From: Longimicrobium sp.
GTDB taxonomy: Bacteria; Gemmatimonadota; Gemmatimonadetes; Longimicrobiales; Longimicrobiaceae
Assembly (NCBI GenBank): GCA_035689035.1
Contig: DASSME010000407.1
Coordinates: 28,054 to 92,053 of the forward strand
DNA length: 64,000 bases
Direction: 5' to 3'
Part shown: one piece after another, positions 1 to 64,000 of the stretch
Numbering within the stretch: the stretch's first letter is position 1
Layout of the letters: every line of letters starts with the position of its first letter
Made by a program: the position numbers and the translations under genes
The notes under the pieces: generated by a model
The model's database searches: none
What the model saw: only the letters and a program-made list of their open reading frames with translations
What the model was told of the DNA's origin: nothing

Positions 1-528
1 CTCGTCGGGCTCACGCTGCGCAGGCGGTCGAAGAACTCCCACGCCATGTACGAGATGAGGGCGGACCAGTTCGCGATCGCGTTCCTGAACGACCAGGAGA
101 AGGAGTACGTTCTCCAGAACGCCGCGTCGGTGCTCCCCAGGGATGAGAAGCTTTCCGCGTTGGAGCACCAGATCCGGGTCGCCGGGCTCCGGTCTTTCAT
201 CGAAACCGGTGAATCTTTCACCGACACGCACCCGGGCATGTCGCCGTGGGCGTTCATCGTCGAAACGCAGTTGACCGCGCTCAACCTGGGCGCGTGGATG
301 ATCCTGCTCTCCCGCTTCATCGGCACACCCAGCCCCGACCTGCTGTACCGCTTCCGCTGGTTGCTCGCGACTTTGATCGTCCTGTCGGTGCTGAGGTATG
401 CGATCCATTACGTGAAGGGATTGATGATCGAGCTGATCTTCATCCGGCGCTTCACCTGGCAGGACGGAACGTTCAAGCTCCGCCGGGGCCCCGCGTGGAG
501 CCCGTACGACGACGCGGCCGCGGCGTGA
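1..528 (+). CDS. 3' part of a probable M48-family (HtpX-like) membrane metallopeptidase; start lies upstream of the window
   Basis: Frame is open from base 1. It contains 'YEMRADQFA' (E-x-x-A-D motif) and 'FTDTHP' (THP motif), both typical of the M48 C-terminal half, plus TM helices. Confidence 0.5.
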   Translation, partial: LVGLTLRRRSKNSHAMYEMRADQFAIAFLNDQEKEYVLQNAASVLPRDEKLSALEHQIRVAGLRSFIETGESFTDTHPGMSPWAFIVETQLTALNLGAWMILLSRFIGTPSPDLLYRFRWLLATLIVLSVLRYAIHYVKGLMIELIFIRRFTWQDGTFKLRRGPAWSPYDDAAAA

Positions 529-708
529 GCCGAGGTGGCCGCGCCCGGCTTCGTGGGAACCGGGAACGGGGATGTGACACCGGGTCGTGCGATCGACGGA
601 TCAGGGCGCGTCCACTCCGGGTCGGACTCTCTTGACGGGGGCGGCACGGGGCATTTACGTGCGTCTCGCCGGCATCCCCCTCCCGCCGGCGCGGCACCCC
701 TCCTATGA

Positions 709-2400
709 ATGCTCTCCATGCTGCGCCCCTCCCGCAGTCTTGCCTCCTGCTTTCGCCTGTTCGCCCTGCTGCCGCTGGCCGCCTGCGCCGAACGCTCGCC
801 CGTGTCGCCGAGAGCGGATACGCCCGAGCCGGCGCGGCTGGCCACGCTGCGCTGCGCGGTGGAGGTGCGCGCGGAGTCGCTGGCGTGCGCCCCGTCCGTC
901 CCCGACGCGGGCGGGGCGCGTGGCGACCTGGTCGTGGGCGGGCAGGGCGTGTACGTGCGGCTCACCAGCAGCGGCGTGTCGTACAACTCGGTCACGCACG
1001 AGCTGAGCGCGAACGTGACCGTGCAGAACCTGCTGGGGCAGCCGATCGGCACCAGCGACGGCGTGAACCCCGACCCCAACGGCGTGCGGGTGTTCTTCGA
1101 CACCGGCCCCACGGTCACCGACGGCGTGGGCACCGTGGACGTGGCGAACGAGGACGGCAGCGATGCCTTCACGCACGCCGCGCAGCCGTACTTCAGGTAT
1201 CCCGAAATCCTGCAGACCGAGGAGACCAGCGCGGCGCACGAGTGGCGCTTCTCGGTGCCGCAGCTGGTGACGCGCTTCGTCTTCACGGTGTACGTGTCGG
1301 CGCCGGTGCCCGACCCGCAGGCGCTGAAGCGGATCGACCTGGACCCGCGCACCCTGGCGGTGGGCGGCTACCACAGCTGCGCGCTGAACACCGCCGGCGC
1401 TGCCTTCTGCTGGGGCGCCAACGACGACGGGCAGATGGGGAGCGCCTCCGCCGACAGCGTGCCGGTGGCCGTGGCGGGCGGCTTCACCTGGAAGTCGCTG
1501 ACGGCCGGGCGCTACCACACCTGCGGCATCACCACCACCAACCAGGCGTACTGCTGGGGTGACGACCAGACGGGCCAGCTGGGCGACGGCGGCGAGAGCG
1601 ACGCCCACGCGCCGGTGCCCGTGAGCGGCGGCCTCGCCTGGCGGATGCTGGACGCGGGCGCCGGGCACACCTGCGGCGTCACCACCGCAGGCGCGCTCTA
1701 CTGCTGGGGCGACGGCCTGGCCGGGCAGCTGGGGACGGGCGACTCGGCGTCGAGCGGCACGCCGGTGCAGGTGACGGGCGGGCGCACCTGGGCCTCGGTG
1801 AGCGCGGGGACCGGCCACACCTGCGGCGTTACCCGCGGGGGCGCGGCGTACTGCTGGGGCGACGATTCGAACGGCGAGCTGGGCGGCGGGCTGGCCACGC
1901 CCACCGCGCGGCCGGCGCGGGTGGCGGGCGGGCGCTCGTGGCGGTGGGTGAGCGCGGGCGAAGGCTTCAGCTGCGGCATCACCTCGCCGGGAGCGGCCCT
2001 GTGCTGGGGGCTGGACTCGGCCGGGCAGGCGGGGAACGGCGCCGCCGGCCCCACCGACACGCCCGGGACCGTGAACGGCGGGCTCACCTGGTCGAGGATC
2101 AACGCCGGGCGCGAGACCGCCTGCGGGGTGACCACGGGCGGGGCGGCGTACTGCTGGGGCTACAACAACACCGGCGAGATGGGGATCGGCTCGACCATCA
2201 ACCGCGACGAGCCCGTGGCGGTGGGGGGCGCGCTGACCTGGGCGTGGGTGGACAACGGCGACTACCACACGTGCGGGATCCGGACCACCGGCGAGGCCCG
2301 CTGCTGGGGTTACAACGCGCAGGGGCAGCTCGGCACCCGCGACACCGACGACCACCGGCTCCCGGCGCCCCTGTACGGCGGGGGCGTCTGGAAGCAGTAG
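709..2400 (+). CDS. RCC1-repeat (beta-propeller) lipoprotein
   Basis: Lipobox LAAC; seven repeats of 'G..HTCG.T..G.AYCWG.N..GQLG'. Confidence 0.9.
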
Positions 2401-2530
2401 CTTCGCCCTTCGGCGTGGTTCGGCCACGGGAGCCTCACGACCCGTCGTGGGGCTCCGCTCGTTGGGCGGAAGGCGACGGCGGTCGTTCTACCCGAGCCGC
2501 GTGATCCGTCTGCACGAAGGGTCGCCATGA

Positions 2531-2600
2531 CCTCACGCAGGGTCCGCAGGGTTCGCGGAGAACTGCCGTTTTTCCGCGGACCCTGCGGACCCTGCGTGAG
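2531..2600. repeat. Palindromic REP-like element (family C)
   Basis: Inverted repeat ctcacgcagggtccgcaggg...ccctgcggaccctgcgtgag; related elements at ~20670-20767, ~44470-44565 and ~56598-56675. Confidence 0.55.
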
Positions 2601-2784
2601 GAAGCAGTTCCGCTGGATCGGGGATTCCGCATCGGGGCGCCCCGGAATCACGCGGGTCGGTCCAACTCCACCGGAGGGAGGGAGCTGGACAAGCGTTGCG
2701 CGGCCGGGGGACCGGGCGTAATCTGCCGCACTCGCACACCGGAACGGGGCCCACCCCCTGAACCCAGCCACGGAACATACCCCA

Positions 2785-3885
2785 GTGCTCAAGCGCCTGT
2801 TGGGCGGCAACCTGCTGAACCTGCTGCTGGTGTTCGTGCCGGTGGCGTTCGTGCTGGAATACGCCGTGCACGCCAGCCCCACCCTGGTCTTTGTCACCTC
2901 GTGCCTGGCCGTGATCCCGCTGGCGGGGATGATGGGCCACGCCACCGAAGAGCTCGCCGAACGGATGGGCGAGGGGGTGGGCGGCCTGCTGAACGCCACC
3001 TTCGGCAACGCCGCCGAGCTGATCATCGCCATCATCGCGCTGCGCGCCGGGCTGTTCGACCTGGTCAAGGCGTCGATCACCGGCAGCATCATCGGCAACA
3101 TCCTGCTGGTGTTCGGCCTGAGCACGCTGGTGGGCGGGCTGCGCTACAGCACCCAGAAGTTCAACGCCACCGCCGCGGCGGCGGGGACCACGCTGCTGGT
3201 CCTTTCGGCGGTGGGGCTGCTGGTGCCGGCCAGCTTCCACGCCATCGTGGGGAACACCGCCGTGGCGGCCGAGCGCAACCTGTCGTTCGAGATCGCCGTC
3301 GTGCTGATCATCACCTACGCGCTGTCGCTGGTCTTCACGCTGAAGACGCACCGGCACCTGTACGTGGGCGACGTGGCCATCGAGCACGACGAGCCCGGCG
3401 ACGTGCACCCGGGGCCGATCTGGAAGCCGGTCCTGCTGCTGCTGCTCGCCACCGCGGGGATCGCGATGATGGCCGAGTTCCTGGTGGGCGCCGCGTCCGA
3501 GACCGCCGAGTCGCTGGGGTGGAGCGAGGTGTTCGTGGGCGTGATCGTGGTGGCCATCATCGGCAACGCGGCCGAGCACAGCACCGCGGTGATCATGGCG
3601 CTGAAGAACAAGATGGACATCGCCATCAACATCGCGGTGGGGAGCAGCATCCAGGTGGCGCTGTTCGTGGCGCCGGTGCTGGTGCTGCTCAGCTACCTCA
3701 TCGCCCCCCGCCCCATGGACCTGATCTTCACCCGCCTGGAGGTGATGGCGATCGCCGTCTCGGTGATCATCATGGGCTACGTGGCGGCGGACGGCGAAAG
3801 TCACTGGATGGAGGGCGTGCAGCTGCTGGCCGTGTACGCCATCCTGGGGATCGCCTTCTTCTTCCTCCCGATGCCGCACGGGTGA
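2785..3885 (+). CDS. cax: Calcium/proton exchanger (CaCA family)
   Basis: Signature alpha-repeats '[14 protein letters not shown]' and 'IIGNAAEH'; about 11 TM helices; GTG start. Confidence 0.92.
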
Positions 3886-4123
3886 GCGGAGGGCTTCGCA
3901 TCGATCGGCAATCCGTCTACCGTTCGACCAGTTACCCCCCGGCCACTCTTCTGGCCGGGGGTGTTGCATTGCGGTGGGGCCACCCCGGTGGACCCGGCGG
4001 TTTTCGGAAGCCGCGCAATGCGTTAGATTGTTCACCGTTCGTGCTGTCCGCGCGGCGCCCTGCTGGGGCGCCGCGTTCGCTTGGCCGGCAGTTTCTCGGT
4101 TCCAGTCTCCCCCTGATCAACGG

Positions 4124-5731
4124 ATGATGCACCGCAGTACGGCGGACGGGTTCGACGCCGTGGTGATCGGCAGCGGCTTCGGCGGGTGCATGGCCGCGCT
4201 GGAGCTGGTGGAGGCCGGCTGGCGCGTGCTGATGCTGGAGCGCGGCGGCTGGGTGGAGCGCGGCCCCCACAACTGGCAGGGCGACGGCGCCTTCGTGCGC
4301 ACCCCCTTCTACGCCGCCGACGCGCCGTACTCCGTCCACACCGGCGATCCGAAGCCGAAGACCGAGAAGCTGTGCACCTGCGTGGGCGGCCCCAGCGTGT
4401 TCTACGGGGGCGCCTCGTTCCGCTTCCGCGAGGGTGACTTCGGCGCCGCCCCCGAGATCGTGAGCGGCAGCGGCGCGGCGTGGCCGGTCGGCTACGCGGA
4501 GATGGAGGCGTTCTACGGCCAGGCCGAGCGCCTGCTGGGCGTGGCCGGCGAGGCCGGCGCGGACCCCACCGAGCCGCCGCGCGGCACCCCGTACCCGCAG
4601 CGCCCGCGCGAGGCCAGCGCCACGAGCAGGATGATGGCGAAGGCGGCGCAGTCGCTGGGGCTGCACCCGTTCCCGATCCCGCTGGCCATCAACCACACGG
4701 CCGGGCTGGGCGGCGTGTGCCAGGCGTGCACCACCTGCGACACCTTCGCCTGCGCCATCGGCGCCAAGAACGACCTGGCCGTCCGCGTCGTCCCCCGTCT
4801 CCTGTCCGGCGGGATGGAGCTGCGGGCGAACACCGTCGTCACACGGCTGATCGCGGAGGGCGGACGCGTGACGGGCGTGGAGTGCGTGGACAAGGCGACG
4901 GGCGAGCGCTCCGTGGTCCACGGCGGCACCGTCATCCTCGCCGCCGGCGCGCTGGCCACGCCGCATCTCCTCCTCGCCTCGGGGCTGGAGACGCTGAACC
5001 CGGCGGGCGATGCCGTCGGCCGCTACCTGATGCGGCACTGCAATGCGATGACGTTCGGCTTCTTTCCGCGCAAGCCGAACCCCGAGCGCGTGCACCACAA
5101 GCAGCTCGCCATCCACGACTTCTACTGGGGGTCGGGCGAGCCGGGCGCGCCGCGGGGGAAGCTGGGGAACATCCAGCAGATCATGGGGCCGCAGGCGGCG
5201 CTGATCGGCCACGTGCTGCCGAAGGCGCTCGGATTCCTCGCCAGGGTCGCCGAGATCCCCGCCAGCCGGCTCACCGGCCTCCTTTCCATCGCCGAAGACC
5301 AGCCGCGCCCCGATAACCGCGTCCGCCTGGGCGGCGAGACCGACGCGTACGGGCTGCCGAAGATGATCGTCGAGCACCGCTACACCGGGCGTGACCTCGC
5401 CGCGCGCAACTTCATGATCCGCAAGGCGAAGCAGATCCTTCGCCGGGCCGGTGCGCTCTTCTGCGTGAACTGGGACGTGAGCACCTTTTCGCACGCCGTG
5501 GGCACCGTCCGCATGGGTAACGACGAGACGCGGGCGCCGCTGGACGCCGCCTGCCGCTACCGTGGGCTGGAGAACCTGCACGTGACCGACGGAAGCGTCT
5601 TCCCCACCAGCGCCGGGGTGAACCCCAGCCTCACCATCGCCGCCAACGCGCTGCGCGTCGGCCGGCTGATCGCCCGCGGCGCGCCGGCCGATGCGGCCGC
5701 CGGCGCGGCCGCGGCGGGAGGGATCGGCTGA
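4124..5731 (+). CDS. GMC family FAD oxidoreductase
   Basis: 'AVVIGSGFGG' FAD motif, 'HAVGTVRMG', 'DGSVFPTSAGVNPSLTIAANA'; start moved to ATG 4124. Confidence 0.92.
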   Translation: MMHRSTADGFDAVVIGSGFGGCMAALELVEAGWRVLMLERGGWVERGPHNWQGDGAFVRTPFYAADAPYSVHTGDPKPKTEKLCTCVGGPSVFYGGASFRFREGDFGAAPEIVSGSGAAWPVGYAEMEAFYGQAERLLGVAGEAGADPTEPPRGTPYPQRPREASATSRMMAKAAQSLGLHPFPIPLAINHTAGLGGVCQACTTCDTFACAIGAKNDLAVRVVPRLLSGGMELRANTVVTRLIAEGGRVTGVECVDKATGERSVVHGGTVILAAGALATPHLLLASGLETLNPAGDAVGRYLMRHCNAMTFGFFPRKPNPERVHHKQLAIHDFYWGSGEPGAPRGKLGNIQQIMGPQAALIGHVLPKALGFLARVAEIPASRLTGLLSIAEDQPRPDNRVRLGGETDAYGLPKMIVEHRYTGRDLAARNFMIRKAKQILRRAGALFCVNWDVSTFSHAVGTVRMGNDETRAPLDAACRYRGLENLHVTDGSVFPTSAGVNPSLTIAANALRVGRLIARGAPADAAAGAAAAGGIG

Positions 5732-6711
5732 TGGCGGAGGGGATCGGGATCGCGTTCCTGGGGTGCGGCAAGATCGCCGTCCGTCACGCGAAGCTGCTGA
5801 AGAAGCTGGGCGGCGTGCGGCTTTACTTCGCCAGCCGCGACCGGGCGAAGGCGGAGGATTACGCGCGCAGGCTGGGCGGCGCGGGCGCGTTCGGCGGCTA
5901 CCAGGCGGCGATCGACAGCCCGGACGTTGACGCCGTGCTGGTGCTGACGCCGCCCAGCCTGCACCTGGAGCTGACGCTGGCGGCGCTCGCCGCGGGGAAG
6001 CACGCGGTGGTCGAGAAGCCGCCCTTCCTGCACGCGGCCGACTTCGACACCGTGTGCGAGGCCAGGGAGCGCGCCGGGCGCCGCGTGATGGTGGCCGAGA
6101 ACTACTTCTACAAGCCGCTGGCCGAGGCCGTGCGCGAGACGCTCGCCTCCGGCGCCATCGGCGAGATGCGCATCCTGACCGTCAACGCGCTCAAGGAGCA
6201 GACGGTGAGCGACTGGCGCGGCGACATGGCGCTCTCCGGCGGGGGAGCGCTGTACGAGGGCGGGATCCACTGGATCAACTTCTTCGCCAACCTGGGGCCG
6301 AAGATCGTCGGCGTGCAGGGCTTTCGCCCCGGCGGCGACGACGGGACGCCCGACCGCTCGATGGTGGCGGCGTTCACCTACGACACCGGCGCCGTGGGCA
6401 CCCTCTACTACAGCTGGGAGACGCCGGTGCTGATGAAGGGGCTGCACCTCTCCGCCGTCTACGGCACCGAGGGGGTGGCCACCTTCGAGAGCAACGGCAT
6501 CTTCCTGTCCGTGCGCGGCAAGCGCCGGCGGATGCGCGCGGGGCTGGGCGACATCGCCGGCTACATGGGGATGTGGCGCGACTTCGTTCCCGCGCTGACC
6601 GAGAACCGCGAGCCGCGGTTCAGCTTCGACAGGGCCCGGCGCGACCTGGTGCTGACCGAGGCCGTCTACCGTTCACTCAGCCGGGACCTGTCGGTGCCCG
6701 GCCTCACCTGA
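5731..6711 (+). CDS. Gfo/Idh/MocA family oxidoreductase
   Basis: 'LGCGKIA' Rossmann motif, 'GKHAVVEKP', 'GGGALYEGGIH'; translationally coupled to the GMC gene. Confidence 0.9.
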   Translation: MAEGIGIAFLGCGKIAVRHAKLLKKLGGVRLYFASRDRAKAEDYARRLGGAGAFGGYQAAIDSPDVDAVLVLTPPSLHLELTLAALAAGKHAVVEKPPFLHAADFDTVCEARERAGRRVMVAENYFYKPLAEAVRETLASGAIGEMRILTVNALKEQTVSDWRGDMALSGGGALYEGGIHWINFFANLGPKIVGVQGFRPGGDDGTPDRSMVAAFTYDTGAVGTLYYSWETPVLMKGLHLSAVYGTEGVATFESNGIFLSVRGKRRRMRAGLGDIAGYMGMWRDFVPALTENREPRFSFDRARRDLVLTEAVYRSLSRDLSVPGLT

Positions 6712-6726
6712 CCGTTCACCTTGCCG

Positions 6727-7536
6727 ATGACCATCCTGATCGGGCTGCTGGCGGGCGCCCACACCTCCAGCTGGGGGATGTACAAGGACGCGCCGCACGA
6801 GGGCTTCACCGTCCCCAAGTACTTCCGCAGCATCATCGTGGCCACGCTGGTGGCCCTCTTCATCGACCGCGTGGTGGGCTTCGCGCCCGACACCTTCGCG
6901 CACGCCGCCGTGTTCTTCGGGATGGTGTACGCGGGCGAGCGGCTGCTGGTGGAGCTCTGGAAGACCTTCATCCGCGAGGAAGACCAGAGCAAGTACTTCA
7001 TCCCCATGCAGTTCGGGGTGTTCGGCAAGCCGATCAAGAGCCGCGCGGTGCGCTGGGCGATCCTCGTCGCCGTGGTGGCCGTGGTGACGCTCACCATCTG
7101 GGGCGTGACCACGCTGCAGGCGAAGTATCCCGATGCGCCGAAGTGGCTGGTGCTGCTCCTGGCCAGCGCGGGCGGGTGGTTCAGCGCGTTCGGCGGGGCG
7201 TGGAAGGACGCGCCCGTGGAGGGCTTCGAGACCTTCAAGTTCTTCCGCAGCCCGGCGATCGCCACCACCTGGAGCACGGTGATGGCGTTCTTCACCCACA
7301 ACTGGGTGTTCATCGGGCTGGCGGGGATCGGCTACACGGTGGCGACGATCGAGACGTACAAGACCTTCTTCTTCCCCAACAAGCCGCGCGGCAAGTTCGC
7401 CGGCAAGCCGATCCTCTTCCCCAGGATCCTGGAGCAGCGCAAGTACGTGGCGATCCTCTACGCCTGCATCTGGATCGCGGTCGCGACGAACCTGGTGCTG
7501 GCCTTTGTCGGGCCCAGGGACGGGCTGCTGCCGTAG
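6727..7536 (+). CDS. Uncharacterised membrane protein with internal duplication
   Basis: About 8 TM helices; repeated 'WGMYKDAPHEGF..PKYFRS' / 'GGAWKDAPVEGF..FKFFRS'. Confidence 0.75.
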   Translation: MTILIGLLAGAHTSSWGMYKDAPHEGFTVPKYFRSIIVATLVALFIDRVVGFAPDTFAHAAVFFGMVYAGERLLVELWKTFIREEDQSKYFIPMQFGVFGKPIKSRAVRWAILVAVVAVVTLTIWGVTTLQAKYPDAPKWLVLLLASAGGWFSAFGGAWKDAPVEGFETFKFFRSPAIATTWSTVMAFFTHNWVFIGLAGIGYTVATIETYKTFFFPNKPRGKFAGKPILFPRILEQRKYVAILYACIWIAVATNLVLAFVGPRDGLLP

Positions 7537-7565
7537 GGGGGCGAAGCGAGGGCTTGAACGGAAGG

Positions 7566-7607
7566 GCGAGGGGGCGGGCACCGGGTGCCGGCCCCCTCGC
7601 CGTTTTC
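7566..7607 (+). terminator. Intrinsic terminator-like hairpin between convergent genes
   Basis: gcgagggggcgggcac / gtgccggccccctcgc stem followed by cgttttc. Confidence 0.5.
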
Positions 7608-7623
7608 GGGCAGATCCGGTAGA

Positions 7624-8655
7624 TCAGTTGTACGCCAGCCGGTTGCGCGTGATCAGGCCTTTGAGCAGCCGGTCCTTCAGCGCCTGCCGCACGCTGCCGC
7701 GGTCGTTGAGCGCGCTCAGCAGCGGGTGGTCGAATTCGGGCAGCTCCTTGCGAACCGCGCCCAGGGTGACGCCGGCCCCGGCGTTGAGATTGGAGAAGTC
7801 GATGGCCAGGGCGTTCCTTTGCAGCGTGATGGCGGGGTCCAGCAGCTTGAGCCAGTACATGATGATGGTGGTCTCGAGCTCACGCGTGCGCGTGGCCGCG
7901 TTGGCGCCCGCCAGCGCGCCCGCGGTGCCGTTGCCGACGTGCGCCATGGGCCCGCCCTGCGCCATCGGGTGAAAGTTCCCGAAGAAGTAGTGGAGGGTCC
8001 ACAGCCGGGCCTTGAGCAGGTCGAGCATGGCCAGGTTCACCAGCAGGGTGAGGTGGTTGCGGTGCACCTCGGCCAGGTACAGCGCCGTCGCGATCTGCCG
8101 GGCCACGCGGTTGCGCGCCATGCCACGCGTCAGCGGCGCCCGCGCGCCCCTGGCCAGCGTGATCAGGTCGGCCACGACCTCGTCGGCGCTGCCACCCGCC
8201 GCCAGGTACTGCCCCAGCAGGATGGCGTAGGTCACCGCCGCCGGGTTCCCGCCCGCCGCCAGCTCCACATAGCCATTCGTGCCGGTGACGTGCCAGTACT
8301 CGCCGGCGTTGTTGTTGGGCACGCCCACCGCACCCGGCAGGCCGGTCAGCCCTGCCCACCAGTCGTTGGCCCACTGGTCCTGGGTTCCCGGGTTGGGGTG
8401 GTCCTTGAGCGCCAGCAGCGTCCACCCGCGCAGGCTGTTCTCCAGGCGCACGCCGGGCCCGGCGGCAGGCTGAACCGCACGGTTCTCCAGCGTGCCGCGA
8501 TAGGTGGCGATCACTTCCACCATCATCTGGTGCACGTCGTCGAGTGTGAACGCCTGGCCGTTCGCGGTGAGCCCCGTGAGCGTGTAGCGCTGCCACTCGG
8601 CCGCGGGGGCGGCACAGCCGTTCTGGTTATTCGCCAGATCCACCAGGTGGGGCAT
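7624..8655 (-). CDS. Hypothetical protein (~343 aa)
   Basis: Coding-like GC3 bias from MPHLVDL; Asn/Ala/Gly-rich; no recognised domain. Confidence 0.7.
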   Translation of the reverse strand: MPHLVDLANNQNGCAAPAAEWQRYTLTGLTANGQAFTLDDVHQMMVEVIATYRGTLENRAVQPAAGPGVRLENSLRGWTLLALKDHPNPGTQDQWANDWWAGLTGLPGAVGVPNNNAGEYWHVTGTNGYVELAAGGNPAAVTYAILLGQYLAAGGSADEVVADLITLARGARAPLTRGMARNRVARQIATALYLAEVHRNHLTLLVNLAMLDLLKARLWTLHYFFGNFHPMAQGGPMAHVGNGTAGALAGANAATRTRELETTIIMYWLKLLDPAITLQRNALAIDFSNLNAGAGVTLGAVRKELPEFDHPLLSALNDRGSVRQALKDRLLKGLITRNRLAYN

Positions 8656-9179
8656 CGGAAGTTCGCGTGGTGAGCGGGAAAGACAGCGCCCGAACGGCAC
8701 CCAGCCCGCGGTAGGCACCACGGACTGTTCACCTGATACGGTTTTCAGTATCAGCCGAACGAGGATACCACGAGTAGTGCGGTGCGTCAATCGCGGTTCC
8801 CGCAGTCACCGGTGTGGACAGGGGTGGCGGGATCAGCGGCCCACAGCGGGAGACCGGCCGCCGCATCACCGTGAGAAGCAGACACCACATCATCGAAACA
8901 TACTTCGCGACCTATTGTGAAAAGTATGGTCGCGGTTATCTTCATCGCCGAGGCGACACACCATCCGTGAGGGAGGTGAGCATGCACGTTCGCAAGACAG
9001 CACTGAATGTCAGCAGCGAAGCTCTCTTTCTGCCGTCGCGCTGTACGGCGGGATGGGTCGTGTTCGTCGTTGCTGACGATGAGGTGAGATGAAGCGGCCG
9101 GGCTCCGGGTGAGCCCGGCCGTTCGTGCCGGTGGCGCGACCGCGCGGCCGGCGTTCCACACTCCTCAACGGAGGATGCA

Positions 9180-9368
9180 ATGCAGGGGAAGATGAAGCTG
9201 GACCTGGACGGGCTGAACGTGGAGACGTTCGAGGCCGAGGCACAGGACGCGGCCCGCCGCGGCACCGTGCGCGGGAACGAGCTGATGGTCAGCATCGACA
9301 CCTGCTACGACTACACCTGCCGCGGCTACGGAACCTGCGGCATCTACCCCTGCAAGCCCGTGCCCTGA
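9180..9368 (+). CDS. RiPP precursor peptide 1 (pinensin-like lanthipeptide-type leader)
   Basis: GGAGG RBS; leader KLDLDGLNVETF...GTVRG; core ...TCYDYTCRGYGTCGIYPCKPVP. Confidence 0.8.
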   Translation: MQGKMKLDLDGLNVETFEAEAQDAARRGTVRGNELMVSIDTCYDYTCRGYGTCGIYPCKPVP

Positions 9369-9409
9369 GCCGGCCGCCAACCTCCATCCAACCACCAGGA
9401 TACACGATC

Positions 9410-9601
9410 ATGGCGAAGAAGCTGAGCCTGGAGATCGACCAGCTGCGCGTGGACTCGTTCGAGCCGCAGGCCCTGGAGCAGAGCGGGACCGGCACCGTCC
9501 GCGGCCACGGCTTTACCCTGCCCTACTGCGACAGCCAGTACGACCGCACCTGCAACGGCTACGGCACATGCGGGATCTACCCCTGCAAGCCCGTGCCCTG
9601 A
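9410..9601 (+). CDS. RiPP precursor peptide 2 (paralog)
   Basis: MAKKLSLEIDQLRVDSF...GTVRGH; core ends TCNGYGTCGIYPCKPVP, nearly identical to precursor 1. Confidence 0.8.
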   Translation: MAKKLSLEIDQLRVDSFEPQALEQSGTGTVRGHGFTLPYCDSQYDRTCNGYGTCGIYPCKPVP

Positions 9602-9740
9602 GCTCGGCGGCGTGAGCGGATGCCGGCGCCCGGAGCGCGCCGGCATCCGCCGCGTGGACCGATACGAGCCCCGGCGCCTGCGATGGGCGCCGGGGCTCGC
9701 TGCGTCGGCAGTGGTGGCGAACGCTCTCGTGATGAATGCT

Positions 9741-10310
9741 TCACTCGGCGGCTGGCGAGAGCGGGGCGCTGATGGAGTGATAGGCGGGGAGCACGAACAC
9801 GGGCCATCCGGTACGTGCCAGCGCCGCGTGCACGAACTCGCGGAAGTATGGCCAGGTGTTCAGCGGCAGGTTCCGCCGCTGGAACTCGGTGAAGAGCTGG
9901 TCGGACATGCGCTGTGCCGACGAATACTTCACCTCGAACTCCGCCTCGATGGAGACGGCGGTGCCGGTCTCGTCGTCGTACGTGCCCGCGAACCCGAGCT
10001 CGTGGAACACCAGCACGTGTCCATCCTGGTTCTCGTACCGGGCGCCGGGCTCGGAAAGGGTGGGAATCAGGTGCCCGCGCTCGGGGGTGGACGGTGCCTC
10101 GATCCGGGCGCGCGCCAGCCGGATGGACACCAGGTCGAGCTCGCCGATGAAGGCGTTGTACACCTCCGCCGTCAGGGCGCGCGCACGCGCCGCCGCGGCC
10201 GAGGATGTCCCTTCGCCCTTGCCTGGACCTGTGCGGGCCACGGCGGCTCGCCTGGCACGGGGCGGAGTGCCGGCCTCCGGCGCCTCAGAGCGCGAACGCT
10301 TTGCTGCCAC
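9741..10310 (-). CDS. SecB-like chaperone of a toxin-antitoxin-chaperone module
   Basis: C-terminal 'NLPLNTWPYFREFVHAALARTGWPVFVLP' SecB motif; probable GTG start overlapping the antitoxin end. Confidence 0.75.
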   Translation of the reverse strand: MAAKRSRSEAPEAGTPPRARRAAVARTGPGKGEGTSSAAAARARALTAEVYNAFIGELDLVSIRLARARIEAPSTPERGHLIPTLSEPGARYENQDGHVLVFHELGFAGTYDDETGTAVSIEAEFEVKYSSAQRMSDQLFTEFQRRNLPLNTWPYFREFVHAALARTGWPVFVLPAYHSISAPLSPAAE

Positions 10311-11025
10311 GGGTCCTCTGCAGTTCGTCGTGGTCGCGGAGCCACGCCGGCTCCGCGGGTTCCAACCGCGTGACGTGCGGGTCCCACCGCGAAACGTGCT
10401 CGAGTACATCGTCCAGCTTCTGGCTCAGACGCTCCACGCCGCGATGGGTGCCACGCCGCTCGACTCCTTGCGACAGGACCGAGGTGACGTACACCTCCAC
10501 CGAAACGCCTTCATCCCGGGCCTCGCGCTCCAGCCGCGCGAGCAGGCTTTGCGGCAGGGCCAGCCCCGGCGCGGCTTCCGGAGGCGGAGCAGCCCACCGC
10601 GGGTCCGGCTCCAGCGCCGTGCCCTGCCGCTCAGCCAGGAACGCCAGCACCGCGGGAAAACGATCGATGGCGCGCAGGAGGTTGTCCATGGCGCGCGTCT
10701 GCAGCACCCGCCCCGCCTCCCAGCGCGCAACGGTCTTGCGTCCGACTCCCAGCGCGTTTTCGAGCTGCGCCTGCGTCACGCCCCACCGGCGCCGCATCGC
10801 CACGATCTGGTCGGGGTGGAGAAATCCGTTCAGCTCGCGGTATGCCTGGCCGGCGCGGCGCTCGGCCTCGATCGCCTGCGCGTAGCTGTACTCCTCCTCG
10901 CCGCACACCGAGCAGCGGTAGAGCTCCTCGCGCACCCGGACCGTGGTGCCGTGGATCGGGAAGTCGCGCTCGCGCTCGACGGTCTCCAGATGGTCGGAAC
11001 AATGGTGCGCCGCCTTGCCGCCCAT
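10285..11025 (-). CDS. mqsA: MqsA-family antitoxin (Zn-finger + HTH, extended C-terminus)
   Basis: 'YRCSVCGEE' zinc ribbon; 'IVAMRRRWGVTQAQLENALGVGRKTVARWEAG' Xre HTH; RHH-like segment and tail. Confidence 0.8.
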   Translation of the reverse strand: MGGKAAHHCSDHLETVERERDFPIHGTTVRVREELYRCSVCGEEEYSYAQAIEAERRAGQAYRELNGFLHPDQIVAMRRRWGVTQAQLENALGVGRKTVARWEAGRVLQTRAMDNLLRAIDRFPAVLAFLAERQGTALEPDPRWAAPPPEAAPGLALPQSLLARLEREARDEGVSVEVYVTSVLSQGVERRGTHRGVERLSQKLDDVLEHVSRWDPHVTRLEPAEPAWLRDHDELQRTRGSKAFAL

Positions 11026-11037
11026 ATCGCCTCGCTG

Positions 11038-11395
11038 TCAGATCGGGATGTCATCATCGTAGTCGTGGAACGAGATGAGGATCACGTGATCCTTCGCGTT
11101 CCGCGCCTCTACCTTCACCTTCACCCAGATCAGCCGCTCGAACTTGTGAAGTGAACGCGGTAGACGTCCACCCAGCCGGCCTCGTTCTGCTCGGCGAACT
11201 TCCAGTGCTCGTCGCCGAGCGCCAGGATCGTCTTGCGCATGGCCGCGGCCGGAAGCGCCACCGATGCCGGGAGCAGCACGGCCGCTTCGTCCAGCGCCTT
11301 GCGCGTGATTGGATCTGGTGGATTCGGGCCAGCGTTTGAACGTAATCGAGCGGATATTCCGGAGTGCCGACCTTGCGACGCTTGCCTCTCGCCAT
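11038..11395 (-). pseudogene. mqsR: MqsR-like mRNA interferase toxin, split by two frameshifts
   Basis: Three frames join into MARGKRRKVGTPEYPLDYVQTLARIHQIQ/ITRKALDEA...GWVDVYRVH/KFERLIWVKVK...VILISFH. Lesions are a missing A at ~11309 and a gtgaa duplication at 11146-11155. Confidence 0.75.
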
Positions 11396-11559
11396 GGGGC
11401 TTCTGGACGCCGGAAATCCTGTGGGGTGGGAGAGCAGGCCGCGCTATCGTAATGCGACGCTTCATCCAAGGTATCATCCTGCCACCTTCTATGCAACCAT
11501 GAGGGTGCAGCATGATACCCTGCGAAGCAAGAAGTAGTCCGCAGCCCTTTCCCCGTGCG

Positions 11560-12558
11560 TCAGCCGGTGAAGGCCGCGGTTTCGGCCAGCAGCTCGAACG
11601 AGCGCATCCGCGCCGCGTGGCTGTGGACCACGGTGGTGACCATCACCTCGTCCGCGCCGGATTCGGCCGCCAGCGCGTCGATGCGCTCGCGGACGGTGTC
11701 GGGGGTGCCGACGACCTGGAGGCGGCGGTAGCTGGCGACGACGGCGCGCTCGTGCTCGGTGTAGGGGTACGCGGCCGCCTCTTCGGGGCTGGGGAGCGGC
11801 ATGAACTGGCCACGCTGCAGGCGCACCCAGGAAAGCTGCATCGAGCCGGCCAGGTACTCCGCCTCGTCCTGCGTCGGCGCCACCACGGCCGAGACGGCGA
11901 CGATGGCGTGCGGCTGGGGGAAGGCGTCGCTCGGGGTGAAGGCGTCGCGGTACTCGCGCAGCGGCGGGGCGGCGGGGGCGGGGCTGAAGTGGCTGGCGAA
12001 GGCGTAGCCCATCCCCAGCTGGCCGGCCATCCGCGCGCTGGCGCCGCTGCTGCCCAGCAGCCACACCGGCGGCAGCGGCACCCCCTCGGGCACCACGCGC
12101 ACGTTGCGGAAGGGGTGGCCCTGGGGGAACTCGCGCCGCGAGAGCGCCGTGAGCTCGGCCAGCTGCTGCGGGAACTGCTCGGCGTCGAACGGGCGCAGCG
12201 CGGCGCTGGTGGCCGGATCGGTGCCCGGCGCGCGGCCGATGCCTAAGTCGATGCGGCCGGGGTGCAGCGTGGCCAGGGTGTGGAACGCCTCGGCGATGCG
12301 CAGCGGCGCGTGGTTGGGAAGCATGATGCCGCCCGAGCCCACCCGGATCCGCTCCGTGGACGATGCCACGTGCTCGATCAGGATCTCGGGGCTGGAGCTG
12401 GCGATGCTGGGCATGCCGTGGTGCTCGGCCAGCCAGTAGCGCACGTACCCCAGCCGCTCGGCGTGCCGCGCCAGCTCGCGCATGTTGCGGAAGGCGTCGG
12501 CGGCGGTGCTGCCGGAGGGCACGGGTGCAAGGTCCAGCACGGAAAGCGGCACGGGCAT
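11560..12558 (-). CDS. Luciferase-like monooxygenase (LLM class flavin-dependent oxidoreductase)
   Basis: 'YWLAEHH', '[15 protein letters not shown]', '[12 protein letters not shown]', 'WLLGSS'. Confidence 0.93.
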
Positions 12559-12831
12559 CGGATCACCATCGGCTGCAACAGGGCGCGGGCGCCGTCACCT
12601 TGCGGCACCCGCGTCGCTTCGTCGGTCCGGAGATTGTACACGCATGAACTATTCGCGTTCGTTCGCGCGGCCGGCCCTCACCCTGGCGTCCAGGCGCGGA
12701 CTGCGTCGCGTCCTGAACGCCTGTCCCTCTCCCGAACTGCGGGAGAGGGACGTTTTGCGCTCCGCGCGGCTGCTTCTCACGCGTGGGCGACATCTTCCGC
12801 GCGCCGGGGCGGCGGCGGCGCGGATGCTGGT

Positions 12832-12880
12832 AGTCCGCGAAGGCGGACTTCGTGTGGTCGTTGCCGCGGATTCATCCGCC
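12832..12880. repeat. Dispersed REP-like element (family A: gtccgcgaaggcggacttcgtg...)
   Basis: Copies at ~19535-19645 (inverted pair), ~23390-23450, ~52635-52685, ~62594-62643 (reverse) and a degenerate copy at ~36725-36770. Confidence 0.75.
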
Positions 12881-12923
12881 CCTGCCCCCCGCGGCGCCGA
12901 TCGAAATTCCGCAGGCTCGCGAC

Positions 12924-13478
12924 TTACTCGGGCGTCGGCGCCGCTCTCGGGCGCTCGTCCGCCCAGTACGCCTCCTGCTCGGACTCCTGCAGCGGGCTGA
13001 TGGCGACGAACGAGCCGCGCTCGCGCCGGAACCACTGGCGGTGCGTGACGCCGCTCACGCGCACCCGGTCGCCCGCGTCGGTCCGCACCAGGCGCACGAA
13101 CCGCTGCCGCGTGGTGACCTCCACGCTGTCGCCCGCCGTCCGCACGCCGGTGATCGCCTCGGCCAGGGTGTCCAGGCGCACCACGGCCGCCATCCGCCGG
13201 GCGAGGTCCGCGCGGATCTCGGCGTTGGTCACGGGCGTGCCGTCCGGACGACGCGCACCCACGGCCGAATCGGGGCCCGGGACCAGCAGCCTGGGCTCGC
13301 GCCGCTGCCACGCGGCGCGCGCCCGGCCCACCCGCGCCTCCACGTAGCCGCGCAGCGCGCCCATCTCCGCGGCGGACAGCCCGCTCCCCGGCGCGCGGGC
13401 GGGGGGAGCGGGGCATGCCGCGGCGGCGAGCGGCAGCGCGGCGAGGAGCATCGTCCGCGTCCAGGTGGTTCGTCTCAC
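12924..13478 (-). CDS. Hypothetical lipoprotein (possibly NTF2-like fold)
   Basis: Signal peptide with LAAAAC lipobox; mixed alpha/beta body. Confidence 0.55.
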   Translation of the reverse strand: MRRTTWTRTMLLAALPLAAAACPAPPARAPGSGLSAAEMGALRGYVEARVGRARAAWQRREPRLLVPGPDSAVGARRPDGTPVTNAEIRADLARRMAAVVRLDTLAEAITGVRTAGDSVEVTTRQRFVRLVRTDAGDRVRVSGVTHRQWFRRERGSFVAISPLQESEQEAYWADERPRAAPTPE

Positions 13479-13714
13479 GATGTGCGTCGTCGGATGGAGG
13501 TTCGATCGGCTCCCGGCCCGCGGGGTGATCCGGCGATGGCCGATGGATCAATCCCCCGGACGGCCGCCCACGGCGTGCAGCGATCGGGCCGCGCGCGGTG
13601 GCGGCGCTCCAAGTGATTGCCATCCACCGCGATGCGTGATTAGACTTACCGTCCTGCCGGTCATCGCCCCGCACGCTTCATCATCGCTCTCCCCCTTCCG
13701 TAGCGGCGACGTAC

Positions 13715-15589
13715 ATGGACCGCACGTTCACCCAGATCCCCACGCTGCGCGGCCGGTGGCTGCGTCTGGCCCGCGCCACATGGCTCGCGGGTACGCTGCT
13801 GTCGCTGGCGCTCACCGGGTTCGGCGCGTACCGCTGGATGGTGTTCCAGGTCCGGGTGATGCCCGCGTTCCGCGCCGTGGGCCTTACCGCGCACGGCGCC
13901 GAGGCCGCCGCGGGGTTCCCGCTGATGGCCACCCCTGGCGGAGTGGCCGCGCGCGCCGGGGTGCGCCACGGCACCCTGCGGGCGGTGGACGGCACGCCCG
14001 TGCCCCCCGGCGCCACGCCGCGCGAGGTGGCGGCGCTGCTGAGCGGCAGGCCGGGAACGGCGGTGGCGCTCACCGTGGGCGACGATACGGGCGGCACGGC
14101 CACGTACCGGCTGGTGCGCCAGGGGCCGCGCGCGGCGGGGCCGGTGGCACAGGCGGAGCGCGAAACGCTGCTCGCCATCATCGCGCTGGTGTACGTGCTC
14201 GGGCTGGTGTCGGTCGCCGTCCTGCTGTTCGCGCGCCGGCCCGGCGACCCCGCGGCGTTGACGGTCTCGCTCGCGCTGGCGCTGGTCTCGGTCGGCAACA
14301 CGCTGGCGTGGCACGGCGGGCGCGACTTTCCCGCGCTGATGCCGGTGCTGCGCACGGTGGTGTGGGTGGGGATCATTCTCGCCTTCTGGTTCTTCTGCAT
14401 CTTCCCGGACGGGCGGATCGCGCCCTCGTGGACACGGGTGTGGGCCCTGCTGGTGCCGGGGTACGCCGCGGTGGTGGAGTTCGTGGCCGCCCGGCGGTCG
14501 GCGCCGGCGTTCTACGCGCTGATCGCGGGCGGGATGCTGCTGGGCGTGGTGGCGCAGGTGCAGCGATACCGCCGGGTGGCCTCGGACACGCAGCGGCAGC
14601 AGACCAAGTGGGTGGTGTTCGGGATCGCGGCGGCGATGGTGCTGTACGCCGCGGGCGGGCTGCTGGTACCGCTGGTCCCGCCGGCCGGGCACCCGGCGTG
14701 GGCCGCGTGGCGCGAGGTGGTGCAGGAGACGCTCACCACCTGGGGGCTCCTCCCGATCCCCGCCGGCCTGGCCGTCTCGCTCCTGCGCTACCGCCTGTGG
14801 GACGCCGACGCCGTGCTCTCGCGCAGCGCCACCTACGCGCTGCTCACCGTGGCCCTCGCCGCCACCTGGGCGGGGATGAGCCAGGTGGCGCAGGGCGTCC
14901 TCGGCGGAATGATGGGCGCGGAGAGCGGCGCCACCGCGGCCGGGCTGTCGGCGGCGCTCACGGTGGCGCTCTTCAACCCCGCGCACGACCGGGTGCGCCG
15001 CTGGGCCGACCGCCGCTTTCTTCGCGACCTGGTGGAGTTCCGCGAGCGCCTGCCGACCGTGGTCGGCGACCTCCGCGAGACGGAAGACCTGGACGGATTG
15101 CTGGCCGTGGTGCTGGCGCGCGTCTGCACGGCGCTGCGCTGCGGCCGGGCGGCGGTGTTCCTGGGGGATGATGGGCGCACCCTCGCCGCCTCGCGCGGCC
15201 TGCCGCCCGACGTCGCCGCCGACAGCGCAGCCGACTGGCCCGCCGCGGCCGAGGACGAAGGGCCGATCGTGCAGGACTGGAACTACGAGATCTTTCCGCT
15301 GCGGGTGCGGCTGGCGGCGGAGCGCGGAGGCACGCCGGTGCGCGTGGGTTGGCTGGCGCTGGGCCCGCGCCCCGACGGCAGCGGCTACGGCAGCGACGAG
15401 CTCGAGGCGCTGGCCGCGGTCGCCGGCCCCATCGCCCGCGCCATCTGGATCGTGCGCGCCCGCGCCGAGCGTGAGGAGGAGCTCGAACGCCGCCTCCAGG
15501 CCGCCGAAGACGAGTTGCGGCGGGCGCGGCCGCGGATCGCGCTGGAAGGGACGGGGATCGCGGTGGATGGAAGCGGCGCCGTGGCCTGA
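13715..15589 (+). CDS. Multi-pass membrane sensor-like protein (PDZ-like + TM bundle + GAF-like), no output domain
   Basis: 'GGVAARAGVRHG.LRAVDG' PDZ-like; 'LLRYRLWDAD' and 'GWLALGPRPDGSGYGSDELEAL' typical of GAF-linked sensor N-termini. Confidence 0.7.
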   Translation: MDRTFTQIPTLRGRWLRLARATWLAGTLLSLALTGFGAYRWMVFQVRVMPAFRAVGLTAHGAEAAAGFPLMATPGGVAARAGVRHGTLRAVDGTPVPPGATPREVAALLSGRPGTAVALTVGDDTGGTATYRLVRQGPRAAGPVAQAERETLLAIIALVYVLGLVSVAVLLFARRPGDPAALTVSLALALVSVGNTLAWHGGRDFPALMPVLRTVVWVGIILAFWFFCIFPDGRIAPSWTRVWALLVPGYAAVVEFVAARRSAPAFYALIAGGMLLGVVAQVQRYRRVASDTQRQQTKWVVFGIAAAMVLYAAGGLLVPLVPPAGHPAWAAWREVVQETLTTWGLLPIPAGLAVSLLRYRLWDADAVLSRSATYALLTVALAATWAGMSQVAQGVLGGMMGAESGATAAGLSAALTVALFNPAHDRVRRWADRRFLRDLVEFRERLPTVVGDLRETEDLDGLLAVVLARVCTALRCGRAAVFLGDDGRTLAASRGLPPDVAADSAADWPAAAEDEGPIVQDWNYEIFPLRVRLAAERGGTPVRVGWLALGPRPDGSGYGSDELEALAAVAGPIARAIWIVRARAEREEELERRLQAAEDELRRARPRIALEGTGIAVDGSGAVA

Positions 15590-15629
15590 CCATCCTCCGT
15601 TGGAGCGATGTCGCGCCGGGGGCGGGGTG

Positions 15630-15870
15630 GCGGGCGGGGGCGGCTGAAGCCGCGGTCTACAACCACGGGAAGCCTCGCAAACGGCGCGAGGCTGGTGGTC
15701 GAGATCCATGTCGGCAACGAGCTTTGGCGCGGCCGCGGCGGCCCCCCTCCCCCGGCCCCTCCCCCCGCTGCGCGGGGGAAGGGGAGAACCAGCAAGGACA
15801 ACTTTTCGGGGTGGCTTGTCGTTGGAGCCTCGCGCGGTTTGCGAGGCTTTTCGTCGTTGTTGCTGCGGCT
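15630..15870. repeat. Composite palindromic intergenic element
   Basis: Outer inverted arms ggctgaagccgcgg.ctacaac...gcctcgcaaac / gtttgcgaggc...gttgctgcggcttcagcc around a C-rich/G-rich hairpin. Confidence 0.55.
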
Positions 15871-17283
15871 TCAGCCGCCGGTGAGTGCCGGCCGCGCCAC
15901 CGCGGAGACCGCCGCCACCTCGTCCCCCCGCCACACCGCCGCGTCCGTCTGGCCCAGCAGGCGGCTGGTGATGGCGCCGGCCGTCATCGCGCCGTTCACG
16001 TTGACGGCGGTGCGGCCCATGTCGATCAGCGGCTCGATCGAGATCAGCAGCCCCGCCAGCGCGATCGGGAGGTTGAGCGTGGAGAGCACCACGATCGCCG
16101 CGAAGGTGGCCCCGCCGCCCACCCCGGCGATACCGAACGAGCCGAGCGTCACCACCACGACCAGCGTGAGCAGGAAGTGCGGGTCGGCCGGGTTCACGCC
16201 CACGCTCGGCGCGATCATCACCGCCAGCATCGCGGGATAGAGCCCCGCGCACCCGTTCTGCCCGATGGTCGCCCCGAAGCTGGCGGCGAAGTTGGCGATC
16301 GCCGGCGGCACGCCCAGGCGGTCGGTCTGCGCCTGCACGTTCAGCGGGATGGTGGCGGCGCTGGAGCGGCTGGTGAACGCAAAGGTCAGCACCGGCCACA
16401 CCCGCGCGTAGTAGCGCAGCGGGTCGACGCCGGAGAGCGCCAGCAGCGCCGCGTGCACCAGCAGGATCAGCGCGAGGCCCAGGTACGACGCCGCGACGAA
16501 GCGGATCAGGGCCAGGATGTCCGCGGGGTTCGAGGTGGCGACCACCTTCACCATCAGCGCCAGCACGCCGTACGGGGTCAGCCGGATCACCATCCGCACC
16601 AGCCGCAGCACCAGCTTCTGCAGCGCGTCGATGGTGGCGACCACGCGGCCGCCCGTCTCGGGGTCGCTCCGCCGCAGCCCCAGCGCGGCCAGCCCCAGCA
16701 GCGTGGCGAAGATCACCACGCCGATGATGGAGGTCGGCCGCGTCCCCGCCAGGTCCGCGAAGGGATTCGTCGGGATGAAGGAGAGGAGGAGCTGCGGCAC
16801 GTCCAGCTGCGCCACCTCGGCGGATTTCGCCTGGATCGCGGCGCCCTGCTGCAGCTCGCGCGCGCCGTGCACCAGGCCGTTCGCCGTCAGCCCGAACGCC
16901 CGCGCCACGCCGATGCCGATCACCGCCGAGAGCGCCGTGGTGAGCATCAGCGCGCCGAGCACGCCCAGGCTGATCTTCCCCAGCGCCCGCGCGTCGTCCA
17001 GCCGGGTGACGGCGGAAAGGATGGAGACCAGCACGAGCGGGTAGACGATCATCTGCAGCAGCCGCACGTAGCCGCCGCCCACGATGCTCACCCAGCTCAC
17101 CGTCCGCGCGGCGGCGGCGCCGTCGCGGCCGTAGATCCACTGCAGCGCGGCACCCAGCGCCGCGCCCAGCAGCAGGCCGATCAGCACCGTGCCGGCCAGC
17201 GGCGCCCTGGCGCGCCCGCGCCGGGCGAGGAACGCCAGCGCCAGCGCGAACACACCCAGGTTCAGGATCACTTGCACGATCAT
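15871..17283 (-). CDS. tcyP: L-cystine transporter (DAACS family)
   Basis: '[18 protein letters not shown]', '[18 protein letters not shown]', '[15 protein letters not shown]', '[13 protein letters not shown]'. Confidence 0.9.
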
Positions 17284-17330
17284 GGTTGCTCCGTGGCACG
17301 CCGGGCGTGCCCTCGAACCTCAGGTGGATG

Positions 17331-17369
17331 AAAAAGCCGGCTCCCTCGTCATCGCGAGAGAGCCGGCTT
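17331..17369 (-). terminator. Attenuator terminator 2 (proximal to tcyP)
   Basis: Minus strand aagccggctctctcg-loop-cgagggagccggc-TTTTT. Confidence 0.8.
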
Positions 17370-17400
17370 CGCAGTACCGGCGCGTGGGCCGGATCGGCGG

Positions 17401-17493
17401 TCAGGGGGCGCGCCGCAGGGGCGCGCACACCCCGGCATCTCGCGGGGGCGGGCGGCAACAACAGGCGGTCGGCTTCGACTGGATCATCATCAT
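17401..17493 (-). CDS. Cys-rich leader peptide 2 (MMMIQSKPTACCCRPPPRDAGVCAPLRRAP)
   Basis: Short ORF with tandem TGT TGT TGC, directly upstream of the terminator and tcyP. Confidence 0.75.
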   Translation of the reverse strand: MMMIQSKPTACCCRPPPRDAGVCAPLRRAP

Positions 17494-17540
17494 CGCTCGG
17501 TTCGGTTCAACCGGTGGACAGGACCCGGTTGCGGGGACGC

Positions 17541-17569
17541 AAAAAAGGCCCTCCCGCCGGGGAGGGCCT
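17541..17569 (-). terminator. Attenuator terminator 1 (distal)
   Basis: Minus strand ggccctccc-cggc-gggagggcc-TTTTTT. Confidence 0.8.
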
Positions 17570-17611
17570 GACAGGGACGGCCGGAGTGTGGCTCCCGGCT
17601 TACGCGAATCG

Positions 17612-17689
17612 CTACGCGCGCACGTCCCCGCGGCTCCCCGGACGGGAGTCGCACGGACAGCAACAGGCGGCGCGGACGAAGGCGTGCAT
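17612..17689 (-). CDS. Cys-rich leader peptide 1 (MHAFVRAACCCPCDSRPGSRGDVRA)
   Basis: Short ORF with TGT TGC TGT CCG TGC upstream of terminator 1. Confidence 0.75.
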   Translation of the reverse strand: MHAFVRAACCCPCDSRPGSRGDVRA

Positions 17690-18037
17690 CGGTGGGTTTC
17701 GGGTGATCCGCTCGCGCCGGGGAAACATCCGCGGCGCCGCTGGAGGTTAAGCCACGCTCCCGGCCGCTGTCAACCCGCGCCGGGCTCCGCGGGACGAACC
17801 GTTCCCCCGTGGACGCGGAGCGCTTGCCGCGTCCGCCGGCCGCGCTTCAATTCATCGCCGCTCCACCTTCATCCACGTGCTCCCGCCCGGATCGAAGCCC
17901 GTGCCGCGCTCCCTCCCCTCGCCCGCACCGGCGGCCGCCGTCCACGCCGGCGGACGTCGTGTCGCCGCCGCCGCCGCGGATGCATCCGCCCGGCTCCCCC
18001 CGCGGCCCGCATCCGGACCCTGGCCGGCGAGCCGCCG

Positions 18038-19513
18038 ATGAGCCACGCCTTCACCGCGCTCGACTGGGCGGTCCTGGTCGCGTACCTCGGCGGCGTGACG
18101 GCGATGGGAACGCTGCTGGGGCGCCGCCAGAAGGACGCGCGCGACTACTTCCTGGCGGACAACACCATCCCCTGGTGGGCGATCTGCTTCAGCGTGGTGG
18201 CGACGGAGACCAGCGCCCTCACCTTCATCAGCGTGCCGGCCACCGCGTACGGCAGCGACTTCTGGATGCTGCAGCTCGCCACGGGGTACGTGATCGGCCG
18301 GGTGGCGGTGGCCGCGCTACTCCTTCCCGGCTACTTCCGCGGCGAAACGGTGACGGCGTACGCGCTGCTCGAGCGCCGCTTCGGCGCGGGGACGCGGCGG
18401 TTCGCCTCGTCGGTGTTCCTGGTGACGCGGGTGCTGGCCGACGGGGTGCGCGTGTTCGCCACGGCGATCCCGATCCGCCTGGTCACCGGGCTGCCGTACT
18501 GGGAGGCGATCCTGGTCACGGGCGTGTTCACCGTGATCTACACCTACCACGGCGGCCTGCGCGCCGTGGTGTGGGTGGACGTGGTGCAGCTCTTCGTCTA
18601 CCTGGTGGGCGGCGGGGCGGCGCTGTGGGTGCTGGCGCGGCTGGTCCCCGGCGGGTGGAGCGCCATCTGGGCCGCCGCGCCGGGGAAGACGCGCGTGGTG
18701 CACCTGGACGGCGGGTTCGCGAGCGCGAGCTGGATCGCCACGGGGCTGGTGGGCGGCGCGTTCCTCTCCATGGCCTCGCACGGGGTCGATCACCTGATCG
18801 TGCAGCGGCTGCTGGCCAGCCGCGGCCTGGGCGACGCGCGCAAGGCCCTGGTCGCCAGCGGCGTGGTGGTGGTGATGCAGTTCGCGCTCTTCCTCTGCGT
18901 GGGGCTGGGCCTGTTCGTCTTCTACCGGGGGCGGACGTTCGGCGCGCCGGACGAGATCTTTCCCACCTTCATCGTCAACGAGCTGCCGCCGGGCGTGACC
19001 GGGCTGGTGATCGCCGCGATCCTGGCGGCCGCGATGAGCACGGTGGCCAGCTCGCTCAACTCGCTGGCCTCGTCCGCCACGCACGACCTGTACGCCCCGC
19101 TCACCGGCCGCACCGGCGAAGCGCACCTGATGCGCGTGGGGAAGCTGATGACGCTGGGGTGGGCCGCCGTGCTGATCGGCGCGGCGATGCTGTTCCAGCT
19201 CGCGCAGCAGGGCACGCCGGTGGTGGTGGTGGCGCTGCAGATCGCCAGCTTCACCTACGGCGGGCTGCTGGGTGGATTCCTGCTCGCCCGTTTCTCGCGT
19301 CGCGCCACCGCGCCCGACGCGGTGGCGGGCATGGCGGTTGCCATCGCGCTGATGGCCGCGCTCTGGGCCGCCCAGCAGTTCGGCGCGATCCCCAGGGTGA
19401 TCGACAGCCTGTGGTTCTCGCTGCTGGGCTCGGCCGTCACGCTGGCAGTGGGGATGGGGCTGGCGGCGGCGAGGGGGCGGCCCGTGGTCGCACCCTCCTC
19501 CACCCCGGGTTGA
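18038..19513 (+). CDS. Sodium:solute symporter
   Basis: 'SVVATETSALTFISVP', 'GGLRAVVWVDVVQ', 'AAAMSTVASSLNSLAS'; start at MSHAFTALDW. Confidence 0.92.
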   Translation: MSHAFTALDWAVLVAYLGGVTAMGTLLGRRQKDARDYFLADNTIPWWAICFSVVATETSALTFISVPATAYGSDFWMLQLATGYVIGRVAVAALLLPGYFRGETVTAYALLERRFGAGTRRFASSVFLVTRVLADGVRVFATAIPIRLVTGLPYWEAILVTGVFTVIYTYHGGLRAVVWVDVVQLFVYLVGGGAALWVLARLVPGGWSAIWAAAPGKTRVVHLDGGFASASWIATGLVGGAFLSMASHGVDHLIVQRLLASRGLGDARKALVASGVVVVMQFALFLCVGLGLFVFYRGRTFGAPDEIFPTFIVNELPPGVTGLVIAAILAAAMSTVASSLNSLASSATHDLYAPLTGRTGEAHLMRVGKLMTLGWAAVLIGAAMLFQLAQQGTPVVVVALQIASFTYGGLLGGFLLARFSRRATAPDAVAGMAVAIALMAALWAAQQFGAIPRVIDSLWFSLLGSAVTLAVGMGLAAARGRPVVAPSSTPG

Positions 19514-19749
19514 AAGCCGGGGCTGGAACCGGGCAAGTCCGCCTTCGCGGCGCCTTCGCGGACTCCGGTGGGCGGGATCTCTGCACGGTAACAGATCGTT
19601 CGTGCAGAAGGAGTTCCGCGCGCAGTCCGCGAAGGCGGACTTCAGGATTTTTCAGCGGCGGGTTTCAACCCGCCGTGGTGGGGACGCGGCGCGAAGGGCG
19701 GCGCGTACGTGCGGATGAACTCTGAATCCAACCCGGGAAGCGCTACGAC

Positions 19750-20565
19750 GTGGATTTCTCTCTGTTGCTGAAGGCGGCGGTGATGGGGCTGGTGGAGGGG
19801 GCGACGGAGTTCATCCCCGTTTCGTCGACCGGGCACCTGATCCTGGCGGCCGACTGGCTGGGCTTCGACCAGTGGCACGGCGCCGAGACCTTCGAGGTGT
19901 TCATCCAGCTGGGCGCCATCCTGGCCGTGGTCTGGCTCTACCGCGCCAAGATCCTGGGCGTGCTGGGCAGCGCCACGCGCGAAGAGAAGTCGCGCCGGCT
20001 GATCGTGAACCTGGCGATCGCCTTCCTCCCCGCGGCGCTGATCGGCTTCCTGATCCACGACTTCATCAAGGAGAAGCTGTTCAGCCCCGTGGTGGTGGCC
20101 ATCGCCCTGGTCGTCGGCGGGGTCGTCATCCTGCTGATCGAAGGGTGGCACCGGCGCGTGCACACCGAGTCGGTCGACGACATCCGGCCCAGGGAGGCGC
20201 TGGGGGTGGGCCTCTGCCAGGTCCTGTCGCTGATCCCCGGCACCTCTCGCTCGGGGTCCACCATCATGGGCGGCGTGGCGCTGGGGCTGAGCCGGGTGGC
20301 GGCCACGGAGTTCAGCTTCTTCCTGGCCATTCCCATCATGTTCATGGCCACGCTGTACGACCTGTACAAGGCCCGCCACGGCCTGGCGGGCGCCGACGCG
20401 CCGGTGTTCGCGGTGGGCTTCGTCGTGTCGTTCATCTCCGCGCTGCTGGTCATCCGCTGGCTGCTCAAGTTCGTGGCCAACCACAGCTTCCGCGGCTTCG
20501 CGTGGTACCGCATCGTCTTCGGCATCATCCTGCTCGCCCTCTACTGGAAGACGATGGGAGCGTGA
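19750..20565 (+). CDS. uppP: Undecaprenyl-diphosphate phosphatase
   Basis: 'GLVEGATEFIPVSSTGHL', 'PGTSRSGSTI'. Confidence 0.96.
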   Translation: MDFSLLLKAAVMGLVEGATEFIPVSSTGHLILAADWLGFDQWHGAETFEVFIQLGAILAVVWLYRAKILGVLGSATREEKSRRLIVNLAIAFLPAALIGFLIHDFIKEKLFSPVVVAIALVVGGVVILLIEGWHRRVHTESVDDIRPREALGVGLCQVLSLIPGTSRSGSTIMGGVALGLSRVAATEFSFFLAIPIMFMATLYDLYKARHGLAGADAPVFAVGFVVSFISALLVIRWLLKFVANHSFRGFAWYRIVFGIILLALYWKTMGA

Positions 20566-20883
20566 AGGGAGATCCGCCGTTCCGTCCCGGAAGTGGGGAC
20601 GACCTATCTTCCGTGTAGATGAACGTCCGGGTGGAACGCTGATGCCGAGTGCGGAGATGCCGTCGTTGGATCACACGGCTGAAGGCGTCACGCGGAGCGG
20701 CGGAGAAGAACGGAGCGGCGGAGAAGTGCGTCACCTTCGCGTGCGCTTCTCCGCTGCTCCGTGTGACCCATCCGCCGAGCCTGTGTGGCAATCGAATTCC
20801 CGGACCTGGTACTGGATTGGCGGAAACGTGAAGAGCCGGCGCATGGGCCGGCCCGCGGTGGTACAGACGAGAGGAGCGATGCG

Positions 20884-21294
20884 ATGGCGGTGGAGATCAG
20901 CGGGCGATACACGGGCAACCTGAAGATGGAGCTGCGGCACGGGCCCTCGGGGCAGCCGCTGACCACGGCGGCGCCGCGTGACAACCTGGGCGACGGCAGC
21001 TCGTACTCGCCCACCGACCTGCTGGCCGCGTCGCTGGGGAGCTGCATGGTCACTACCATGGCGATCGTCGCCCGGCGCGAGAACATCCCCTTCGATCGCG
21101 CCGAGTTCACGCTCGAGAAGCACATGACCGCCGCCGCGCCGCGCCGGGTGGACGCCGTCCCCGTCACCATCCGCCTTCCCGCCACGCTCACCCCCGAGCA
21201 GCGCCAGACGCTGGAGGCCGCCGCCCGCGGCTGCCCCGTGCACCGCAGCCTGGCGCCGGAGATCACGCGCGAGGTCACGTTCATCTACGAATGA
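20884..21294 (+). CDS. OsmC family protein
   Basis: 'SPTDLLAASLGSC' and 'CPVHRSL' two-Cys motifs. Confidence 0.9.
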   Translation: MAVEISGRYTGNLKMELRHGPSGQPLTTAAPRDNLGDGSSYSPTDLLAASLGSCMVTTMAIVARRENIPFDRAEFTLEKHMTAAAPRRVDAVPVTIRLPATLTPEQRQTLEAAARGCPVHRSLAPEITREVTFIYE

Positions 21295-21299
21295 GCGAC

Positions 21300-21390
21300 A
21301 ACGGGTGCGGAAGTGCGTGAGTGCGCCAGTGCGGTGAACCGCCGCGAGGCCAAAGACGCACTCGCGCACTGGCGCACCCACGCACCCGTT
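21300..21390. repeat. Dispersed 8-mer-based (gtgagtgc/gcactcac) palindromic element (family B)
   Basis: Copies at ~22618-22712, ~26281-26392, ~27797-27895, ~30420-30520, ~62460-62497 and ~62744-62780, at gene 3' ends. Confidence 0.7.
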
Positions 21391-21396
21391 TGGCCG

Positions 21397-22542
21397 TTAC
21401 ACCCCCGCCGCGGCGCCGGCCAGGTGCGCCGCCGCCAGCGCGGCGATGTGCTGCTGCGCCACCGGAAGGGGATAGCTCTCCACCTGCTCGGGAGTGACCC
21501 ACGCCCACGCGTCGTAGCGCAGGGGGAGCGGGTCGCCGCCCTGCCACTCGCAGAGCACGGCGTGATAGGTGGCGCGCACGTGGGTGAAGGTGTGCTTGAC
21601 CGAGCCCAGCTCGCGCCACGCGCGGACGGTGGCGCCCAGCCCCTCGTGGACGGCGCGCTGGGCGGCGTCGCCCAGCCGCTCGCCGGGGCGCCGCACCTCG
21701 GCGGGGAAGGCCCACATCCCGCCCAGGCGGGCATCGACGGGGCGGCGCACCAGCAGCAGCTTGCCCTGGTGCGTGACCACGGCGGTGGCGGTGTCTTCGT
21801 GGGGGAGGGGCTTGGCCTTTTTCGGGGCGGGGCGCTGCGCCTGGGTGCCCCGCTGCCGCGCCAGGCACAGCTCCTGGGCGGGGCAGAGCTTGCACAGCGG
21901 CCGGTCGACCATGCAGACGGTGGCGCCCAGCTCCATCAGCGCCTGGTTCAGCTCGCCGGGGGCGTAGCCGGGCGCCAGCTGGGCGGCCATGCGCCAGAGC
22001 CGCGCGGCCGAGGGGTCTGGATCGTCGACCCAGCGGGCGAACACGCGCCGCACGTTGCCGTCGACGATGGGCTCGGGCTGGTCATAGGCGATGGACATCA
22101 CGGCGCCCGCCGTGTACGGCCCCACGCCGGGGAGCTCCGCGAACTGCTGGGGATCGCTGGGAATGGTGCCGCCGTGACGCATGACCACCTCCTTCACCGC
22201 GCGGTGAAAGTTGCGGGCGCGCGAGTAGTAGCCCAGCCCTTCCCAGGCCTTCAGCACGTCGTCGAGCGGCGCCTGGGCCAGCGAGTGGAGCGTGGGGAAG
22301 CGCTCCAGCCAGCGCGAGTAGTAGCGCAGCACCGTATCGACCCGCGTTTGCTGCAGCATCACCTCGCTGAGCCACACGCGGTACGGGTCGGGCGTTTGCC
22401 CCGGCGGGGTGCGCCAGGGCAGGTTGCGCTGGTGTGCGCGGAACCACTCCAGCAGCGCCTGCCGCACCCGGGCCAACTCCGGCCCCGAGAAGGGATGGGG
22501 CCACTGAGCGCCCGTGCTGCTTTGGTTTTTCTTCGGTTTCAA
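21397..22542 (-). CDS. mutY: A/G-specific adenine glycosylase
   Basis: 'PYRVWLSEVMLQQT', 'WEGLGYYSRARN', HhH 'LPGVGPYTAGA', 4Fe-4S C-x6-C-x2-C-x5-C, NUDIX-like C-terminus. Confidence 0.96.
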   Translation of the reverse strand: MKPKKNQSSTGAQWPHPFSGPELARVRQALLEWFRAHQRNLPWRTPPGQTPDPYRVWLSEVMLQQTRVDTVLRYYSRWLERFPTLHSLAQAPLDDVLKAWEGLGYYSRARNFHRAVKEVVMRHGGTIPSDPQQFAELPGVGPYTAGAVMSIAYDQPEPIVDGNVRRVFARWVDDPDPSAARLWRMAAQLAPGYAPGELNQALMELGATVCMVDRPLCKLCPAQELCLARQRGTQAQRPAPKKAKPLPHEDTATAVVTHQGKLLLVRRPVDARLGGMWAFPAEVRRPGERLGDAAQRAVHEGLGATVRAWRELGSVKHTFTHVRATYHAVLCEWQGGDPLPLRYDAWAWVTPEQVESYPLPVAQQHIAALAAAHLAGAAAGV

Positions 22543-22722
22543 TCTACGAACGATTCCAGCGTGGACGCAAGGCCTCGGCGGGTTGGGCGTTCAGTGGTGC
22601 AAGGCCAAGATCGTAAACAAGTGCGTGAGTGCGTGAGTGCGCGAGTGCATGGTGTCACGGGCATCCGCGCGGATCCTGAAACTCACTCACGCACTTACGC
22701 ACTTACGCACCCGTTCCGCGGT

Positions 22723-23178
22723 TCACCCCCCGAACTGCCGCAGATGATGATCGATGTGCCTGAACGCCAGGTCGCCCCACTGCTTCCCCGTCATCGTGCC
22801 GAACACGGGGTGGCGCGGCCAGTCGCCGGCGGGTGACCGGGCACCGGTGCGCTCCAGCAGGTCGCGGAAGCGGGCGAGCTCGCCCGCCCAATCGCCGCCG
22901 GCGGGCACCTGCAGCTCGGGCGCGGTGGGGGCACCCTTGGGGAACGGCAGGGTGTAGATCGCCAGCCAGCGCCCCAGCGGATTGGCCAGCGGGCTCCACT
23001 TCGGCTTGACCGCGAGCTCGCCCAGCCCCATCGCCAGCGCGGCGTTCAGGTGCGCCAGCATCTGCGGCGCGTTCATCTTCCCCCACAGCGGCCGTGTATC
23101 GGCCCTGATCCGCTCGATCCGCGTCCGTAGCTCCTCGCGCACGGCCGGATCGAACACCGTCTTCACTGCCGTTTTCAT
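22723..23178 (-). CDS. DinB/DUF1569 family protein
   Basis: 'WGKMNAPQMLAH', 'HPVFGTMT..QW....RHIDHHLRQFG'. Confidence 0.88.
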   Translation of the reverse strand: MKTAVKTVFDPAVREELRTRIERIRADTRPLWGKMNAPQMLAHLNAALAMGLGELAVKPKWSPLANPLGRWLAIYTLPFPKGAPTAPELQVPAGGDWAGELARFRDLLERTGARSPAGDWPRHPVFGTMTGKQWGDLAFRHIDHHLRQFGG

Positions 23179-23526
23179 CGTTAGCCTTCGCTGAGGTGTC
23201 TTTACGGATCGACCATGCTGCGACCGCTGACCTGCGCGCGAGAGCGATGAAGACGCATCCCCCTGACACGAATGCGGTTGACCTCGCCCGCCCCCGCACC
23301 GCATCACGCGCCCGGCACGGACCCCGTCCCGCACCATCCCATCGATCCACCTGCCGCGCGCGCTCACCCGCGGCCACACCGCGGCCGGTAGTCCGCGCAG
23401 GCGCCGCGCAGGCGGACTTCGTGTGGTCGTTGCAGCGAATTCATTCGCCCGGCAATCCCCCGGCGGGAGCCACACTCCCCTACCCGCGACGGACCGGATT
23501 CTCCAGGGTGCCCGCGAATTGGACGA

Positions 23527-24864
23527 TCACCTCGCCCGTGCCAGCTCCGGCACCCGCCACGCGACGGCGATCACGACCACCGCCAGCACCGCGGCGCCGA
23601 TCTGCAGCGCCGTAGGTGCGTCCAGCGCCTTCGACAGCGCGCCGGCCTGGAGCGCGCCGACCGGCGCGGTGCCCACGAACATGAAGACGTAGACCGACAT
23701 CACGCGGCCGCGCAGGTGGTCGGGGACGGTGGACTGCAGGAGCGCGTTCACGGTGGCGTTGTTCAGCACCATGGTGAACCCGACCAGGGCCAGCAGCGCC
23801 AGCGAGAGCGGAAACGAGCGCGACCCGGCGAACGCGAACACGGCGGCGCAGAAGCCCAGCGACGCGCCCAGCATGATCCGCCCGCGCGGGATGCGCTCAC
23901 CCGCCGCCGCCAGCGCGATGCCGCCCGCCAGCGCGCCCGCGCCCGTGGCCGCCAGCAGCCACCCCAGCCCGTGCGCCCCCACCCGCAGGATGTCGCGCGC
24001 GAACACCGGCATCAGCATCACGTAGGGAAAGCCGAGCACCGAGAACACCGCGATCAGGCACACCAGCGTGCGCGACAGCCGGTCGGAGCGGATGTACGCC
24101 AGCCCCTCGCGGATCGTCTCCAGCGTTCCCGCCCGCCGTTCGGGGCGGCGGAAGACGGGGAGGCGCATCGCCCGCAGCCCCGCGAGGACGAAGAGGTACG
24201 AGGCCGCGTTGGCGTAGAAGCACGCCGCCGTCCCCGCCGTGCCGATCAGCCACCCCGCGACCGCCGGGCCCACGATCCGGGTGGCGTTGAACTGCGCCGA
24301 GTTCAGCGCGATGGCGTTCGGCAGGTCGTCCCGCCCCACCAGCTCCACGAAGAACGACTGCCGCGTGGGGATCTCGAAGGCGTTCGCCGTCCCCAGCGCG
24401 AACGCGATCGCCAGCACGGCGGGGTAGGTGACCGTCCGGGTGTGCGTGAGCACGGCCAGCAGCAGCGCCAGCACCAGCGACGCGGCGTTGGCGGCCATGA
24501 TGATGCGCCGCTTGTCGGCCCGGTCGGCCAGGGCGCCTGCGTAGAGCGAGAAGAGGACGGTGGGCACGCTCGCCACTGCCGTCACCACCCCCAGCAGCAG
24601 CTCGGAGTTGGTGAGGTCGAGCACCAGCCACCCCTGCGCGGTGGACTGCATCCAGGTCCCCACCAGCGACAGGAGCTGACCCGCGTAGAAGAGCTGGAAG
24701 TTGCGGTGCCGGAGCGCCGCGAACGCGCCGGACGGCACGGGCGCGTCGGGCGGCGGTGCCGGCTCGTCGGCCGGGGTGGCCCCGGGCGAGCGGTCCAGCT
24801 CCGGGGGCGGGGCGATGCGGTCCACCTCGGCCGCCGTCTCGCGGCCGAGCTCGTCGTCTTCCAA
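23527..24864 (-). CDS. MFS transporter
   Basis: '[10 protein letters not shown]', '[11 protein letters not shown]', 12 TM helices. Confidence 0.92.
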
Positions 24865-24979
24865 CAGAAGGCCTCACTTCAACAGCGGGGATCGGCCGCT
24901 TATCTTACCAGCAACGGCCCCCCGCGCGCCACCGCGTGCGTACGCGGGCCGCGGCGGGCACCCCGGACGCGGCGGACCG

Positions 24980-26281
24980 ATGCGCTTCACGCAATACGGC
25001 AAGTACACCGGCAACCTGGCCGACGCGCTGAACCTGCAGTCGCTGCTCGACCAGCTCTCCGACTTCCTCCTCCAGTCGGGCTTCGCGGGCGGCCAGCACT
25101 GGCACCCGTACTGGGGCGAGTTCGGCGGCGACGAAGACGACCGCTCGCTCGACGCGCTGAAGGACGCGCTGCTCCGCGCGCTGCTGGAGAGCGGGATGCT
25201 GACCCCCGAGATGGTGGCCGAGCTGCGCGGCGACGGCGAGCCCAGCGAGGAGGTGCGCCAGCAGATCGCCGAGCTGCTGGACCGGCTGATCGAGCGGATG
25301 GTGGAGGAAGGCTACCTCAACGTGAACGCCCCTCCCCAGATGCCGGGCGGCTACGAGGAGGTGAAGGACGGCCACGGCAAGGTGGACGACGCCCGCGAGG
25401 CCGCCCGCCAGGTGGAGTTCAGCCTCACCGGCAAGGGGATCGACTTCCTGGGCTGGCGCACCCTGCGCCACCTGCTGGGCGCGATGGGGAAGAGCTCGTT
25501 CGGCAGCCACGAGACGCCGCACCTGGCCACGGGCGTGGAGGCCGAGGCCGCCAGCCGCCCCTACGAGTTCGGCGACGTGATGAACCTGGACATCCCCGCC
25601 ACGCTCAAGAGCGCGCTGGGCCGGGAAGGGCTGAGGGACGACGGGACGATCCCGCTGGACTACGGCGACCTGCACGTGCACCAGGCCGAGTACCGTTCCA
25701 GCTGCGCCACCGTGCTGATGCTGGACACCAGCCACAGCATGATCCTCTACGGCGAGGACCGCTTCACCCCGGCCAAGAAGGTGGCGCTCGCCCTCACCCA
25801 CCTGATCCGCACCCAGTTCCCCGGCGACACGCTGAAGGTGGTGACCTTCGGCGACGACGCGGCCGAGATCCCGCTGAGCCAGCTGGCGCACGCGCAGGTG
25901 GGCCCGTTCCACACCAACACCGCGGCGGGGCTCAAGCTCGCGCGCAAGCTGCTGCTGGCGCAGAACAAGGACATGCGCCAGATCGTGATGATCACCGACG
26001 GGAAGCCATCCGCGATCAGCATGCCCGACGGGCGGATCTACAAGAACTCGATGGGGCTGGACCAGCGGGTGCTGCGCGAGACCTTCCGCGAGGTGGGCGC
26101 CTGCCGCAAGAGCGGGATCCTGATCAACACCTTCATGCTGGCGCGCGACCCGTATCTCGTCGCCTTCGTGAACCAGGTGTCGCAGATCGCCCGCGGCAAG
26201 GCGTACTTCACCAGCACCATGACGCTGGGCCAGTATATCATGCGTGACTTCCTGCGGCGGAAGACGCGGCGGGCGGGATAG
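24980..26281 (+). CDS. VWA domain-containing protein
   Basis: MIDAS 'LDTSHSM', 'TNT', 'ITDGKP'. Confidence 0.9.
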
Positions 26282-26417
26282 GCACCGCGAACAGGTGCGT
26301 GAGTGCGTTGAAACGGGTGCGCGAGTGCGTCAGGAGCCCACGGGAATCCAACGCACTTGCGCACCCGTTCTAACGCACTGGCGCACCTGTTGACGATATC
26401 CGCCCCCGCGCCGGCCC

Positions 26418-27722
26418 CTACATCCCCGTTGGATACGTTTCCGGCACCTCGTGCTCGGGGACGGGCGCCAGATGCAGCGGGCGCAGCGCCTGGCTGTGGT
26501 CGATGTACAGCATCGCGTCGTAGCGATACGGGAGCACGGTGGGAACGTAGTTGCCGTACGCCTCGCGCTCGGGGCGATAGACCACGCCGATGGCGCGGTG
26601 GCCGCGGCGGTCCAGCGCGCCGGGCACCTCGTCCATCCCCTCCAGCAGCACCAGCTTGTCCGTGGCGCCGGCCTGGTGGAAGACGTCCTCCCAGCTCCCC
26701 GGGCGCGCGGCGGGGACGTCGACGCGGCGCATCGGCGCGCCCCACTCCTCGCCGGCGATCACCGATCCCTCGTACGACGAGAAGCCTGCGATCACCACGT
26801 CGTTGCCATACGCCTCGCGGGTGAGCTGGCCGATGTTCACCATCCCCGAGCGCGCCATGTCGGTGGCGCGCGCGTCGCCCACGTGGGTGTTGTGCTCCCA
26901 GACGATGGCCTTCGCGTCCGGGCCATGGTGTTTCATCAGCCGGTCGAGCGTTTCCATCATGTGGGTGTCGCGCACGTTCCAGCTGGCCGCGCCGCCGCGG
27001 ATCATCGCGCGGTAGTAGCGCTCGGCGTTCTGGGCGACCAGGGCGTTCTGCTCGGCGTTGAAGTACGCCTCGGGGCCGTCGCGGCGGAAGTCGGGGCCCT
27101 TGCGGCGCAGCTCGGAGAGGGTGGCGACCACCTCGTCCTCGCAGTCGGTGGGGACCATCGCGGTGGCCCACGCGTACTCCTGCACGTCTTCCTCGAAGGG
27201 ATCGAAGCAGCCGTACGAGCGCCGCGCCCTTTCGGCCAGTGCGGGGTCGACCCGCTCCAGGTAGCGGGTGACCACGTCGATCGACTCCCACAGCGAGTAC
27301 ACGTCCAGCCCGTAGAAACCCACCTTCCTTTCGTCCGGCAGGTCGAGGTTGAAGGCGCGCAGCCACTCGGCGAGCTGGACGACTTCCTCGTTCGCCCACA
27401 TCCAGGTGGGCCAGCGGCTGAAGGCGTGCAGCACCTCGCGGGCGTCGGCGCCCACCTCGGCCCAGGCTTTCGCGTAGAGGTTGACGGTGTAGCAGTCGGG
27501 CCAGTCCCCTTCGGCGGCGATGAAGCGGAACCCCTTCTCGGCGATCAGCCGGCGCGAGATGCGGTCGCGCCAGGTGTAGAACTCGGATGTGCCGTGGCTC
27601 GCCTCCCCCAACAGCACCACGCGCGCGTCGCCGATGCGCTCCAGCAGCGGATCCAGGTCGCTGTCTTCGCGCAACGGCAATGCGCGCTTGCGCACCGCCT
27701 CGATCAACCGTTCTTCCGACAT
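26418..27722 (-). CDS. Erythromycin esterase family protein
   Basis: 'VLLGEASHGT.EFY', 'EGDWPD', 'WNVRDTHM', 'VWEHNTHVGDARAT'. Confidence 0.92.
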   Translation of the reverse strand: MSEERLIEAVRKRALPLREDSDLDPLLERIGDARVVLLGEASHGTSEFYTWRDRISRRLIAEKGFRFIAAEGDWPDCYTVNLYAKAWAEVGADAREVLHAFSRWPTWMWANEEVVQLAEWLRAFNLDLPDERKVGFYGLDVYSLWESIDVVTRYLERVDPALAERARRSYGCFDPFEEDVQEYAWATAMVPTDCEDEVVATLSELRRKGPDFRRDGPEAYFNAEQNALVAQNAERYYRAMIRGGAASWNVRDTHMMETLDRLMKHHGPDAKAIVWEHNTHVGDARATDMARSGMVNIGQLTREAYGNDVVIAGFSSYEGSVIAGEEWGAPMRRVDVPAARPGSWEDVFHQAGATDKLVLLEGMDEVPGALDRRGHRAIGVVYRPEREAYGNYVPTVLPYRYDAMLYIDHSQALRPLHLAPVPEHEVPETYPTGM

Positions 27723-28023
27723 TCCCGAGCCTCCATCCCCTTTTGCCACAGCCCACAAAGCGCCACCTGTGGTGTAGCAGGTTCCACGCCGGTCCCGTCA
27801 ACAGGTGCGCAAGTGCGCCAGTGCGTTGGATCGTGCCGATTCCCAACGCGCTGGCGCACCCGTTTTCACGCACTTGCGCACCCGTGCGCGGTGCCGAGGA
27901 TCGAGATCAATCGTTGTATGGATCACGCCCGCGCCAACCATCACACCAGCGGGTGAAGAACGTGCTGCACCTCGATAGTGGGCCATGCGCCTTCAGAAAC
28001 ACGGGAGAATACTGCTGCCGTTA

Positions 28024-29112
28024 CTACGAAGACATTCGCGCGAGCGCATGCTTTGCCGCACGAATACGCGCGGTTTCGGCGCTCGCGAGAGCTTCTGTCA
28101 TCCTTGTACCGTTGTGTTCAACATATTCAAACCGTCGGACGACTTCGACAAGACGGTCCTCCTTATAGAGATACGCCGCGAGTCCAGCGGCGATATCCGC
28201 CGCGCGTACAGGTTCTGAAAGGACTGAGTCGAGTTCGATCAGGCAGCTAGGCTGCTCGGACTGGGTCAGCGCGAACGGATCATAATCCATCAAATCGCTG
28301 AACTCCCGGCGCAAACTCTCGAGTATACCAAGAACTTTTGTATTCCCACGGTCGAAGGCATGCTTTTTTCGAAGTTCGGCTCCAATTCGCTGCTTTTCGA
28401 GGTTGCTGTATGCCTGAAGACTCCATCCGTCATGTGGGCTTGCGACTTCTTCCAACGCGTTCGCGAAAACGGATGCAGATCTCGCAGCAAACAGCAATGT
28501 GTGGTTTAGCTTGTTGTCAAGCTGGTATCGAAGTTTGTGATGCATCTCGCTCAACTGTTCTGCCCCGATTACATCGACCCATCCGTTCATCAGCACGACA
28601 TCGATATATCGCGCAAGTTGCTCGGCGCGAGAATTCCACAATACGTCTGCAGCTACGAACTCCGCTTCCAGTTCGCGCAACTTCTGACCTGCAGGCGTCG
28701 GTTCGTTTAGACTTCGTAACATCCAATCGTCACCGGAATCAAGTAGCTCGTGCCTTAACCCCATAACGTACGGACGTGGGTCTACTATATGGATCCGCGC
28801 TAGGCGCGCACCATTCCATACTGACTCTCGAAGGTCGTAGGAGAGATCGGGTAGTCGTTCTAAAACAGTTTGTGACTTCAGTTCGCCGTCAACGGAAATT
28901 TGCTTAACAAGGTCATAATACCAGTCAAGCGGATGGTGTGGAAACCATTGTGCTGCGACAATGACTCTGCCGAATCCCGAAGCGTGATCGCGCGGGGTCG
29001 TTTCATCCGTAAATGAAACAACCCCGTCGCCTTCCGGTGTAAGCTCCACCGCGTTTTGAAAAGCGGACACAGGCAGATCTCCACTGCTGTGGCTCTCGCC
29101 GGTAACCGGCAT
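28024..29112 (-). CDS. Lower-GC hypothetical protein, DUF3800-like (RNase H-fold) putative nuclease
   Basis: N-terminal 'SFTDET' and C-terminal 'DS...PVRAADIAAG' resemble the DUF3800 DE...S..QxAD pattern; starts 17 bp after rtcB; atypical codon usage. Confidence 0.5.
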   Translation of the reverse strand: MPVTGESHSSGDLPVSAFQNAVELTPEGDGVVSFTDETTPRDHASGFGRVIVAAQWFPHHPLDWYYDLVKQISVDGELKSQTVLERLPDLSYDLRESVWNGARLARIHIVDPRPYVMGLRHELLDSGDDWMLRSLNEPTPAGQKLRELEAEFVAADVLWNSRAEQLARYIDVVLMNGWVDVIGAEQLSEMHHKLRYQLDNKLNHTLLFAARSASVFANALEEVASPHDGWSLQAYSNLEKQRIGAELRKKHAFDRGNTKVLGILESLRREFSDLMDYDPFALTQSEQPSCLIELDSVLSEPVRAADIAAGLAAYLYKEDRLVEVVRRFEYVEHNGTRMTEALASAETARIRAAKHALARMSS

Positions 29113-29129
29113 CTGAATCTGACGCGCGA

Positions 29130-30404
29130 TCAATCCTTGTACGGATCGATCTCGCCGGCGCCGGCCATGACGACGACCAGCGGATGCAGGACGTGCTGCA
29201 CCTCGATGGTGGGGCCCTGCGCCTCGAGCACCTTCGGGAGGCGGCGGTAGACCTGCGGCGCCTCGTCCAGGCCGCCGCCGCGAAGGACAACGCCACGCTT
29301 CGCCAGCCAGTCTTCCACCATCGTCGGCTGGATCTTGCCGTGGCTCTTCACCATCCCCTTGCGGGTGCGCTTGCCGGCGGCCTCGGTGCGGCTCATCACG
29401 CGGCCGGCGCCGTGCACGGTGCTGAACAGCGCGTCGCGCTGCACGGCCGCGATCTCGCTGTCCTCCGGCGCCACCGCGCCGGCCACGATCACCGCGTCGT
29501 CGCCCATTGATCCGCCGATGAAGCCGCGCTGGCCGGGGAACGCCGGCGTGGCGCCCTTGCGGACCACGATGTACTCCACCGGCTCTCCCTCGGGCGAAAG
29601 ATGGGTCTCGCGCCAGGCGAAGTTGTGGTGGTTGTGCACCATCTCCAGCTCGGTGCCGCCCAGCAGCTCCACCACCTTGCGCGCCACCCACTCGCGCCCG
29701 GCGTAGGCGTAGCGGCCAGCCAGCTCCATCAGGTGCCAGTAGTCGTGCCCCACGGGCTGGGTCACGTCCAGCAGCACCTCCTTCTCCCGCGCGCGCTGCC
29801 CCCAGTCGCCGCCCTGGGACAGCGACAGGAAGTCCGACGCGACGGTGTGCCCGAAGCCGCGGCTGCCGAAGTGCACGCCCACCCACACCGTGCCCGCGTC
29901 GTCGGCGAACACGTCCACGTAGTGGTTGCCCGAGCCGACGGTGCCCAGCTGGCGCCGCGCCTTCTCGCGAAGCGTATCGCGGTAGCCGCCCGTGTTGGGG
30001 ATGGCGTACCACGCCGGGTCGTTGAAGAGCGGGTCGTCCACCGGCGCGTCGTCGGCCTCGTTCTTCCGCCCGATCCCGAACGACACCGTCCCCGCGATCT
30101 CGTCCGCCGCACGGTTGACGCGCCGGTCCGTCGCCAGCCGGTGCGGGTTCCGCCGCACCTCGTCGATGGTGAGCCCCTTGGTGATGTCTCCGATCGTGAG
30201 GTCGGTTCGGATCGCGCAGTTCCCGCACGCGATGTCGAAACCCACGCCAACTACCGAAATCTTATCACGATACGCCGCCACGCCACCGATGGGCATCACG
30301 TAGCCGACGTGCCCGTCCGCCATGATGGCGGCCCGTTCAGCGCGGCTCGCGACGTCACGCAGCTGCAGGATCGTCTTCTCGTCGTGCTGCCCGAAGATCT
30401 TCAT
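29130..30404 (-). CDS. rtcB: RNA 2',3'-cyclic phosphate/5'-OH ligase RtcB
   Basis: 'DGHVGYVMPIG', 'VGFDIACG', 'GTVGSGNHY', 'HFGSRG', 'HNHHN', 'RKGATP', 'HGAGR', 'DEAP..Y'. Confidence 0.95.
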   Translation of the reverse strand: MKIFGQHDEKTILQLRDVASRAERAAIMADGHVGYVMPIGGVAAYRDKISVVGVGFDIACGNCAIRTDLTIGDITKGLTIDEVRRNPHRLATDRRVNRAADEIAGTVSFGIGRKNEADDAPVDDPLFNDPAWYAIPNTGGYRDTLREKARRQLGTVGSGNHYVDVFADDAGTVWVGVHFGSRGFGHTVASDFLSLSQGGDWGQRAREKEVLLDVTQPVGHDYWHLMELAGRYAYAGREWVARKVVELLGGTELEMVHNHHNFAWRETHLSPEGEPVEYIVVRKGATPAFPGQRGFIGGSMGDDAVIVAGAVAPEDSEIAAVQRDALFSTVHGAGRVMSRTEAAGKRTRKGMVKSHGKIQPTMVEDWLAKRGVVLRGGGLDEAPQVYRRLPKVLEAQGPTIEVQHVLHPLVVVMAGAGEIDPYKD

Positions 30405-30522
30405 CGTCTCTCTTTATCCCCGCACCTGAAGCAGGTGCGCCAGTTCGTCCGTGCGGTCCCATGTTCGCCAGGCAGCGAGATGCAAACGCACTTCCGCACT
30501 CGCGCACTCACGCACCTGTTGA

Positions 30523-30843
30523 TTAGTCCTCGTCGTCCCAGCGCTTGTCGGAGCGCTCTTCCTTGCGCTGAAGGTACTGGAACTCGCGGTCGCGCGCCCG
30601 CTGGCGCTCGGTGGATTCGCGGATGCCCTCGATCACGCTGGTGCGCAGCCACACCCGCGCGCCGTTGATGTCCACGAACTTGATCCACCGCGGCAGCCAG
30701 CGCCGCTCCAGCGCACGCGACAGCCGCGCCGCCGTGGCCACGTCCACGTAGTACCACTCGCGGCGGGTGTCCACCACGAAGTAGTCGCCCGCGTTCGGCT
30801 GCTCGCGCCCGGCCTGCTCCTGCTTCTGCCTGGTCGTGGTCAT
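30523..30843 (-). CDS. Small hypothetical protein between rsr and rtcB
   Basis: 106-aa ORF with coding-like codon bias; beta-rich core and charged tail. Confidence 0.7.
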   Translation of the reverse strand: MTTTRQKQEQAGREQPNAGDYFVVDTRREWYYVDVATAARLSRALERRWLPRWIKFVDINGARVWLRTSVIEGIRESTERQRARDREFQYLQRKEERSDKRWDDED

Positions 30844-30982
30844 GCTCGGTTCAGGGTTCTGCCGCCCGAAGCGCGGGTCCACCCAAGACCCGCGTCCGCG
30901 CGACATCAGTCGTATGATCTCCGGCCATCCGTCTCCCCGCGGGCGGGGCACGGGCCGGAGCCCGGGCCCCGGACCGCGCCGC

Positions 30983-32626
30983 CTACCGCGCGAAGTCGGT
31001 GATCAGCGCCGGCGTGGCGGCGTCGAAGCCCACCACGTCCAGCATCCCCGCGTCGTCCGGATCGGCGATGGTGAACCCGTTCGACGCCATCGCGACGACC
31101 ACCAGCTTCGCCGCGATCCCCGTGGCCTCGCGGTACTGCCGCAGGGCCTGGGTGGGGTGGATGGTGCCGGCCCACGTCTCGCTGTCGGTGTAGACCACGA
31201 AGACGTCGACCGCCCACCCGTGCTTGCGCGCCTCCACCATCGGCAGCGCGCAGTCGGTGCCGCCGAAGGGGAGCGCGCCCGTCTTCGCCACCACGTCATC
31301 CAGCCGCTGCCGCGGCGAGATGTCCAGCGTCGACAGCCCGCTGGGAAAGCCCGCGTGCATGCTGGGGTAAGTCCCCTGCGTGAACGCGGTGAAGAAGTGC
31401 CGCGGCTCGACCGCCGCCGTCACCAGCGCCATGGCGGCGCTCGCCTCGCGGCAGCTGACGCCCGTCAGGCCGTGCACGGGGGTGCACATGCTCCCCGACA
31501 CGTCCAGCGCCAGCATCACCCGGCGGCCGCTGGGCTCCACCGCCCCGAAGGCCAGGTAGAACGCCGCGTCCAGCGCGTCGCTCACCCGCGCCACCGGTTC
31601 CCACCGGCCCGTCCCGCGCACCCCGCGCCCGCTGGCGTAGGTGCGCAGCGCCGACAGGATCTGCACCGGGTGCACCCGCGCCCGGCGCAGCGCGGCCTGG
31701 TCCGTGATCCGCGCCGCCACCGTCTCCACGGCGGCGTTGCCGGGCGCCAGCACGCCCACCCGGGTGAGCGTGGCCAGGTTGCGGACCAGCGCGGTGAGCG
31801 GCATCGCCTCGAGCAGCGCCTCCCAGACCACGGGGTGGGCCAGCAGCGGCGTGGGCACCATCTCGCGGGTGAGCCGGTGCTCGCGCACCCACTCGGCCGC
31901 CCGCCGCGGCTCCATCCCGCCGTCCGCGTGCAGCTCGGCCACGGCACGCACCAGCCGCACCGCCTCCGTCTCGGGGGCGTCGGCGGGGAGCGCGCCGGTG
32001 ACGGCGCGGGCCAGCAGCGCCTGCTGCTCGCCGTCCGCCGGCCGGGGGTGCGCCAGCCGCAGCGCGTCGCGGTGGCTCCAGCCGTCGCGCTGCGGGTACT
32101 TCAGGAGCTGGTAGGCCAGCTCGCGCGCGGGCCGGGCCGTGTACCAGCGCGCCACCGCCCGCCGCACCCCGCGGCCCCAGCCGCGGAACGCCCGCACGTA
32201 CTGCAGCCAGTGCAGCAGGTGGGTGCCCGTGCGCGCCACCCGCGGCAGCGCGTCGAGCGCCGCGGCCCGCGTGGCCTCGTCGCCCAGCCCCGCCGCCATG
32301 GCCAGGGCGAAGAGCGCGGGGTCGTTGCGGGGCGCGCGGCCCGCCTCGCTGATCTCCACGATCCGGCGCACCACGCGGGCGCCGTCCTGCGCGATGCACT
32401 CGGCCACGGCGGTGGCGCTCTCCACCGTCAGCTGGCGCTCGGCCACGTAGTAGGTGCCGCCCTCGGTGCCCAGGACCAGGAAGCGGTCCAGCCGCGCCCA
32501 GCGGTCCACCGCCCACGCGAACCCGCCGCCGCTGTTGGGCACCTGCGCGGTGCCGGGGATCGGCGCGCTCTGCGGCGTGGCCAGCGTCCGCAGGCGAGTG
32601 GCGAAGTGCTTCGTGAAATCCATCAT
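30983..32626 (-). CDS. rsr: Ro60-related TROVE/vWA RNA-binding protein
   Basis: 'NSGGGF', 'RLDRFLVLGTEGGTYY', 'KYPQRDGWSHRDALRLAHP', 'ALVRNLATLT', vWA 'LDVSGSM', 'GGTDC', 'TDSET', 'MLDVVGFD'. Confidence 0.96.
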   Translation of the reverse strand: MMDFTKHFATRLRTLATPQSAPIPGTAQVPNSGGGFAWAVDRWARLDRFLVLGTEGGTYYVAERQLTVESATAVAECIAQDGARVVRRIVEISEAGRAPRNDPALFALAMAAGLGDEATRAAALDALPRVARTGTHLLHWLQYVRAFRGWGRGVRRAVARWYTARPARELAYQLLKYPQRDGWSHRDALRLAHPRPADGEQQALLARAVTGALPADAPETEAVRLVRAVAELHADGGMEPRRAAEWVREHRLTREMVPTPLLAHPVVWEALLEAMPLTALVRNLATLTRVGVLAPGNAAVETVAARITDQAALRRARVHPVQILSALRTYASGRGVRGTGRWEPVARVSDALDAAFYLAFGAVEPSGRRVMLALDVSGSMCTPVHGLTGVSCREASAAMALVTAAVEPRHFFTAFTQGTYPSMHAGFPSGLSTLDISPRQRLDDVVAKTGALPFGGTDCALPMVEARKHGWAVDVFVVYTDSETWAGTIHPTQALRQYREATGIAAKLVVVAMASNGFTIADPDDAGMLDVVGFDAATPALITDFAR

Positions 32627-32672
32627 CTCTCTTTCACTCGCCTCCTTCCGGGCTGAGCGTGGGGGGTGGAAA

Positions 32673-32763
32673 GGCGCCGCGCGCGGACGAGGGAGCCCGG
32701 GTGGAGATGCCGGTGCAACACCGGTTTGCGATCACCCGCCTGGTACGGCCCGCGCGCGGCGCC
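32673..32763 (-). ncRNA. Y RNA-like element Y1
   Basis: 14-bp terminal stem ggcgccgcgcgcgg/ccgcgcgcggcgcc; bulged-C helix GGGCCG / CUCGUCC; GGGUGAUCG box; next to rsr. Confidence 0.75.
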
Positions 32764-32772
32764 GGAGTGGAG

Positions 32773-32877
32773 AGGGCGGCGGATGAGGTGGCGCCGCTCG
32801 GCGCACGGCCTCCAGTTGCCCGGAGAACCATCCGTTAAAGGGATGCGATAACCGAATCGGCTACGACCCACCGCCCT
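32773..32877 (-). ncRNA. Y RNA-like element Y2
   Basis: Terminal stem agggcggtGGGUCG / CUCAUCCgccgccct; CGGUUAUCG box. Confidence 0.7.
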
Positions 32878-32914
32878 TCCTGTCTGTCCCGCGGTACTGC
32901 CTGGCTTCGAACGC

Positions 32915-33036
32915 GGAACGAGGGCCGGGGGGAGGTCAGGATTCGAACCTGAATTGACCACGGTAATCCTCATCCAACGGCCCGCCTTGCGGCGGACGAG
33001 GAGCGGCGAGGAACCCTCCACCGCCGGCCCCGCTCC
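32915..33036 (-). ncRNA. Permuted Y/tRNA-like element with T-arm
   Basis: Outer stem ggagcggggccgg/ccggccctcgttcc; inner CUCGUCCgcc-GCAA-ggcGGGCCG hairpin; GGAUUACCG box; T-arm UCAGG-UUCGAAU-CCUGA. Confidence 0.65.
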
Positions 33037-33050
33037 CTGCGCGTTCTTCA

Positions 33051-33164
33051 GCCGCACCGCCGCGCGCGGACGATCAGGTCCGCGGGCGGCACCCGGTCGC
33101 ATGGACCGGGTTCGAACTGGGCGCGATAACCGCTCGCGAGCGGCCCACGCGCGAACGGTGCGGC
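33051..33164 (-). ncRNA. Y RNA-like element Y3
   Basis: Terminal stem gccgcaccg..cgcgcgtGGGCCG / AUCGUCCgcgcgcg..cggtgcggc; CGGUUAUCG box; internal GUUCGAA. Confidence 0.7.
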
Positions 33165-33183
33165 GTCTGTCTTCCAGCTCCAG

Positions 33184-33314
33184 TGGAACCGGCGGGATTC
33201 GAACCCGCGACCTCTCGATCCCAAGTCGGTAACCCTCGGCCTTCGGCCCGGCGCGAGCACCGGGCAAGGGGGTGGCAGAAGGCGTAGCGCTCTACCGGGC
33301 TGAGCTACGGTCCC
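33184..33314 (-). ncRNA. tRNA(Pro-UGG)-like gene with a 57-nt Y-RNA hairpin inserted in the anticodon stem
   Basis: Acceptor GGGACCG/CGGUUCC+A, D-arm GCUC-AGCCCGGUA-GAGC, T-arm GCGGG-UUCGAAU-CCCGC. Removing 33229-33285 gives CUCGA-CUUGGGA-UCGAG and a 74-nt cloverleaf. Confidence 0.75.
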
Positions 33315-33343
33315 ACGGTGCTGCGTTGGCGCGATGCGAAGCG

Positions 33344-33478
33344 GGAGGCCCGGCGGGAATCGAACCCGCGACATCCGGAGTCACGATGATCCTCCGCCTT
33401 CGGCCCGCGGCGGGCAGCCACGGGCAAGGGGCCGGGGAGGATACCTCCGGTGCTCTACCGCTGAGCTACGGGCGCTCC
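33344..33478 (-). ncRNA. tRNA(His-GUG)-like gene with a 59-nt Y-RNA hairpin inserted in the anticodon arm
   Basis: D-arm GCUC-AGCGGUA-GAGC, stem CCGGA/UCCGG, T-arm GCGGG-UUCGAUU-CCCGC; insert 33387-33445 carries CCCCUUGCCC...GGGCCGAAGG. Confidence 0.75.
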
Positions 33479-33497
33479 ACGTTCCGCGTCAGGCAGG

Positions 33498-33570
33498 GGC
33501 GGCTGGTGGGGCTCGAACCCACTCCCCCGGATCCACGGCCCAGTGCTCTTCCCGTTGAGCTACGGCCGCC
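33498..33570 (-). tRNA. tRNA-His(GUG)-like gene, atypical
   Basis: G-1:C73 pair, acceptor GCGGCCG/CAGCCGC (1 mismatch), D-arm GCUC/GAGC, loop CCGUGGA (C33 instead of U33), T-arm GUGGG-UUCGAGC-CCCAC; no encoded CCA. Confidence 0.65.
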
Positions 33571-33600
33571 ACACGCCTGTGTCTTTCGTACGATCTTCGC

Positions 33601-33692
33601 GGCCGGCGGACCGGCGGAGCGTGTCCGCCTTCGGCCCTGGGAGTCGCGTTCGCCGGTGCCTGGGGCGTTCCCGCCCGCCGGCGCCGCCGGCC
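33601..33692 (-). ncRNA. Degenerate permuted Y-like hairpin
   Basis: Outer stem ggccggcgg..ccggcgg/ccgccgg.ccgccggcc containing GGGCCGAAGGCGG; second box absent. Confidence 0.35.
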
Positions 33693-33746
33693 GTCGTCTG
33701 GTCTGACCACCTCCGGGTGATCGGGTTCGTCACCGGGCGGAAACGA

Positions 33747-33787
33747 ACATCGCCCCGCCCGCGGCTTCTGCGCGGGCGGGGCGATGT
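33747..33787 (-). terminator. Long perfect hairpin (terminator or processing signal)
   Basis: acatcgccccgcccgcg / cgcgggcggggcgatgt, followed on the minus strand by tcgtttcc. Confidence 0.5.
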
Positions 33788-34216
33788 GGTCGCCTCCGAC
33801 GGACGTGGGTGCCTGGCGGAACGTTATGCCGCCAACCCGGTCCTCCCGCGCTGTTCCTTCTCGATCCCGTCATGCGGACCGCCCGCTTTGGCGCCGCGCT
33901 CGCCCACCGGGTTCATCAGCCCGAAGGGGGAGTACGGACGCACTTCGCCCAGCGGGGTGGCCGCGCACCTCTCCACCGCGGCGCCGGGCAACACGCCGGC
34001 GCCGGTGGATCTGTGCTGGAGTTGGGCGAAGCTGGGTCGCTGCATCTCGCTATACCGTCTTGCCGGCATCCCCGGCGGTGGTGGTCTGGACTCCCTGAAA
34101 CGCAAAATCGCGCCGCCGACGTCTCGCCGTGGTGCTCACGGCGCGGCATCCAATCCCCATGCAGGCGGGGTGTGGAAGACCGAACGACATCGGGACGCGA
34201 CTCCCAAGAGGCGACG

Positions 34217-34246
34217 AGTCTACAAGCGCTCCCCGCGGTCTGTCAA
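34217..34246 (-). promoter_or_regulatory. Sigma70-like promoter for the RNA array / rsr-rtcB locus
   Basis: Minus strand TTGACA-N18-TAGACT. Confidence 0.6.
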
Positions 34247-34413
34247 CCCTCTCCTTCGCTTCCTCGCGCCAGGCGATCCTTCGCCCCACCCGCGGCGGAC
34301 GGCGTAAGCCCTGGTGGATGAACGGCTTGCGCGGGGGATGGAAAAGGGCGGCGGGCGAGACAAAGTGCTGTCTCGCCCGCCGCCGCGTGCCGGAGGATGC
34401 GGTCCGCCGCGCG

Positions 34414-35694
34414 TCAGCCCACCGCGCCCGTCTGCGTCCCGTCATTCTCGCCGGTGGGCGAAGCGGCGGGGCCAGCCTCGCCCGCTTCATCGCCGCCGGA
34501 CATGTCCTCGCCCTCGTCACCGCCCGCGTACGCCGCCACGGGCGTCGGGTCGGCCTGGGACTCGTCCACCGGCGTGGGCACGTCGGCCGCCGCCGCGGTG
34601 GGCACGGACGGTTCGGCTGCCGGGGCGTCGACGGACGCCGCGGGCGCCAGGTCGGCGGGCGCGGAGACGATCGGGATGTTGGGGAGCGACACGGTGGCCG
34701 CGGGCGTCTCGACGGGTGGCGCCGGCGTCTCGGGTACGGCGTGCTCACCCGTGGGCGCCAGCGAGTTCAGCACGCTGGAGAGCTGCTGCGTGAGGGTGGC
34801 CGGGTCCGCGCCGGCCGACACCTGCTGCTGCAGCCCCACGATCTGCGCCGCCACGCGCATCCGCGCCTGCGACACCTCTTCGCTGGCGCGGGTCTGTGCG
34901 GCGCGCTCGCGCTGGGCCATCTCCTCGGCGGGGCTGCCGCGGAACACGGCTTCCACGCTCTCCACCAGCTTGGCCAGGATGCGGTACACGGCACTCGCCG
35001 AGAAGCCACCGAGCATTGCCAGCGTGGGCAGCGCGAGCGAGGCGCCGCCGACGCCCGAGGCCGCTCCCGCGGTCCCGGACGGCTGCGCGTTGCCTCCGAT
35101 CGGGATCAGTGCCACCAGGATGAACCCCGCCATCACCCCCAGGATGAACTTGATCCAGTAGGTAGGCTCGTACTTGGGATCGTAGGTGCGCTTCACGATG
35201 TAGCCGTTCACCTGCATCAGCATGGCGAACGACGCGCCGATCCCCGCCGAGGCCATCCAGAACAGCTCGTTGGCCAGCAGCGGCCAGCCCGACGAGTTGG
35301 CGAAGCTCATCCCCGGCCCGGTGTCGGTGTTGGTGACTTTGGTGATGCTGAGCGCCACGAACACGATCACCGAGATGATCGACGCCGCCAGCATGCGACG
35401 CACCAACCCCACCGAGCCCAGCCAGGCCACGCGGCCCCCACGGTCGTCACCCAGGGCGATCAGCGCGCGCGGGGTGGCGGGCGCAACCAGCCGCGAAAGC
35501 TGGTCGTGCGCCTTCACCAGCGGCGCCAGGTTCATGGGCTGCGAAGGGTCGGCGAAGCGAGCCCTCTCGATGGCGTCGGCGGCCGCGGCGGGCACGGTCA
35601 TGCCCGAGGCCAGGGCGTAGCGCGCCATGGCGCTCGACTCGTTGAGCAGCTGCTCGCGCAGCTCGCAGGTGCTGGGGGGCGACTGGGTTGGCAT
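34414..35694 (-). CDS. Hypothetical membrane protein with acidic Pro/Ala-rich tail
   Basis: 4 TM helices ('AGIGASF', 'LGVMAGFIL', 'LGGFSASAVYRIL'), coiled coil, low-complexity C-terminus. Confidence 0.75.
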   Translation of the reverse strand: MPTQSPPSTCELREQLLNESSAMARYALASGMTVPAAAADAIERARFADPSQPMNLAPLVKAHDQLSRLVAPATPRALIALGDDRGGRVAWLGSVGLVRRMLAASIISVIVFVALSITKVTNTDTGPGMSFANSSGWPLLANELFWMASAGIGASFAMLMQVNGYIVKRTYDPKYEPTYWIKFILGVMAGFILVALIPIGGNAQPSGTAGAASGVGGASLALPTLAMLGGFSASAVYRILAKLVESVEAVFRGSPAEEMAQRERAAQTRASEEVSQARMRVAAQIVGLQQQVSAGADPATLTQQLSSVLNSLAPTGEHAVPETPAPPVETPAATVSLPNIPIVSAPADLAPAASVDAPAAEPSVPTAAAADVPTPVDESQADPTPVAAYAGGDEGEDMSGGDEAGEAGPAASPTGENDGTQTGAVG

Positions 35695-36119
35695 GGGGGG
35701 TCCTACGGGAAAGAGGGAGGATGGCGGGTACAGGAAAGCCAATGAAGAGATTCAATTTAGCGCCTCGGGCGTCACAGGAGAATCCCCCTGTTCCATCGGC
35801 GTCCCAAATAGGACGGTAGTTCACCTCTAAATGTCCAAGTTGGCGACGCGGGGATCCGCCCGAGGATGGTTCAACACCGCCAGGTACGGCCGGCCGGAAG
35901 CGCACGATGCCACGGAAGCGTCCTGCGACCCTACGCCAAGCCGGCGTTGGGGCCGCGGGGGCTTCTCGCTCATTTGGAGTCGCGTGGGCTCACGATCGAG
36001 TCAGCCGGTGACGGAGTTGCGGCGCTCGAGGTTCCGGCGGATCGATCCGCATCCATCAGGCACACGACAGGGGCGCCCCTCGCGGGAGCGCCCCTCTTCG
36101 TCGTATCGGCCAGTCCGGT

Positions 36120-36638
36120 TCAGCGGCCGATGCGGGCGCTGCCCTCGAGCAGGTTCATGGGGCCGAAGGTGGGCTGGCCCAGCATGCCGGCGTCCACGCC
36201 CACCGTGCCGCGCAGCGCGTAGCGGATCGACTGCCCGGTGGCGGCGCGCAGCAGCACGTTGGCCAGGCCGGGGATGTCGTTGAAGTTCACGCTGATGTCC
36301 AGCGGTACCACCGTCTCGGTGTTCCCCTGCAGCGGCACGCCGAGCGGAAAGTCGACCTGCGCGGCGTTCTGCCCCTCCAGCGCCAGCCCGCCCGCCAGCC
36401 GGGCCAGCGTGATGCCGATCGGGTTGGGGTTGCGCACGCGGGCGTAGAGCCGGATCGCCGCGCCCCCCTGCGGGCGGCCCAGGCTGGGCCCCAGCAGCCG
36501 CAGCTGCGCCGGCTGGGCGTTGTCGACCATGAACTGCGGCGCCTGGATCCCCAGCTGCGCCAGCGTGGCGCACCCCGACAGCAGCGGCAGCGCGCCGATC
36601 AGCACCACCGCGCGGCTGACTCTCTTCAACGTCTTCAT
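36120..36638 (-). CDS. LEA type 2 (WHy domain) lipoprotein
   Basis: Lipobox LSGC; 'VRNPNPIGI' NPN motif. Confidence 0.85.
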   Translation of the reverse strand: MKTLKRVSRAVVLIGALPLLSGCATLAQLGIQAPQFMVDNAQPAQLRLLGPSLGRPQGGAAIRLYARVRNPNPIGITLARLAGGLALEGQNAAQVDFPLGVPLQGNTETVVPLDISVNFNDIPGLANVLLRAATGQSIRYALRGTVGVDAGMLGQPTFGPMNLLEGSARIGR

Positions 36639-36843
36639 CGTTTCATCTCCGTTTCCTCGTCTCTCATCGCACCGGGCGGGCTGGATCCGCGCGCCGGTGC
36701 TTCGCCATGAGCCGCCGCCGGCAGCCCGCGCGGGCGGACTTCGCGCCGTCGTCGCGGCGGCTTCGGCCGCCGGGGGCGGAAGCCCGCGGGGACGGACGGA
36801 AGCCGCGCGCATGTCGTTGTGGGGCAATCGCCTGCGTGGTGAA

Positions 36844-36859
36844 TGCCACAGCCGTGCCA
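36844..36859 (-). promoter_or_regulatory. Possible sigma54 -24/-12 promoter for the LEA gene
   Basis: TGGCACGGCTGTGGCA versus consensus TGGCACGNNNNTTGCW. Confidence 0.35.
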
Positions 36860-37035
36860 CGGCGGCGCGGCGGGGGTGAAAAACCTTGGATGGAGCCGAT
36901 TGTCCGCTGGAACGGTGTGTGCATGAGGGTCCCCCTCCCGTCCCCGGCGGGAGACGTACGCGCGGCCGGGGTGAGGACGGCCGAGGGTTGGCCCGTGACG
37001 GAACGCACACCGCCTGCTGCACAAGGAGGAAACCG

Positions 37036-38013
37036 GTGGACACGCAACTGACCGGAGCCGGGGGAACCCACGCGCCGGCGCTCCAGGAGGTGCTGGACGG
37101 GCTCAACGACCTGCTCCAGCTGGACCACGACGCGCTGGCGGCGTACGACGTCGCCATCACCAAGCTCGAAGACCGCGACCACGCCAGCCAGATCACCGGC
37201 TTCCGGCGCGACCACGAGCGGCACGTGCACGAGCTGAACGAGCTGGTCACGCGGCTGGGCGGCACGCCCGTCAACCATCCGCACGCCACCGGGCCCTTCA
37301 AGACCGCGCTGCAGAGCCTGGGCGGCCTGGCCGGCGACAAGGGGCTGCTGATGGCGTTCCGCACCAACGAGCTGCAGGTGCGCACCAAGTACGACACCTA
37401 CGCCAGCCGCGCCATGCTCTGGCCGCCCGAGGTCAAGCGCGTGATCGACGGCGCCGCGCTGGACGAGGAGCGGCACTACGCGTGGGTGGCCGGCGTGCTG
37501 CAGCGCATGGGCGTGGGCCATGGCGAGGTGGAAGACGTGCACGCCATGAACGCCGCCCGTGAGCGCGCCAACGTGGGCGCCGGCGTGGTCGATACGGCCA
37601 GGGACGCCGTCACGGGCGCCGCGCACGCCGTGGGCGAGCGGGTGAGCGGCGCGGCGTCGAGCGTGGCCGGCACGGTGAGCGGCGCGGCCTCGTCGGTGGC
37701 GGGGACGGTGGGGGGCGCGGCGTCGTCCGTCGCGGGGACGGTGGGCGACGCGGCGTCGAACGCGGCGGGCGCGGTGCGGGGCGCCGCGGCGAACCTGGGC
37801 GACCGGGTGCGCGGCGGAGTGAGCGGCGGCGCCGACGCGGTGCGCAACCGCATCTCGGGGCTGCTGGACACCGAAGAGGGGCCGCTGGCCGGGCCGGTGG
37901 ACCGCGCGCAGGCGCTGGGCACCGGGTTCGAGGGACGGGTGCGCGACAAGCCGCTCCAGACGCTGCTGCTGGCCGGCGTCGCGGGGTTCGTGATCGGCCG
38001 GCTGCTTCGCTAG
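37036..38013 (+). CDS. Ferritin-like (DUF2383-type) protein with 11-aa repeats and C-terminal membrane anchor
   Basis: AGGAGG RBS + GTG; 'LNDLLQLDHDA..AY', 'DHERH', 'DEERH'; GAASSVAGTVx repeats; ElaB-like tail 'PLQTLLLAGVAGFVIGRL'. Confidence 0.85.
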   Translation: MDTQLTGAGGTHAPALQEVLDGLNDLLQLDHDALAAYDVAITKLEDRDHASQITGFRRDHERHVHELNELVTRLGGTPVNHPHATGPFKTALQSLGGLAGDKGLLMAFRTNELQVRTKYDTYASRAMLWPPEVKRVIDGAALDEERHYAWVAGVLQRMGVGHGEVEDVHAMNAARERANVGAGVVDTARDAVTGAAHAVGERVSGAASSVAGTVSGAASSVAGTVGGAASSVAGTVGDAASNAAGAVRGAAANLGDRVRGGVSGGADAVRNRISGLLDTEEGPLAGPVDRAQALGTGFEGRVRDKPLQTLLLAGVAGFVIGRLLR

Positions 38014-38022
38014 GAGGAACGC

Positions 38023-39885
38023 ATGGCTGACTACCGCAACGACGACGACCGGACGCTTCCCGGGGTGGGGATGAACCGCACCCCCGAAACCGATCCGGAG
38101 CACCTGCTCCCCGACCACACCAGCGCCGGCGCGGTGGGCTCCATCCCCGCCGCCGCGCTGAGCGGCGACCCCGACGCGGTGCGCGACGAGATCGAGCGCA
38201 CGCGTGCCCGGATGAGCCGCACCATCGACCAGCTGGACCGCGCCCTGGTGCGCAAGAAGACTGAGGTGCAGGAAAAGCTCGACGTGGCCGCGCCGATCCG
38301 GCAGCGCCCCTGGGTCTACGCCGGCGGCGTGTTCGCGGCCGGCCTGGCGCTGGGGCTGATCACCGGCGGCGGCAAGCGCGACGACGACGAGGACGACGAC
38401 CACGTGAAGATCCCCAAGGCCCTGCTGGCGGGGATCGGGCTGCAGCAGGCGAGGGGCGGCCGCGGGTCCGGCGACGACGTGGAGGTGGAGTACACCGGCG
38501 AGGGCTCGGACGACTGGGAGACGCGCGCCCGCGAGCTGATGTCGGTGGTGGCCCGGCAGGAGGAGGAGATCCGCTCGCTGCGCGGCGGCGGGCCGGACGA
38601 GACCTGGTACGACGACCCGGACTACCTGTCGCCCACCGACGCCCGCCTGCTCGACGACGTGGAGGCGCTCTCGGAGCACGACGTGCAGGACGAGTGGGAC
38701 GAGGACTGGAACTTCGTGGAGGGCGGGTACAACGACGAGCTCGGCGACACCTACACCGGCCAGCTCGACGGCGACCTGTACATGGGCTCGGAGTACGACG
38801 CGGCCGACTACGAGGTGGAGCTGGACCAGTACGCGCGGAGCGGGATCGACTTCAAGAAGCCGCTGGCCATGCTCCTGGCCGCCGGCGTGGCGGGCGCGCT
38901 GGGCACGCTCGGCAAGCGCGTCCTGGGCGGCCGCGACGACGAGGAGCTGGACGTGGAGGTGGAGCTGGAGCCCCGCGGCGGGCTGGCCGAGGACGTGTAC
39001 GTGGACGAGGCCGGCCGTAGCGCCCGCCGCGCCGCCCGCCACCAGGCGGGGCCCGCGCCGCGCGCCCGCGAGTACGGCCCGGAGTACGGAGCGGCCGGCG
39101 GCGAGCGCTACGCGGCCGCCCCGGCGCCGCGCCGCGCGGGCGCCTACGAGACGCGTGGCGCGTACGACGCCGGGTACGGGTACACCGGTGAGCACGGCGG
39201 CGAGATGGAGGTGGAGGTCGACCTGGAGCAGCCGGTCCGCCGCACCGGGTACACGGGTGAGATGGAGGTGGAGGTCGAGCTGGAGCGCCCGGTGCGCCGG
39301 TCGCTTCCGCCGCGGCGCCGCCGCCCGCGGGTGAGCCCGCTGGCCGGCGCGGTGGCGGCGGGCGCGGCGGCCGCGGTGAGCGGACTGGTGGCCAAGCTGA
39401 TCCATAGCCGCGCCGAGCGTGCCTCCGAGATGGAGGTGGAGGTGGAGCTGGAGCAGCCGCGGCGCCAGCCGGCACCGGTGCGCCGCTCGCCGGCCCCGCA
39501 GCGCCCGGCCGCGGCCTACACGCCGCAGCCGGCGGCCCGTCCGCAGGCGTCCGCGGGCGGTGAGCTGGAGGTGGAGGTAGAGCTCGAGACGCCGCGCGCC
39601 ACGCCCGCCACCGGCAGCTGGACGCCGTCCGCGCACCCGGAGCAGGCGATCAGCGGCTCCGCGTTCGGCTCCACGGCCTCGGCCGGGGCGTCGGACCGTC
39701 CCACCGACGTGGAGGTGGACGCCGAGACTCGCGGCGCCACCCGGGCGGCCGGGGGCACGGTGGGCTACGGCACCGGCGGACAGCCGAACCACACCGGCAC
39801 CCCCGGGAGCGCCTCCGGCAGCGGGAACGCCGGCGGCGGCACCGGCACCGGCGGCAGCACCCCGTCCAACCCGCCGCTGATGTAA
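38023..39885 (+). CDS. DUF3618-like protein with acidic low-complexity repeats
   Basis: 'DAVRDEIERTRARMSRTIDQL'; repeated E(M/L)EVEVELE motif; AGGAGG RBS. Confidence 0.75.
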   Translation: MADYRNDDDRTLPGVGMNRTPETDPEHLLPDHTSAGAVGSIPAAALSGDPDAVRDEIERTRARMSRTIDQLDRALVRKKTEVQEKLDVAAPIRQRPWVYAGGVFAAGLALGLITGGGKRDDDEDDDHVKIPKALLAGIGLQQARGGRGSGDDVEVEYTGEGSDDWETRARELMSVVARQEEEIRSLRGGGPDETWYDDPDYLSPTDARLLDDVEALSEHDVQDEWDEDWNFVEGGYNDELGDTYTGQLDGDLYMGSEYDAADYEVELDQYARSGIDFKKPLAMLLAAGVAGALGTLGKRVLGGRDDEELDVEVELEPRGGLAEDVYVDEAGRSARRAARHQAGPAPRAREYGPEYGAAGGERYAAAPAPRRAGAYETRGAYDAGYGYTGEHGGEMEVEVDLEQPVRRTGYTGEMEVEVELERPVRRSLPPRRRRPRVSPLAGAVAAGAAAAVSGLVAKLIHSRAERASEMEVEVELEQPRRQPAPVRRSPAPQRPAAAYTPQPAARPQASAGGELEVEVELETPRATPATGSWTPSAHPEQAISGSAFGSTASAGASDRPTDVEVDAETRGATRAAGGTVGYGTGGQPNHTGTPGSASGSGNAGGGTGTGGSTPSNPPLM

Positions 39886-40131
39886 GCGGCGCGGCGGGGC
39901 GGCAGCACGCGCGAGGGCGCCGGGGTGGTCTACCCGGCGCCCTCGCCGCGTTCGCCGAGTGACGCGGTCGACGAGGCGTTGCGGTTCAAGCTCCCCCGGG
40001 CCGTCTTGCGGTAGTCGGAAGATGCGGGCAGCGGGAGCGTCCGCGTCTTCCGGACGGTGCCTCCCGCTCGCGCCCGGCTTTTGCGTCCATCTTCCGATAT
40101 GCGGTTCGGCTCCACACCTTCTCATCATCCC

Positions 40132-42228
40132 ATGCCGTTCATCGACCGAAGCCGGGTGCGTCCGTCGCTCGGCTGCATGCTGGCGCTGGCGCTCGCCGTG
40201 CTCCCCGCCTCCGCGCTCGCGCAGCGGGACGGCACGGCGGGTGACAGCGTGCCGCGGCACTACGGCATCGACACGCTGGCCGTGCGCGTGCTGCGCACGC
40301 CGGTGGTGCAGCTGCGCGCGCCGTTCGCCGTCTCGGTCGTGGGCGGCGAGGCGCAGCGGCGGGCGAAGCCGGGGCTGGCGCTGAACGAGCCGCTGGCCGG
40401 TGTGCCGGGGGTGCAGGTGGAGAACCGCTTCAACTACGCGCTGGGCGAGCGCATCTCGGTCCGCGGCTTCGGCGCGCGGGCGCAGTTCGGGGTGCGCGGC
40501 GTGCGGGTGCTGCTGGACGGCCTTCCCGCCACGCTCCCGGACGGGCAGACCAACCTCAACCACGTGGACGTGGGCTCCGTCGAGCGCGCGGAGGTGATCC
40601 GCGGGCCGGCCAGCGCGCTGTACGGCAACGCGTCGGGCGGGGTGGTGCGGCTCTCCACCGTCCCCGCGCCGCCGGTGCCGCTGGGCTCGGAGTACCGGGC
40701 CACCACGGGCGCGGACGGGCTGCTGCGGCTGCAGTCGTCCGCGGCGGGCACGCTGGGGCCCTTCGACTACCGCGCCAGCCTCACGCGGCTGAGCTACGAC
40801 GGCTACCGCGAGCACCAGGCGGCGCGCAACACGCTGGGGGGCTTGAACCTGGGCCTGCACCGCGGCGCCGACGCGGTGCGCCTGGCCTTCACCGCCGTGC
40901 GCTACGACGCGCAGAACCCCGGCGCGCTCACCGACTCGCTGCTGCGGGTGGACCGTTCCCGGGCGCTGGCGAACAACGTGGCGCAGAAGGCCGGCGAGCG
41001 CGGCCACCAGGGCCAGCTGGGCCTCACCTGGGAGCACGCGCTCGGCCCCGGCGCGCTGGAGGTGACCGCGTACGGGCTGGTGCGCTCGGTGGACAACCCG
41101 ATCCCCGTGCGGTACATCGACCTGGAGCGCAAGGCGGGGGGCGCGCGCGCGGTGCTGAACGGCGCCGCCGGCCCGCTGCTGCGCTGGACGCTCGGCTCGG
41201 AGTGGGAGGCGCAGCACGACCAGCGGGTGAACCACGGGAACAACGCCGGCGCGCGCGGCGCCCTGCTGCTGGAGCAGCGCGAGCACGTGACCTCGGCCGC
41301 GGGCTTCGCCGAGCTCTCGGCCGCGGCGGGGCCGGTGGACGTGCTGGCGGCGCTGCGCTACGACCGTTTCCGCTTCTCGGTGGATGACCGGCTGGTGACG
41401 GCGGGCGACCCCGACGATTCCGGCGCGCGGACGATGGACGCCTGGAGCCCGATGGCGGGTGTGAGCGTGTCGGCCGCGCCGTGGCTGTCGGTCTACGCGA
41501 ACGTCGCCACGGCGTTCCAGACGCCGACCACCACCGAGCTGGCGAACCGGCCGGACGGCGCGGGCGGCTTCAACCCGCTGCTGCGGCCCGAGCGCACGCG
41601 CAGCGTGGAGGCGGGCGCAAAGGCGCGGCGCGGCGGCGCGTGGGCCGAGCTGGCCGTGTACCGCGCGCGGGTGCGCGACGCGCTGGTGCCCTTCGAGGTG
41701 GAGGGCGCGCCCGGCCGGCAGTTCTACCGCAACGCGGGCGGGGCGATCCACCGCGGCTTCGAGGCGAGCGCCGGCGCCCGCCCGGCCGCCCCGCTGCTGC
41801 TGCGCGCCGCGTACACCCGGGTCGACGCGCGCTTCGGTGACTACGAGCTGGGCGGCACCGAGCTGCGCGGCAACCGCGTTCCCGGCATCGCGCCGCACCG
41901 GGTGGAGGCGTCGGCGTTCTGGTCGCGCGGCACGGGCCCGTTCGCCGGGATCGACCTGCGCCACGCGGCCCGCACCCCCGTGGCCGACACCGACGCGGCC
42001 GGCGCGTTCGCATCCCCCGCCTACACCACGGCGGACGTGCGCGGCGGATGGTCGGAGCTGCGCGCGGTGCACGTCCGTCTCTCGCCGACGGTGGGCGTGA
42101 CGAACGTGTTCGACGTGCGCTACAACACCTCCGTCGTCATCAACGCCGTCCGTAGCCGCTACTACGAGCCGGGGCCGGGGCGAGCGCTCTACGCCGGCCT
42201 GGAGGTGAAGCTCGGCCGGGGGTGGTGA
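40132..42228 (+). CDS. TonB-dependent receptor
   Basis: Signal peptide; plug 'ISVRGFG', 'EVIRGPASALYGNASGGV'; barrel ending 'PGRALYAGLEVKL'. Confidence 0.92.
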   Translation: MPFIDRSRVRPSLGCMLALALAVLPASALAQRDGTAGDSVPRHYGIDTLAVRVLRTPVVQLRAPFAVSVVGGEAQRRAKPGLALNEPLAGVPGVQVENRFNYALGERISVRGFGARAQFGVRGVRVLLDGLPATLPDGQTNLNHVDVGSVERAEVIRGPASALYGNASGGVVRLSTVPAPPVPLGSEYRATTGADGLLRLQSSAAGTLGPFDYRASLTRLSYDGYREHQAARNTLGGLNLGLHRGADAVRLAFTAVRYDAQNPGALTDSLLRVDRSRALANNVAQKAGERGHQGQLGLTWEHALGPGALEVTAYGLVRSVDNPIPVRYIDLERKAGGARAVLNGAAGPLLRWTLGSEWEAQHDQRVNHGNNAGARGALLLEQREHVTSAAGFAELSAAAGPVDVLAALRYDRFRFSVDDRLVTAGDPDDSGARTMDAWSPMAGVSVSAAPWLSVYANVATAFQTPTTTELANRPDGAGGFNPLLRPERTRSVEAGAKARRGGAWAELAVYRARVRDALVPFEVEGAPGRQFYRNAGGAIHRGFEASAGARPAAPLLLRAAYTRVDARFGDYELGGTELRGNRVPGIAPHRVEASAFWSRGTGPFAGIDLRHAARTPVADTDAAGAFASPAYTTADVRGGWSELRAVHVRLSPTVGVTNVFDVRYNTSVVINAVRSRYYEPGPGRALYAGLEVKLGRGW

Positions 42229-42369
42229 AATCTACGAGTGACCAACGGAAGTCCGCGGATTGGTAGAGGTCGGAAGGAACGGGCGGAGAGGAAATACGGA
42301 TCGGGGCGTTCCGCGCTGGAGCGCCCCGATGGTCGTTGGGCCGCGGAACCAGCCGGGTCAGATTCTCCT

Positions 42370-42670
42370 CAGGTGGGACCGCCGGAGGAAAGGTGTGATC
42401 GCGCGCCTTGCGATGCCGCCGAAACGACGGCGTCGGCCCTGCGCTCCTCCGGAAGGGGGGGGCCAGCCCGTCTTCGATCATCGATTCGATGTAGAGGGCC
42501 ATCGCATCACGCACGTTCCGGATCGCCTCCTCGGGCGTGGCACCGTGGCTCTCGCATCCGGGCAGTTCCACTACGGAGGCGAAGTACAGCCGCTCATCGT
42601 GCGTTCCCCGATCAGGAACCACGTGGATGTGATACGGCTGATTCAGATGGTACTGAAGCTCGAGCGTCAT
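42370..42670 (-). pseudogene. hicB: HicB-family antitoxin, probable frameshift in a poly-C tract, no intact hicA
   Basis: 'YFASVVELPGCESHGATPEEAIRNVRDA'; adding one C in the C8 tract (~42455-42462) gives ...APPLPEE...GGPT* ending near 42370. Confidence 0.6.
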
Positions 42671-42773
42671 TCGGACTCCTTCTCCTGAAGCTCTTTCAGA
42701 TGGCGGATCAGCTTTTTATCTGCTCGTACGCCCCTGTGATATCAGGCACACACTTCAGGCTTACAGCGTCTGA

Positions 42774-43229
42774 TCACTTTCGTCGCACGTGGATGACCTT
42801 CTCCACGTCGGCGTGGACGGCGCCAGAGGCGTCCACGATGTCGATGCGATAGGTGCGGTCGACGGATCGCTCCGTCCGCAGCGCGGCGCGGATGGCGTCG
42901 AGCTCGGCGTCGTCGATCGCGAAGGTGGCGTGCAGGCGCGAGCGGCCGGGCTTGCGGAAGCGGATGGTCGCGGCCTTGTCCCACACGACGTACTCGGGGC
43001 CCAGCGCCTTGATCAGCATCACCATGTAGATGGGATCGACCGATCCGTACAGGCTGCCGCCGAAGATGGTGCCCACGTAGTTCCTGGTGCGCCGGCTGAG
43101 CGGGATCTCCACCCGCACCTCGCGCCAGTCGCTGGAGATGTAGGCGATGCGCCCGCCCGTGCCGCGGTACGCCGGGAACAGGTACGTGTACGCCAGCCGG
43201 GTGACGCGCGTGCGCAACGACTCGGGCAT
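42774..43229 (-). CDS. Hotdog-fold thioesterase (DUF4442/PaaI-like)
   Basis: 'RNYVGTIFGGSLY..VDP', 'VWDKAATIRFRKPG'. Confidence 0.88.
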   Translation of the reverse strand: MPESLRTRVTRLAYTYLFPAYRGTGGRIAYISSDWREVRVEIPLSRRTRNYVGTIFGGSLYGSVDPIYMVMLIKALGPEYVVWDKAATIRFRKPGRSRLHATFAIDDAELDAIRAALRTERSVDRTYRIDIVDASGAVHADVEKVIHVRRK

Positions 43230-43360
43230 CGGTGGTCTTCGATTCGAGCATGGGAATCGGGCGAAGCGCTCCGGGCCAATCTACCCGACGCCAACAGACC
43301 TCGCACCACGCCCGCGCCCGAGCGGCGCGCGCTTGACGTAGCCGGTGTGCGGGACTGAAG

Positions 43361-44257
43361 TTGCGCGACTTCGATCCGACACCCGATCCGCGCTCACGGA
43401 GCTGCCGACACGTGGACACGCTCGCCTGCGGGCACCGCCTGGCCGACCCCGGGCAGACGCACTACTGCACCTACCTCCACCTCCACGAGCTGCTGTCGCT
43501 GCAGCCGGGGCCGGACCAGGCGCGCCACCCCGACGAGCACCTGTTCGTGGTGGCGCACCAGTCGTTCGAGCTGTGGTTCAGCCAGCTGCTCACCGACCTG
43601 CCGCGGGTGATCGAGTCGCTGCGGAACGACGACGTGGGGATGGCCACCTGGCTGATGCAGCGCTGCACCGCCGTGGTGCGCATGTTCACGCCGATGATGC
43701 GGGTGCTGGAGACGATGACGCTGGGCGGCTTCTACGCCTTCCGCCACCACCTGGTGCCCGCCAGCGGCGGCGAGAGCGGGCAGTGGCACCAGGTGGAGAT
43801 CCTTTCCGGCGCGCGCGAGCCCGAGTTCCTGCGCTATCTGCAGGCCGAGCCCCGGTCGGGCGACGCGGCGGGTCCGCAGGTGGGGGTGTGGACGCCGCGC
43901 CTGGCCGAGCTGTGGGAGGCGCCATCGGTGGCGAGTGCCGCGCGGGAGCGGTTCGAGCGCCGCGGCGTGAGCCCCGCCGACGCCTACGCCGCCAGCCACG
44001 CCGGCGCCGAGCACTGGGACCTGGTGCTGCTGGCCGAGGCGCTGCTGGAGTACGACCAGGAGGTGCGGATGTGGCGCTTCGTGCACGCTCGCACCGCCGA
44101 GCGCACCATCGGCCCCGACACCGAGGGCACCGGCCACACCACCGGCGTGCGCTTCCTGGAGCGGATGGCCACCCTCCGCGCCTCGTTCTTCCCCTTCCTC
44201 TGGGCCGCCCGTGGCGAGTTGTGGGACCGTACCAATCCCCGGCCCCCCGCTCCCTGA
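43361..44257 (+). CDS. kynA: Tryptophan 2,3-dioxygenase family protein
   Basis: 'YLHLHELLSLQ', 'DEHLFVVAHQSFELWF', 'ASGGES.QW..VE', 'WRFVH...ERTIG...GTG'; start uncertain. Confidence 0.85.
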   Translation: MRDFDPTPDPRSRSCRHVDTLACGHRLADPGQTHYCTYLHLHELLSLQPGPDQARHPDEHLFVVAHQSFELWFSQLLTDLPRVIESLRNDDVGMATWLMQRCTAVVRMFTPMMRVLETMTLGGFYAFRHHLVPASGGESGQWHQVEILSGAREPEFLRYLQAEPRSGDAAGPQVGVWTPRLAELWEAPSVASAARERFERRGVSPADAYAASHAGAEHWDLVLLAEALLEYDQEVRMWRFVHARTAERTIGPDTEGTGHTTGVRFLERMATLRASFFPFLWAARGELWDRTNPRPPAP

Positions 44258-44983
44258 TGGCCGGGCCGCCAAGCCAGCCCGCCAGAAGAATCGCCTGAGA
44301 ATCTGAGACACGGAGGATACAGGGCCACGGAGAGCGCCATCGCTCTTCTCCGTGGCTCCGTGCCGTGCCCGGCGAATCGGTGTGGGATGACAAGCCGGTA
44401 ATCCACTCTGGATTTCGGGCGATCGCACCGCCTCGTCATCCTGATATGAGTCACCCACCGCGCTGCGCGCGACCACGAAGGAAAAACACGACGGGCTCTC
44501 CCGGAGTTCACGGAGTTCACAGAAACAACCGCAGTTCCTCCGTGGACTCTGTGAACTCTGCGAGAGCCAGGCTGTTTGTCCCTGCGTGATTCGGTAGATG
44601 AAACTCTGGAGATCGCCTGGTAGCAGTGAGCACGGCTCACCCAAATCTGGCGGGTCAGGATGATCGTGGTCCGACTGGCGCGTCTTGCAGGCTGCAATTA
44701 AACTTGCGGCCTCCCAGGTGCAGCCGTGTGACGGATGTGCGCAACTCGTTGCCCATCCTTGCTCCCGCCGCGAGAGATCTTTCGTCGTAAAGCGTCTCGT
44801 ACACCTCCGATGCATCCGGTAGATCCGCTTGCCCGAAGACGCTAACCGCCCTGGGCGACGGCTTGTTCGGATCGCCTGAATCCAGGCCGCCCGTCCGAGA
44901 CGTATCTTGGACAAACGTTGGACGAAATTTTGCGCACGCTGTGCGCGACCGCATCCTCCTGGCCTTTTCGCGATCACGAACGC

Positions 44984-46741
44984 ATGAGCCCGAGCATACC
45001 CACCGACATCCCGCTGGGCGGCGCGCGCCTGTTCGGCGCCGGCGACCGGCCCGGCGCCGGCCCCTCCGCCGTCACCCTGCTGGAAGAGACCTGGCGCCGC
45101 ACCGACCGCATGCTGGCCTGGCTGCTGCTGGGGCACCTGCCGCTGATGATCGCCCTGGCGTTCCTGCACGACACCTGGGCCGCGGTGCTCGCGTGGGGAG
45201 TGCCGTGCGTGGCGGCGGGCGCGCTGGTGGCGTGGCGCATCCCCGGCCGGCTGGCGGCGCGGATGACGATCGCCACCGCGCTCCTCCTGGTCAGCGCGCT
45301 GATCATCCACCAGACGCACGGGATGATCGAGATGCACTTCCACATCTTCGCCATCCTGGCGTTCCTGCTGATGTACCGCGACTGGCGCGTGCCGGTGTGG
45401 GGTGCCGTGGTGGTGGCCGCGCACCACGTGCTGGGGAACGCGTCGCAGGTGAACGGCGGCGGGATGCACGTCTTCCAGGACCACTCGGGGTGGGGGATCG
45501 TGGCGGTGCACGCCGGGTGGGTGGTGTTCGAGGTCACCATCCTGGTCTACATGTCGCGCCTGCTGGCGGCCGAGACCCGACAGGCGCAGGGGCTGGTGGA
45601 GCTGGCCGCGCGCGTGGGCGAGGGCGACCTGACCACGCGGGCGGACCGGGGCGAGGGCGCGGTGGGCGACGCGGTGGGCGCCATCAACGCCGGCACCGGC
45701 CGCCTGGCCGGCGCGCTGCGCGAGGTGCGCGGGCAGGCGCGGCAGGTGGCCGACGTGGCGCAGGGCTTCAGCGCCGCCAGCGACCACGTGACGCACGCCG
45801 CCGAGGGCGTGGCCGCGTCGCTCACGCAGGTGGTGGCCGGCGCGCAGGAGCAGGCCCGCACCGCGCAGATGCTGGCCGACGCGCTGCAGCAGATGACGGT
45901 GGGGATCGACGGCGTGGCCGGCCGCGCGCTGGCCGTGGCCGGCGAGGGGCGCCGCGCGCAGGGCGTGGCGCGCGACGGCACCCGCGTGATCGGCGAGGCG
46001 GTGGGAAGCCTGGGCCGGATCCGCGAGACGGTGCTGGAGAGCGCCGCGCGCATCACCGAGCTGCACGGCTACACCGAGCGCATCGGCCGCATCACCCAGG
46101 CGGTGGCGGGCATCGCCAACCAGACCAACCTGCTGGCGCTGAACGCCGCGATCGAGGCGGCGCGCGCCGGCGAGCACGGCCGCGGCTTCGCGGTGGTCGC
46201 CGAAGAGGTGCGCAAGCTGGCCACGCAGAGCGGCGACTCGGCGCGCGAGGCGGCCGAGCTGATCGCCAGCGTGCAGGGCACCACGGCGCGCGTGGTGGAG
46301 AGCATGCGCCGCGGCACCGCCGAGGTGGAGGCGGGGTCGCAGCTGGCCAGCGGCGCGGGGGGCGCGCTGGAGCAGATCATGGCGGTGGTGGAGAACACCG
46401 TGCGCGAGGTGGGCGCCATCGACCGCGCCGCCCGCGAGATCTCGGCCTCGAGCCGCACCGTGCTGCAGGTGGCGGGGCTCGACGCCGCGTCGGAGCAGGG
46501 CGGGCTGGTGGCGCTCTCGCAGGCCAACGCCGCCGCCGCCGAGGACGCGGCCGCCGCGGTGGAAGAGATCAACGCCAGCATGGAAGAGATGAGCGCCAGC
46601 GCCGAGGAGCTGGCCCGCATCGCCCGCGAGCTGCAAGACGAGACCGCGCGCTTCCGCACCGGCGCGGACGATGCCGAGCCCCCGCCAGCGCCCGTGGTCA
46701 CCGCGCTGCGCCCCCGACGAGCGCTCTCGGCCGCGGCGTGA
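44984..46741 (+). CDS. Methyl-accepting chemotaxis protein with multi-TM sensor
   Basis: '[37 protein letters not shown]'; 'IEMHFHIF' TM domain. Confidence 0.95.
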
Positions 46742-46819
46742 GCCGCCGGGGTATCCGGCGTTGACGACGAACGCCCGTCACGCGGCGGGCCTTCGTCGTT
46801 CGCGGCACGGGTAAACGCG

Positions 46820-47278
46820 CTACTCCGTCCGGTGGCGCAGCGTCATCAGCAGCGTTCCCGCGATCAGGAACGCGGCGGAAAGGAGTACGCGCGGCGCGGA
46901 AAGCTCGTGCGCCCACGGCGCCTCCAGGAGCGGTGGGAGCCCCACACCCAGCATCAGGGCTCCCAGCGAGCCCATCACGGCAAGCTTGCGGTCACGCGTG
47001 CGCGCCACCAGATAAGCACTCGCCTGCCGCACGTATGCCGGCGACACCACGTCGGCTTGGTGCCGGTCGGCGACGCGCGCGGCTTCGCGCGCCAGGTCCT
47101 CGGCGTACGCGTCCACGCAGCCCTTGAACTCGGCGAGCGCCGCCTGCGAAAAGTGGCCGGCGCCCACCCGCGTGGCCGCCCGCTCCGCCGCCACCGCGCC
47201 GTAGCCTGCGCCTTCCGCCAGCATCGGGTGGCGGTCCCCGTCGGCTCCGCCGTGGTCCGGAGAGGGCGCGCTGAGCAT
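46820..47278 (-). CDS. Histone-fold protein with two C-terminal TM helices
   Basis: 'FSQAALAEFKGCVDAYAEDLAREAARVADRHQADVVSPAYVRQAS' fits the histone alpha2-L2-alpha3 pattern; 2 hydrophobic helices; start uncertain (47278 or 47224). Confidence 0.6.
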   Translation of the reverse strand: MLSAPSPDHGGADGDRHPMLAEGAGYGAVAAERAATRVGAGHFSQAALAEFKGCVDAYAEDLAREAARVADRHQADVVSPAYVRQASAYLVARTRDRKLAVMGSLGALMLGVGLPPLLEAPWAHELSAPRVLLSAAFLIAGTLLMTLRHRTE

Positions 47279-47368
47279 CGTCGGATGAGCGGAGTCTTTG
47301 CAATTTAAGTCTGCTAAAGGATATCGGACCGCGCGCACGGAACGGCTCACCCGGCACCCTCCGGTTCG

Positions 47369-47635
47369 CTATCGGCGCCGGATGGAATCCCACATGCGCA
47401 CGAGGCCGTACGACAGGAGCATCATGGCCAGTTCGAAGGCACCCGTGGCCGCAAGTGCGCTTACCGCGCGCCAGAAACCCAGCTGCGCCAGAAATTCGAA
47501 CTGGGTGGCGGCGAGCGCGACCAGCGACACGGCCACGAACAGCAGCATGTGCACGAACGGGCCGCGCTCGTCAGGGTCGCGGCGCTGCGGCTTGCGCCGG
47601 GGGAACACGTCGACTGCGGGGATCTGCGCCAGCAT
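47369..47635 (-). CDS. Small 2-TM hypothetical protein
   Basis: AGGAG RBS before ATG; two hydrophobic helices. Confidence 0.6.
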   Translation of the reverse strand: MLAQIPAVDVFPRRKPQRRDPDERGPFVHMLLFVAVSLVALAATQFEFLAQLGFWRAVSALAATGAFELAMMLLSYGLVRMWDSIRRR

Positions 47636-47706
47636 GTTAGGTCTCCTGGTGCGCGTCTTCACTGCGTGCACTTCTACGCTATAAAAATGGACAACGGAGC
47701 GCAAGG

Positions 47707-48477
47707 GTGTTGCTCCACGCTCTCCGCAGGTGTTTACGAACGGCCTGCATCCCGTGGTTCGTCCTGGCGCTGGGCGGGTGCACCTACCACCTGGCCGCGG
47801 TGCAGCAGCCGGCCCGGGCGGTGGCGTTCACCACGGGCGGCCCCTGGCGCAGCCTGGTGTACGCGGCCCGCACCGACAGCGGCGTGGTGGTGGTGGACCT
47901 GGGCTACGTGGGCGCCGGCTCCTCGCTGCGCGGCCGGCTGCGCGCGCTGGGCGCCGCGCCGGCGGAGGTGACCGACGTCTTTCTCACCCACAGCCACCGC
48001 GACCACGTGCGCGCGTGGAAGACGGTGCGCGGCGCCCGCTTCCACCTGTGGGCGCCCGAGCAGCCGCTGTTCGAGGGCACGCGCGGCCACGCCGACTTCC
48101 CCTCGCGCACCGCGCGCAGCGTGTTCGGGCACGCCGGCCCCAGACCCGGCGAGGTGGACGTGCGGCCCTTCGCGCGCGACACGGCGTTCGTGGTGGGCGG
48201 CGACACGGTGTGGGCGTACACGGTGCCCGGCCACACGGCGGGGAGCGCGGCGTACCTGTTCCGCGGCATCCTGTTCGTGGGCGACGCGGTGGCGCGCAAG
48301 CCGCTGCGGGGCTACGGCGGCGCCGACCCCTTCTTCAGCGCCGACACGCGCATGAACCGCCAGAGCCTGATCGGCCTGTTCGCCCGCGTGCCGATGGAGC
48401 GCGTGGAGTGGGTGTGCAACGCCCACGCGAAGTGCGCCCGCCCCGACGAGCGCTTCATCACCAAGGTCACGCGCTGA
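47707..48477 (+). CDS. MBL-fold metallo-hydrolase (lipoprotein)
   Basis: 'LTHSHRDH', 'PGHTAGS', 'LFVGD'; LGGC lipobox. Confidence 0.9.
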   Translation: MLLHALRRCLRTACIPWFVLALGGCTYHLAAVQQPARAVAFTTGGPWRSLVYAARTDSGVVVVDLGYVGAGSSLRGRLRALGAAPAEVTDVFLTHSHRDHVRAWKTVRGARFHLWAPEQPLFEGTRGHADFPSRTARSVFGHAGPRPGEVDVRPFARDTAFVVGGDTVWAYTVPGHTAGSAAYLFRGILFVGDAVARKPLRGYGGADPFFSADTRMNRQSLIGLFARVPMERVEWVCNAHAKCARPDERFITKVTR

Positions 48478-48738
48478 GCCCCATCGTTCGGGTTCGATCG
48501 TGCGAAGCTGGATACGTGGCCCGGGTCTCCGAGCGGTCCGTCGGCGGGCGCTCGAGCGTCTTTGGAGGATGATCCCGTGTCGCCGCCACGAGTCGGTGCG
48601 GGCGAAGCAGATGCGGCACAAACGGACCGGCTCCGCACGCGATTGGTTCGCGGCGGAGCCGGTCCGTCTTCAGGCGGTTCAGCACATCAGGGGTGAGACC
48701 ACACCCACGAAGAGCGTACGTCCTCCGGCACTTCGGTT

Positions 48739-49248
48739 TCAGTCAGCGGCGGCGGCGCCGTCGGGCTCGAGCACCTGGGGGAGCACGCGCGTCTCGAACG
48801 TCTGCGCCAGCGTCCCGTGCGCGCGGCTGGAGAGCTCGCGCAACGAGCTGCCCGTGAGCTGGCGCGCCAGGCGGCCCAGCGTGTGGGGGTGGATGCCGAT
48901 CTCCTCGGCCACCTCGGCCCAGGGGCGGCTGGCCGTCTTGCGATGGGCGGCGCGCAGCAGCAGCACCCAGTGCAGGAAATCCTGCAGGCGCAGCGCGCTG
49001 TGGCGGCCGACGGACTGCTTCCAGTGCGTCCACAGGGTGCGGCGGTCGCAGCCGGCGGCGGCGGCCAGCTTCTCCACCGTGCGGATCGCGCGGCGGTCGT
49101 CGCACGCCAGCGCCAGCGCCTCGCGCAGGCGCGGCGGCAGGTGCGGCGTCCGGCGGAAGGTGGCCGGGAGCGACGCGGGGAGCGCCGGAGCCGCGCTGGG
49201 CGCCACGCGGCGGAAGGCGCGCCCGGGGTCGGGGGCGGTGGACGGCAT
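48739..49248 (-). CDS. AraC-like double-HTH DNA-binding protein
   Basis: 'TVEKLAAAAGCDRRTL' and 'WAEVAEEIGIHPHTLGRLARQLTG'. Confidence 0.6.
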   Translation of the reverse strand: MPSTAPDPGRAFRRVAPSAAPALPASLPATFRRTPHLPPRLREALALACDDRRAIRTVEKLAAAAGCDRRTLWTHWKQSVGRHSALRLQDFLHWVLLLRAAHRKTASRPWAEVAEEIGIHPHTLGRLARQLTGSSLRELSSRAHGTLAQTFETRVLPQVLEPDGAAAAD

Positions 49249-49499
49249 GGGGTGGATGGTTCGCGGTGCGGGCGCCGGAGGGCGCGGCGGAGCGGGGCGC
49301 GTGGAGGAGAAACCGTATGCGAGCATCGGCGGGGCGGCTCGGGTTTCCGGTGGGCAGCGCGGGTGGGCGCGCCAGTGACAGGCGATCATGGAAACGCATC
49401 AACCACGAATCTTGTGACAGTTCGTGAGCAGGGCGCGACAAAGCGTCGTGTGGCGGGGTTGTCCGCGGCGCGCGGCGGCCGTAGCTTTGCTCGCTGACA

Positions 49500-49685
49500 A
49501 CATCGAAGCGAGGGGGCCTTTCGGAAGCCGGTGCAACTCCGGCGCGGCCCCGCCACTGTAAGAGGCCCGGCGCGCGTGCGCTGCCGGTCCGGCCCGCTCC
49601 GCGGGGGTTCAGCCCCCGCACAGCCACTGGGCAGCACGCCCGGGAAGGTGGAGCGCCAGCCGCCTCGAGCCAGGAGACCGGCCCC
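49500..49685 (+). promoter_or_regulatory. Cobalamin riboswitch
   Basis: ggaagccggtgcaactccggc...gccactgtaa, gccactggg...gggaagg and B12 box agccaggagaccggcc, upstream of btu genes. Confidence 0.93.
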
Positions 49686-49822
49686 CGCGCTCCCGCATGA
49701 ACGCCCCTCGCGGGAGGGGTGCGGGGTCCGACCATCGGCCGAGCTCGCTCCGGGCCCCTCGCGGGCCGCCTCGCCGACCGTCGCACCCGTTCTCTCCCCG
49801 GCAGTGGGAAGGAACGGGTTCT

Positions 49823-50758
49823 TTGCGTCTGCTCATCCCTCGGCTCCACCCCGCTCTCCCGGCGCTCGCCGCGGCGCTCCTGGCCGCGTGCGGCGGCGAC
49901 CCGGGTGCGCGCCGTCCCTCCACGCCGGCGGATTCGTCCGTTTCGGTGGTGGACGACGCGGGGCGCACGGTCACGCTCCCCCACCCCGCCCGCCGCATCG
50001 TCGCCCTGGTCCCCGCGGTCACCGAGACGGTGATCGCGCTGGGCGCGGCGGAGCGGCTGGTGGGGCGGACGGACTACGACAAGGGGGCGGCCGTCGAGCG
50101 TCTCCCCTCGGTGGGCGGCGGGCTGGACCCCAGCATCGAGAAGCTGGTCTCACTCCATCCGGACGTGGTGCTGGGGTGGGAGACCAGCGGGCGCACCGAG
50201 CTGCGCGACCGGCTCACCGCGCTCGGCATCCCCGTCTTTTCGGTCAAGACCGAAGACACCACCGACGTGTTCCGCTCGCTGCGCAACCTGGGGCGGCTGA
50301 CGGCGCGCGAGCGCGCGGCGGACTCGGTGGCGGCCTCCATCCGCGGCGAGCTGGACGCGGTGCGCGCCTCGGTGGCCGGCGCGGCGCGCCCCTCGGTGTT
50401 CTTCGTGGTGTGGAACGATCCGCCGATGACCGCGGGGCCGCGGACCTTCGTCTCGCACGTGATCGAGGTGGCGGGCGGGCGCAACGCGTTCGCGGACCAG
50501 CGGGCGCTGTGGCCCAACGTGTCGCTGGAAGAGATCGTCCGCCGCCAGCCGGATTTCGTCGTCGTCCCCGTGGGCGAGCAGGGGACGGTGCGGCTCGAGG
50601 CGCTGAAGACGGCCGTGGGGTGGCGCGAGCTGCGCGCGGTGCGCGAGGGGCGGATCGTCACCGTCCCCGCGCAGGTGGTGAACCAGCCGGGGCCGCACCT
50701 GGCCCGGGCCGCGCGGGCGATGCGCGACGCCATCCACCCGGAGATCAAGGGGCGATGA
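49823..50758 (+). CDS. btuF: Cobalamin ABC transporter substrate-binding lipoprotein
   Basis: LAAC lipobox; 'RRIVALVPAVTE', 'PSIEKLVSLHPDVV', 'VSLEEIV...PD'; start (TTG) uncertain. Confidence 0.85.
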   Translation: MRLLIPRLHPALPALAAALLAACGGDPGARRPSTPADSSVSVVDDAGRTVTLPHPARRIVALVPAVTETVIALGAAERLVGRTDYDKGAAVERLPSVGGGLDPSIEKLVSLHPDVVLGWETSGRTELRDRLTALGIPVFSVKTEDTTDVFRSLRNLGRLTARERAADSVAASIRGELDAVRASVAGAARPSVFFVVWNDPPMTAGPRTFVSHVIEVAGGRNAFADQRALWPNVSLEEIVRRQPDFVVVPVGEQGTVRLEALKTAVGWRELRAVREGRIVTVPAQVVNQPGPHLARAARAMRDAIHPEIKGR

Positions 50759-51741
50759 GACCCGCCGCGCGCCTGCTGCTGCTGGCCGCCATCCTGGCCG
50801 CCGCGCTGCTCGCCGCCGTCCGCCTGGGCGCCGTGCCGCTGTCGCTGCGCCAGGTGATGGACGGCGTGCGCGGCGGCGGAGACCCGACCACGGTGGCGAT
50901 CGTGCGCCGCCTGCGGCTGCCGCGCGCGGTGCTGGCGGCGATGGTGGGCGGGTCGCTGGCGGCCAGCGGCGCCACCTTCCAGGCGCTGCTGCGCAACCCC
51001 CTGGCCGAGCCCTACATCCTGGGCCTGAGCGGGGGCGCGGCGGTGGGCGCGGTGTTCGCCATCGCGCTGCTGGGCGTGGGGGCGCCGGGGGGGATCGTGG
51101 CCGTCTGCGCGCTGGCGGGGGCGGTGCTGGCGATCCTCCTGGTCTTCCGCATCGCCGCCGTGGTGGGGCGGGCGCTGGACACGCGCATCCTGCTGCTGGC
51201 CGGCGTGGTGGTCGGCGCCTTCTTCAACGCCTGCATCCTGCTGGCGCTCACCTTCGCGGACGCCGACGCCTTCCGCTCGGCGATCTTCTGGATGATGGGG
51301 AGCTTCTCGGGCGCCACCTGGAAGTCGATCGGCTTGCTGGGCGCCGCGATGGTCCCCGGCGTGGCGCTGCTGCTGGCGCTGGCGCGGCCGCTGAACCTCC
51401 TTTCCGTGGGCGAGGAAACGGCCGCGTACCTGGGGACGCGGGTGGAACGCACCAAGCTCCTGGCCTACGGCACCGCCTCGCTGCTGACCGCGGCGGCCGT
51501 GGCCGTGAGCGGGGTGATCGGCTTCGTGGGGCTGGTGATCCCCCACGTGGTGCGGATGCTGTGGGGGGCGGACCACCGCTTCCTTCTCCCGGCTTCGGTC
51601 CTGGCCGGCGCGGCGTTCGTGGTGCTGGCCGACACGCTGGCCCGGACGGCGGCGGCGCCGACGGAGCTGCCGGTGGGGGTGGTGACGGCGTTCGTGGGCG
51701 TCCCCTTCTTCGTCTACCTGCTGCGCGGGAGGGCGGCGTGA
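50755..51741 (+). CDS. btuC: FecCD/BtuC-family ABC permease
   Basis: 'LRLPRAV', 'QALLRNPLAEPYILG', 'GVIGFVGLVIPH', 'ELPVGVVTA'. Confidence 0.9.
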   Translation: MRPAARLLLLAAILAAALLAAVRLGAVPLSLRQVMDGVRGGGDPTTVAIVRRLRLPRAVLAAMVGGSLAASGATFQALLRNPLAEPYILGLSGGAAVGAVFAIALLGVGAPGGIVAVCALAGAVLAILLVFRIAAVVGRALDTRILLLAGVVVGAFFNACILLALTFADADAFRSAIFWMMGSFSGATWKSIGLLGAAMVPGVALLLALARPLNLLSVGEETAAYLGTRVERTKLLAYGTASLLTAAAVAVSGVIGFVGLVIPHVVRMLWGADHRFLLPASVLAGAAFVVLADTLARTAAAPTELPVGVVTAFVGVPFFVYLLRGRAA

Positions 51742-52580
51742 GCGGGTGGAGCTGCCGTGGCGTGTCTTTCCGCTATCCCCAGGCGGCCCGGCCCGCGCTG
51801 GACGGCGTGACGCTGGAGGTGCCGGCCGGCGCGTGCACGGCGGTGATCGGGCCCAACGGCTCGGGAAAGTCCACGCTCCTGCGCGTCCTGCTCGGCACGC
51901 TGCGGCCGGACGCGGGCGAGGTGCGGCTGGACGATCGCCCGGTGGCGGAATGGACGCGCGAGGCGATCGCGCGGCAGGTGGGCGTGGTGCCGCAGGGCGA
52001 AGAGGCGGTGTTCCCCATGACGGTGCGCGAGATGGTGGCGATGGGCCGCTACCCGCACCTGGGCCCCTGGCGCCGCGAGGGCGACGCCGACCGCCGCGCC
52101 GTGGAGCGGGCGATGCGCCGCTGCGACGTGGCGTCGTTCGCCGCGCGGACGATCGGCACCCTTTCGGGGGGCGAGCGGCAGCGCGCGCGGGTGGCGCGCG
52201 CGCTGGCGCAGGAGCCCGCCGCGCTGGCGCTGGACGAGCCCACCGCCGCGCTCGACGTGGCGCACGAGATGGCGATCTTCGAGCTGCTGCGCGACCTGGG
52301 CCGCGCGGGGACCACGGTGCTGCTGGTGACGCACAACCTCAACTTGGCCGCGCGCTACGCCGGCCGCCTGGTGCTGCTGGAGCGCGGCCGCATCGCCGCG
52401 CAGGGCACGCCGGCCGAGGTGCTGGCGCGCGAGACGGTGGAGCGGGTCTACGGCTGGCCCGTGCGGATCGACCGCCACCCCGGCCCCGGTCCGGACGCCG
52501 GCGCGCCGCAGGTGGTTCCCCTCTCGGGCGAAGCGTGCGCGGGGATGACGGCGCGGGAGGAGGCGGCCGATGCGGCGTGA
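51738..52580 (+). CDS. btuD: ABC transporter ATP-binding protein
   Basis: Walker A GPNGSGKST, LSGGERQ, LDEP; GTG start overlapping btuC stop. Confidence 0.9.
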   Translation: MSGWSCRGVSFRYPQAARPALDGVTLEVPAGACTAVIGPNGSGKSTLLRVLLGTLRPDAGEVRLDDRPVAEWTREAIARQVGVVPQGEEAVFPMTVREMVAMGRYPHLGPWRREGDADRRAVERAMRRCDVASFAARTIGTLSGGERQRARVARALAQEPAALALDEPTAALDVAHEMAIFELLRDLGRAGTTVLLVTHNLNLAARYAGRLVLLERGRIAAQGTPAEVLARETVERVYGWPVRIDRHPGPGPDAGAPQVVPLSGEACAGMTAREEAADAA

Positions 52581-52713
52581 TCCGCGCGTCCGTCCGGGAC
52601 GCTGGGCCTCGCTCACGGCCCGGGTGCCGGCGTGCAGTCCGCGAAGGCGGACTTCGTGCCGTCGTTGCCGCGGCTTCAGTCGCCCGACGCGGCCTTTCCC
52701 GCCGGGCGCCTCG

Positions 52714-54876
52714 ATGGCCGGTCCGCGCATCCTCTTCCTGCTGCTGCTGGGGATGATGTGGTTCGGTGCATCCCCCCTGCTGGCGCAGTTCCCCGGCGAG
52801 CTGGCGGGGACGGTGACCGACGCGGCCACGCGCGCGCCGGTCGAGGCCGCGTCGATCGACCTGGCGGGAACGCCGGTCGCGGCGCGGACGGATGCGTCGG
52901 GGGCGTTCCGGCTGCGCGGGCTGGAGCCGGGCGAGTACCGCGTCACCGTCCGCCGGGCCGGGTACGCCGCGCGCGAGCTGCCGGTCACCGTCCGCAACGG
53001 GGCGACGGCGCGGCTGGACGTGGCGCTGCACCCCGTCCCCCTCGCGCTCCAGGCGCTGCGCGTGACGGCGGCGGCGGCCGATCCGGCGGCGACCACGGTC
53101 TCGCGCGAGCAGATCGAGGCGAGCGGCGCGCGCACGGCGGCGGACGTGGTGGAGCGCGCCGGCGGCGTGGTGGTGCGGGGGACGGGGCCGACGGGGCCGC
53201 GGACGGTGAGCATCCGCGGGAGCGCGGCGGACGAGGTGCTGGTGCTGGTGGACGGCGCGCCGCTGAACGACCCGGTGACCGGCGAGGCGGACCTGGGCGC
53301 CGTCCCCGCCGCGAGCGTGGAGCGCGTGACGGTGCTCCCCGGCGCGCGGACGGCTCGCTACGGCCCGCGCGCGCAGGCGGGGGTGGTGCTGGTGGAGACG
53401 CGGGCGGCCCGCGCGCGGCAGGCGGCCGAGCTCTCGGCCGGGTCGCTGGGCGAGTGGAGCGGGCGCGGCGAGGTGGGCGCGGCGCTCGGCCCCGGCGCCT
53501 GGTCCGCCGGCGCGCACCTGCGCCGCATCGGCGGGGGGTTCGACTACGCGCGCGACGTGAGCGACCCCACCGTCGTCCGCCGCGCCAACGACGACCTGGA
53601 CGAGTGGAGCGCCTTCGGCGCGGTGCAGTCCACCGTCGCGGGCGGCGAGCTGCGCCTGCGCGGCGGATGGGACGCGCTGGACCGCGGCCTTCCCGGCCTG
53701 GGCCACACGCCGTCGCCCCGGGCGCGCGAGGAGATGGGGCGCGGGCGCGCGTCGCTGGCGTGGCGGCGCGCGGGGGCGCGGACCACGGTGGCGGTGGCGG
53801 CCTCGGGCGCGGCGCAGCGGGTGCGCTTCAGCGACCCCGCCCCGCCGTTCGGCCTCCCGTACGACGACACCACCCGCGTCCGCACCGGCACCGCGCGGGT
53901 CGACGCCGACCGGCTGCTGGGCGAGACGGGGCTGCTGCGCTCCGTGGGCGGCGGCGCCGAGGCGGGGGTGCAGCGGGTGGAGGCGGGCGCACTCTCGTCC
54001 ACCGCGCCGCGCACCCGGTGGGACTTCGGCGCCTTCGGGCACGCGGGCGGCGGGGTGGCCCTCGGCGGCCGCGACGTGGCGCTCGGCGCCGAGGCGCGCG
54101 CGGACCGCGACGGGGTGACGCGCGACTGGTTCCTGAGCCGCGCGCTGAGCGCCGCCGCCGCGTTCGGGCCGCTGCGGGTGCAGCTCGCCAACCGCAGCAG
54201 CTTCACCCCGCCCTCGCTGGGCGACCAGTTCTTCCGCGAGGGCGTGGGCGTGGTGCCCAACCCCGACCTTCGCCCCGAGCGCGTGCCCAGCGAGTGGGAG
54301 GCCTCGGCGCAGTACGGGGCCACGCTGGGGCCGGCCGACGTTTCGCTGGCCGCCTCGGCCTTCACGGGCGACGTGAAGGGGATGATCGTGTGGCTCCCCG
54401 ACTTCGCCTTCCGCTGGAGCCCGCGCAACCTGGACGTGGCCCGCCGCGGCGCCGACGCCCGCGCGGAGATCGGTCTTCCCGCCGCGCGGCTGCGGGTGAC
54501 GGGCGCCTGGACCGCCGCGCGCGTCACCTGGGTGCGCGACGGGGAAGACACGGGGATCCAGGTGGCGTACCGCCCCGAGCACGCGGGGCTGTTCACGGCG
54601 CGGTGGTCGCCCGGGGCGTGGCGCGCGGAAGCGGCGGCGCGCTACACCGGGCTGCGCTACCCGGTGCCCGACCGGGCCAACGCGCTCCCCGGCTTCTGGA
54701 GCGCGGAGCTGGCGGTGTCACGCGAGTGGCGGCTGGGACGTTGGCACGCCGTGACGGCGGTGGACGTGGACCGCCTGTTCGACGAAACGCAGTCGCTGAT
54801 CGCCGGCTACCCCGAGCCGGGGCGCCGGATCCGCTTCGACCTGCGCCTGAGCCGCGCAGACCTTCATCAACCCTGA
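52714..54876 (+). CDS. btuB: TonB-dependent receptor (BtuB-like) with N-terminal carboxypeptidase-regulatory-like domain
   Basis: 'SIRGS...VLVLVDG', 'NPDLRPER', 'YPEPGRR'; lies in the B12 operon. Confidence 0.8.
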   Translation: MAGPRILFLLLLGMMWFGASPLLAQFPGELAGTVTDAATRAPVEAASIDLAGTPVAARTDASGAFRLRGLEPGEYRVTVRRAGYAARELPVTVRNGATARLDVALHPVPLALQALRVTAAAADPAATTVSREQIEASGARTAADVVERAGGVVVRGTGPTGPRTVSIRGSAADEVLVLVDGAPLNDPVTGEADLGAVPAASVERVTVLPGARTARYGPRAQAGVVLVETRAARARQAAELSAGSLGEWSGRGEVGAALGPGAWSAGAHLRRIGGGFDYARDVSDPTVVRRANDDLDEWSAFGAVQSTVAGGELRLRGGWDALDRGLPGLGHTPSPRAREEMGRGRASLAWRRAGARTTVAVAASGAAQRVRFSDPAPPFGLPYDDTTRVRTGTARVDADRLLGETGLLRSVGGGAEAGVQRVEAGALSSTAPRTRWDFGAFGHAGGGVALGGRDVALGAEARADRDGVTRDWFLSRALSAAAAFGPLRVQLANRSSFTPPSLGDQFFREGVGVVPNPDLRPERVPSEWEASAQYGATLGPADVSLAASAFTGDVKGMIVWLPDFAFRWSPRNLDVARRGADARAEIGLPAARLRVTGAWTAARVTWVRDGEDTGIQVAYRPEHAGLFTARWSPGAWRAEAAARYTGLRYPVPDRANALPGFWSAELAVSREWRLGRWHAVTAVDVDRLFDETQSLIAGYPEPGRRIRFDLRLSRADLHQP

Positions 54877-54893
54877 CGGACCTCCGTGAAGTC

Positions 54894-55958
54894 ATGAGCA
54901 ACCGAACCCCCGGCCGGCTGGCCCGGCTCGCCTGCTTCGCCCTGCTCCCGGCCGCGCTGGCCGCGTGCGGCGCGGACCCGATCACCGGCGGCGGCGCCAC
55001 CTACACCCGCATGGAGGTGATCGTCAACAGCATCTCCAACACCCTCACCCTGGTGAGCGCCGACAGCATCGCCCCCACCGCCCGCAGCGTGAGCCTGGGC
55101 GCGCAGGGCTCGCCGGTGAGCGTCGCCGCGCGCGGCGCCTACGCAGTGGTGCCGATGGGCACGTATCCGTTCGCGGCGGTGGTGGACCTGCGGGCGGGAA
55201 CGGTGCGCAACGTGGCGCTGCCGGCCAACTCGGGCGCCACCGGCGCAGCCTTCCTGAACGACAGCATCGCGATCGTCGGCAACCCCAACCGGAACTCCGT
55301 CACGCCGGTGAACGTGCGCGCCGGCACCGCGGGCGCCGAGATCGCCGTGGGCACCTACCCGCAGGCGCTGGCGGCGGGGAACGGCAACGTGTACGTGCTG
55401 AACGCCAACCTGGTGAACTTCTCGCCCGCGGGCCCGGGGAGTGTCACCGTGATCGGCTCCAACGGGACCGTGGCGGGGAGCATCGTGCTCACCGGCATCA
55501 ACCCGGCCTCGGGGGTGGTGGTGGGGAACACGCTGGTGGCGGTGAACTCGGGCCACTTCGGGCAGGGCGACGGGACGGTGTCGCTGGTGAACCTGGTGAC
55601 CGCCAAGGAAGACCAGCTGATCGCCGGCTTCGGCGAGTTCCCGGGGAGCGTGGACGTGGGGCCCGACGGGCTGATCTACGTCGGCGTGTACAGCAAGGGC
55701 ATCGTCAGCTACAACGTGAGCACCGGCCAGTTCGTGCGCGGCCCGAGCAACCCGGTGGTGCCCGGCGGAGCGCCGCCCGTGAGCGCGGTGGCGTTCGACT
55801 ACGCGGGGCGGCTGCACACCCTGGCGCCGGGCGACTGCACCCCCGGCACCCCGGGGAAGGAGTACGGCCTTCCGGCGCCGTTCACGGCCACCGAGCGCGT
55901 GGTGAACACCGGCGTGTGCCCGTTCGCGATCGCCTTCGCCACCGTGCCGCTGAGCTGA
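54894..55958 (+). CDS. YncE/YVTN beta-propeller lipoprotein (BtuG-like)
   Basis: LAAC lipobox; 'IAVGTYPQAL', 'VYVLN', 'GTVSLVNL' blades. Confidence 0.75.
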   Translation: MSNRTPGRLARLACFALLPAALAACGADPITGGGATYTRMEVIVNSISNTLTLVSADSIAPTARSVSLGAQGSPVSVAARGAYAVVPMGTYPFAAVVDLRAGTVRNVALPANSGATGAAFLNDSIAIVGNPNRNSVTPVNVRAGTAGAEIAVGTYPQALAAGNGNVYVLNANLVNFSPAGPGSVTVIGSNGTVAGSIVLTGINPASGVVVGNTLVAVNSGHFGQGDGTVSLVNLVTAKEDQLIAGFGEFPGSVDVGPDGLIYVGVYSKGIVSYNVSTGQFVRGPSNPVVPGGAPPVSAVAFDYAGRLHTLAPGDCTPGTPGKEYGLPAPFTATERVVNTGVCPFAIAFATVPLS

Positions 55959-56184
55959 CCGCCGGGCGCGGAGATCCGGAGGAGTGGAAGGAATCGTCCC
56001 CGCCGCGCGGCCGGAGCATCGGCCGCGCGGCGGGGACGATCTCGTGGGTGCCGGCGGAGATCCGGCGGAGCCCGCAAGTGCCTGCCCGGGCGGGACTTGG
56101 CCGGCCTCGTGGCGGACGGATGGCAGTGGTCCACGGGCACGCAACCTGCACTATGGGGGGGCGACTTCGGAACGAGCTAAGTAT

Positions 56185-56550
56185 ATGGCGCTGAGACACT
56201 TCAAGGATACCGAGGGGCACGAGTGGCGAGTGTGGGACGTGTTCCCCTTCGGCGGGCGGCACGCGGAGCGCCGGAACGCCGACCGGCGCGTGGCCGCCTC
56301 GAATGACTATACCGGTCCCGAGCGGCGGTCGGGGCGCCAACGCCGCGTGCGCACACCCACGCTGCTCACGCCGGGGCTGGAATCGGGGTGGCTGTGCTTC
56401 GAGAACCACGTGGACAAGCGGCGCCTGACCCCCGTCCCCGTCGGGTGGGACGAAGCGCCGGTGGAGGAGCTCGAAGGGCTGCTCGGCCGCGCCCGCTCCG
56501 TCCAGCGAAGGCACGGCCAGGAGCTGCAGGTTGCAGACGTGATGGACTGA
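56185..56550 (+). CDS. Small hypothetical protein with Arg-rich motifs
   Basis: 'FKDTEGHEWRVW', 'ERRNADRR', 'YTGPERR', 'GWLCFE...KRRL.PVP.GW'. Confidence 0.75.
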   Translation: MALRHFKDTEGHEWRVWDVFPFGGRHAERRNADRRVAASNDYTGPERRSGRQRRVRTPTLLTPGLESGWLCFENHVDKRRLTPVPVGWDEAPVEELEGLLGRARSVQRRHGQELQVADVMD

Positions 56551-56774
56551 TAGCGAATCCGGAAGTTCGGTGACTCCACCGGCCTGGCCCGGGGGGTCAA
56601 ACGGAGAAGAACGGAGGAACGGAGAACAGATCGCAGTTCTCCGTTCCTCCGTTGTACTCCGCTCCTCCGTGTGACCTTTTCAGCGATGCCGGTTGGAGGA
56701 TCGTATCTGCGGATTGGTCTGAAGATGACGCGCGACCGGGGAGCGCGGGCCGAAGCACCGTCCCGCGGCGCCGA

Positions 56775-57371
56775 TCAGGCCCTCCGCTCCACCCCGTTCG
56801 GCGGCGCGGGGTGGCCGCGGCGGGGGACGGCCTGGAAGTCGCGGGCGTGCGCCTCCATCTCGTCCAGCACCTTCTCGGGCGCCACGTCCTGCGCCAGCTC
56901 CGCCAGCTCGGGGTCGCCGGCCTGCTCGATCCCCATCTGCCGCGCGATCTGGGTGACCAGCGAGATCAGCTGCGTGATCTCGTGCTCGGCCAGCAGGCTC
57001 ACCTGCAGGTCCAGGTCGGCGCGCTTGTCGGCGAGCGCGGCCATCCGGTTCTGGCTGATCAGCACGAAGGTGGAGAGGAAGATCGCCTCCACCGACGCCG
57101 CCATCGCCAGGACCACGAACGACGGGTCGAAGCGGGAAAGCGGCGTCCACCCCAGGTTCACCACGATCCAGGCGCCGAACAGCGCCAGGTGGATCCAGAC
57201 GAAGCGCATGCTGCCGGTGAAGCGGGTGATGGCGTCGGCCATCCGCTCGCCCGCCGGCTTGGCGGCGTCTTCCAGCTGCCGGCGCGCCAGCAGCGCCCGG
57301 ATGTTGCGCTCCACCACGCCTGCCAGCTGCGGACTATGGCTCCGGTCCGGCGCATACTTCCTTTGCGTCAC
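56775..57371 (-). CDS. DUF1003 domain membrane protein
   Basis: 'ADAITRFTGS', 'FDPSF', 'SVEAIFLSTFVLISQNR'. Confidence 0.9.
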   Translation of the reverse strand: MTQRKYAPDRSHSPQLAGVVERNIRALLARRQLEDAAKPAGERMADAITRFTGSMRFVWIHLALFGAWIVVNLGWTPLSRFDPSFVVLAMAASVEAIFLSTFVLISQNRMAALADKRADLDLQVSLLAEHEITQLISLVTQIARQMGIEQAGDPELAELAQDVAPEKVLDEMEAHARDFQAVPRRGHPAPPNGVERRA

Positions 57372-57583
57372 ACTCGCTCTCCCCCGCGGATCCCGCCGCG
57401 CCCCCGGATCTCGGATGGCGCAAAAGTCGATAGAGCGTACGCATCTACCGTTCCCGGGGCCTCATCCCCACGGCCCCTTCTCCCGGGACCGTGCAAGGGC
57501 CGGGGGCAGGTGGGTAGCACGCGTTCGGAGACCCGGGTGACCTGGTTCGAACGGTGGAGGATCGGGGGGGGGGCGGAGGCGGT

Positions 57584-58264
57584 CTACCGGTAACGCTCGG
57601 CGAGCTTCGCGGGGTCGGCGCCGAGCCAGAACTCCAGCCGCAGGCGCCACATCAGCGCCATCGTGCGCCAGACGCCGCGCTCCTCCCACCTGCGGCTGGA
57701 GGTGAGCACCGCCTGGCGCAGGGAGAGCGGACGGCCCTCGCGATTGAGCGCCCGGGAGAGCGCAACGTCTTCCATCAGTGGGAGATCGGGGAAGCCGCCC
57801 GCGCGCGCGAACCGGTCGCGGCGCACGAAGATCGCCTGGTCGCCCGTGGCGATGCCGGAGAGGCGCGAGCGCAGGCCGATCATCCGCTCGATCACGCGCA
57901 GCATCGGGTGGCGCCCGCTCAGGCGCACGTCGAAGCGCCCCCATCCGCGCCCGCTCGCCTCCAGTCCATCGATCACCAGCCGGTCCGCGCCGTCCGGCAG
58001 CCGCGTGTCGGCGTGCAGGAAGAGGAGCACCTCGCCGCGCGCCACCGCCGCGCCCGCGTTCTGCTGGCGCGCGCGGCCGCGCGGCGCCTGGACGACGCGA
58101 TCGGCCAGCGGCGTCGCCAGCTCGCGCGATCCGTCGGTGCTGCCGCCGTCCGCCACGATCACCTCGCACCCGCGCGCGCGGAGCGGCCGCAGCGCGGCGA
58201 GCGCTTCCGCGATCCCCTCTGCCTCGTTCAGCACGGGGATGACGATGGAGAGCGGCGGCGTCAC
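57584..58264 (-). CDS. GT2 glycosyltransferase (TIGR04283-like)
   Basis: 'IVIPVLNEA', 'DGGSTDGS', 'GRARQQNAGA', 'LFLHADT', 'GDQAIF', 'LMEDV', 'TSSRRW'. Confidence 0.9.
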   Translation of the reverse strand: MTPPLSIVIPVLNEAEGIAEALAALRPLRARGCEVIVADGGSTDGSRELATPLADRVVQAPRGRARQQNAGAAVARGEVLLFLHADTRLPDGADRLVIDGLEASGRGWGRFDVRLSGRHPMLRVIERMIGLRSRLSGIATGDQAIFVRRDRFARAGGFPDLPLMEDVALSRALNREGRPLSLRQAVLTSSRRWEERGVWRTMALMWRLRLEFWLGADPAKLAERYR

Positions 58265-58281
58265 CCGTCCCCGTCCGGCCG

Positions 58282-59124
58282 TCAGGGGATGGAACCCTGG
58301 AACTGCTGCACCCGGATCATCCTCCCCGCCTCGGTCACGTCGTTCGACGGATAGTTGCTCGCCACCACGCAGGGGCCCGCCACCTCGTAATCGACGGGGC
58401 CGTGCACGTACACCCCCTGCACCGTCCGGGTGGCCGCGTCGAGCACCGGCGCGCCGGAGCTTCCCCCGAAGGCGGTCACCGGCCCGCGGAACAGCTCCGG
58501 GGCCGTGACGTCGTTGACCCACCCGGTGCTGTACTTCAGGGGGAGCTGCGTGGGGTAGCTCAGGCAGTACAGCGCCTGGTTCATCTGCGGGTTCTGGGCG
58601 GAGAGGGGGAGCGGGGGGATCCCCGCGACCGGTGCCGTCACCTCGATCAGCGCCCAGTCGTCCTTGATCCCGTTCCCCGCTCCCACCGCCACCACCTGCC
58701 CGGCGGTGTAGATGTTCGCCCCGGGGATGCGGACGGGGGTGGTCGCGCTCGTCATCGCCCACGCGAAGGCGAAGCGCAGGTTGTTGAGCGGGTCGTGGCT
58801 CAGCGCGGCTTCCAGCACGTGCTTGGCGGTCACCACCAGCCCGTTCGTGAGCGTGCTGTTCACCAGCCAGGCGGTGCCGTACGCCTCTTCGGCCGAGGGC
58901 TGGGCGAGGAACGCCTGGTTCGGGCAGAGCAGGGCGGGGTCGCCGGTCACCAGCTCGGTCCGCTGGCCGAACACCACGGCGGCGGGCGAGAAGGTGCCGT
59001 CGCCGTTGTCCACCAGGTCGTCTTCCGAGATCACCAGGGCGACCGCAGCCGCCTGCTGCACGATCGCGGGGGTGCCCACCTGGTACACGTCCAGCCGGGT
59101 GTCGTTTGCGTCGTAGATCGCCAT
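58282..59124 (-). CDS. Trypsin-like serine protease
   Basis: Catalytic triad motifs TAKH, DWAL, GSSGAPV. Confidence 0.85.
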   Translation of the reverse strand: MAIYDANDTRLDVYQVGTPAIVQQAAAVALVISEDDLVDNGDGTFSPAAVVFGQRTELVTGDPALLCPNQAFLAQPSAEEAYGTAWLVNSTLTNGLVVTAKHVLEAALSHDPLNNLRFAFAWAMTSATTPVRIPGANIYTAGQVVAVGAGNGIKDDWALIEVTAPVAGIPPLPLSAQNPQMNQALYCLSYPTQLPLKYSTGWVNDVTAPELFRGPVTAFGGSSGAPVLDAATRTVQGVYVHGPVDYEVAGPCVVASNYPSNDVTEAGRMIRVQQFQGSIP

Positions 59125-59375
59125 GGAAGCCTCGCCGATGAACGGTGGACCGGATGATGGGGGAGCACCGTCGCATGCCCCGCGACCCGGAACACAGCGT
59201 CGGCTTCGCCCGCCCGTCAAGGCCGCGAGCGCGGGCCCGCCGCGGCGGGTGTCGAACCACACCGGCGCGGGCGTGGACGAAGCGGGCCCGGGTCCCGCTC
59301 CCGGTCCGTCGGGCTTCCGTCGGGGGAGGGGACCCGGGCCCGAGAGGCGCCAGGAGAGGGTGCCGCGGCGGAGCG

Positions 59376-61118
59376 CTACGGGGGCCCTCCACACCCCGCG
59401 GCCCCGCAGCTCCGCCGTCCGCGCAGCATCTGCTCGCGGCGGGCGCGGAACTCGGTGCCGGGGTTCCACTCGGGCCAGCGGGCGCCGTTCGCCACCTCCA
59501 CCCCCACGCGGAAGAGGAGGCGCGTGTCGTCCACCATCCCGGCCAGGTCCCAGTCGGGCTTCACCTCGTCGGTGGGCTTGTGGTAGTCGTTGGCCACGTA
59601 ATTCGCGCGCACCTGCTGGCCATAGTCCGCCGGCTTGCCGACGTAGTCGGCGCCGGGGAAGAGGAAGGTGAGCGCGGGGACGCCGTTGCGCGCCAGCTCG
59701 AAGTGGTCGGAGCGGTAGAAGTAGCCCTTCTCGGGCTCGGGGTCCGGCCGCACGGCGCGCCCCTGCCGCGCCGCCTCGCGCGCCAGCACCGCTTCGAGCG
59801 TGGTCTGCCCGTAGCCCACGCTCACGATCGAGCGCGTGCGGCCCCACGGGTTGGGGATGTCCATGTTCACGTCGGCCAGCGTGCGCGCGAGCGGATAGAG
59901 CGGGTGCGCGGCGTACCAGCGGGCGCCCAGCAGCCCCTGCTCCTCGGCGGTCACGGCCAGGAACACCAGCGTCCGCCTGGGCGCGGTGGGGAGAGCCTTG
60001 AAGGCGCGCGCCGTCTCGAGCAGCCAGGCCAGCCCGCCGGCGTTGTCCAGCGCGCCGTTGTAGATGCTGTCGCCGCCGATCGGCCGGCCGACGCCGAAGT
60101 GGTCCCAGTGCGCGGTGTAGAGCACGTACTGGCCGCGCAACGCCGGGTCGCTGCCGTCCAGCCGCGCGACGACGTTGCGCGAGCGCACCTGCCGCACCGC
60201 GTTGCGCACCGTGAAGCTGGCCGTGGCCCCGAGCGAGACGGGGCGGAAGGCGCGGGTGGCCGCCGCGCGCTGCAGCGCGTCGAAGTCCTGCCCGGCGGCG
60301 GCGAACATCGCCCGCGCCACGTCGAGCTGCATCCACCCTTCCACCGGGATGTGGCGCGCGCCGGCGCCCTGGATCTCGGTGCGCTCGCGGCCGGTGTTGC
60401 TCGCCACCACGCCCCAGGCGTACCCCGCCGGGCCCGTCTGGTGCACGATGATGCACGCCGCCGCGCCGCGCTCGGCCGCCATCTCGTACTTGTAGGTCCA
60501 GCGCCCGTAGTACGTCATCGCCGGGCCGCGGAAGACCCGCGGGTCCAGCCGGGACGGGTCGGCGGGGTCGGGCACCGGCGGGTCGCCGACCAGCACCACC
60601 ACCGTCTTGCCGCGCAGGTCCACGCCCTTGTAGTCGTCCCACCCGAACTCGGGGGCCGCCACTCCGTAGCCCACGAACACCAGGTCGCTGGCGTCCACGC
60701 GGACCAGCGAGTCCGGGCGCATCGACCAGGCGACGAACTCGTCGGGCGTGCGCAGCTCCTTGCTCTCTCCGCGGAACGCGAGCGTCGCCGACGCCCGCGA
60801 GGTGGTGCCCACCAGCGGCACCTCCTGCACCCAGCTGCCGTCGGGGTTCCCCGGCCGCAGCCCCATCCGCCGGAACTGGCCGGAGAGGTAGGCGACGGCC
60901 GAGTCCTCGCCGCGCGTCCCCGGCGCGCGCCCCGCGAACCGGTCCGACGCGAGCACGCGCATGTGCTCCAGCAGCCGCGCCGCCGTGATCTGCCCCTCGG
61001 CCGCGGCCACGCCGGCCTGCACCCGCACCGGCGTGAGCGACGGCCGCTGCGCGTGCGCGAGCGTGGGGATCGCCAGCGCGGCGAGGGCGAGGTGGAGGAT
61101 CGGTCGATGTCGGCGCAC
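59376..61118 (-). CDS. M28 family peptidase with PA domain
   Basis: 'TAHWDH', 'NGALDNA', 'AEEQGLLG', 'NMD', 'RSDH', 'YHKPTD'; signal peptide. Confidence 0.93.
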   Translation of the reverse strand: MRRHRPILHLALAALAIPTLAHAQRPSLTPVRVQAGVAAAEGQITAARLLEHMRVLASDRFAGRAPGTRGEDSAVAYLSGQFRRMGLRPGNPDGSWVQEVPLVGTTSRASATLAFRGESKELRTPDEFVAWSMRPDSLVRVDASDLVFVGYGVAAPEFGWDDYKGVDLRGKTVVVLVGDPPVPDPADPSRLDPRVFRGPAMTYYGRWTYKYEMAAERGAAACIIVHQTGPAGYAWGVVASNTGRERTEIQGAGARHIPVEGWMQLDVARAMFAAAGQDFDALQRAAATRAFRPVSLGATASFTVRNAVRQVRSRNVVARLDGSDPALRGQYVLYTAHWDHFGVGRPIGGDSIYNGALDNAGGLAWLLETARAFKALPTAPRRTLVFLAVTAEEQGLLGARWYAAHPLYPLARTLADVNMDIPNPWGRTRSIVSVGYGQTTLEAVLAREAARQGRAVRPDPEPEKGYFYRSDHFELARNGVPALTFLFPGADYVGKPADYGQQVRANYVANDYHKPTDEVKPDWDLAGMVDDTRLLFRVGVEVANGARWPEWNPGTEFRARREQMLRGRRSCGAAGCGGPP

Positions 61119-61692
61119 GCGGCCTCCGCGAGGTTGAGGTGGACCCGCATTGTATCGCGCGGCGACCCGGCCCGCACCGTCCGCGGCGAACGACGGCGCC
61201 CCGCGGGGAGCGAGCCCGCGGGGCAGCACGGTCAATCCGGACCCGCCGGTGGCGCGGAACGATCAGCCGGCTCCCGTCCCTCGACATTCGCTCGCCACGC
61301 CTTGCACACGGTGTCGACGGCGGCGGCGAACTATCGCGCGGCGCGCCTCGCCGCATCCCACGAATGGACGGAGGCCCGCCACACGGGCCGGGGAAGGCGG
61401 TGATCCGCTCGAAGACCGGTGTCATCGTCTCCACCCCAGGGCCGGCCCGATGGAACCTCGTGATGAGGCCGCCGATCCACGCCGCGACCCGGGCGCGCCC
61501 TCGGGTGACGCGGCCAATTGTCCTCTCGCGTGGTCATCACCGGGCCGCGGCGATTCTCGAGAGATCGTGTAAGTCGATGCGGCGCAACACGGTCGATCTG
61601 GCGTGGCACGGGGCGCGGCGGTTGCGATCCGGGATCCCCAGGCGGGCCGGTGCGGGCCCGCGGAGGACCTTCCGCCACACACGAGGTTTCCC

Positions 61693-62439
61693 ATGCGCTC
61701 CCGAGCCCTTCTCCTTTCGCTCGCCGCGCTGGCGCTGTTCAGCAGCGCCGCGGCCGCGCAGGACGACGACGATTACTACCACGACGACGATTACGGCTAC
61801 TCCCTGCCGCGCAGCTACCTGGGCGGCGAGTTCGACGTCGCCCAGCCGCAGGGCGAGTTCGCCGACTTCGTGAACAACGGGTGGGGCGGCGGGGTGCACT
61901 ACCTGCTGCGCGCCGACCGCGACGGGTGGCTGGGGCTGCGCGTGGACGCCAGCATCCTGAACTACGGCCACGAGCGCGAGCGGGTGATCCTGAGCCCCAC
62001 CATCGGCGGGCGGATCGGGGTGGACCTGACCACCGACAACAACATCGCCTTCATCGGCGCGGGGCCGCAGATCGGGCTGCCGACGGGCGCCTTCCGGCCG
62101 TACGTGAACGGGTTCGTGGGGGTGAGCTACATCTTCACCGAGAGCGCGGTGCGGGGCACCTCGAGCGGCGACACCTTCGCCAGCACCACCAACTACGACG
62201 ACGCCTCGTTCGCGTACGGCGGCGGCGCGGGGCTGTACATCCCGCTCCCGGTGCGCAACCGCCACCGCAACCCGGTGTCGCTCGACGCGGGGGTGCAGTA
62301 CCGCCACAACGGGCGGGCCGACTACCTGGTGGAGGGAAGCATCAGCGACAACTCCGACGGAACGATCTCGTTCGCCCCGATCCGCAGCGAGACCAACCTT
62401 TGGTCGTTCCACGTCGGGGTGTCGGTGGGGGTTCGCTGA
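61693..62439 (+). CDS. Outer membrane beta-barrel protein
   Basis: Signal peptide; amphipathic strands 'RPYVNGFVG', 'FAYGGGAG', C-terminal 'FHVGVSVG'. Confidence 0.8.
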   Translation: MRSRALLLSLAALALFSSAAAAQDDDDYYHDDDYGYSLPRSYLGGEFDVAQPQGEFADFVNNGWGGGVHYLLRADRDGWLGLRVDASILNYGHERERVILSPTIGGRIGVDLTTDNNIAFIGAGPQIGLPTGAFRPYVNGFVGVSYIFTESAVRGTSSGDTFASTTNYDDASFAYGGGAGLYIPLPVRNRHRNPVSLDAGVQYRHNGRADYLVEGSISDNSDGTISFAPIRSETNLWSFHVGVSVGVR

Positions 62440-62790
62440 GCGGCCGAGTCCGCGGCGGGCGAACAGGTGCGTGAGTGCGTGAGTGCGTGAGTGCGCGAAC
62501 GGCGCTGGAGGTATAGATCGAAGCGGGGGCTGCCCTCGTCCGGCGGCCCCCGCTCTCCGTTTGCACCGTGTGGCCGCCCGGAGGACCACGACGGGCGAAT
62601 GAATTCGCTGCAACAACTAAACGAAGTCCGCCTTCGCGGACTACCGGCCGCGGTGCGCACGAGATGGCGTGCACGGGAACAGGTCCCGGCCGTGCCCAAT
62701 CGAAGCTTCGCGCGGCTGTCAGGCTCCCGGTCGTTGCAACGCCCTCACGCACTCACGCACTCACGCACTCACGCACTCACCCGTCCGAGA

Positions 62791-63975
62791 TCATCCCACC
62801 CGTCCGAAGAAGGCCTTGAGGTACGCGGTCTCGGGGATCGCGGGGTGGACCGGGTGGTCGGGGCCCTGGTGGCCCTGCTCCACGATCTGCAGGCCGCGGC
62901 CGCGGTGGCGGGCGGCGCGCAGCATGGCGTCCTGCAGCGCCTCGCGCGGCATGTGGTAGCTGCAGCTGGCGCTCACCAGGATCCCGTCCTGCCGCAGCAC
63001 CTCGAGCGCCAGCTGGTTGACGCGGCGGTACGCCTCCTCGCCCGCCTTCTGGTCCTTCCTGCGCTTGATGAAGGCCGGCGGGTCCAGCACCACCACGTCG
63101 AACTTCTCGCCCTCGGCGGCCATCGCGCGCAGCGTGTCGAAGGCGTCGCCGCGGCGCGTGGAGACGCGCGCCTCCACCCCGTTGCGCGCGGCGTTCTGCA
63201 GGGCGTGCTCCAGCGCGTCGGCCGAGGCGTCGACGCACACCGCCTGCTCGGCGCCGGCGGCGGCGGCCTGCACCCCCCAGCCGCCCACGTAGCTGAACAC
63301 GTCCAGCACCCGCCGGCCGCGGGCGTACGCCATCAGCCGCGCGCGGTTCATCCGGTGGTCGTAGAACCACCCAGTCTTCTGGCCGGCCATCGGCGCGCCG
63401 AACTTCACCCCGTTCTCCTCCAGCTCCACCACGTCGGGGACGGTGCCGAACGCGGTCTCCACGTACTCGGGGAGCCCCTCGAGCGCGCGGCCTCCGGTGT
63501 CGTTGCGGAAGAGAACGGCGGCGGGCTTCACCGTGTCGCGCAGCGCGTCGACGACGTCGTCCTTCACCCGCTCCATCCCCGCGGTGGTGAGCTGGACGAC
63601 CACCACGTCGCCGAAGCGGTCCACCACCAGCCCCGGCACTCCATCGCTCTCGCCGTAGGCCAGCCGGTAGAAGGGCCGGTCGAAGAGGAGCTCGCGCAGG
63701 GAGAGCGCGCGGGCCAGGCGCCGCTTGAGAAAGGCGCGGTCGAGCACGGCGCCGGCGTCGCGGCTCACCACGCGGGCGGCGATCAGCGAGCGCGGGTTCA
63801 CGTAGGCGCTCCCCAGCGGCGCGCCGCGCGCGTCCTGCACCTGCACCGCGTCGCCGGGCTGGAAGGCGGTGAGCGGCGTGCGCTCCACGTCGACCTCGTT
63901 GCTGAACACCCACAGGTGACCGGCACGCAGCCTGCGGTCCTCGTTCTTCCTGAGGCGTAACGGCGGAAGGCTCAT
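62791..63975 (-). CDS. rlmI: Class I SAM-dependent rRNA m5C methyltransferase (RlmI-like)
   Basis: PUA 'GHLWVFSNE', 'GQKTGWFYDHR', 'VLDVFSYVGG', 'LDPPAF', 'SCS'. Confidence 0.88.
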   Translation of the reverse strand: MSLPPLRLRKNEDRRLRAGHLWVFSNEVDVERTPLTAFQPGDAVQVQDARGAPLGSAYVNPRSLIAARVVSRDAGAVLDRAFLKRRLARALSLRELLFDRPFYRLAYGESDGVPGLVVDRFGDVVVVQLTTAGMERVKDDVVDALRDTVKPAAVLFRNDTGGRALEGLPEYVETAFGTVPDVVELEENGVKFGAPMAGQKTGWFYDHRMNRARLMAYARGRRVLDVFSYVGGWGVQAAAAGAEQAVCVDASADALEHALQNAARNGVEARVSTRRGDAFDTLRAMAAEGEKFDVVVLDPPAFIKRRKDQKAGEEAYRRVNQLALEVLRQDGILVSASCSYHMPREALQDAMLRAARHRGRGLQIVEQGHQGPDHPVHPAIPETAYLKAFFGRVG

Positions 63976-64000
63976 CCGGGCTCCGGTCGGGTACATGAGC

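Follow-up and report, generated by a model that had tools for sequence, protein, structure and literature searches.

Two candidate cysteine-responsive attenuators in series upstream of the cystine symporter gene tcyP of Longimicrobium

Introduction

The cystine symporter gene tcyP of a soil Longimicrobium is preceded by two short upstream open reading frames (uORFs), each of which contains a run of cysteine codons and is followed by an intrinsic terminator of its own. Judging from sequence comparison and modelled RNA folds, the two units are in all likelihood paralogous transcription attenuators that sense Cys-tRNA and act in series ahead of the gene. A first-pass annotation of this DNA had proposed ribosome-mediated attenuation, and this reading is supported in that both units combine a start codon, an in-frame Cys run, a local hairpin, an alternative pairing and an intrinsic terminator, an arrangement that recurs in 12 species-level Longimicrobium genomes and also outside the genus.

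Classical leader-peptide attenuators are exemplified by trpL, hisL, pheL, leuL, thrL and ilvL of E. coli and Salmonella, and serial sensing units within one leader occur in the form of tandem riboswitches and T-boxes. To our knowledge, cysteine is conspicuously missing from the textbook list of terminator-based attenuation. For cys genes of Mycobacterium, Propionibacterium and Bifidobacterium, upstream leader peptides with Cys runs but without terminators have been predicted (PMC1262725), and the polycysteine sORFs of M. smegmatis, the 'Cys ribulon' of Canestrari et al., are leaderless and unmask a downstream ribosome-binding site (bioRxiv 10.1101/834739). For Deinococcus deserti, a cysS leader peptide with two Cys has been predicted to serve transcription attenuation (PMC4007540), and the mgtCBR leader of Salmonella carries tandem attenuators with different inputs (PMC3641672).

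Results

The tcyP locus and the layout of its leader

The stretch of DNA analysed here, which we call the window, comprises 64,000 nucleotides of a 6.5-Mb metagenome-assembled genome with 72% G+C, assigned to a soil Longimicrobium. On its minus strand, tcyP (15871-17283) encodes a cystine/cation symporter of the SDF (DAACS) family with 470 amino acids and is the sole gene on its transcript. The product matches the Pfam sodium:dicarboxylate symporter family (PF00375, E 1e-98) and shares 56-61% full-length identity with proteins of enterobacteria, Pseudomonas and Vibrio; one of these matches, from Enterobacter soli, maps to E. coli tcyP, annotated as a cystine/sulfocysteine:cation symporter. As the gene 3' of tcyP is convergent, on the plus strand, and the gene 5' of it, for a sodium:solute symporter, is divergent, the leader serves tcyP only.

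The leader, with a length of 490 nt, occupies positions 17773-17281 of the minus strand and is composed, in this order, of a promoter, a 5' stem-loop, uORF1, terminator 1, a spacer, uORF2, terminator 2, a GGAG motif and the start of tcyP. The putative promoter consists of a -35 box TTGACA (17768-17773), found by motif and at the same distance in all orthologous Longimicrobium loci, and a -10 box TAACCT (17744-17749), which follows 17-18 nt past it and is likewise conserved in the orthologs. Because the -10 box matches TATAAT at only 3 of 6 positions, it escaped a consensus promoter scanner, which reported no promoter in the leader; it was by its conservation that the promoter was identified. 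The pair of boxes ends 55 nt ahead of uORF1, and uORF2 lies about 200 nt further downstream. A conserved hairpin occupies the stretch between the predicted transcription start and uORF1 (17714-17737; -21 kcal/mol, z -1.6), and its equivalent is visible in the orthologs. The ribosome-binding site of tcyP, GGAG at 17289-17292, was read in the sequence; the orthologs have GGAG 5-8 nt before the start.

Between the two units lies a non-conserved spacer of 46 nt without a promoter-like pair of boxes. The leader holds two full sensor-and-terminator units with no promoter between them, each of which matches its own covariance model over the full length. A scan of positions 16800-18300 against Rfam, which includes Trp_leader, His_leader, Leu_leader and Thr_leader, returned only noise, with no match above E 0.3 and none near the gathering score. 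The two units are present as the first-pass annotation had described them, with the start of uORF2 corrected to 17493; taken as a whole, the feature extends from position 17773, where the promoter begins, as far as the start of tcyP.

Two units of cysteine codons, local hairpin and terminator

Unit 1 begins with uORF1 (17612-17689, minus strand), 25 codons plus TAG, for which 13 of 14 relatives show the start codon, the reading frame and the stop codon in alignment. Its translation places four Cys within five codons, at codons 9, 10, 11 and 13 (TGT TGC TGT .. TGC; 17651-17665), and in the relatives this run differs mainly by synonymous TGT/TGC changes. The last Cys codons overlap region 1 (17644-17658), the 5' half of a local hairpin in the minimum-free-energy (MFE) fold calculated without a ribosome; over 14 sequences the helix of this hairpin is 92% paired, and four of its pairs change on both sides. 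Constrained folds delimit region 2 (17623-17641), which pairs either with region 1 or with the 5' arm of the terminator, and region 3 (17557-17579), the 3' strand of the predicted antiterminator, which includes that arm. Terminator 1 (17540-17569) has a G+C-rich stem of 10 bp (17569-17546), a 4-nt loop and a U6 tract, with a folding energy of -21.5 kcal/mol; its stem is almost invariant in the 14 relatives.

Unit 2 repeats this layout. uORF2 (17401-17493, minus strand) has 30 codons plus TGA, is conserved in at least 10 relatives and carries its Cys sensor codons at positions 11-13 (TGT TGT TGC; 17455-17463). In the folds, Pro codons form the 5' half of the local hairpin (region 1, 17442-17450), the helix of which is 98.6% paired in 10 sequences, and region 2 (17428-17444) pairs with region 1 or with the terminator 5' arm. 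The part of that arm that is used by the antiterminator (region 3, 17353-17365) was delimited from constrained folds and pair counts. Terminator 2 (17331-17369) has a stem of 13-15 bp (about 17369-17334), a 6-nt loop and a U5 tract, with a folding energy of -29 kcal/mol; its last pairs extend into the five T at 17335-17331, it is 89% paired across the aligned sequences, and three pairs change on both sides. A simple scanner missed this terminator because its loop and stem exceed the scanner pattern. Reading of the minus strand, translation and terminator folds agree with the earlier description of two uORFs with Ala-Cys runs upstream of tcyP, each followed by a U-tailed terminator, down to the Ala that directly precedes the Cys run in both frames.

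Codon usage sets the two runs apart from the rest of the genome. Cysteine accounts for 0.7% of codons genome-wide, and TGT for 5.3% of the Cys codons (379 TGT vs 6797 TGC in 1994 long high-GC3 ORFs of the source genome), whereas the unit-1 Cys runs of 14 sequences use TGT at 34 of 55 positions (62%) and the scorable unit-2 runs at about half of theirs or more; the observation that the runs employ a codon which is rare in this host is hence accurate. The only tRNA-Cys gene found in the assembly is of the GCA type, and TGT would therefore need wobble reading.

Both strands of the 6.5-Mb source genome hold 1185 terminator-like sites and 1015 TGY-TGY-TGY words. Small ORFs that are linked to a terminator and have three Cys in five codons number 10 in the whole genome, and two of these are uORF1 and uORF2. 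Judged on sequence grounds, the double uORF-terminator arrangement is beyond chance. Two of the other eight candidates, those with a Cys triplet, were inspected and rejected as Cys leaders, one (C353) lying inside a coding region and the other (C440) being followed by a terminator that belongs to the upstream gene; an apparent Trp leader (C534) was rejected too, as it lies inside a gene.

Alternative pairings in the folding models

In the absence of a ribosome, both units fold as the local hairpin and, downstream of it, the terminator. The two have the same geometry from Cys codons to region 1, which starts in or just past the Cys codons, and region 2 corresponds to about codons 18-21 of the uORF. 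To model the stalled state, we placed the first or the second codon of the Cys run in the ribosomal A site, blocked the bases that the ribosome would cover and folded the RNA up to the terminator loop. Under these conditions, the terminator 5' arm pairs with region 2 in 14 of 14 unit-1 sequences and in 8 of 8 scorable unit-2 sequences. In the window's unit 1, stalling removes the terminator even from the MFE fold of the full-length RNA (-63.8 kcal/mol), whereas a ribosome at the stop codon leaves it in place. For unit 2, the terminator is the thermodynamic winner in every ribosome state, implying that antitermination would have to be kinetic there, with the 2:3 pairing already in place when the polymerase reaches region 4.

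Both alternative states are also recovered when the alignments are folded to a consensus. Standard pairs fill 94% of the alignment cells for the terminated state of unit 1 and 89% for its antiterminator, and 92% for either state of unit 2, compared with 38-70% in slid controls for all four structures. Covariation within close orthologs is modest, since most stems are simply conserved. Individual changes follow the predicted alternatives: region 2 of unit 2 has, in the window alone, C in place of G, and the terminator 5' arm compensates with G in place of C (A4 columns 34/130), and in L116 the terminator stem has A-U where others have U-A, with region 2 changed accordingly. Across 34 members of the wider family, 14 of 23 terminated-state pairs change on both sides, which none of 500 shuffles reached, in an alignment that was fitted to the model and in which the metY rows are misaligned at the terminator. 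A duplex test of region 2 against self and non-self terminator arms gave p ~0.04, a weak signal because most arms are alike.

According to these models, both units follow the classical 1:2 / 2:3 / 3:4 design. The antiterminator pairing that the earlier proposal had left to be checked by folding, between region 2 and the terminator 5' arm, appears in both units in constrained and in consensus folds. One feature departs from trpL: the stop codons of both uORFs are located 10-12 codons beyond region 2, so that a terminating ribosome would not mask region 2, and termination would have to rely on refolding of 1:2. Folds with the ribosome at the stop codon gave mixed results across sequences.

Conservation within and beyond the genus

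An initial sample of 25 members of the genus contained 7 with a close tcyP ortholog (76-80% identity), and the unit-1 covariance model found strong matches in 12 of 37 genus genomes. G192, the sole genus genome of this set that consists of one contig, gave no strong match. All 12 have the full double layout directly before tcyP, and so does a Gemmatimonadaceae metagenome-assembled genome (MAG; L035); the arrangement is thus kept at all orthologous loci that were examined. In the Gemmatimonadota MAG L032, and on four MAG contigs (L036, L038, L041 and L048) that are labelled as Acidobacteria or, implausibly, as Bifidobacteriaceae, tcyP is preceded by one unit only, which is of the first type. 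In the acidobacterial order around one carrier, the element occurs in 2 of 81 genomes and is thus patchy. Sixty-odd gammaproteobacterial tcyP loci have nothing comparable upstream, and no such uORF.

While the N-terminal codons of the uORFs vary freely, the start codon and the Cys run are kept in frame and register, and changes of Cys codons between relatives are mostly TGT/TGC. The two units match each other's covariance models over the full length, with 20-32 bits, and are hence old duplicates of one scaffold. In the window's own genome, the unit-1 model found the known copy only. In the phylum sample, the unit-2 model found its own copy, a cross-match on a metY leader with a partial 58-nt match in that same genome, and one further weak match without a uORF. 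One close relative (L031, identical to L133) retains all structures with only two Cys codons per uORF, and its uORF2 stop is lost by a frame shift; either an error in the assembly or a variant under relaxed constraint might account for this.

Short pieces of the locus are present in three metatranscriptome runs. In two of them, from one study, a contig of about 2.1 kb from a relative with ~91% identity spans tcyP and both units; as this contig continues past the promoter, it may represent DNA or read-through, and it gives no information on termination.

The input of unit 2

Unit 2 has a second peculiarity besides its Cys run, namely the stretch Arg/His-Pro-Pro-Pro-Gly/Arg-Asp, which is invariant in all unit-2 copies examined. 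Its Cys runs also vary more than those of unit 1, from three consecutive codons down to two that are spread over four. It is conceivable, albeit rather improbable in our estimate, that only one of the units is a working Cys sensor, and that the other is either a decaying duplicate with the role of a constitutive partial terminator or a sensor of a different input. In the latter case, a shortage of Pro-tRNA or of EF-P activity would slow the ribosome at Pro-Pro-Pro-Gly, where it would shield region 2 and favour termination, and the leader would integrate two signals in the manner of mgtCBR, where tandem attenuators with different inputs have precedent (PMC3641672). However, the Pro codons double as the 5' strand of the conserved hairpin, and none of their three positions varies, for which a constraint on the RNA suffices; as the stretch coincides with region 1, peptide-level and RNA-level constraint are inseparable. 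Moreover, no unit-2 copy has fewer than two Cys codons where the sensor is located, and the geometry between Cys codons and region 1 is equal in both units; both points speak against this alternative.

Transcription or translation as the regulated step

The uORFs might instead act on translation or mRNA stability, in the mycobacterial manner, with hairpins that are no regulated terminators. In favour of this, the sole Cys-sensing uORFs with experimental proof do work by unmasking a ribosome-binding site (bioRxiv 10.1101/834739). In the tcyP leader, however, both G+C-rich stems are directly followed by U5-U6, kept in all orthologs; the GGAG of tcyP, some 40 nt downstream of terminator 2, stays single-stranded in the folds and takes part in no conserved pairing; and the alternative pairing hits the terminator 5' arm rather than the ribosome-binding site. 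We therefore regard regulation at the level of translation as very improbable here, and transcription attenuation as the reading that the leader architecture favours.

A scaffold re-coded for other pathways

Relatives of the scaffold were collected across the phylum with the unit-1 model, and the genes downstream were identified by Pfam. In at least 10 Longimicrobium genomes, a scaffold with alternating Met/Cys codons precedes the gene for a PF01053 enzyme of the O-acetylhomoserine sulfhydrylase (metY) type, and Met/Cys codons before a metY-type gene recur in two other genera. A Cys run is found before a rhodanese gene (L117) and before the gene for a DsbD_N protein (L116), a Met-Met-Met-Cys-Cys-Cys stretch before a TonB-receptor-like gene that was identified by eye (L158), and Phe-rich codons before prephenate dehydratase (L118 and L120). 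The first-pass annotation had put forward, as a check, a search of the phylum for Cys uORFs with terminators near sulfur genes; the scaffold relatives do include Cys codons before rhodanese and DsbD_N genes and Met/Cys codons before metY. The window's own genome, an 83%-complete assembly, has no metY ortholog and only a paralog with 44-49% identity that has no leader.

As far as these sequences tell, the codon identity of the leader tracks the regulated pathway. This is our strongest argument that ribosomes, rather than a ligand or a protein, read the leader. That it might be an untranslated structured RNA, riboswitch-like or bound by a protein, with incidental Cys codons, would agree with the lack of a clear Shine-Dalgarno motif at both uORF start regions, whereas tcyP has its GGAG, and with the large share of conservation at the RNA level, but we consider this the least probable of the alternatives, given that an in-frame start (ATG or GTG) and Cys run are aligned in relatives whose peptide N-termini vary, that TGT/TGC exchanges preserve Cys, that Met/Cys or Phe codons replace the Cys run in the scaffold precisely when the gene downstream is metY or pheA, and that no Rfam family matches. 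In predicted accessibility, the starts of the uORFs exceed the mean of the leader by little, and this measure does not discriminate.

Discussion

The tcyP leader has the hallmarks of a classical attenuator, namely a short ORF with clustered cognate codons, four segments that can pair as 1:2 and 3:4 or as 2:3, an intrinsic terminator whose 5' arm overlaps the predicted antiterminator, and codons that match the gene or pathway downstream. On this basis, we propose that the uORFs are translated and that stalling on them would set the level of read-through. Transcription would start at the conserved promoter, with a ribosome engaged on uORF1 while RNA polymerase advances. When Cys-tRNA is plentiful, the ribosome would clear the Cys codons, 1:2 would refold behind it and region 3 would stay free, so that the 3:4 terminator could form and the transcript would end at the U tract of terminator 1. 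When Cys-tRNA is scarce, the ribosome would stall on the Cys codons and hide region 1, leaving region 2 single-stranded; once region 3 has been made, 2:3 would pair, no terminator would form and the polymerase would read on. Transcripts that escape unit 1 would then reach unit 2, where a new ribosome would have to stall on uORF2 likewise, and only those passing both units would reach tcyP.

Read-through into tcyP would, in such a scheme, approximate the product of two probabilities, and the doubling would be expected to lower the basal level and to steepen the response. In E. coli, CysB shuts off tcyP once the cysteine pool suffices, and overshooting cystine import has toxic effects and sensitises cells to peroxide (PMC7373191). 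As an overshoot of import is toxic in that organism, a tight shut-off would suit an importer.

The element departs from the classical attenuators in sensing cysteine, in controlling an importer rather than a biosynthetic operon, in residing in the phylum Gemmatimonadota, in having its stop codons well beyond region 2 and in comprising two full units for the same signal, and it has no sequence or Rfam relationship to them. With the mycobacterial Cys sORFs it shares the principle that stalling on consecutive Cys codons of a very short upstream ORF would report the supply of Cys-tRNA and turn on genes for sulfur and cysteine metabolism, and that one genome uses this principle at several loci. Those sORFs, however, are leaderless and have no intrinsic terminator, whereas the tcyP uORFs lie ~55 and ~250 nt from the predicted transcription start, each with a terminator and an antiterminator. 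The tcyP leader is not leaderless and possesses terminators with U tracts, and is on both counts outside the mycobacterial class. The statement that Cys-type attenuators are little described thus holds for the terminator type, and needs amending for Cys-responsive uORFs as such, which have been proven in mycobacteria, where they act on translation without a terminator (bioRxiv 10.1101/834739). What is new relative to the mycobacterial cases is that the attenuator is of the classical type with a terminator, that it controls a different gene in a different phylum, and that it is doubled.

Like mgtCBR, the tcyP leader places two sensing units in series, each with its own expression platform, such that two successive decisions would multiply to give the read-through; in mgtCBR, however, the signals of the two units differ and classical intrinsic terminators are not used, while both tcyP units have codons for one and the same amino acid. 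In tandem riboswitches the RNA itself binds the metabolite, whereas the tcyP units would be read by ribosomes. The D. deserti case resembles ours as a predicted Cys-codon attenuation leader outside Proteobacteria and Actinobacteria, but it is leaderless, single and 10 codons long, precedes a tRNA synthetase gene and was reported without structural analysis. From all of these, the tcyP element differs by its combination of Cys specificity, intrinsic terminators, an importer as target and doubling for the same signal. Our literature search found no description of a doubled cysteine-specific attenuator and no paper on leader-peptide attenuation in Gemmatimonadetes.

The observations on unit 2 and on the re-coded scaffolds can be joined in a broader reading, which we put forward tentatively and hold to be unlikely in its entirety, if less so than the alternatives above. 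Rather than being redundant, the two units would differ in their properties and form a two-step gate, with unit 1 as a plain Cys-tRNA sensor and unit 2 as a Cys sensor that additionally carries an invariant Pro-Pro-Pro-Gly pause site on regions 1/2, so that tcyP would be switched on only if Cys-tRNA is low and elongation otherwise normal. In Gemmatimonadota, the re-codable scaffold, in its Cys, Met/Cys and Phe versions, would be the principal system for amino-acid regulons, that is, a 'ribulon' read by ribosomes that takes the place of CysB- or CymR-type regulators, and it would have reached some Acidobacteria together with tcyP.

The locus represents a conserved and, in our preferred reading as a serial pair of attenuators, terminator-based Cys sensor, in a field in which the proven cases, those of mycobacteria, act on translation. 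The occurrence of single and doubled units in related genomes offers a natural comparison of what the second unit may contribute, be it less leakage, a sharper induction curve or an additional input signal, and the scaffold may provide compact parts for synthetic amino-acid sensors. Its re-use with Met/Cys and Phe codons suggests how amino-acid homeostasis may be organised in a phylum whose regulators have received little study.

Genomic context and conserved elements of the tcyP leader

The cystine symporter gene tcyP (15871-17283, minus strand) faces a convergent protein gene (13715-15589, plus strand), whose matches to PDZ and GAF domains are weak and fall below the cutoff. On its other side lie a divergent open frame for a sodium:solute symporter (PF00474; 17189-19513, plus strand) and the gene for undecaprenyl-diphosphatase (BacA; 19750-20565, plus strand); the former reaches into the tcyP leader only by a spurious 5' extension. 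Upstream of uORF1, which belongs to the first of the two serial Cys units, both a predicted promoter pair (17744-17773, minus strand) and a 5' stem-loop (17714-17737, minus strand) are conserved across the genus Longimicrobium. The stem-loop may contribute to stability, pausing or the timing of ribosome loading.

In uORF2, an Arg/His-Pro-Pro-Pro-Gly/Arg-Asp stretch (17440-17454, minus strand) is invariant at the matching positions of the aligned second units. It overlaps the local hairpin of regions 1 and 2, and Pro-Pro-Gly occurs at the equivalent place in the leaders of metY-type genes. The stretch may act as an EF-P-dependent pause that keeps the ribosome over region 2, or it may be a mere by-product of RNA pairing.

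The closest relative (L031:1080-1520, the same sequence as L133), with a tcyP that is 87% identical, retains every hairpin, while Arg codons replace two Cys codons in its uORF1; its uORF2 has only two Cys codons, has lost its stop to a frame shift and stays open across terminator 2. Either a naturally relaxed variant or a fault of the assembly could explain these changes.

Distribution and apparent re-coding of the leader scaffold

The attenuator and tcyP are patchily distributed, occurring in 12 of 37 Longimicrobium genomes and, within one acidobacterial order, in 2 of 81. Nevertheless, TcyP proteins are 63-73% identical between the two phyla, which suggests that gene and leader move together by horizontal transfer. 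Two leaders of about 68% G+C lie on MAG contigs titled 'uncultured Bifidobacteriaceae' (L036 and L041); one of these contigs hardly differs from L038, a MAG contig labelled Acidobacteria. The taxonomic labels look wrong.

At least ten Longimicrobium genomes (for example L119:1501-1700; also L136, L138, L139, L141, L143, L145, L146 and L149) carry one attenuator with the scaffold of the tcyP leader ahead of a PF01053 (metY-type) gene. Because Met codons alternate with Cys codons in the leader peptide of this attenuator, a dual Met/Cys sensor is suggested. The 83%-complete assembly containing the window yielded no metY ortholog. In other Gemmatimonadota genera, prephenate dehydratase genes (L118, L120) follow leaders of the same scaffold whose peptides are rich in Phe or in Phe/Tyr. 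The RNA frame appears to have been re-coded for different amino acids. Leaders with a Cys run and a terminator also stand upstream of a DsbD_N-domain protein (L116) and a rhodanese (L117), and one with three Met followed by three Cys codons and a terminator precedes a TonB-receptor-like gene (L158); together, these leaders hint that ribosome-read control extends to a wider regulon of sulfur genes in Gemmatimonadota.

Follow-up and report, generated by a model that had tools for sequence, protein, structure and literature searches.

General organization of the locus

How many Y RNAs can be encoded beside one bacterial Ro60 gene, and what shapes can they take? To our knowledge, bacterial Y RNAs occur as one or two per locus, and the tRNA-like domain of a Y RNA is known from YrlA alone, where it is permuted and end-closed. 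The question is raised by a 64-kb stretch of DNA from a soil Longimicrobium (the window), in which a first-pass annotation had recognized Y-type RNAs and tRNA/Y chimeras in front of a Ro60-RtcB locus. All these components were found: the minus strand, to which every coordinate below refers, includes a sigma-70-type promoter followed by about 1.6 kb of structured units, rsr, an ORF of 106 amino acids and rtcB. As judged by comparison of related loci, the DNA upstream of rsr and rtcB is a conserved string of predicted small-RNA genes. The layout was found again in about 29 Longimicrobium genomes with strong compensatory base-pair support, so that the covariation in homologous loci proposed as a check was indeed observed; at least one genome of the genus is complete, in a single contig.

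We counted ten structured units, in the order U1, U2/T2, Y0, tRNA-His, tY-A, tY-C, X1, D', E and F; the modules are discrete and structured, as had been claimed, but more numerous than the estimate of about eight. Seven of the ten include a Ro-type motif, which had been attributed to six. Four of these seven have a loop-capped Ro helix (Y0, tY-A, tY-C and D') and three have the classic topology (X1, E and F), and the description of two opposite topologies is therefore correct. The array thus includes an extra tRNA-His, three Y RNAs of classic form and several others that are complete tRNAs with an added Ro60-docking arm, the tRNA bodies (tRNA-His, tY-A, tY-C and D') being interleaved with Y0, X1, E and F. 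All modules are located 47 to 1070 nt upstream of rsr and on its strand, and units are separated by only 10 to 46 nt. Folding z-scores were −3.0 to −5.6 for U1, Y0, X1, D', E and F, and unremarkable for tY-C (−1.0) and tRNA-His (−0.45). We favor, with a probability of roughly 70%, the interpretation that the locus is a Ro60/Y-RNA/RtcB system independent of RtcR, and that its RNA part has expanded into an array of several genes in the same orientation, in which one Rsr-docking core is carried on three scaffolds.

Protein-coding genes

The rsr gene (nucleotides 30983 to 32626) encodes a 547-amino acid Ro60 ortholog that has both the TROVE ring and the vWA domain (Pfam TROVE, 3e-42; vWA_Ro60, 4.5e-61; NCBIfam Rsr, 5.6e-165), and is present in 35 of 36 genomes of the genus. 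The rtcB gene (29130 to 30404; 424 amino acids; Pfam RtcB, 3.9e-59) encodes the RNA 3'-phosphate ligase; the genome has no other RtcB match, and the gene is conserved downstream of rsr in 27 loci. The small ORF noted earlier between these two genes, orf106 (30523 to 30843), is conserved, with tblastn matches in 26 loci at 42 to 67% identity; it matched nothing in Pfam or NCBIfam, and its nearest Atlas clusters are unnamed and mainly from Gemmatimonadota. The lack of rtcA and rtcR in the window extends to the genus, as RtcR and RtcA (PF06956 and PF01137) had no matches in any of 37 genomes, 17 of them of high quality.

A DUF3800-like ORF (28024 to 29082) had been included in the system, from which we now remove it. 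Its G+C content is 52%, compared to about 70% nearby, and it is absent from the loci of relatives; the sequence comparison thus identifies it as a low-GC, non-conserved add-on that lies outside the conserved system. The family name itself comes from an Atlas feature score of 0.93 to DUF3800 clusters and is no more than a lead; there was no Pfam match at E ≤ 1 (DUF3800 is PF12686) and none in NCBIfam. A 734-amino acid ORF (28024 to 30228) was rejected because the first 370 or so of its residues come from rtcB read in the wrong frame.

Ro60, Y RNAs and RtcB are also encoded together in Salmonella, in the rsr-yrlBA-rtcBA operon under RtcR (PMC7790460). Unlike that operon, the Longimicrobium locus has a sigma-70-type promoter and a leader with two terminator-like hairpins, in a genus in which RtcR and RtcA were found in none of 37 genomes, and instead of two RNAs it has seven of Y type and one tRNA, all upstream of rsr.

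Promoter and leader region

A consensus scan identified a single sigma-70-like site upstream of rsr, P1 (34217 to 34246; TTGACA-18-TAGACT), both hexamers of which are retained in close relatives; the gene upstream of it ends at a terminator (34384-34347). The same scan found no second promoter between T2 and Y0. P1 is followed by U1 (34097 to 34212), a predicted terminator- or attenuator-like leader RNA recognized by fold and conservation, in which a long stem encloses two variable hairpins and precedes a U tract. Its 5' strand is an invariant 18-mer, GGGAGTCGCGTCCCGATG, identical in 21 loci, and all 21 sequences gave the same fold (z = −3.70).

The second leader segment, U2 (33739 to 34096), includes conserved motifs, a possible ORF of 73 amino acids (34045-33824) and, at 33788-33739, the strong hairpin T2 with a U-rich tail, conserved in about 22 loci. 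Coding capacity of the ORF was suggested by indels in multiples of three. On the other hand, it is missing from about half of the loci, being retained in part of the genus only, a conserved nucleotide motif is read in two different frames, and it had no Pfam or NCBIfam match. About 220 nt of the leader may be protein-coding. The earlier description of some 1.6 kb of non-coding structured DNA needs the further qualification that the first 480 nt or so are a leader with two terminator-like hairpins, the possible ORF and no Y modules. Both hairpins, U1 and T2, are placed between the only recognizable promoter and the array, and count against a single transcript from P1 through the whole locus.

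The shared core and the classic Y RNAs

All seven Ro-type modules have a helix of the Ro60-binding type, in which GGGC-C-GA with a bulged C pairs with UYGYCC, followed by the GGUUAUCG motif; the common order is lower helix with bulged C, upper stem and UUAUCG. The Ro motif GNCGAAN0-1G is found as GGGCCGAAGG in tY-A, tY-C and Y0, with a second A that is variable among orthologs; D' has GCCGUUGG, and the motif of its capped Ro arm is the divergent GGGCCGUUGG. The window has exactly three copies of the 11-mer GGGCCGAAGGC, all of them in the array and on the minus strand, and the T-loop motif GGTTCGANNCC has four copies in the array out of six in the window, where 0.74 would be expected. The seven modules share one core through which Rsr would dock. 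It is carried on classic Y RNAs (X1, E and F), on a bare hairpin (Y0) and on tRNA bodies (tY-A, tY-C and D').

Y0 (33599 to 33692), a stand-alone hairpin with the loop-capped motif, is located directly upstream of tRNA-His. This architecture was present at the same place in 21 of the 23 loci folded; the inner loop is of the conserved ACAAACGCGAC type (GAACGCGAC in the window) and the window copy has a z-score of −4.21.

The classic modules have the lower stem at their predicted termini, as GGNC-C-GA paired with UUGNCC around a bulged C. X1 (33051 to 33164) includes this terminal Ro stem, an upper stem, UUAUCG and an inner hairpin with a CA(A/U)GCGAC-type loop. Across 23 sequences of its family, compensatory changes affect 12 of 22 pairs and involve both stems, and in the lower stem of X1 type they affect 9 of 12; the z-score is −5.55, yet the MFE structure of the window copy favors alternative local hairpins. 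E (32774 to 32876; z = −3.27) is a predicted Y-like RNA in which GGGUCG pairs with CAUCCGCC, and UUAUCG is followed by a hairpin resembling an anticodon loop. F (32673 to 32763; z = −3.77) adjoins the rsr ribosome-binding site on its upstream side; its 20 orthologs show compensatory changes in 11 of 15 terminal-stem pairs, with GGGUUAUCG almost unchanged among them. The UUAUC-type GGUUAUCG is nearly invariant in both the F-type and X1-type families, and conservation of UUAUC is known from Y RNAs and sbRNAs (PMC4726728).

X1, E and F thus resemble metazoan Y RNAs, nematode sbRNAs and Deinococcus radiodurans Yrn1 in the lower stem with a bulged C, conserved on both strands, the upper stem and UUAUC. 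They differ in being bacterial members of an operon-like array beside rsr and in having extra conserved inner hairpins with CAAGCGAC-type loops. Among the window copies there is no match to an Rfam Y family, the Y_RNA and sbRNA models giving no match in the window even at E ≤ 10.

tRNA-His and the tRNA-shaped modules

The tRNA-His(GUG) gene (33498 to 33570), found by ARAGORN and by Rfam RF00005 at 50.3 bits, which reaches the gathering score, has an encoded G-1, the discriminator C73 and a usable anticodon loop. It is a diverged second copy, the housekeeping gene being on another contig, and heads the array in 22 Longimicrobium loci.

In tY-A (33345 to 33475) the anticodon stem of a cloverleaf encloses a Ro-binding arm that replaces the anticodon loop. 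The module scored 40.6 bits with RF00005, with a 66-nt insert and no anticodon loop, and 74.4 bits with the R1 model; its MFE fold is the cloverleaf plus the arm, and its class showed 92% pairing with 16 doubly changed pairs. In tY-C (33184 to 33314) the tRNA shape is complete, with acceptor (including G3-U70 and A73), D, anticodon and T arms, and the Ro-binding arm is placed between the D and anticodon arms. It scored 118.7 bits with the R1 model and only 24.7 with RF00005, for its 3' part alone. Class C was 96% paired (32 to 53% when slid), with 11 doubly changed pairs; the MAFFT alignment of this class mis-registered the basal Ro-arm stem and was replaced by a covariance-model realignment, which leans towards structure. 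D' (32922 to 33031; R1 model, 36.6 bits; z = −3.04) is a tRNA-like Y RNA without D arm, consisting of an acceptor-like stem, a capped Ro arm and a T arm; the Ro hairpin, GGGUUAYC and the T arm are common to its 22 orthologs.

The order of arms in the tY modules is acceptor, D, Ro arm, T and acceptor. No variation was seen in the D and T stems of 26 class C sequences and almost none in those of 38 class A and B sequences, so that these stems provide no covariation evidence. The acceptor stems covary within modules, pairing at 6.81 of 7 positions on average, compared to 5.83 between neighboring modules, and are perfect in 82% of cases within and 34% across. These figures bear on the idea that the functional RNAs are YrlA-type folds spanning modules, each formed by the T arm of one unit, an acceptor closed with the next unit and the D arm of that unit. 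The Rfam YrlA model (RF02553) does span the tY-A/tY-C junction at 35.1 bits, and pairing across modules is not negligible. However, this is half of the gathering score of 69, and every Ro helix has its own short closing loop of about 5 to 15 nt; with the acceptor covariation, these observations make folds across modules very improbable. The next best YrlA score in the window was 23.9 bits, and no hit at the gathering score was obtained in 20 related loci; the modules thus do not match the YrlA model in standard topology, a possibility the first-pass annotation had named as fatal to its proposal.

Could the long modules be working decoding tRNAs with an intron or an extra arm, their resemblance to a Ro site being incidental? 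Rfam tRNA scores above the cut-off, 40.6 bits here and up to 54 in relatives, and the ARAGORN calls of parts of some class C modules as tRNAs point in that direction. Yet the insert takes the place of the anticodon in classes A and B and consists of the bulged-C helix and UUAUCG, the same core as in the classic Y RNAs of the array; the class C triplet is not constant among orthologs of one genus; and the long modules of this genome are confined to the rsr locus, such modules being found only beside rsr. A decoding role is accordingly hard to credit.

The anticodon loop of tY-C, of 7 nt with the form CU-NNN-purine, is retained while its triplet differs among 26 orthologs, at least 12 triplets having been seen. 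This could be expected if the modules were decoys or repair substrates, cut by anticodon nucleases or ribotoxins instead of real tRNAs, or resealed by RtcB, with Rsr as chaperone, as could the co-location of rtcB across the genus and the association with rsr of a spare tRNA-His here and of whole tRNA arrays in Myxococcota. Relaxed constraint would equally give loop variation, however, and what is invariant is the Ro core with the D and T stems rather than the loop, which is wholly missing in D' as well as in tY-A and its related B class; nor does the locus include a conserved nuclease gene. We regard this explanation as unlikely, if less so than the two preceding ones.

The class C acceptor stem often has the alanine identity pair G3-U70 with A73. 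It is conceivable, at long odds, that the Ro arm of tY-C is a removable cassette, so that cleavage at its base, between tRNA positions 26 and 27, and ligation by RtcB would yield tRNAs of ordinary length, with anticodons varying between species, from a precursor held by Rsr. Such a pathway would constitute, in a bacterium, a stress-gated system of tRNA "splicing" or tRNA supply that depends on RtcB.

Relationship to YrlA and proposed maturation

YrlA RNAs have their genes on the same strand as rsr, no more than 4 kb away from it, and include a CGAA-type Ro motif (RF02553; Chen et al. 2014, PMC4201824; 10.1101/312249). [quoted passage not shown] The remaining YrlA hallmarks are not found, namely a T arm preceding the D arm, an acceptor stem closed by a loop and RNA termini within the Ro stem; the Longimicrobium tY modules have native tRNA ends and a loop-closed Ro helix, and one class retains an anticodon arm. 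On the modeled structures, tY-A and tY-C are predicted full cloverleaves that retain native ends and so represent YrlA in circularly permuted form. A tRNA-form Y RNA with an added Ro60-docking arm was absent from Rfam and from the literature that could be searched.

The YrlA of Mycobacterium smegmatis is cleaved by RNase P and receives CCA (PMC4201824). The processed RNA, like the tY modules, has tRNA-type acceptor ends while still bound to Rsr, indicating that tRNA enzymes do act on Y RNAs; it consists of two halves from a permuted precursor, in contrast to the single, continuous, tRNA-ordered chain encoded here. In the dimeric-tRNA model for the origin of YrlA (Sim and Wolin 2018, as cited in 10.1101/312249), plain tRNA dimers are supposed, as the model is cited there. 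Tandem tRNA-like units beside rsr, with a YrlA model aligning across a unit junction, fit that outline; the difference is that each Longimicrobium unit already bears its own Ro arm, so that YrlA could arise simply by a shift of the ends.

From the sequences, structures and conservation described we infer how the favored multi-scaffold array might be expressed, processed, bound and partnered. As the gaps of 10 to 46 nt leave no room for promoters, Y0 through F and rsr are probably transcribed as one precursor, entry into which may be gated by the terminator-like U1 and T2. The tRNA-His and tY bodies would serve as cleavage sites for RNase P and RNase Z, a "tRNA punctuation" that would also free the neighboring classic Y RNAs, and CCA would be added to the tY RNAs as to the tRNAs of the cell, whose genes in this genome have no encoded CCA and are followed by trailers like the ones found at tY modules. 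The shared core would be the binding site of Rsr on each RNA, and the tRNA bodies or conserved loops may tether Rsr to tRNA-recognizing partners such as RtcB or exonucleases, or compete with tRNAs for these partners.

In this locus the putative Ro-docking core is built into complete, end-open tRNAs, in three different insertion geometries, and these tRNA-shaped Y RNAs are arrayed together with classic Y RNAs and a real tRNA. Several questions become testable: the origin of YrlA from tandem tRNA units, the maturation or partnering of Ro RNPs with RNase P, RNase Z, the CCA-adding enzyme and perhaps AlaRS, and the switching on of an RtcB/Ro system without RtcR.

Distribution in other genomes

The 109 hits of the R1 model in 29 loci are all on the rsr strand, and the 26 loci with full tY modules have one to three each. 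A search with this model of 151 Gemmatimonadota genomes, in which only 23 candidates were scored per genome, too few for a usable negative, gave matches in the two Longimicrobium genomes alone. tRNA-shaped modules adjoin rsr also in Gemmatimonadales, Myxococcota, Armatimonadota and Chloroflexota, and in Myxococcota rsr is accompanied by whole tRNA arrays. The animal Y RNA/sbRNA signature of the classic copies (lower stem, upper stem and UUAUC) makes the homology of bacterial and animal Y RNAs testable as well. The consensus of RF01656, the family of sbRNA, a Y homolog, shows GGUCCGG...UGGGUUAUC, and in an Armatimonadales locus, in which the modules alternate as Y, tY, Y, tY, Y, the classic Y RNAs reach the gathering score of this nematode model.

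tRNA-shaped Y RNAs upstream of rsr

The array that precedes rsr includes two modules that combine a tRNA body with a Ro-type arm. In tY-A (class A/B; nucleotides 33345-33475, minus strand) the order is acceptor, D arm, an anticodon stem closed around a long arm instead of a loop, T arm and acceptor. In tY-C (class C; 33184-33314, minus strand) the arm follows the D arm and comes before a genuine anticodon arm with a 7-nt loop. A further tRNA-like module, D' (32922-33031, minus strand), has no D arm. The arm of the tRNA-shaped modules consists of UYGYCC, a short loop, and GGGC-C-GA, and is predicted to be a Ro60-binding-type helix with a bulged C. Unlike the case of the classic Y RNAs, this helix is capped by a loop at the place where the classic molecules carry their ends.

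Thirty rsr loci were compared. A scan with a covariance model built from a single module class gave 109 matches in 29 loci, every one on the rsr strand. These break down into 61 full tRNA-shaped modules, 25 D-armless modules, and 23 ordinary tRNAs; the full modules are present in 26 loci, at 1-3 per locus. In the genome that the window belongs to, the long modules are confined to the rsr locus. In the class C alignment, which was fitted to the covariance model, 96% of the cells pair as opposed to 32-53% when the partners are slid, there are eleven double-change pairs, and none of 500 shuffles reaches the observed covariation score. For class A/B, aligned with plain MAFFT, the values are 92% and 37-48%, with double changes at 16 pairs (109 cells) and covariation at all five pairs of the anticodon stem. 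The acceptor strands form 6.81 of 7 pairs within a module versus 5.83 of 7 across neighbors; this better pairing within modules argues that the native tRNA order is the functional reading, rather than a YrlA-like fold across a module junction. The 7-nt length and the U33 of the class C loop are retained, and its triplet varies among orthologs (26 sequences with at least 12 different triplets), a variation equally compatible with relaxed constraint and with a decoy role.

Classic Y RNAs and other elements of the array

Modules X1 (33051-33164), E (32774-32876) and F (32673-32763), all on the minus strand, are Y RNAs of classic topology with a terminal Ro-type stem, the 5' strand of which is GGG(C/U)CG and the 3' strand C(U/A)UCC or CGUCC. 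The first-pass annotation had proposed that one Ro motif occurs in two opposite topologies, and the location of the motif in these terminal stems, as compared with the loop-capped arms of the tY modules, indicates that this reading was right. Compensatory changes were found at 11 of the 15 terminal-stem pairs in 20 F-type orthologs and at 12 of 22 pairs in 23 X1-type orthologs, in the latter case distributed over the lower as well as the upper stem. The sequence GGUUAUCG, located immediately 3' of the upper stem, is common to all classes. Module E also has, directly 3' of UUAUCG, a 4-bp hairpin (32835-32849, minus strand) with the 7-nt loop CUUUAAC, which resembles an anticodon loop with the triplet UUA; the hairpin is retained in close relatives with a changed loop sequence.

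Y0 (33599-33692, minus strand) is a stand-alone capped hairpin with a conserved type of inner loop akin to that of X1. Of the 23 loci folded, 21 have it ahead of tRNA-His. The tRNA-His of the array was found by both ARAGORN and Rfam and has diverged from its paralog, the housekeeping tRNA-His, which is located on another contig. The ordinary tRNA of the rsr loci was called tRNA-His(GUG) by ARAGORN in 22 loci, and its G-1 is always encoded. A relaxed Rfam search returned two more tRNA-like bodies with large inserts as well as sub-threshold YrlA alignments. Within the 64-kb window, all three exact copies of the 11-mer GGGCCGAAGGC fall in the RNA region, and a T-loop motif is present in four copies in this region and six in the window, where 0.74 are expected.

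Leader and transcription

The sigma-70-like site proposed previously, TTGACA-18-TAGACT, is present at 34246-34217 on the minus strand, downstream of the terminator of the preceding gene. The initial ~480 nt that follow are not Y modules; they are a leader composed of U1 and U2. In U1 (34097-34212, minus strand) a 5' 18-mer forms one side of a long stem that encloses two variable hairpins, and a U tract is found at the end. This 18-mer, GGGAGTCGCGTCCCGATG (34188-34205, minus strand), is shared without any change by 21 loci, although their Ro60 proteins show differences of up to 29%, and the register of its pairing partner shifts from subgroup to subgroup. This combination suggests that the 18-mer is under an extra constraint, for example as an operator or as a site bound by a protein or an RNA. 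U2 terminates in T2, a very strong hairpin followed by a U-rich tail. The leader includes a possible 73-aa ORF (34045-33824, minus strand) with its stop 38 nt before T2; its product would contain a conserved C...GEVRPY..FGL motif and end in ...EQRGRTGLAA. Only two subgroups of the genus retain this ORF, and a nucleotide motif conserved in the region is read in two frames.

A consensus scan upstream of rsr made no other promoter evident and the units of the array are separated by only 10-46 nt, so that regulated read-through would most simply supply the array. Neither RtcR nor RtcA, both already noted as missing from the window, was detected in any of 37 genomes of the genus.

Occurrence in other phyla

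Of 62 loci drawn from Gemmatimonadales, Myxococcota, Armatimonadota and Chloroflexota, 47 have modules in tRNA order (~105-135 nt, E < 1e-9) on the rsr strand. In an Rfam search of 20 of these loci, no YrlA match attained the gathering score. In Myxococcota the modules are embedded in large tRNA arrays: loci L063, L065, L079 and L088 have 10-20 ordinary tRNA genes in arrays on either side of rsr, and tRNA-shaped Y modules are found among those downstream. The window's own genome has, outside the window, ~20 tRNA genes of different specificities on one strand within 2 kb (C529:3630-5531), on a short contig that has no link to rsr in the present assembly. In an Armatimonadales rsr locus (L095:1166-1700) classic Y RNAs alternate with tRNA-shaped ones. 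Its three classic copies score 40.4, 34.2, and 27.1 bits against the nematode sbRNA family RF01656, whose consensus is GGUCCGG...UGGGUUAUC, and the best passes the gathering score of 38.

Possible processing and function

The tRNA genes of the genome do not encode CCA, and the trailers that follow them are similar to those 3' of the tY modules, which is compatible with shared processing by RNase Z and the CCA enzyme. The YrlA of M. smegmatis is cut by RNase P and receives CCA (PMC4201824). From the sequence comparisons, the best reading of the locus is a multi-Y-RNA operon whose tRNA bodies may serve two purposes: they could be the processing punctuation of the array, and they could be handles linking Rsr to tRNA-recognizing partners such as RtcB. 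The literature searched describes only the permuted, end-closed form, YrlA. A model of Sim and Wolin (2018), as cited in 10.1101/312249, derives YrlA from dimeric tRNA transcripts, and the tandem tY units would supply the kind of intermediate that this model needs.

Protein genes and flanking regions

The assembly is a soil MAG of Gemmatimonadota (587 contigs, 83% complete). On the minus strand, rsr (30983-32626; Pfam TROVE and vWA_Ro60) and rtcB (29130-30404; Pfam) were identified, with NCBIfam in agreement. The 106-aa ORF between them (30523-30843, minus strand) matches no known family in Pfam or NCBIfam and is conserved in 26 related loci. The rsr gene was found in 35 of 36 genomes of Longimicrobium, with 71-88% identity, and was not found among 24 genomes of two sister families. 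The ORF after rtcB (28024-29082, minus strand), for which an Atlas feature lead is the sole support of the DUF3800 assignment, had been included in the unit; its G+C content is 52% versus ~70% nearby and it was not found in the rsr loci of relatives. It is an add-on outside the Ro60-RtcB system. A promoter-like site within it (TTTCCA-18-TATTAT with an extended TG; 28915-28944, minus strand) may provide independent expression. The flanking genes, an erythromycin-esterase family gene and an LEA_2 gene, are unrelated to the locus.

In about ten relatives (L010, L014, L015, L017, L018, L020, L021, L022, L023 and L027) RtcB residues ~1-60 and ~60-424 are split by ~1.3-1.5 kb, which is compatible with an intein or similar insertion; NCBIfam includes intein-containing RtcB models, and the rtcB of the window is uninterrupted. 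ARAGORN called a 94-nt tRNA-Gly(CCC) at 39768-39861 (minus strand) that Rfam did not report; several similar calls of 85-97 nt occur elsewhere in this high-GC genome, and these could be spurious or could mark interrupted tRNAs. A cobalamin riboswitch is located at 49497-49700 on the plus strand (43.8 bits, above the gathering score).

Follow-up and report, generated by a model that had tools for sequence, protein, structure and literature searches.

Y RNAs are regarded as modular tethers of Ro60, and a mere handful of bacterial examples has been characterised. Close to the 5' end of bacterial Y RNAs, Chen et al. (2014) described a sequence, GNCGAAN0-1G, that they treat as the counterpart of the GGUCCGA contacted by Ro60, and further along the molecule a conserved YUAY (PMC4201824). 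D. radiodurans, like animals, keeps both strands of the Ro-binding helix, whereas YrlA keeps the 5' strand only (PMC4201824). Salmonella YrlA is bent by ~30 degrees where its Ro60 module meets the tRNA-like domain, a kink caused by a conserved UA (Wang et al. 2018, 10.1101/312249). The Y RNAs of M. smegmatis and D. radiodurans lie upstream of rsr and are cut from a polycistronic precursor, and the 7-bp acceptor stem of M. smegmatis YrlA is cut by RNase P (PMC4201824). On the eukaryotic side, Kowalski and Krude (2015) described UUAUC as a loop motif that is conserved in the sbRNAs of nematodes and the Y RNAs of vertebrates (PMC4726728); the published reads of human Y4 give GGUCCG, 9 nt, and GGUUAUC, and those of human Y1 give GGUCCG, 9 nt, and AGUUAUC.

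In the window, a 64,000-nt stretch of Longimicrobium sp. DNA (GCA_035689035.1), a bipartite motif recurs in six segments ahead of an rsr gene (Table 1). We take the motif, with a probability of about 85%, to be the presumed Ro60 (Rsr)-binding module common to six separate tandem Y RNA modules upstream of rsr–rtcB. Along its entire length, the rsr product aligns with Rsr of D. radiodurans (2NVO, E 3.6e-124) and with Ro60 of X. laevis (1YVP, E 2.9e-116). The modules lie 50–850 nt upstream of the gene and on its strand, within about 4 kb of it, and module F ends ~50 nt before the start codon. A tRNA-His(GUG)-like gene with C33 in place of U33, one acceptor mismatch, and a GGGCCG inside its anticodon arm heads the array. 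It is an extra copy, since a second tRNA-His(GUG) is present on another contig (C102:938-1013).

Table 1. Features of the array and its neighbours; motif copies are read 5' to 3' on the minus strand and carry the letters of their modules
Feature	Position	Strand	Motif copy	Partner strand	Description
Promoter-like site	34217..34246	minus			TTGACA, 18 nt, TAGACT; consensus scan, 1 found vs 0.0 expected
tRNA-His(GUG)-like gene	33496..33569	minus			Head of array; ARAGORN and Rfam tRNA, 50.3 bits
Module A	33345..33475	minus	33406-33384	UUGCCC 33422-33427	Putative tRNA-like Y RNA chimera
Module B	33184..33314	minus	33249-33227	UUGCCC 33262-33267	Putative tRNA-like Y RNA chimera
Module C	33060..33154	minus	33146-33124	CGUCC 33068-33072	Stem-type Y RNA, 5' and 3' ends pair
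Module D	32921..33031	minus	32983-32961	UCGUCC 32994-32999	Hairpin-type Y RNA
Module E	32773..32877	minus	32869-32846	CAUCC 32781-32785	Stem-type Y RNA
Module F	32677..32759	minus	32751-32729	CGUCC 32685-32689	Stem-type Y RNA, last before rsr
rsr	30983..32626	minus			Ro60 orthologue, 547-aa ORF; Pfam TROVE and vWA_Ro60
rtcB RNA ligase gene	29130..30404	minus			Downstream of rsr; Pfam RtcB, E 3.9e-59

The consensus scan that located the promoter-like site found no terminator-like site between it and rsr; the only such site, a strong one at 34347–34384, belongs to the preceding gene and lies upstream of the promoter-like site. Because a sole promoter-like site is followed by no terminator before rsr, the array, rsr, and rtcB are probably carried on a single transcript, as judged from these sequence signals. 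Two further minus-strand ORFs, one of 142 aa in the interval between rsr and rtcB (30523–30951) and one of 362 aa after rtcB (28024–29112), have no Pfam match. In the leader upstream of the tRNA-His-like gene, the sequence GGGCCGAAGGCGGA (33624–33637, minus strand) repeats box 1 and the spacer of module A; box 2 and any obvious partner strand are missing, and the sequence may be a decayed module.

All six minus-strand copies of the motif reported by the sequence-only reading were recovered at their sites, letter for letter. In its strict form, GGGYCG-N8/9-SGRUBAYCG, the motif has 17 matches on the two strands of the 6.53-Mb assembly, and six of the 17 fall within a 680-nt stretch directly upstream of rsr, where the background rate predicts ~0.0007. 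The other 11 matches are isolated singles, ten on contigs apart from that of the window and one elsewhere on the window's contig; they carry UGA or UCA where the array copies mostly have UUA, and a pairing scan found no supporting helices around them. The search for copies away from rsr, pursued by regular-expression and pairing scans and with the model R1 described below, returned none with supporting helices in an assembly that is 83% complete, the first-look filter having scored part of the candidates only. In the genus, 128 motif copies were collected upstream of rsr from 27 further Longimicrobium genomes or loci, which hold 1 to 7 each.

Comparison of the Longimicrobium copies reveals what the first half of the motif does. 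Box 1, GGGY(C)GA, and its complement, CRUCC or UUGCCC, make up a helix, P1, with a single bulged C: GGGY is paired with RYCC, the next C is partnerless, and the G that follows (usually GA) is paired again. At position 4, the 53 copies of stem-type layout have U:A in 32, C:G in 21, and U:G in none, and the C is bulged in every copy; G3 faces a U in 51 of the 53. An alignment of 51 stem-type modules shows P1 to be 96.9% paired, with compensatory changes on both sides in 9 of 14 pairs, and RNAalifold finds compensatory changes at 14 of 23 predicted pairs among 19 orthologues of module C. The change at position 4 is visible even inside the array, where E has GGGU(C)G opposite CAUCC vs GGGC(C)G opposite CGUCC in C and F. 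The modules therefore possess a bulged-nucleotide helix of which both strands are kept, as in the Y RNAs of D. radiodurans and animals.

P1 is built in two layouts. In the stem-type layout (53 copies), box 1 forms the 5' strand of a terminal stem, and its partner, a CRUCC pentamer, lies 55–93 nt downstream; a further 5–17 base pairs extend outward of the pentamer, with pairing statistics that are partly circular because the outer stem belonged to the detection rule. In the hairpin-type layout, the partner (UUGCCC, UCGUCC, and similar sequences) is found a few nucleotides upstream of box 1. The 68 copies given such a partner are an upper bound, since the partner was taken as the nearest pairable pentamer and some rows so assigned are really stem-type modules. 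In the tRNA-like copies of this layout, a small hairpin connects the two P1 strands, and its stem shows compensatory variation, as in GGC-UUCG-GCC, GCC-GCAA-GGC, GCGGG-AUCACA-CCCGC, and GCCGGC-UUCCAU-GCCGGC. These closures and the covariation at position 4 are free of the circularity of the detection rule.

The spacer that follows box 1 is mostly of one length: of the 121 assigned copies, 104 have the GG of box 2 at a distance of 9 nt from box 1. Together with this GG, the spacer pairs with the 22 nt immediately 5' of the box-1 partner strand. The mean duplex energy is −12.9 kcal/mol with a module's own partner vs −9.1 ± 0.3 when partners are swapped between modules, which argues that the spacer makes up one side of a second helix, P2. 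Counting by alignment column gives only 66% pairing for P2, a low value because the register of the MAFFT alignment slips, and the duplex-energy test was used instead. The sequence of P2 is free and its complementarity is kept. For the C-type modules, RNAalifold offers another arrangement, in which GGU pairs with ACC beside AGCG; the columns concerned are invariant, and the E-type modules favour the P2 reading.

Box 2, GGUUAYCG, is conserved far beyond the needs of a helix end (G 100, G 90, U 100, U 94, A 100, Y 86, C 100, and G 90%). UUAYCG is the junction that follows P2, and the YCG after UUA opens the next domain, which in C and E is a hairpin, in B an anticodon-like stem, and in A an extended arm. 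By eye, box 2 can be fitted as the D arm of a tRNA in C and E; this was rejected as the present structure, since the spacer pairs specifically with the distal strand.

Modules C, E, and F are classical Y RNAs in which the 5' and 3' ends form the stem. They score 55.0, 57.3, and 49.5 bits, respectively, with R1, a model built from Longimicrobium stem-type modules only. Module C has 19 orthologues that could be aligned; folded as a single sequence, it prefers local hairpins to P1. The fold z-score of module E is −3.55. The minimum-energy fold of module F contains the terminal stem (through GGGC:GUCC) and the second helix; because this fold leaves G6 and its partner C unpaired, the single-C bulge in F rests on the comparative model.

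Modules A and B combine the motif with elements of tRNA and are complete tRNA-like units. Module A has an acceptor stem, a D arm, and a T arm, with a predicted closed Ro-binding hairpin where the anticodon loop would be. The Rfam tRNA model (RF00005, threshold 29 bits) scores it at 40.6 bits with a 66-nt insert, and its minimum-energy fold is a cloverleaf with one long arm; its own acceptor strands pair, and the hairpins of its orthologues are closed by covarying stems. In module B, the putative Ro-binding hairpin is located between the D arm and an anticodon-like hairpin. Its acceptor strands, GGGACCG and CGGUUCC, form 7 of 7 pairs and its D and T arms are canonical, and by these features it too reads as a cloverleaf; the inner reading by RF00005 scores 24.7 bits. 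The 7-nt strand before each D arm in the genus (n = 71) makes 6.75 of 7 pairs with its own 3' strand ~100 nt downstream vs 5.36 of 7 with that of the preceding unit. Partial matches to the Rfam YrlA model had prompted a reading across units, in which the T arm of one module and the D arm of the next would make up a YrlA; it was rejected because the acceptor strands pair within the unit and the Ro helix closes locally by covarying hairpins.

There is no conserved anticodon among the orthologues of A and B. A-type units lack a 7-nt anticodon loop. B-type units have, after box 2, an anticodon-like hairpin (UCGA, 7-nt loop, UCGA; orthologues L002–L030), in which U33 is present in 18 of 18 loops, position 37 is usually a purine, and 12 different triplets occur among the 18, differing by species (UGG, CCA, CCG, CUU, CUG, GUC, GAU, and others). 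With the anticodon missing in A and free to vary in B, these RNAs would mimic tRNA and not decode. tRNA genes with insertions and permuted tRNA genes are a known parallel, in that the acceptor, D, and T elements of A and B score as tRNA around a 55–66-nt insert. The insert differs from an intron in being a conserved, putative protein-docking hairpin. Module D has a T arm and no canonical D arm; as read from the sequence, its Ro helix is capped by GCC-GCAA-GGC. The fold z-score is −3.27, the closing stem is GGGGCCGG/CCGGCCCU, and similar modules are found in other species.

The two boxes are the GNCGAA and YUAY elements already published for bacterial Y RNAs, as judged by sequence correspondence, and the motif is not new. 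Modules A and B read GCCGAAGG, with GNCGAA in full; C to F have GYCG followed by C or U. Genus-wide, GYCG is followed by A in 62–80% of copies, and the position after that is A in 58–66%. The modules share with YrlA and YrlB of Salmonella and M. smegmatis their position beside rsr on the same strand, the GNCGAA-type 5' strand, a YUA(Y) that comes after the second helix, D and T arms like those of tRNA, and the presence of several Y RNAs per locus, which in the array, too, probably come from one precursor. The best matches to the Rfam YrlA model (RF02553) reach 35.1 and 23.9 bits against a gathering score of 69, each spanning two neighbouring modules, and no YrlA match at threshold was obtained in 20 related loci from five phyla. 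The permuted order of YrlA, with a Ro stem formed by the RNA ends, followed by a T arm, a closed acceptor hairpin, and a D arm, is not seen in the modules. YrlA is a circularly permuted tRNA with a closed acceptor and a Ro stem made from the RNA ends; A and B reverse this arrangement, the acceptor being open and the Ro helix closed by a loop. The Longimicrobium modules also differ from YrlA in retaining both strands of the Ro helix and the bulged C.

Yrn1 and Yrn2 of D. radiodurans resemble the modules in having both Ro-helix strands, a T arm, and, as is probable for the array, co-transcription with a tRNA gene upstream of rsr (PMC4201824). In Yrn1, the Ro stem replaces the acceptor stem, a difference from A and B that is drawn from the published description. 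The closed Ro hairpin within a complete tRNA-like body is a third topology beside those of YrlA and Yrn1. The characterised species are reported to have two Y RNAs each, whereas the Longimicrobium array has six modules. In the searchable literature, we found neither arrays of six or more modules nor tRNA chimeras with closed hairpins. What was already known is thus the motif and the tether principle; what is unusual is the topology and the size of the array.

The association with rsr extends beyond this genome. In the window's own genome, R1 matches modules C, E, and F only. In 61 whole genomes it has 76 matches, all on the contig and strand of rsr, including four genomes that had contributed no training sequence; in 24 genomes of two sister families it has no match, and rsr was likewise not found there. 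For the hairpin-type modules, exclusivity to rsr rests on a regular-expression scan of this one genome. The motif also adjoins rsr in Armatimonadota, Chloroflexi, other Gemmatimonadota, and Myxococcota, and R1 itself matches modules in Armatimonadota (L093:1166-1274), Chloroflexi, and Gemmatimonadales. One Armatimonadales MAG has nine copies of a relaxed motif upstream of rsr (L093:1001-2296). In three Myxococcota MAGs (L061, L064, and L085), the motif-bearing modules lie downstream, not upstream, of rsr; in the same three, many matches to the Rfam tRNA model are found on both sides of the gene. Matches to the tRNA model that are 108–136 nt long adjoin rsr in Chloroflexi, Armatimonadota, other Gemmatimonadota, and Myxococcota. 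Their length and position suggest that they are Ro-hairpin tRNA chimeras, and two of them (L093) were inspected.

The modules have in common a scaffold of two helices, with a bulged C and a junction that is invariant, to which diverse domains are joined, and they are found only with rsr. The sequence-only reading had proposed a constant Ro-docking scaffold with variable cargo. That idea is backed by the covarying P1 with its bulged C, by P2, by the UUAYC junction, and by the differing domains downstream, with Rsr as the presumed ligand; the confinement of the stem-type copies to the vicinity of rsr, as seen with R1 in 61 genomes, speaks for it as well.

The position of the array raises the question of whether the modules are released at all. 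They could be cis-acting elements in the 5' leader of the rsr–rtcB mRNA, binding Rsr or sensing structure, for example in autoregulation: the stretch from the only promoter-like site to the start of rsr contains all six modules and no terminator, and the last of them ends ~50 nt ahead of the start codon. We regard this as improbable. The 7-bp acceptor stems and the D and T arms of A and B are determinants for RNase P, Y RNAs are known to be excised from a precursor in M. smegmatis and D. radiodurans (PMC4201824), and the occurrence of the motif downstream of rsr in Myxococcota indicates that a leader position is not required. The factor that reads the motif might also be RtcB or another product of the locus, for instance a nuclease or a processing enzyme, in which case the motif would mark sites of cleavage or ligation instead of docking Rsr. 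The downstream, co-oriented rtcB and the ORF without Pfam match that follows it lend this some plausibility, but box 1 and its bulged C replicate the contact mapped for Ro60, GGUCCGA (PMC4201824; PMC4726728), and co-occurrence of the motif, examined for rsr alone, was found for rsr; a reader other than Rsr seems very unlikely.

The tRNA-like features of the array suggest yet another origin, in which the motif would be a relic of decayed or duplicated tRNA genes, composed of the acceptor 5' strand and the GGUUA of the D loop and devoid of any Ro60 function. Its two halves are in register with tRNA positions 2–7 and 18–21, module E starts with GGGUCGUAGCC...GGUUA, the Rfam tRNA model can take the boxes of B as acceptor and D arm (at 24.7 bits), and a tRNA-His-like gene heads the array. 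Against this, the covarying partner of box 1 is CRUCC, which leaves a bulge, and not the 3' strand of an acceptor, the spacer is bound to the distal strand and forms no D hairpin, box 2 is conserved beyond the needs of any tRNA D loop, and the motif is kept in at least four phyla, always adjoining rsr. A functionless relic is thus highly improbable. Descent from tRNA, in itself, is compatible with a present function in binding Ro60.

On the preferred reading, that of Y RNA modules released to bind Rsr, a scheme for their action can be drawn by analogy with the described systems. As in M. smegmatis, RNase P and 3' trimming would act on the 7-bp acceptor stems and so free the modules from one precursor. 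Rsr would dock on P1, whose bulged-C geometry corresponds to what Ro60 reads on vertebrate Y RNAs. The UUA may serve as a hinge and so determine at what angle the effector domain stands, after the manner of the kinking UA of Salmonella YrlA. The domains past box 2, which appear to be assorted hairpins in C, E, and F, tRNA-like bodies in A and B, and a T arm in D, could then tether one Rsr ring to different partners, for which PNPase offers a precedent.

The likeness to human Y4 drawn in the sequence-only reading agrees with the published reads, with their 9-nt spacing and GGUUAUC. The resemblance is not confined to Y4: the 9-nt spacing is common to human Y1, human Y4, and the nematode sbRNA consensus of Rfam (RF01656), which reads UCGGUCCGG-aGucgaUG-GGUUAUC. 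Vertebrate Y RNAs and nematode sbRNAs share with the modules a lower stem with a single bulged C in GGUCCGA, a 9-nt upper strand, and a (G)GUUAUC that opens the loop. They differ in that the G3 of the Longimicrobium modules pairs with U, the outer stem is GC-rich, and the loops are unrelated; the modules also have neither an oligo-U tail nor a Pol III context. Eukaryotic UUAUC has been tied to DNA replication, a function without a bacterial counterpart. The region of the array (32500–33900) has no match to the metazoan Y_RNA (RF00019) or sbRNA (RF01656) models at E values up to 10. A stem-type module beside rsr in Armatimonadota (L093:1166-1274) scores 40.4 bits with RF01656, above the threshold of 38, and four further stem-type modules of this locus score 21.5–37 bits. 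For the modules of the window, the likeness to metazoan Y RNA is, by sequence comparison, at the level of the motif only, that is, of the bulged-C helix, the 9-nt spacing, and UUAUC.

It is conceivable, though we think it somewhat less probable than its contrary, that the whole bipartite unit of bulged-C Ro60 helix, 9-nt strand, and GGUUAUC is ancestral to bacterial and eukaryotic Y RNAs. If so, the two groups of Y RNAs would be homologous and not merely analogous, and the eukaryotic UUAUC would have begun as a hinge or contact within the Ro60 RNP. The array, with its tRNA bodies that carry a closed Ro hairpin beside plain stem-type Y RNAs, would then preserve intermediates between tRNA and Y RNA. 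The searchable literature yielded no statement that explicitly connects the junction of bacteria with the UUAUC of eukaryotes at identical spacing. Since humans, nematodes, and bacteria of at least four phyla all have the 9-nt spacing and UUAUC, both the homology of Y RNAs and the role of UUAUC become testable with a bacterial Rsr. The closed-hairpin tRNA chimeras have a topology that lies outside the dimeric-tRNA model of Y RNA origin. Finally, the joining of six or more natural variants of the effector domain to one constant docking module provides a comparative set for identifying the partners to which Rsr is tethered.

Two other RNA elements were noted in the window, apart from the array. 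ARAGORN calls a 94-nt tRNA-Gly(CCC) at 39768–39861 (minus strand), which has no Rfam tRNA match at threshold and may be a false call or an unusual tRNA. A cobalamin riboswitch (Rfam RF00174, 43.8 bits) is located at 49497–49700 on the plus strand.

What the first reader, a model, noticed from the sequence alone, without database searches (positions are those of the whole stretch)
33184..33478. tRNA genes with a permuted Y-RNA Ro-binding hairpin inserted in the anticodon arm (intron-like)
Seen: two adjacent elements have self-pairing acceptor, D and T arms in normal tRNA order, each with a 57-59 nt insert in the anticodon arm. Both inserts read CCCCUUGCCCG-(hairpin)-CGGGCCGAAGGC. This is the Y-RNA bulged-C helix with its 3' strand first and its ends closed by a loop. 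It is the inverse permutation of YrlA, where the Ro stem holds the free ends and the acceptor is closed. Deleting 33229-33285 gives a 74-nt tRNA-Pro(UGG) cloverleaf (CUCGA-CUUGGGA-UCGAG). Deleting 33387-33445 gives a His(GUG)-like arm. Inference: either chargeable tRNA mimics that tether Ro60, or Ro-marked introns removed and sealed by the adjacent RtcB. Caveat: the insert 3' boundary overlaps the conserved Y box, so the restored anticodons could be partly coincidental.
Basis: partly seen in the sequence, partly recalled or inferred. Interest (0 to 1): 0.92.

Follow-up and report, generated by a model that had tools for sequence, protein, structure and literature searches.

The report
tRNA-shaped Y RNAs beside Ro60 gene
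Just upstream of the Ro60 (rsr) and RtcB RNA-repair genes of a soil Longimicrobium lie small RNA genes built like ordinary tRNAs that carry the Ro60-docking hairpin of Y RNAs in the anticodon arm. This is the reverse wiring of the published bacterial Y RNAs, it is conserved in at least four phyla, and it looks like a Ro60 partner RNA rather than a tRNA gene with an intron.

Summary
On the minus strand, e1 (33475-33345) and e2 (33314-33184) have acceptor, D and T arms in normal tRNA order. Each carries a 54-57 nt hairpin holding both strands of the Y-RNA Ro60-binding helix, closed by a short loop.

Homologous arrays occur in all 24 same-genus genomes searched. I collected 118 such elements beside rsr in Gemmatimonadota, Myxococcota, Armatimonadota and Chloroflexota. 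Covariation supports the open, self-pairing acceptor stem: 98% of cells are paired and all 7 pairs show changes on both sides.

The Rfam YrlA model does not detect these elements. They are best read as circularly permuted ("tRNA-order") YrlA-type Y RNAs, cotranscribed with rsr-rtcB.

The intron reading is disfavoured:
- The "restored" anticodons are not conserved among orthologues.
- e2's acceptor stem is alanine-like (G3:U70, A73), not proline-like.
- A normal tRNA-Pro(UGG) exists in 26 of 31 genus genomes.
- No splicing endonuclease was found.

New here: e2-type elements keep a complete anticodon hairpin with a free-varying triplet, and position -1 usually pairs with position 73.

No RNA data were available, so ends, charging and Ro60 binding remain inferred. 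The scan found the same layout before in cyanobacteria and a phage. I found no published description.

The parts
34217..34246 (-). Promoter-like site (TTGACA, 18-nt spacer, TAGACT). It follows the terminator of the upstream gene at 34384-34347 and is the likely start of the RNA array-rsr-rtcB transcription unit.
   Evidence: it is the only sigma-70-like site in 32500-34500 (10 of 12 matches; shuffles give a mean of 0.1). No terminator-like site lies between it and rsr.
33496..33570 (-). tRNA-His(GUG)-like gene heading the array. It has G-1:C73 and a GUG anticodon, but C33 instead of U33 and one acceptor mismatch. It is a second copy beside a canonical tRNA-His elsewhere in the genome.
   Evidence: (50.3 bits). 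In the genus copies G-1, GUG and C73 are conserved, and position 33 is U or C.
33345..33475 (-). e1, a tRNA-order Y RNA of type 1. It is a cloverleaf with a 6-bp anticodon stem whose 'loop' is replaced by the Y arm, plus an 8-nt 3' bulge (CAUCGUGA).
   Evidence: tRNA model 40.6 bits with a 66-nt insertion; the minimum-free-energy fold is this structure (z = -2.2); the class has a 5-bp anticodon stem with compensatory changes.
33389..33442 (-). Y arm of e1. It consists of stem 2 (AUCCUCC/GGAGGAU) and the Ro60-binding helix CCUUGCCCG...CGGGCCGAAGG, closed by a short loop.
   Evidence: the core helix is paired in 99% of cells over 118 elements.
33184..33314 (-). e2, a tRNA-order Y RNA of type 2. 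It is a complete cloverleaf, including an anticodon hairpin, with the Y arm branching from the 5' strand of the anticodon stem between positions 28 and 29. The acceptor stem has G1-C72, G2-C71, G3:U70 and A73.
   Evidence: 95.6% of cells paired, 0 of 500 shuffles as high; 109.7 bits. G3:U70 otherwise occurs only in the genome's three tRNA-Ala genes.
33229..33285 (-). Y arm of e2. It consists of stem 2 (CCUUC/GAGGG), the Ro60-binding helix CCUUGCCCGG...CCGGGCCGAAGG capped by a 4-nt loop, and then the UUAC junction.
33216..33228 (-). Inner anticodon-like hairpin of e2 (CGA, loop CUUGGGA, UCG). C32, U33 and a purine at 37 are kept, and the triplet varies among orthologues.
   Evidence: the stem covaries to UCC/GGA in two aligned sequences.
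32915..33042 (-). e3, a third permuted element. It has a long closing stem, no normal D arm, a Ro-type hairpin (CUCGUCCGCC, GCAA cap, GGCGGGCCGUUGG), a UUACC box and a perfect T arm.
   Evidence: (z = -2.5), (46 bits).
33050..33165 (-). Structured module between e2 and e3. It contains GGGCCG and a GGUUAUCG box inside a stem with three hairpins. Its nature is unresolved.
   Evidence: (minimum free energy -80.1 kcal/mol, z = -4.1).
32673..32763 (-). Y RNA of conventional topology. The 5' strand (...GCGGGCCGUACC) and the 3' strand (CCCUCGUCCGC...) form a long terminal stem that holds the RNA ends. It lies 47 nt upstream of the rsr start.
   Evidence: z = -4.0, 0 of 200 shuffles as stable. A similar 5'-strand-then-3'-strand order just upstream of rsr is seen in other phyla.
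30983..32626 (-). rsr, the Ro60 orthologue (TROVE domain plus Ro60 vWA domain).
   Evidence: PF25045 E = 4.5e-61 and PF05731 E = 3.1e-42. NF041674 scores 550 bits, below its curated cut-off of 900.
30523..30951 (-). Small ORF with no known family, conserved between rsr and rtcB in Gemmatimonadota.
   Evidence: no family; present in 21 rsr loci; only Gemmatimonadota hypothetical proteins resemble it.
29130..30404 (-). rtcB, an RNA 3'-phosphate/5'-OH ligase.
   Evidence: PF01139 E = 3.9e-59; present downstream of rsr in 27 of 80 loci.

Best explanation
e1 and e2 (with e3) are Y RNAs, the non-coding partner RNAs of the Ro60 orthologue Rsr. They are wired as the circular permutation of the published YrlA class.

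In YrlA the RNA ends lie in the Ro60-binding stem and the tRNA-like acceptor stem is closed by a loop. Here the Ro60-binding stem is a closed hairpin and the ends lie in an open acceptor stem, so the gene reads like a tRNA with an extra arm. That arm comprises the lower helix GGGCCGAAGG/CCUUGCCC, an upper helix and a UUAUC junction.

Shown by computation:
- the architecture;
- its covariation;
- its fixed position upstream of rsr on the same strand;
- the presence of the same helix motif, in conventional topology, in another RNA of the same operon.

Inferred:
- The array is transcribed with rsr, a small ORF and rtcB from the promoter at 34246-34217.
- tRNA-maturing enzymes (RNase P and 3' trimming, perhaps CCA addition) cut the precursor into units. 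M. smegmatis YrlA is known to be cleaved and extended in this way.
- Rsr binds the hairpin.
- The tRNA-shaped body, as the effector module, recruits a tRNA-binding factor or gates access to Rsr.
- The inserts stay in the mature RNA.
For: Topology:
- Acceptor strands pair within an element at 6.77 of 7 (65 elements), against 5.42 of 7 across neighbours.
- On 118 elements from four phyla the acceptor helix is 98.1% paired, with changes on both sides at all 7 pairs.
- The whole structure is 91.3% paired, against 79.9% in shuffles (0 of 500 reach it) and 35-52% when partners are slid.
Ends there are therefore unlikely.

Y-RNA identity of the arm:
- The core helix is 99% paired.
- Stem 2 has a mean best helix of 6.6 bp, with different sequences in different species.
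- The consensus GGGCCGAnGGnnGAGGGUUAUC parallels the human Y4 5' arm GGUCCGAUGGUAGUGGGUUAUC (sequence confirmed in PMC7012775).
- It contains the bacterial GNCGAAN0-1G motif (PMC4201824).
- A conventional-topology Y RNA with the same two strands lies at 32763-32673.

Context:
- The elements are directly upstream of rsr, on the same strand, with no predicted terminator between.
- Arrays occur in 24 of 24 genus genomes and in 52 of 80 rsr loci by a strict filter.
- The composite pattern occurs nowhere else in the genome.

tRNA features:
- U8, A14, the D-loop GG and the T loop are invariant or nearly so.

Precedent:
- M. smegmatis YrlA is cut by RNase P and receives CCA.
Against: - No transcript data exist. 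No run listed as holding this stretch is on record as RNA, so ends, processing and Rsr binding are untested.
- For e2 the single-sequence minimum-free-energy fold (-60.1 kcal/mol) differs from the comparative structure (-40.6) and is no better than shuffles (z = -0.6).
- The nucleotides after GGGCCG (AA in the window) vary among orthologues, so the lower part of the Ro-type helix is not always Watson-Crick.
- Position -1 pairs with position 73 in 93 of 112 elements, against 16 of 44 genomic tRNAs. Maturation may therefore differ from that of standard tRNAs.
- The 118 elements were picked with sequence filters that required the GGGCCG box and a D arm, so the invariance of those boxes is partly by selection.
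Confidence: 0.75

Rival explanations
1. Spliced tRNA genes. The Y-type hairpins are introns marked by Ro60, cut out and sealed by the neighbouring RtcB. This would yield working tRNA-Pro(UGG) from e2 and tRNA-His(GUG) from e1.
For:
- The insert-deleted e2 is 84% identical to the genome's tRNA-Pro(CGG).
- No tRNA-Pro(UGG) gene is in this assembly.
- RtcB is a tRNA-splicing ligase in archaea and animals (established knowledge), and rtcB lies in the operon.
Against: - Triplets are not conserved among orthologues that share the same acceptor stem. Close relatives with 88% identical Rsr have UGG, CCA and CCG.
- The boundary is arbitrary: ARAGORN's own choice gives Thr(CGU) and Gly(ACC).
- In type 1 the 'anticodon' overlaps the conserved UUAUCG box.
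- The insert positions differ: between 28 and 29 in type 2, and in the loop in type 1.
- There is no bulge-helix-bulge motif. No EndA homologue was found, although the genome is only 83% complete.
- e2's acceptor stem is alanine-like, while the genome's tRNA-Pro genes have C1-G72.
- A canonical tRNA-Pro(UGG) is present in 26 of 31 genus genomes, and a canonical tRNA-His is present in this genome.
- The insert itself is under strong structural constraint across four phyla.
Confidence: 0.04
2. Ordinary YrlA topology. The mature RNAs run from the GGGCCG strand of one unit, through its T arm, the spacer and the D arm of the next unit, to that unit's CUUGCCC strand. The tRNA order would then be only an effect of tandem repetition.
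For: - The Rfam YrlA model aligns the T arm of e1 with the D arm of e2 at 35.1 bits.
- It reaches up to 47 bits in relatives.
- Cross-unit acceptor strands can still form 5 to 6 of 7 pairs.
Against: - All those scores are below the 69-bit cut-off, in 0 of 31 genomes.
- Pairing within a unit is better and covaries.
- The Ro-helix strands of one unit are joined by tetraloop-sized caps.
- Spacers between units vary from 10 to 141 nt and are not conserved.
- e1 has no upstream partner unit: a complete His-like tRNA precedes it.
Confidence: 0.07
3. An extension of the best explanation rather than a strict alternative. The units are matured to CCA ends and aminoacylated, e2-type elements by AlaRS, so that Rsr is tethered to a charged tRNA mimic, as tmRNA is charged with alanine.
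For: - e2 has G1-C72, G2-C71, G3:U70 and A73. G3:U70 occurs only in the three tRNA-Ala genes among 44 tRNAs of this genome.
- 14 of 25 type-2 elements have G3:U70 together with A73, and four share the exact tRNA-Ala acceptor stem.
- AlaRS ignores the anticodon (established knowledge), which would fit the free triplet.
- Genomic tRNAs also lack encoded CCA (3 of 61).
- M. smegmatis YrlA receives CCA.
Against: - 11 of 25 type-2 elements lack G3:U70.
- Elements of other phyla have other acceptor stems.
- U-1 pairs with A73 in most type-2 elements, which would bury the discriminator if position -1 is retained.
- G20, a minor AlaRS determinant in E. coli (from memory), is absent from e2.
- There is no charging data.
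Confidence: 0.2
4. Decaying tRNA pseudogenes or chance resemblance, with no function for the inserts.
For: - e1 has an acceptor mismatch.
- e2's fold is no better than shuffles.
Against: - The elements are conserved in 24 of 24 genus genomes and in four phyla.
- Compensatory changes occur in every helix.
- The elements always lie beside rsr.
Confidence: 0.01

Closest known systems
YrlA (Y RNA-like A; Rfam RF02553; Chen et al. 2014, PMC4201824; structure in Wang et al. 2018, bioRxiv 10.1101/312249)
   Same: - It is encoded next to rsr, often with rtcB.
- It is modular: a Ro60-binding stem plus a tRNA-like domain with conserved T arm, D arm, U8 and acceptor-type stem.
- The anticodon-stem equivalent continues into the Ro60-binding stem.
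   Different: - The gene order is the circular permutation. Here the D arm comes first and the T arm last, the acceptor stem is open and the Ro stem is closed by a loop. YrlA has the T arm first, a loop-closed acceptor stem and its ends in the Ro stem.
- The Rfam model scores 35 bits against a cut-off of 69.
- Both strands of the Ro helix are recognisable here, whereas only the 5' strand is in Salmonella and M. smegmatis.
- Type 2 also keeps an anticodon hairpin, which YrlA lacks.
Processed M. smegmatis YrlA (PMC4201824)
   Same: [quoted passage not shown]
   Different: - There the open acceptor stem arises by cutting a loop, which leaves a two-piece RNA with four ends.
- Here a single chain would have the same shape without a nick.
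Vertebrate Y RNAs (for example human Y4) and D. radiodurans Yrn1
   Same: - There is a lower helix with GG(U/G)CCGA and UUG(A/C)CC strands and a bulged C.
- This is followed by an upper helix ending in GGGUUAUC (for the human Y4 sequence).
- Yrn1 also has its D- and T-like elements in tRNA order.
   Different: - In those RNAs the ends are in the Ro-binding stem.
- In Yrn1 the Ro stem takes the place of the acceptor stem, not of the anticodon arm.
- The Rfam Y_RNA model gives no match here.
tmRNA and viral tRNA-like structures
   Same: - They are tRNA mimics with open acceptor ends.
- tmRNA carries G3:U70 and is charged by AlaRS (established knowledge), as e2's acceptor stem would allow.
   Different: - There is no mRNA-like module, no SmpB context and no evidence of charging.
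- The partner here is Ro60.
tRNA genes with introns (archaeal bulge-helix-bulge introns, bacterial group I introns) and permuted tRNA genes of algae
   Same: - An insert interrupts the anticodon arm of a recognisable tRNA gene.
- RtcB-type ligases seal such introns in archaea.
   Different: - There is no bulge-helix-bulge motif.
- At 54-57 nt the insert is far too small for a group I intron.
- No endonuclease gene was found.
- The insert is the conserved functional part, and the 'exon' anticodon is the variable part.

Membership tests
YrlA (Rfam RF02553) | Encoded within a few kb of a Ro60/rsr gene | tested here: met
   The array ends 47 nt upstream of rsr on the same strand. The same holds in 24 of 24 genus genomes and in 52 of 80 rsr loci.
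YrlA (Rfam RF02553) | Ro60-binding stem with the GNCGAAN0-1G motif in one strand | tested here: met
   e1 and e2 read GCCGAAG inside GGGCCGAAGG. GGGCCG is invariant in the 118 elements, partly by selection, while the AA varies.
YrlA (Rfam RF02553) | tRNA-like domain with T arm, D arm and acceptor-type stem | tested here: met
YrlA (Rfam RF02553) | Topology: T arm 5' of D arm, acceptor stem closed by a loop, RNA ends in the Ro stem | tested here: not met
   The D arm is 5' of the T arm, acceptor strands pair within a unit with covariation, and the Ro stem is capped by 3-19 nt. The ends themselves were not mapped.
YrlA (Rfam RF02553) | Score at or above the family's gathering cut-off (69 bits) | tested here: not met
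   The window scores 35.1 and 23.9 bits. None of 31 genus genomes is over the cut-off, and the best score is 47.3 bits.
Y RNA in the functional sense (RNA bound by Ro60) | Physical binding to Ro60/Rsr | not testable with these tools
   This needs Rsr pull-down or gel shift. Only motif and context evidence is available.
tRNA (Rfam RF00005) | Cloverleaf scoring over the gathering cut-off (29 bits) | tested here: inconclusive
   e1 scores 40.6 bits with a 66-nt insertion. e2 scores only 24.7 bits, on its 3' part. ARAGORN calls both only in intron mode.
tRNA (Rfam RF00005) | Anticodon and identity elements conserved among orthologues and consistent with each other | tested here: not met
   Triplets vary freely: 33 kinds among 69 screened loops, about 45 of them genuine. 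e2 combines an alanine-type acceptor stem with UGG.
tRNA (Rfam RF00005) | Unpaired discriminator (no -1:73 pair, except in tRNA-His) | tested here: not met
   Position -1 pairs with 73 in 93 of 112 elements, against 16 of 44 genomic tRNAs.
Intron-containing tRNA gene | Splice motif (bulge-helix-bulge or group I core) and a splicing enzyme in the genome | tested here: not met
   The junction is a three-way junction with no bulge-helix-bulge motif. The insert is 54-57 nt. No PF01974 match was found in the 83%-complete genome, while four archaeal controls matched.
Intron-containing tRNA gene | Spliced product detectable | not testable with these tools
   No run listed as holding this stretch is on record as RNA.

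The most novel reading that the evidence does not exclude
The tRNA-order Y RNAs are matured like tRNAs, and at least the e2 type is alanylated. Its intact anticodon loop, with a rapidly changing triplet, serves as bait. The loop is a stand-in substrate that anticodon-cutting toxins or stress nucleases cleave. The Ro60-bound RNA would then hand the damage signal or the broken ends to the co-encoded RtcB ligase. In this reading the array is a panel of Ro60-tethered sentinel tRNAs, and it also preserves the ancestral state from which permuted YrlA RNAs arose by reading across tandem units.
Probability: 0.08. Interest if true: 0.9.

Novelty: new variant of a known kind. Interest (0 to 1): 0.68.

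Why it matters
**A missed class.** Bacterial Y RNAs are defined in print by the permuted YrlA layout, with a closed acceptor stem that cannot carry CCA. The search that defined them discarded hits overlapping tandem tRNA genes and found few YrlAs in cyanobacteria and deltaproteobacteria. The layout shown here would have been missed by design, yet it is common beside rsr in Gemmatimonadota, Myxococcota, Armatimonadota and Chloroflexota. Earlier follow-ups in this scan (AI notes, not checked here) report it in cyanobacteria and a phage.

**New questions it opens.** This layout gives Ro60 a partner with real tRNA ends. That reopens whether Y RNAs are processed, CCA-tailed or charged, and which tRNA-binding factor is the missing YrlA effector.

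**Origin of Y RNAs.** It also gives a concrete intermediate for the proposal that Y RNAs arose from dimeric tRNA transcripts (10.1101/312249): a tandem array of tRNAs that already carry the Ro60 site in the anticodon arm.

**Annotation.** Such genes can be mis-annotated as intron-containing or pseudo-tRNAs.

Tried and rejected
- **RNA evidence.** The search for sequencing runs listed four holders, all from one study and none on record as RNA (no RNA holder listed).
- **Default scans.** Default ARAGORN and the Rfam gathering-threshold scan see only the His-like tRNA. The Rfam Y_RNA family gave no match at E up to 10.
- **Single-sequence folding of e2.** It does not recover the cloverleaf, so I relied on comparative data.
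- **MAFFT columns for stem 2.** They were misaligned, giving 56% paired. I scored stem 2 with an anchored helix search instead.
- **Covariance model R1.** It also scores ordinary tRNAs at 50-69 bits. The phylum-wide search therefore only showed that, among the top matches listed, hits above 90 bits occur in the two Longimicrobium genomes sampled. It is not a usable census.
- **e2 as the missing tRNA-Pro(UGG).** I considered this and rejected it.
- **Type 1 as histidine-identity RNAs.** G-1:C73 is frequent, but A-1:U73 variants show a structural pair rather than a HisRS signal.
- **RNAalifold's CG/CG pair.** It links the bulged CG of GGGCCG with the CG of UUAUCG. Both sides are invariant, so it is untestable and was not adopted.
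- **Literature.** Burroughs and Aravind 2016 (NAR) and the supplements of Chen et al. 2014 are not held. Four full-text searches on bacterial Y RNAs and tRNA mimicry found no description of an unpermuted bacterial Y RNA. This is not proof that none exists.
- **Neighbouring ORFs.** The 142-aa, 362-aa and 442-aa ORFs have no Pfam or NCBIfam family.
Full report
**What is there**

The finding lies on the minus strand of a 71% G+C contig. The source is a Longimicrobium sp. metagenome-assembled genome (Gemmatimonadota), with 587 contigs and 83% completeness.

Reading 5' to 3' on that strand, the region contains:
- a terminator of the upstream gene (34384-34347) and a promoter-like site (34246-34217);
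- about 450 nt of leader;
- a tRNA-His(GUG)-like gene (33570-33496);
- e1 (33475-33345);
- e2 (33314-33184);
- a structured module (33165-33050);
- e3 (33042-32915);
- a Y RNA of conventional topology (32763-32673);
- rsr (32626-30983), a 142-codon ORF with no family, and rtcB (30404-29130).

**Check of the observation**

e1 and e2 have, in normal tRNA order:
- a 7-bp acceptor stem;
- U8-A9;
- a GCUC/GAGC D arm with the GG of the D loop;
- a GCGGG/CCCGC T arm with a UUCGA(A/U)U loop;
- a discriminator base.

Each holds CCCCUUGCCCG, a short cap, then CGGGCCGAAGGC.

Supporting scores:
- Rfam's tRNA model scores e1 at 40.6 bits (cut-off 29), with 66 nt inserted in the anticodon loop.
- ARAGORN in intron mode calls e1, e2 and e3.
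- A composite pattern for the arm plus T loop hits only these three places in the 6.5-Mb genome.
- A covariance model built from relatives scores e2 at 109.7 and e1 at 94.6 bits, against 66 bits or less for every real tRNA.

**Which topology**

In a tandem array the order D, 3' strand, 5' strand, T cannot by itself be told apart from ordinary YrlA read across neighbours. I therefore tested the acceptor stem.
- In 22 same-genus loci, the 5' strand pairs with the 3' strand of its own unit at 6.77 of 7 positions (65 units). It pairs with the 3' strand of the preceding unit at 5.42 of 7.
- Many complementary variants occur, for example AUGCCCG/CGGGCAU, GGGCCUG/CAGGUCC and UACCCCG/CGGGGUA.
- On a MAFFT alignment of 118 elements from four phyla, not fitted to any structure, the acceptor helix is 98.1% paired and all seven pairs show changes on both sides.
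- The whole structure is 91.3% paired. Shuffles give 79.9% (0 of 500 reach the observed value), and slid partners give 35-52%.
- The two strands of the Ro-type helix are joined by only 3-19 nt, mostly 4-7, including UUCG and GCAA caps.
- The Rfam YrlA model reaches 35 bits in the window and at most 47 bits in 31 genus genomes. The cut-off is 69.

Ends were not mapped, however.

**The arm is a Y-RNA module**
- The core helix G(U/C)CCG/CGGGC is paired in 99% of cells.
- A second helix follows, with a mean best run of 6.6 bp. Its sequence differs between species while complementarity is kept.
- Then comes a conserved UUAUC box.
- The consensus GGGCCGAnGGnnGAGGGUUAUC parallels the 5' arm of human Y4, GGUCCGAUGGUAGUGGGUUAUC. 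I confirmed that sequence in the literature (PMC7012775).
- It contains the bacterial motif GNCGAAN0-1G.
- The same two strands, in conventional order and forming a terminal stem, occur in the RNA at 32763-32673 (z = -4.0).

One operon thus holds the Ro-type helix in both topologies.

**Two architectures**

Type 1 (e1):
- It has a 5-bp anticodon stem made by the two halves, with clear compensatory changes (GC 16 / AU 15 at one pair, AU 19 / GC 18 at the next).
- The arm takes the place of the loop.
- A 3' bulge begins with the UUAUCG box, so the "anticodon" read after deletion overlaps a conserved box.

Type 2 (e2):
- It keeps a whole anticodon arm. Two outer pairs (C27-G43, U28-A42) are formed by the two halves and are 100% paired, with one double change.
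- The arm branches off between positions 28 and 29.
- Three inner pairs and a 7-nt loop are local (CGA, CUUGGGA, UCG). The inner stem covaries to UCC/GGA in two aligned sequences.
- The loop keeps C32, U33 and a purine at 37, but the triplet is free. A loose screen called 69 loops, about 45 of which look genuine. Among the 69 there are 33 different triplets.
- Close relatives of the window species read CCA and CCG where the window reads UGG.

**Against introns**
- The variable triplets argue against a decoding role.
- ARAGORN chooses other boundaries and other amino acids.
- The junction has no bulge-helix-bulge motif.
- No EndA homologue was found in the incomplete genome, while four archaeal controls matched.
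- e2's acceptor stem (G1-C72, G2-C71, G3:U70, A73) matches the genome's tRNA-Ala genes. G3:U70 occurs only in those three among 44 parsed tRNAs. The tRNA-Pro genes start with C1-G72.
- The assembly lacks tRNA-Pro(UGG), but a canonical gene with that anticodon arm is present in 26 of 31 genus genomes. Its absence here is best explained by incompleteness.
- A canonical tRNA-His with U33 is present on another contig.

**How it probably works**

I read the elements as Rsr partner RNAs whose effector module is a tRNA in native order. The following steps are inferred:
- The elements are cotranscribed with rsr and rtcB.
- RNase P and 3' trimming release the units. In M. smegmatis, YrlA is cut by RNase P at the acceptor stem and gains CCA.
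- Rsr binds the hairpin.
- The tRNA elbow recruits an as yet unknown tRNA-binding factor, as proposed for YrlA.

The lack of encoded CCA is normal in this genome: only 3 of 61 tRNA genes have it.

Two points bear on charging:
- The alanine-type acceptor stem is found in 14 of 25 type-2 elements, and AlaRS ignores the anticodon.
- Against that, position -1 pairs with position 73 in 37 of 39 type-1, 18 of 25 type-2 and 38 of 48 other-phylum elements, compared with 16 of 44 genomic tRNAs. The pair covaries (G:C 30, A:U 6 in type 1). The closing stem is therefore at least 8 bp, as in tRNA-His. This may move the RNase P cut or bury the discriminator.

**Distribution and prior knowledge**
- Arrays occur in 24 of 24 same-genus genomes.
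- By a strict filter, 52 of 80 rsr loci carry at least one element: 9 of 21 Longimicrobiaceae, 11 of 14 other Gemmatimonadota, 23 of 32 Myxococcota, 7 of 10 Armatimonadota and 2 of 3 Chloroflexota.
- The papers I could read describe YrlA only as a circularly permuted tRNA with a closed acceptor stem. They derive it from dimeric tRNA transcripts.
- The original search removed hits on tandem tRNA genes and found few YrlAs in cyanobacteria and deltaproteobacteria.
- This scan has met the unpermuted layout before in cyanobacteria and in a phage. Those notes agree with what I tested here.

**Verdict**
- Interpretation: tRNA-order Y RNAs, a new variant of a known kind.
- The intron reading is unlikely.
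- Charging remains open.
- Nothing about expression, ends or binding could be tested.

Noticed in passing
window 33496-33570 (-): The tRNA-His-like gene heading the array is a second copy; a canonical tRNA-His with U33 lies on another contig. In the genus it always keeps G-1, GUG and C73, but position 33 is C in about half of the species. That is unusual for a decoding tRNA.
   Followed up: partly
window 32673-32763 (-): A conventional-topology Y RNA (long terminal stem with GGGCCG and CUCGUCCG strands; z = -4.0) lies 47 nt upstream of rsr. The same 5'-strand-then-3'-strand order just upstream of rsr appears in Armatimonadota, Chloroflexota and Myxococcota loci.
   Followed up: partly
window 33050-33165 (-): A strongly structured module (z = -4.1) with a closing stem and three hairpins. 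It contains GGGCCG and GGUUAUCG but has no recognisable T or D arm. Its nature is unknown.
   Followed up: no
window 33625-33637 (-): An orphan GGGCCGAAGGCGG box lies upstream of the His-like tRNA with no matching CUUGCCC strand nearby. The local fold is not significant (z = +0.7). Similar boxes appear in some relatives.
   Followed up: no
window 30523-30951 (-): A small ORF between rsr and rtcB has no Pfam or NCBIfam family. It is conserved at this position in 21 Gemmatimonadota rsr loci and is a candidate extra component of the Ro60-RtcB system.
   Followed up: partly
window 28024-29112 (-): A 362-codon ORF lies directly after rtcB. It has no family match and no homologue in any of the 80 rsr loci fetched, so it is not a conserved part of the operon.
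   Followed up: partly
L085 and other Myxococcota rsr loci (for example L059-L088): rsr is flanked on both sides by long arrays of tRNA-sized (69-74 nt) genes with perfect 7-bp acceptor stems, in addition to tRNA-order Y RNAs downstream of rsr. I did not examine whether these are ordinary tRNAs or mimics.
   Followed up: no
window 33184-33475 and relatives (alignment A2): The box G(G/A)UUAUC after the second helix is conserved from Gemmatimonadota to Chloroflexota and matches the GGGUUAUC of human Y4. Its role at the junction is unknown.
   Followed up: partly
window 49497-49700 (+): A cobalamin riboswitch (Rfam RF00174, 43.8 bits, over the cut-off).
   Followed up: no
window 39768-39861 (-): ARAGORN calls a 94-nt tRNA-Gly(CCC) here. 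It lies inside a high-GC3 coding region, and Rfam's tRNA model does not support it. It is probably a false positive.
   Followed up: no
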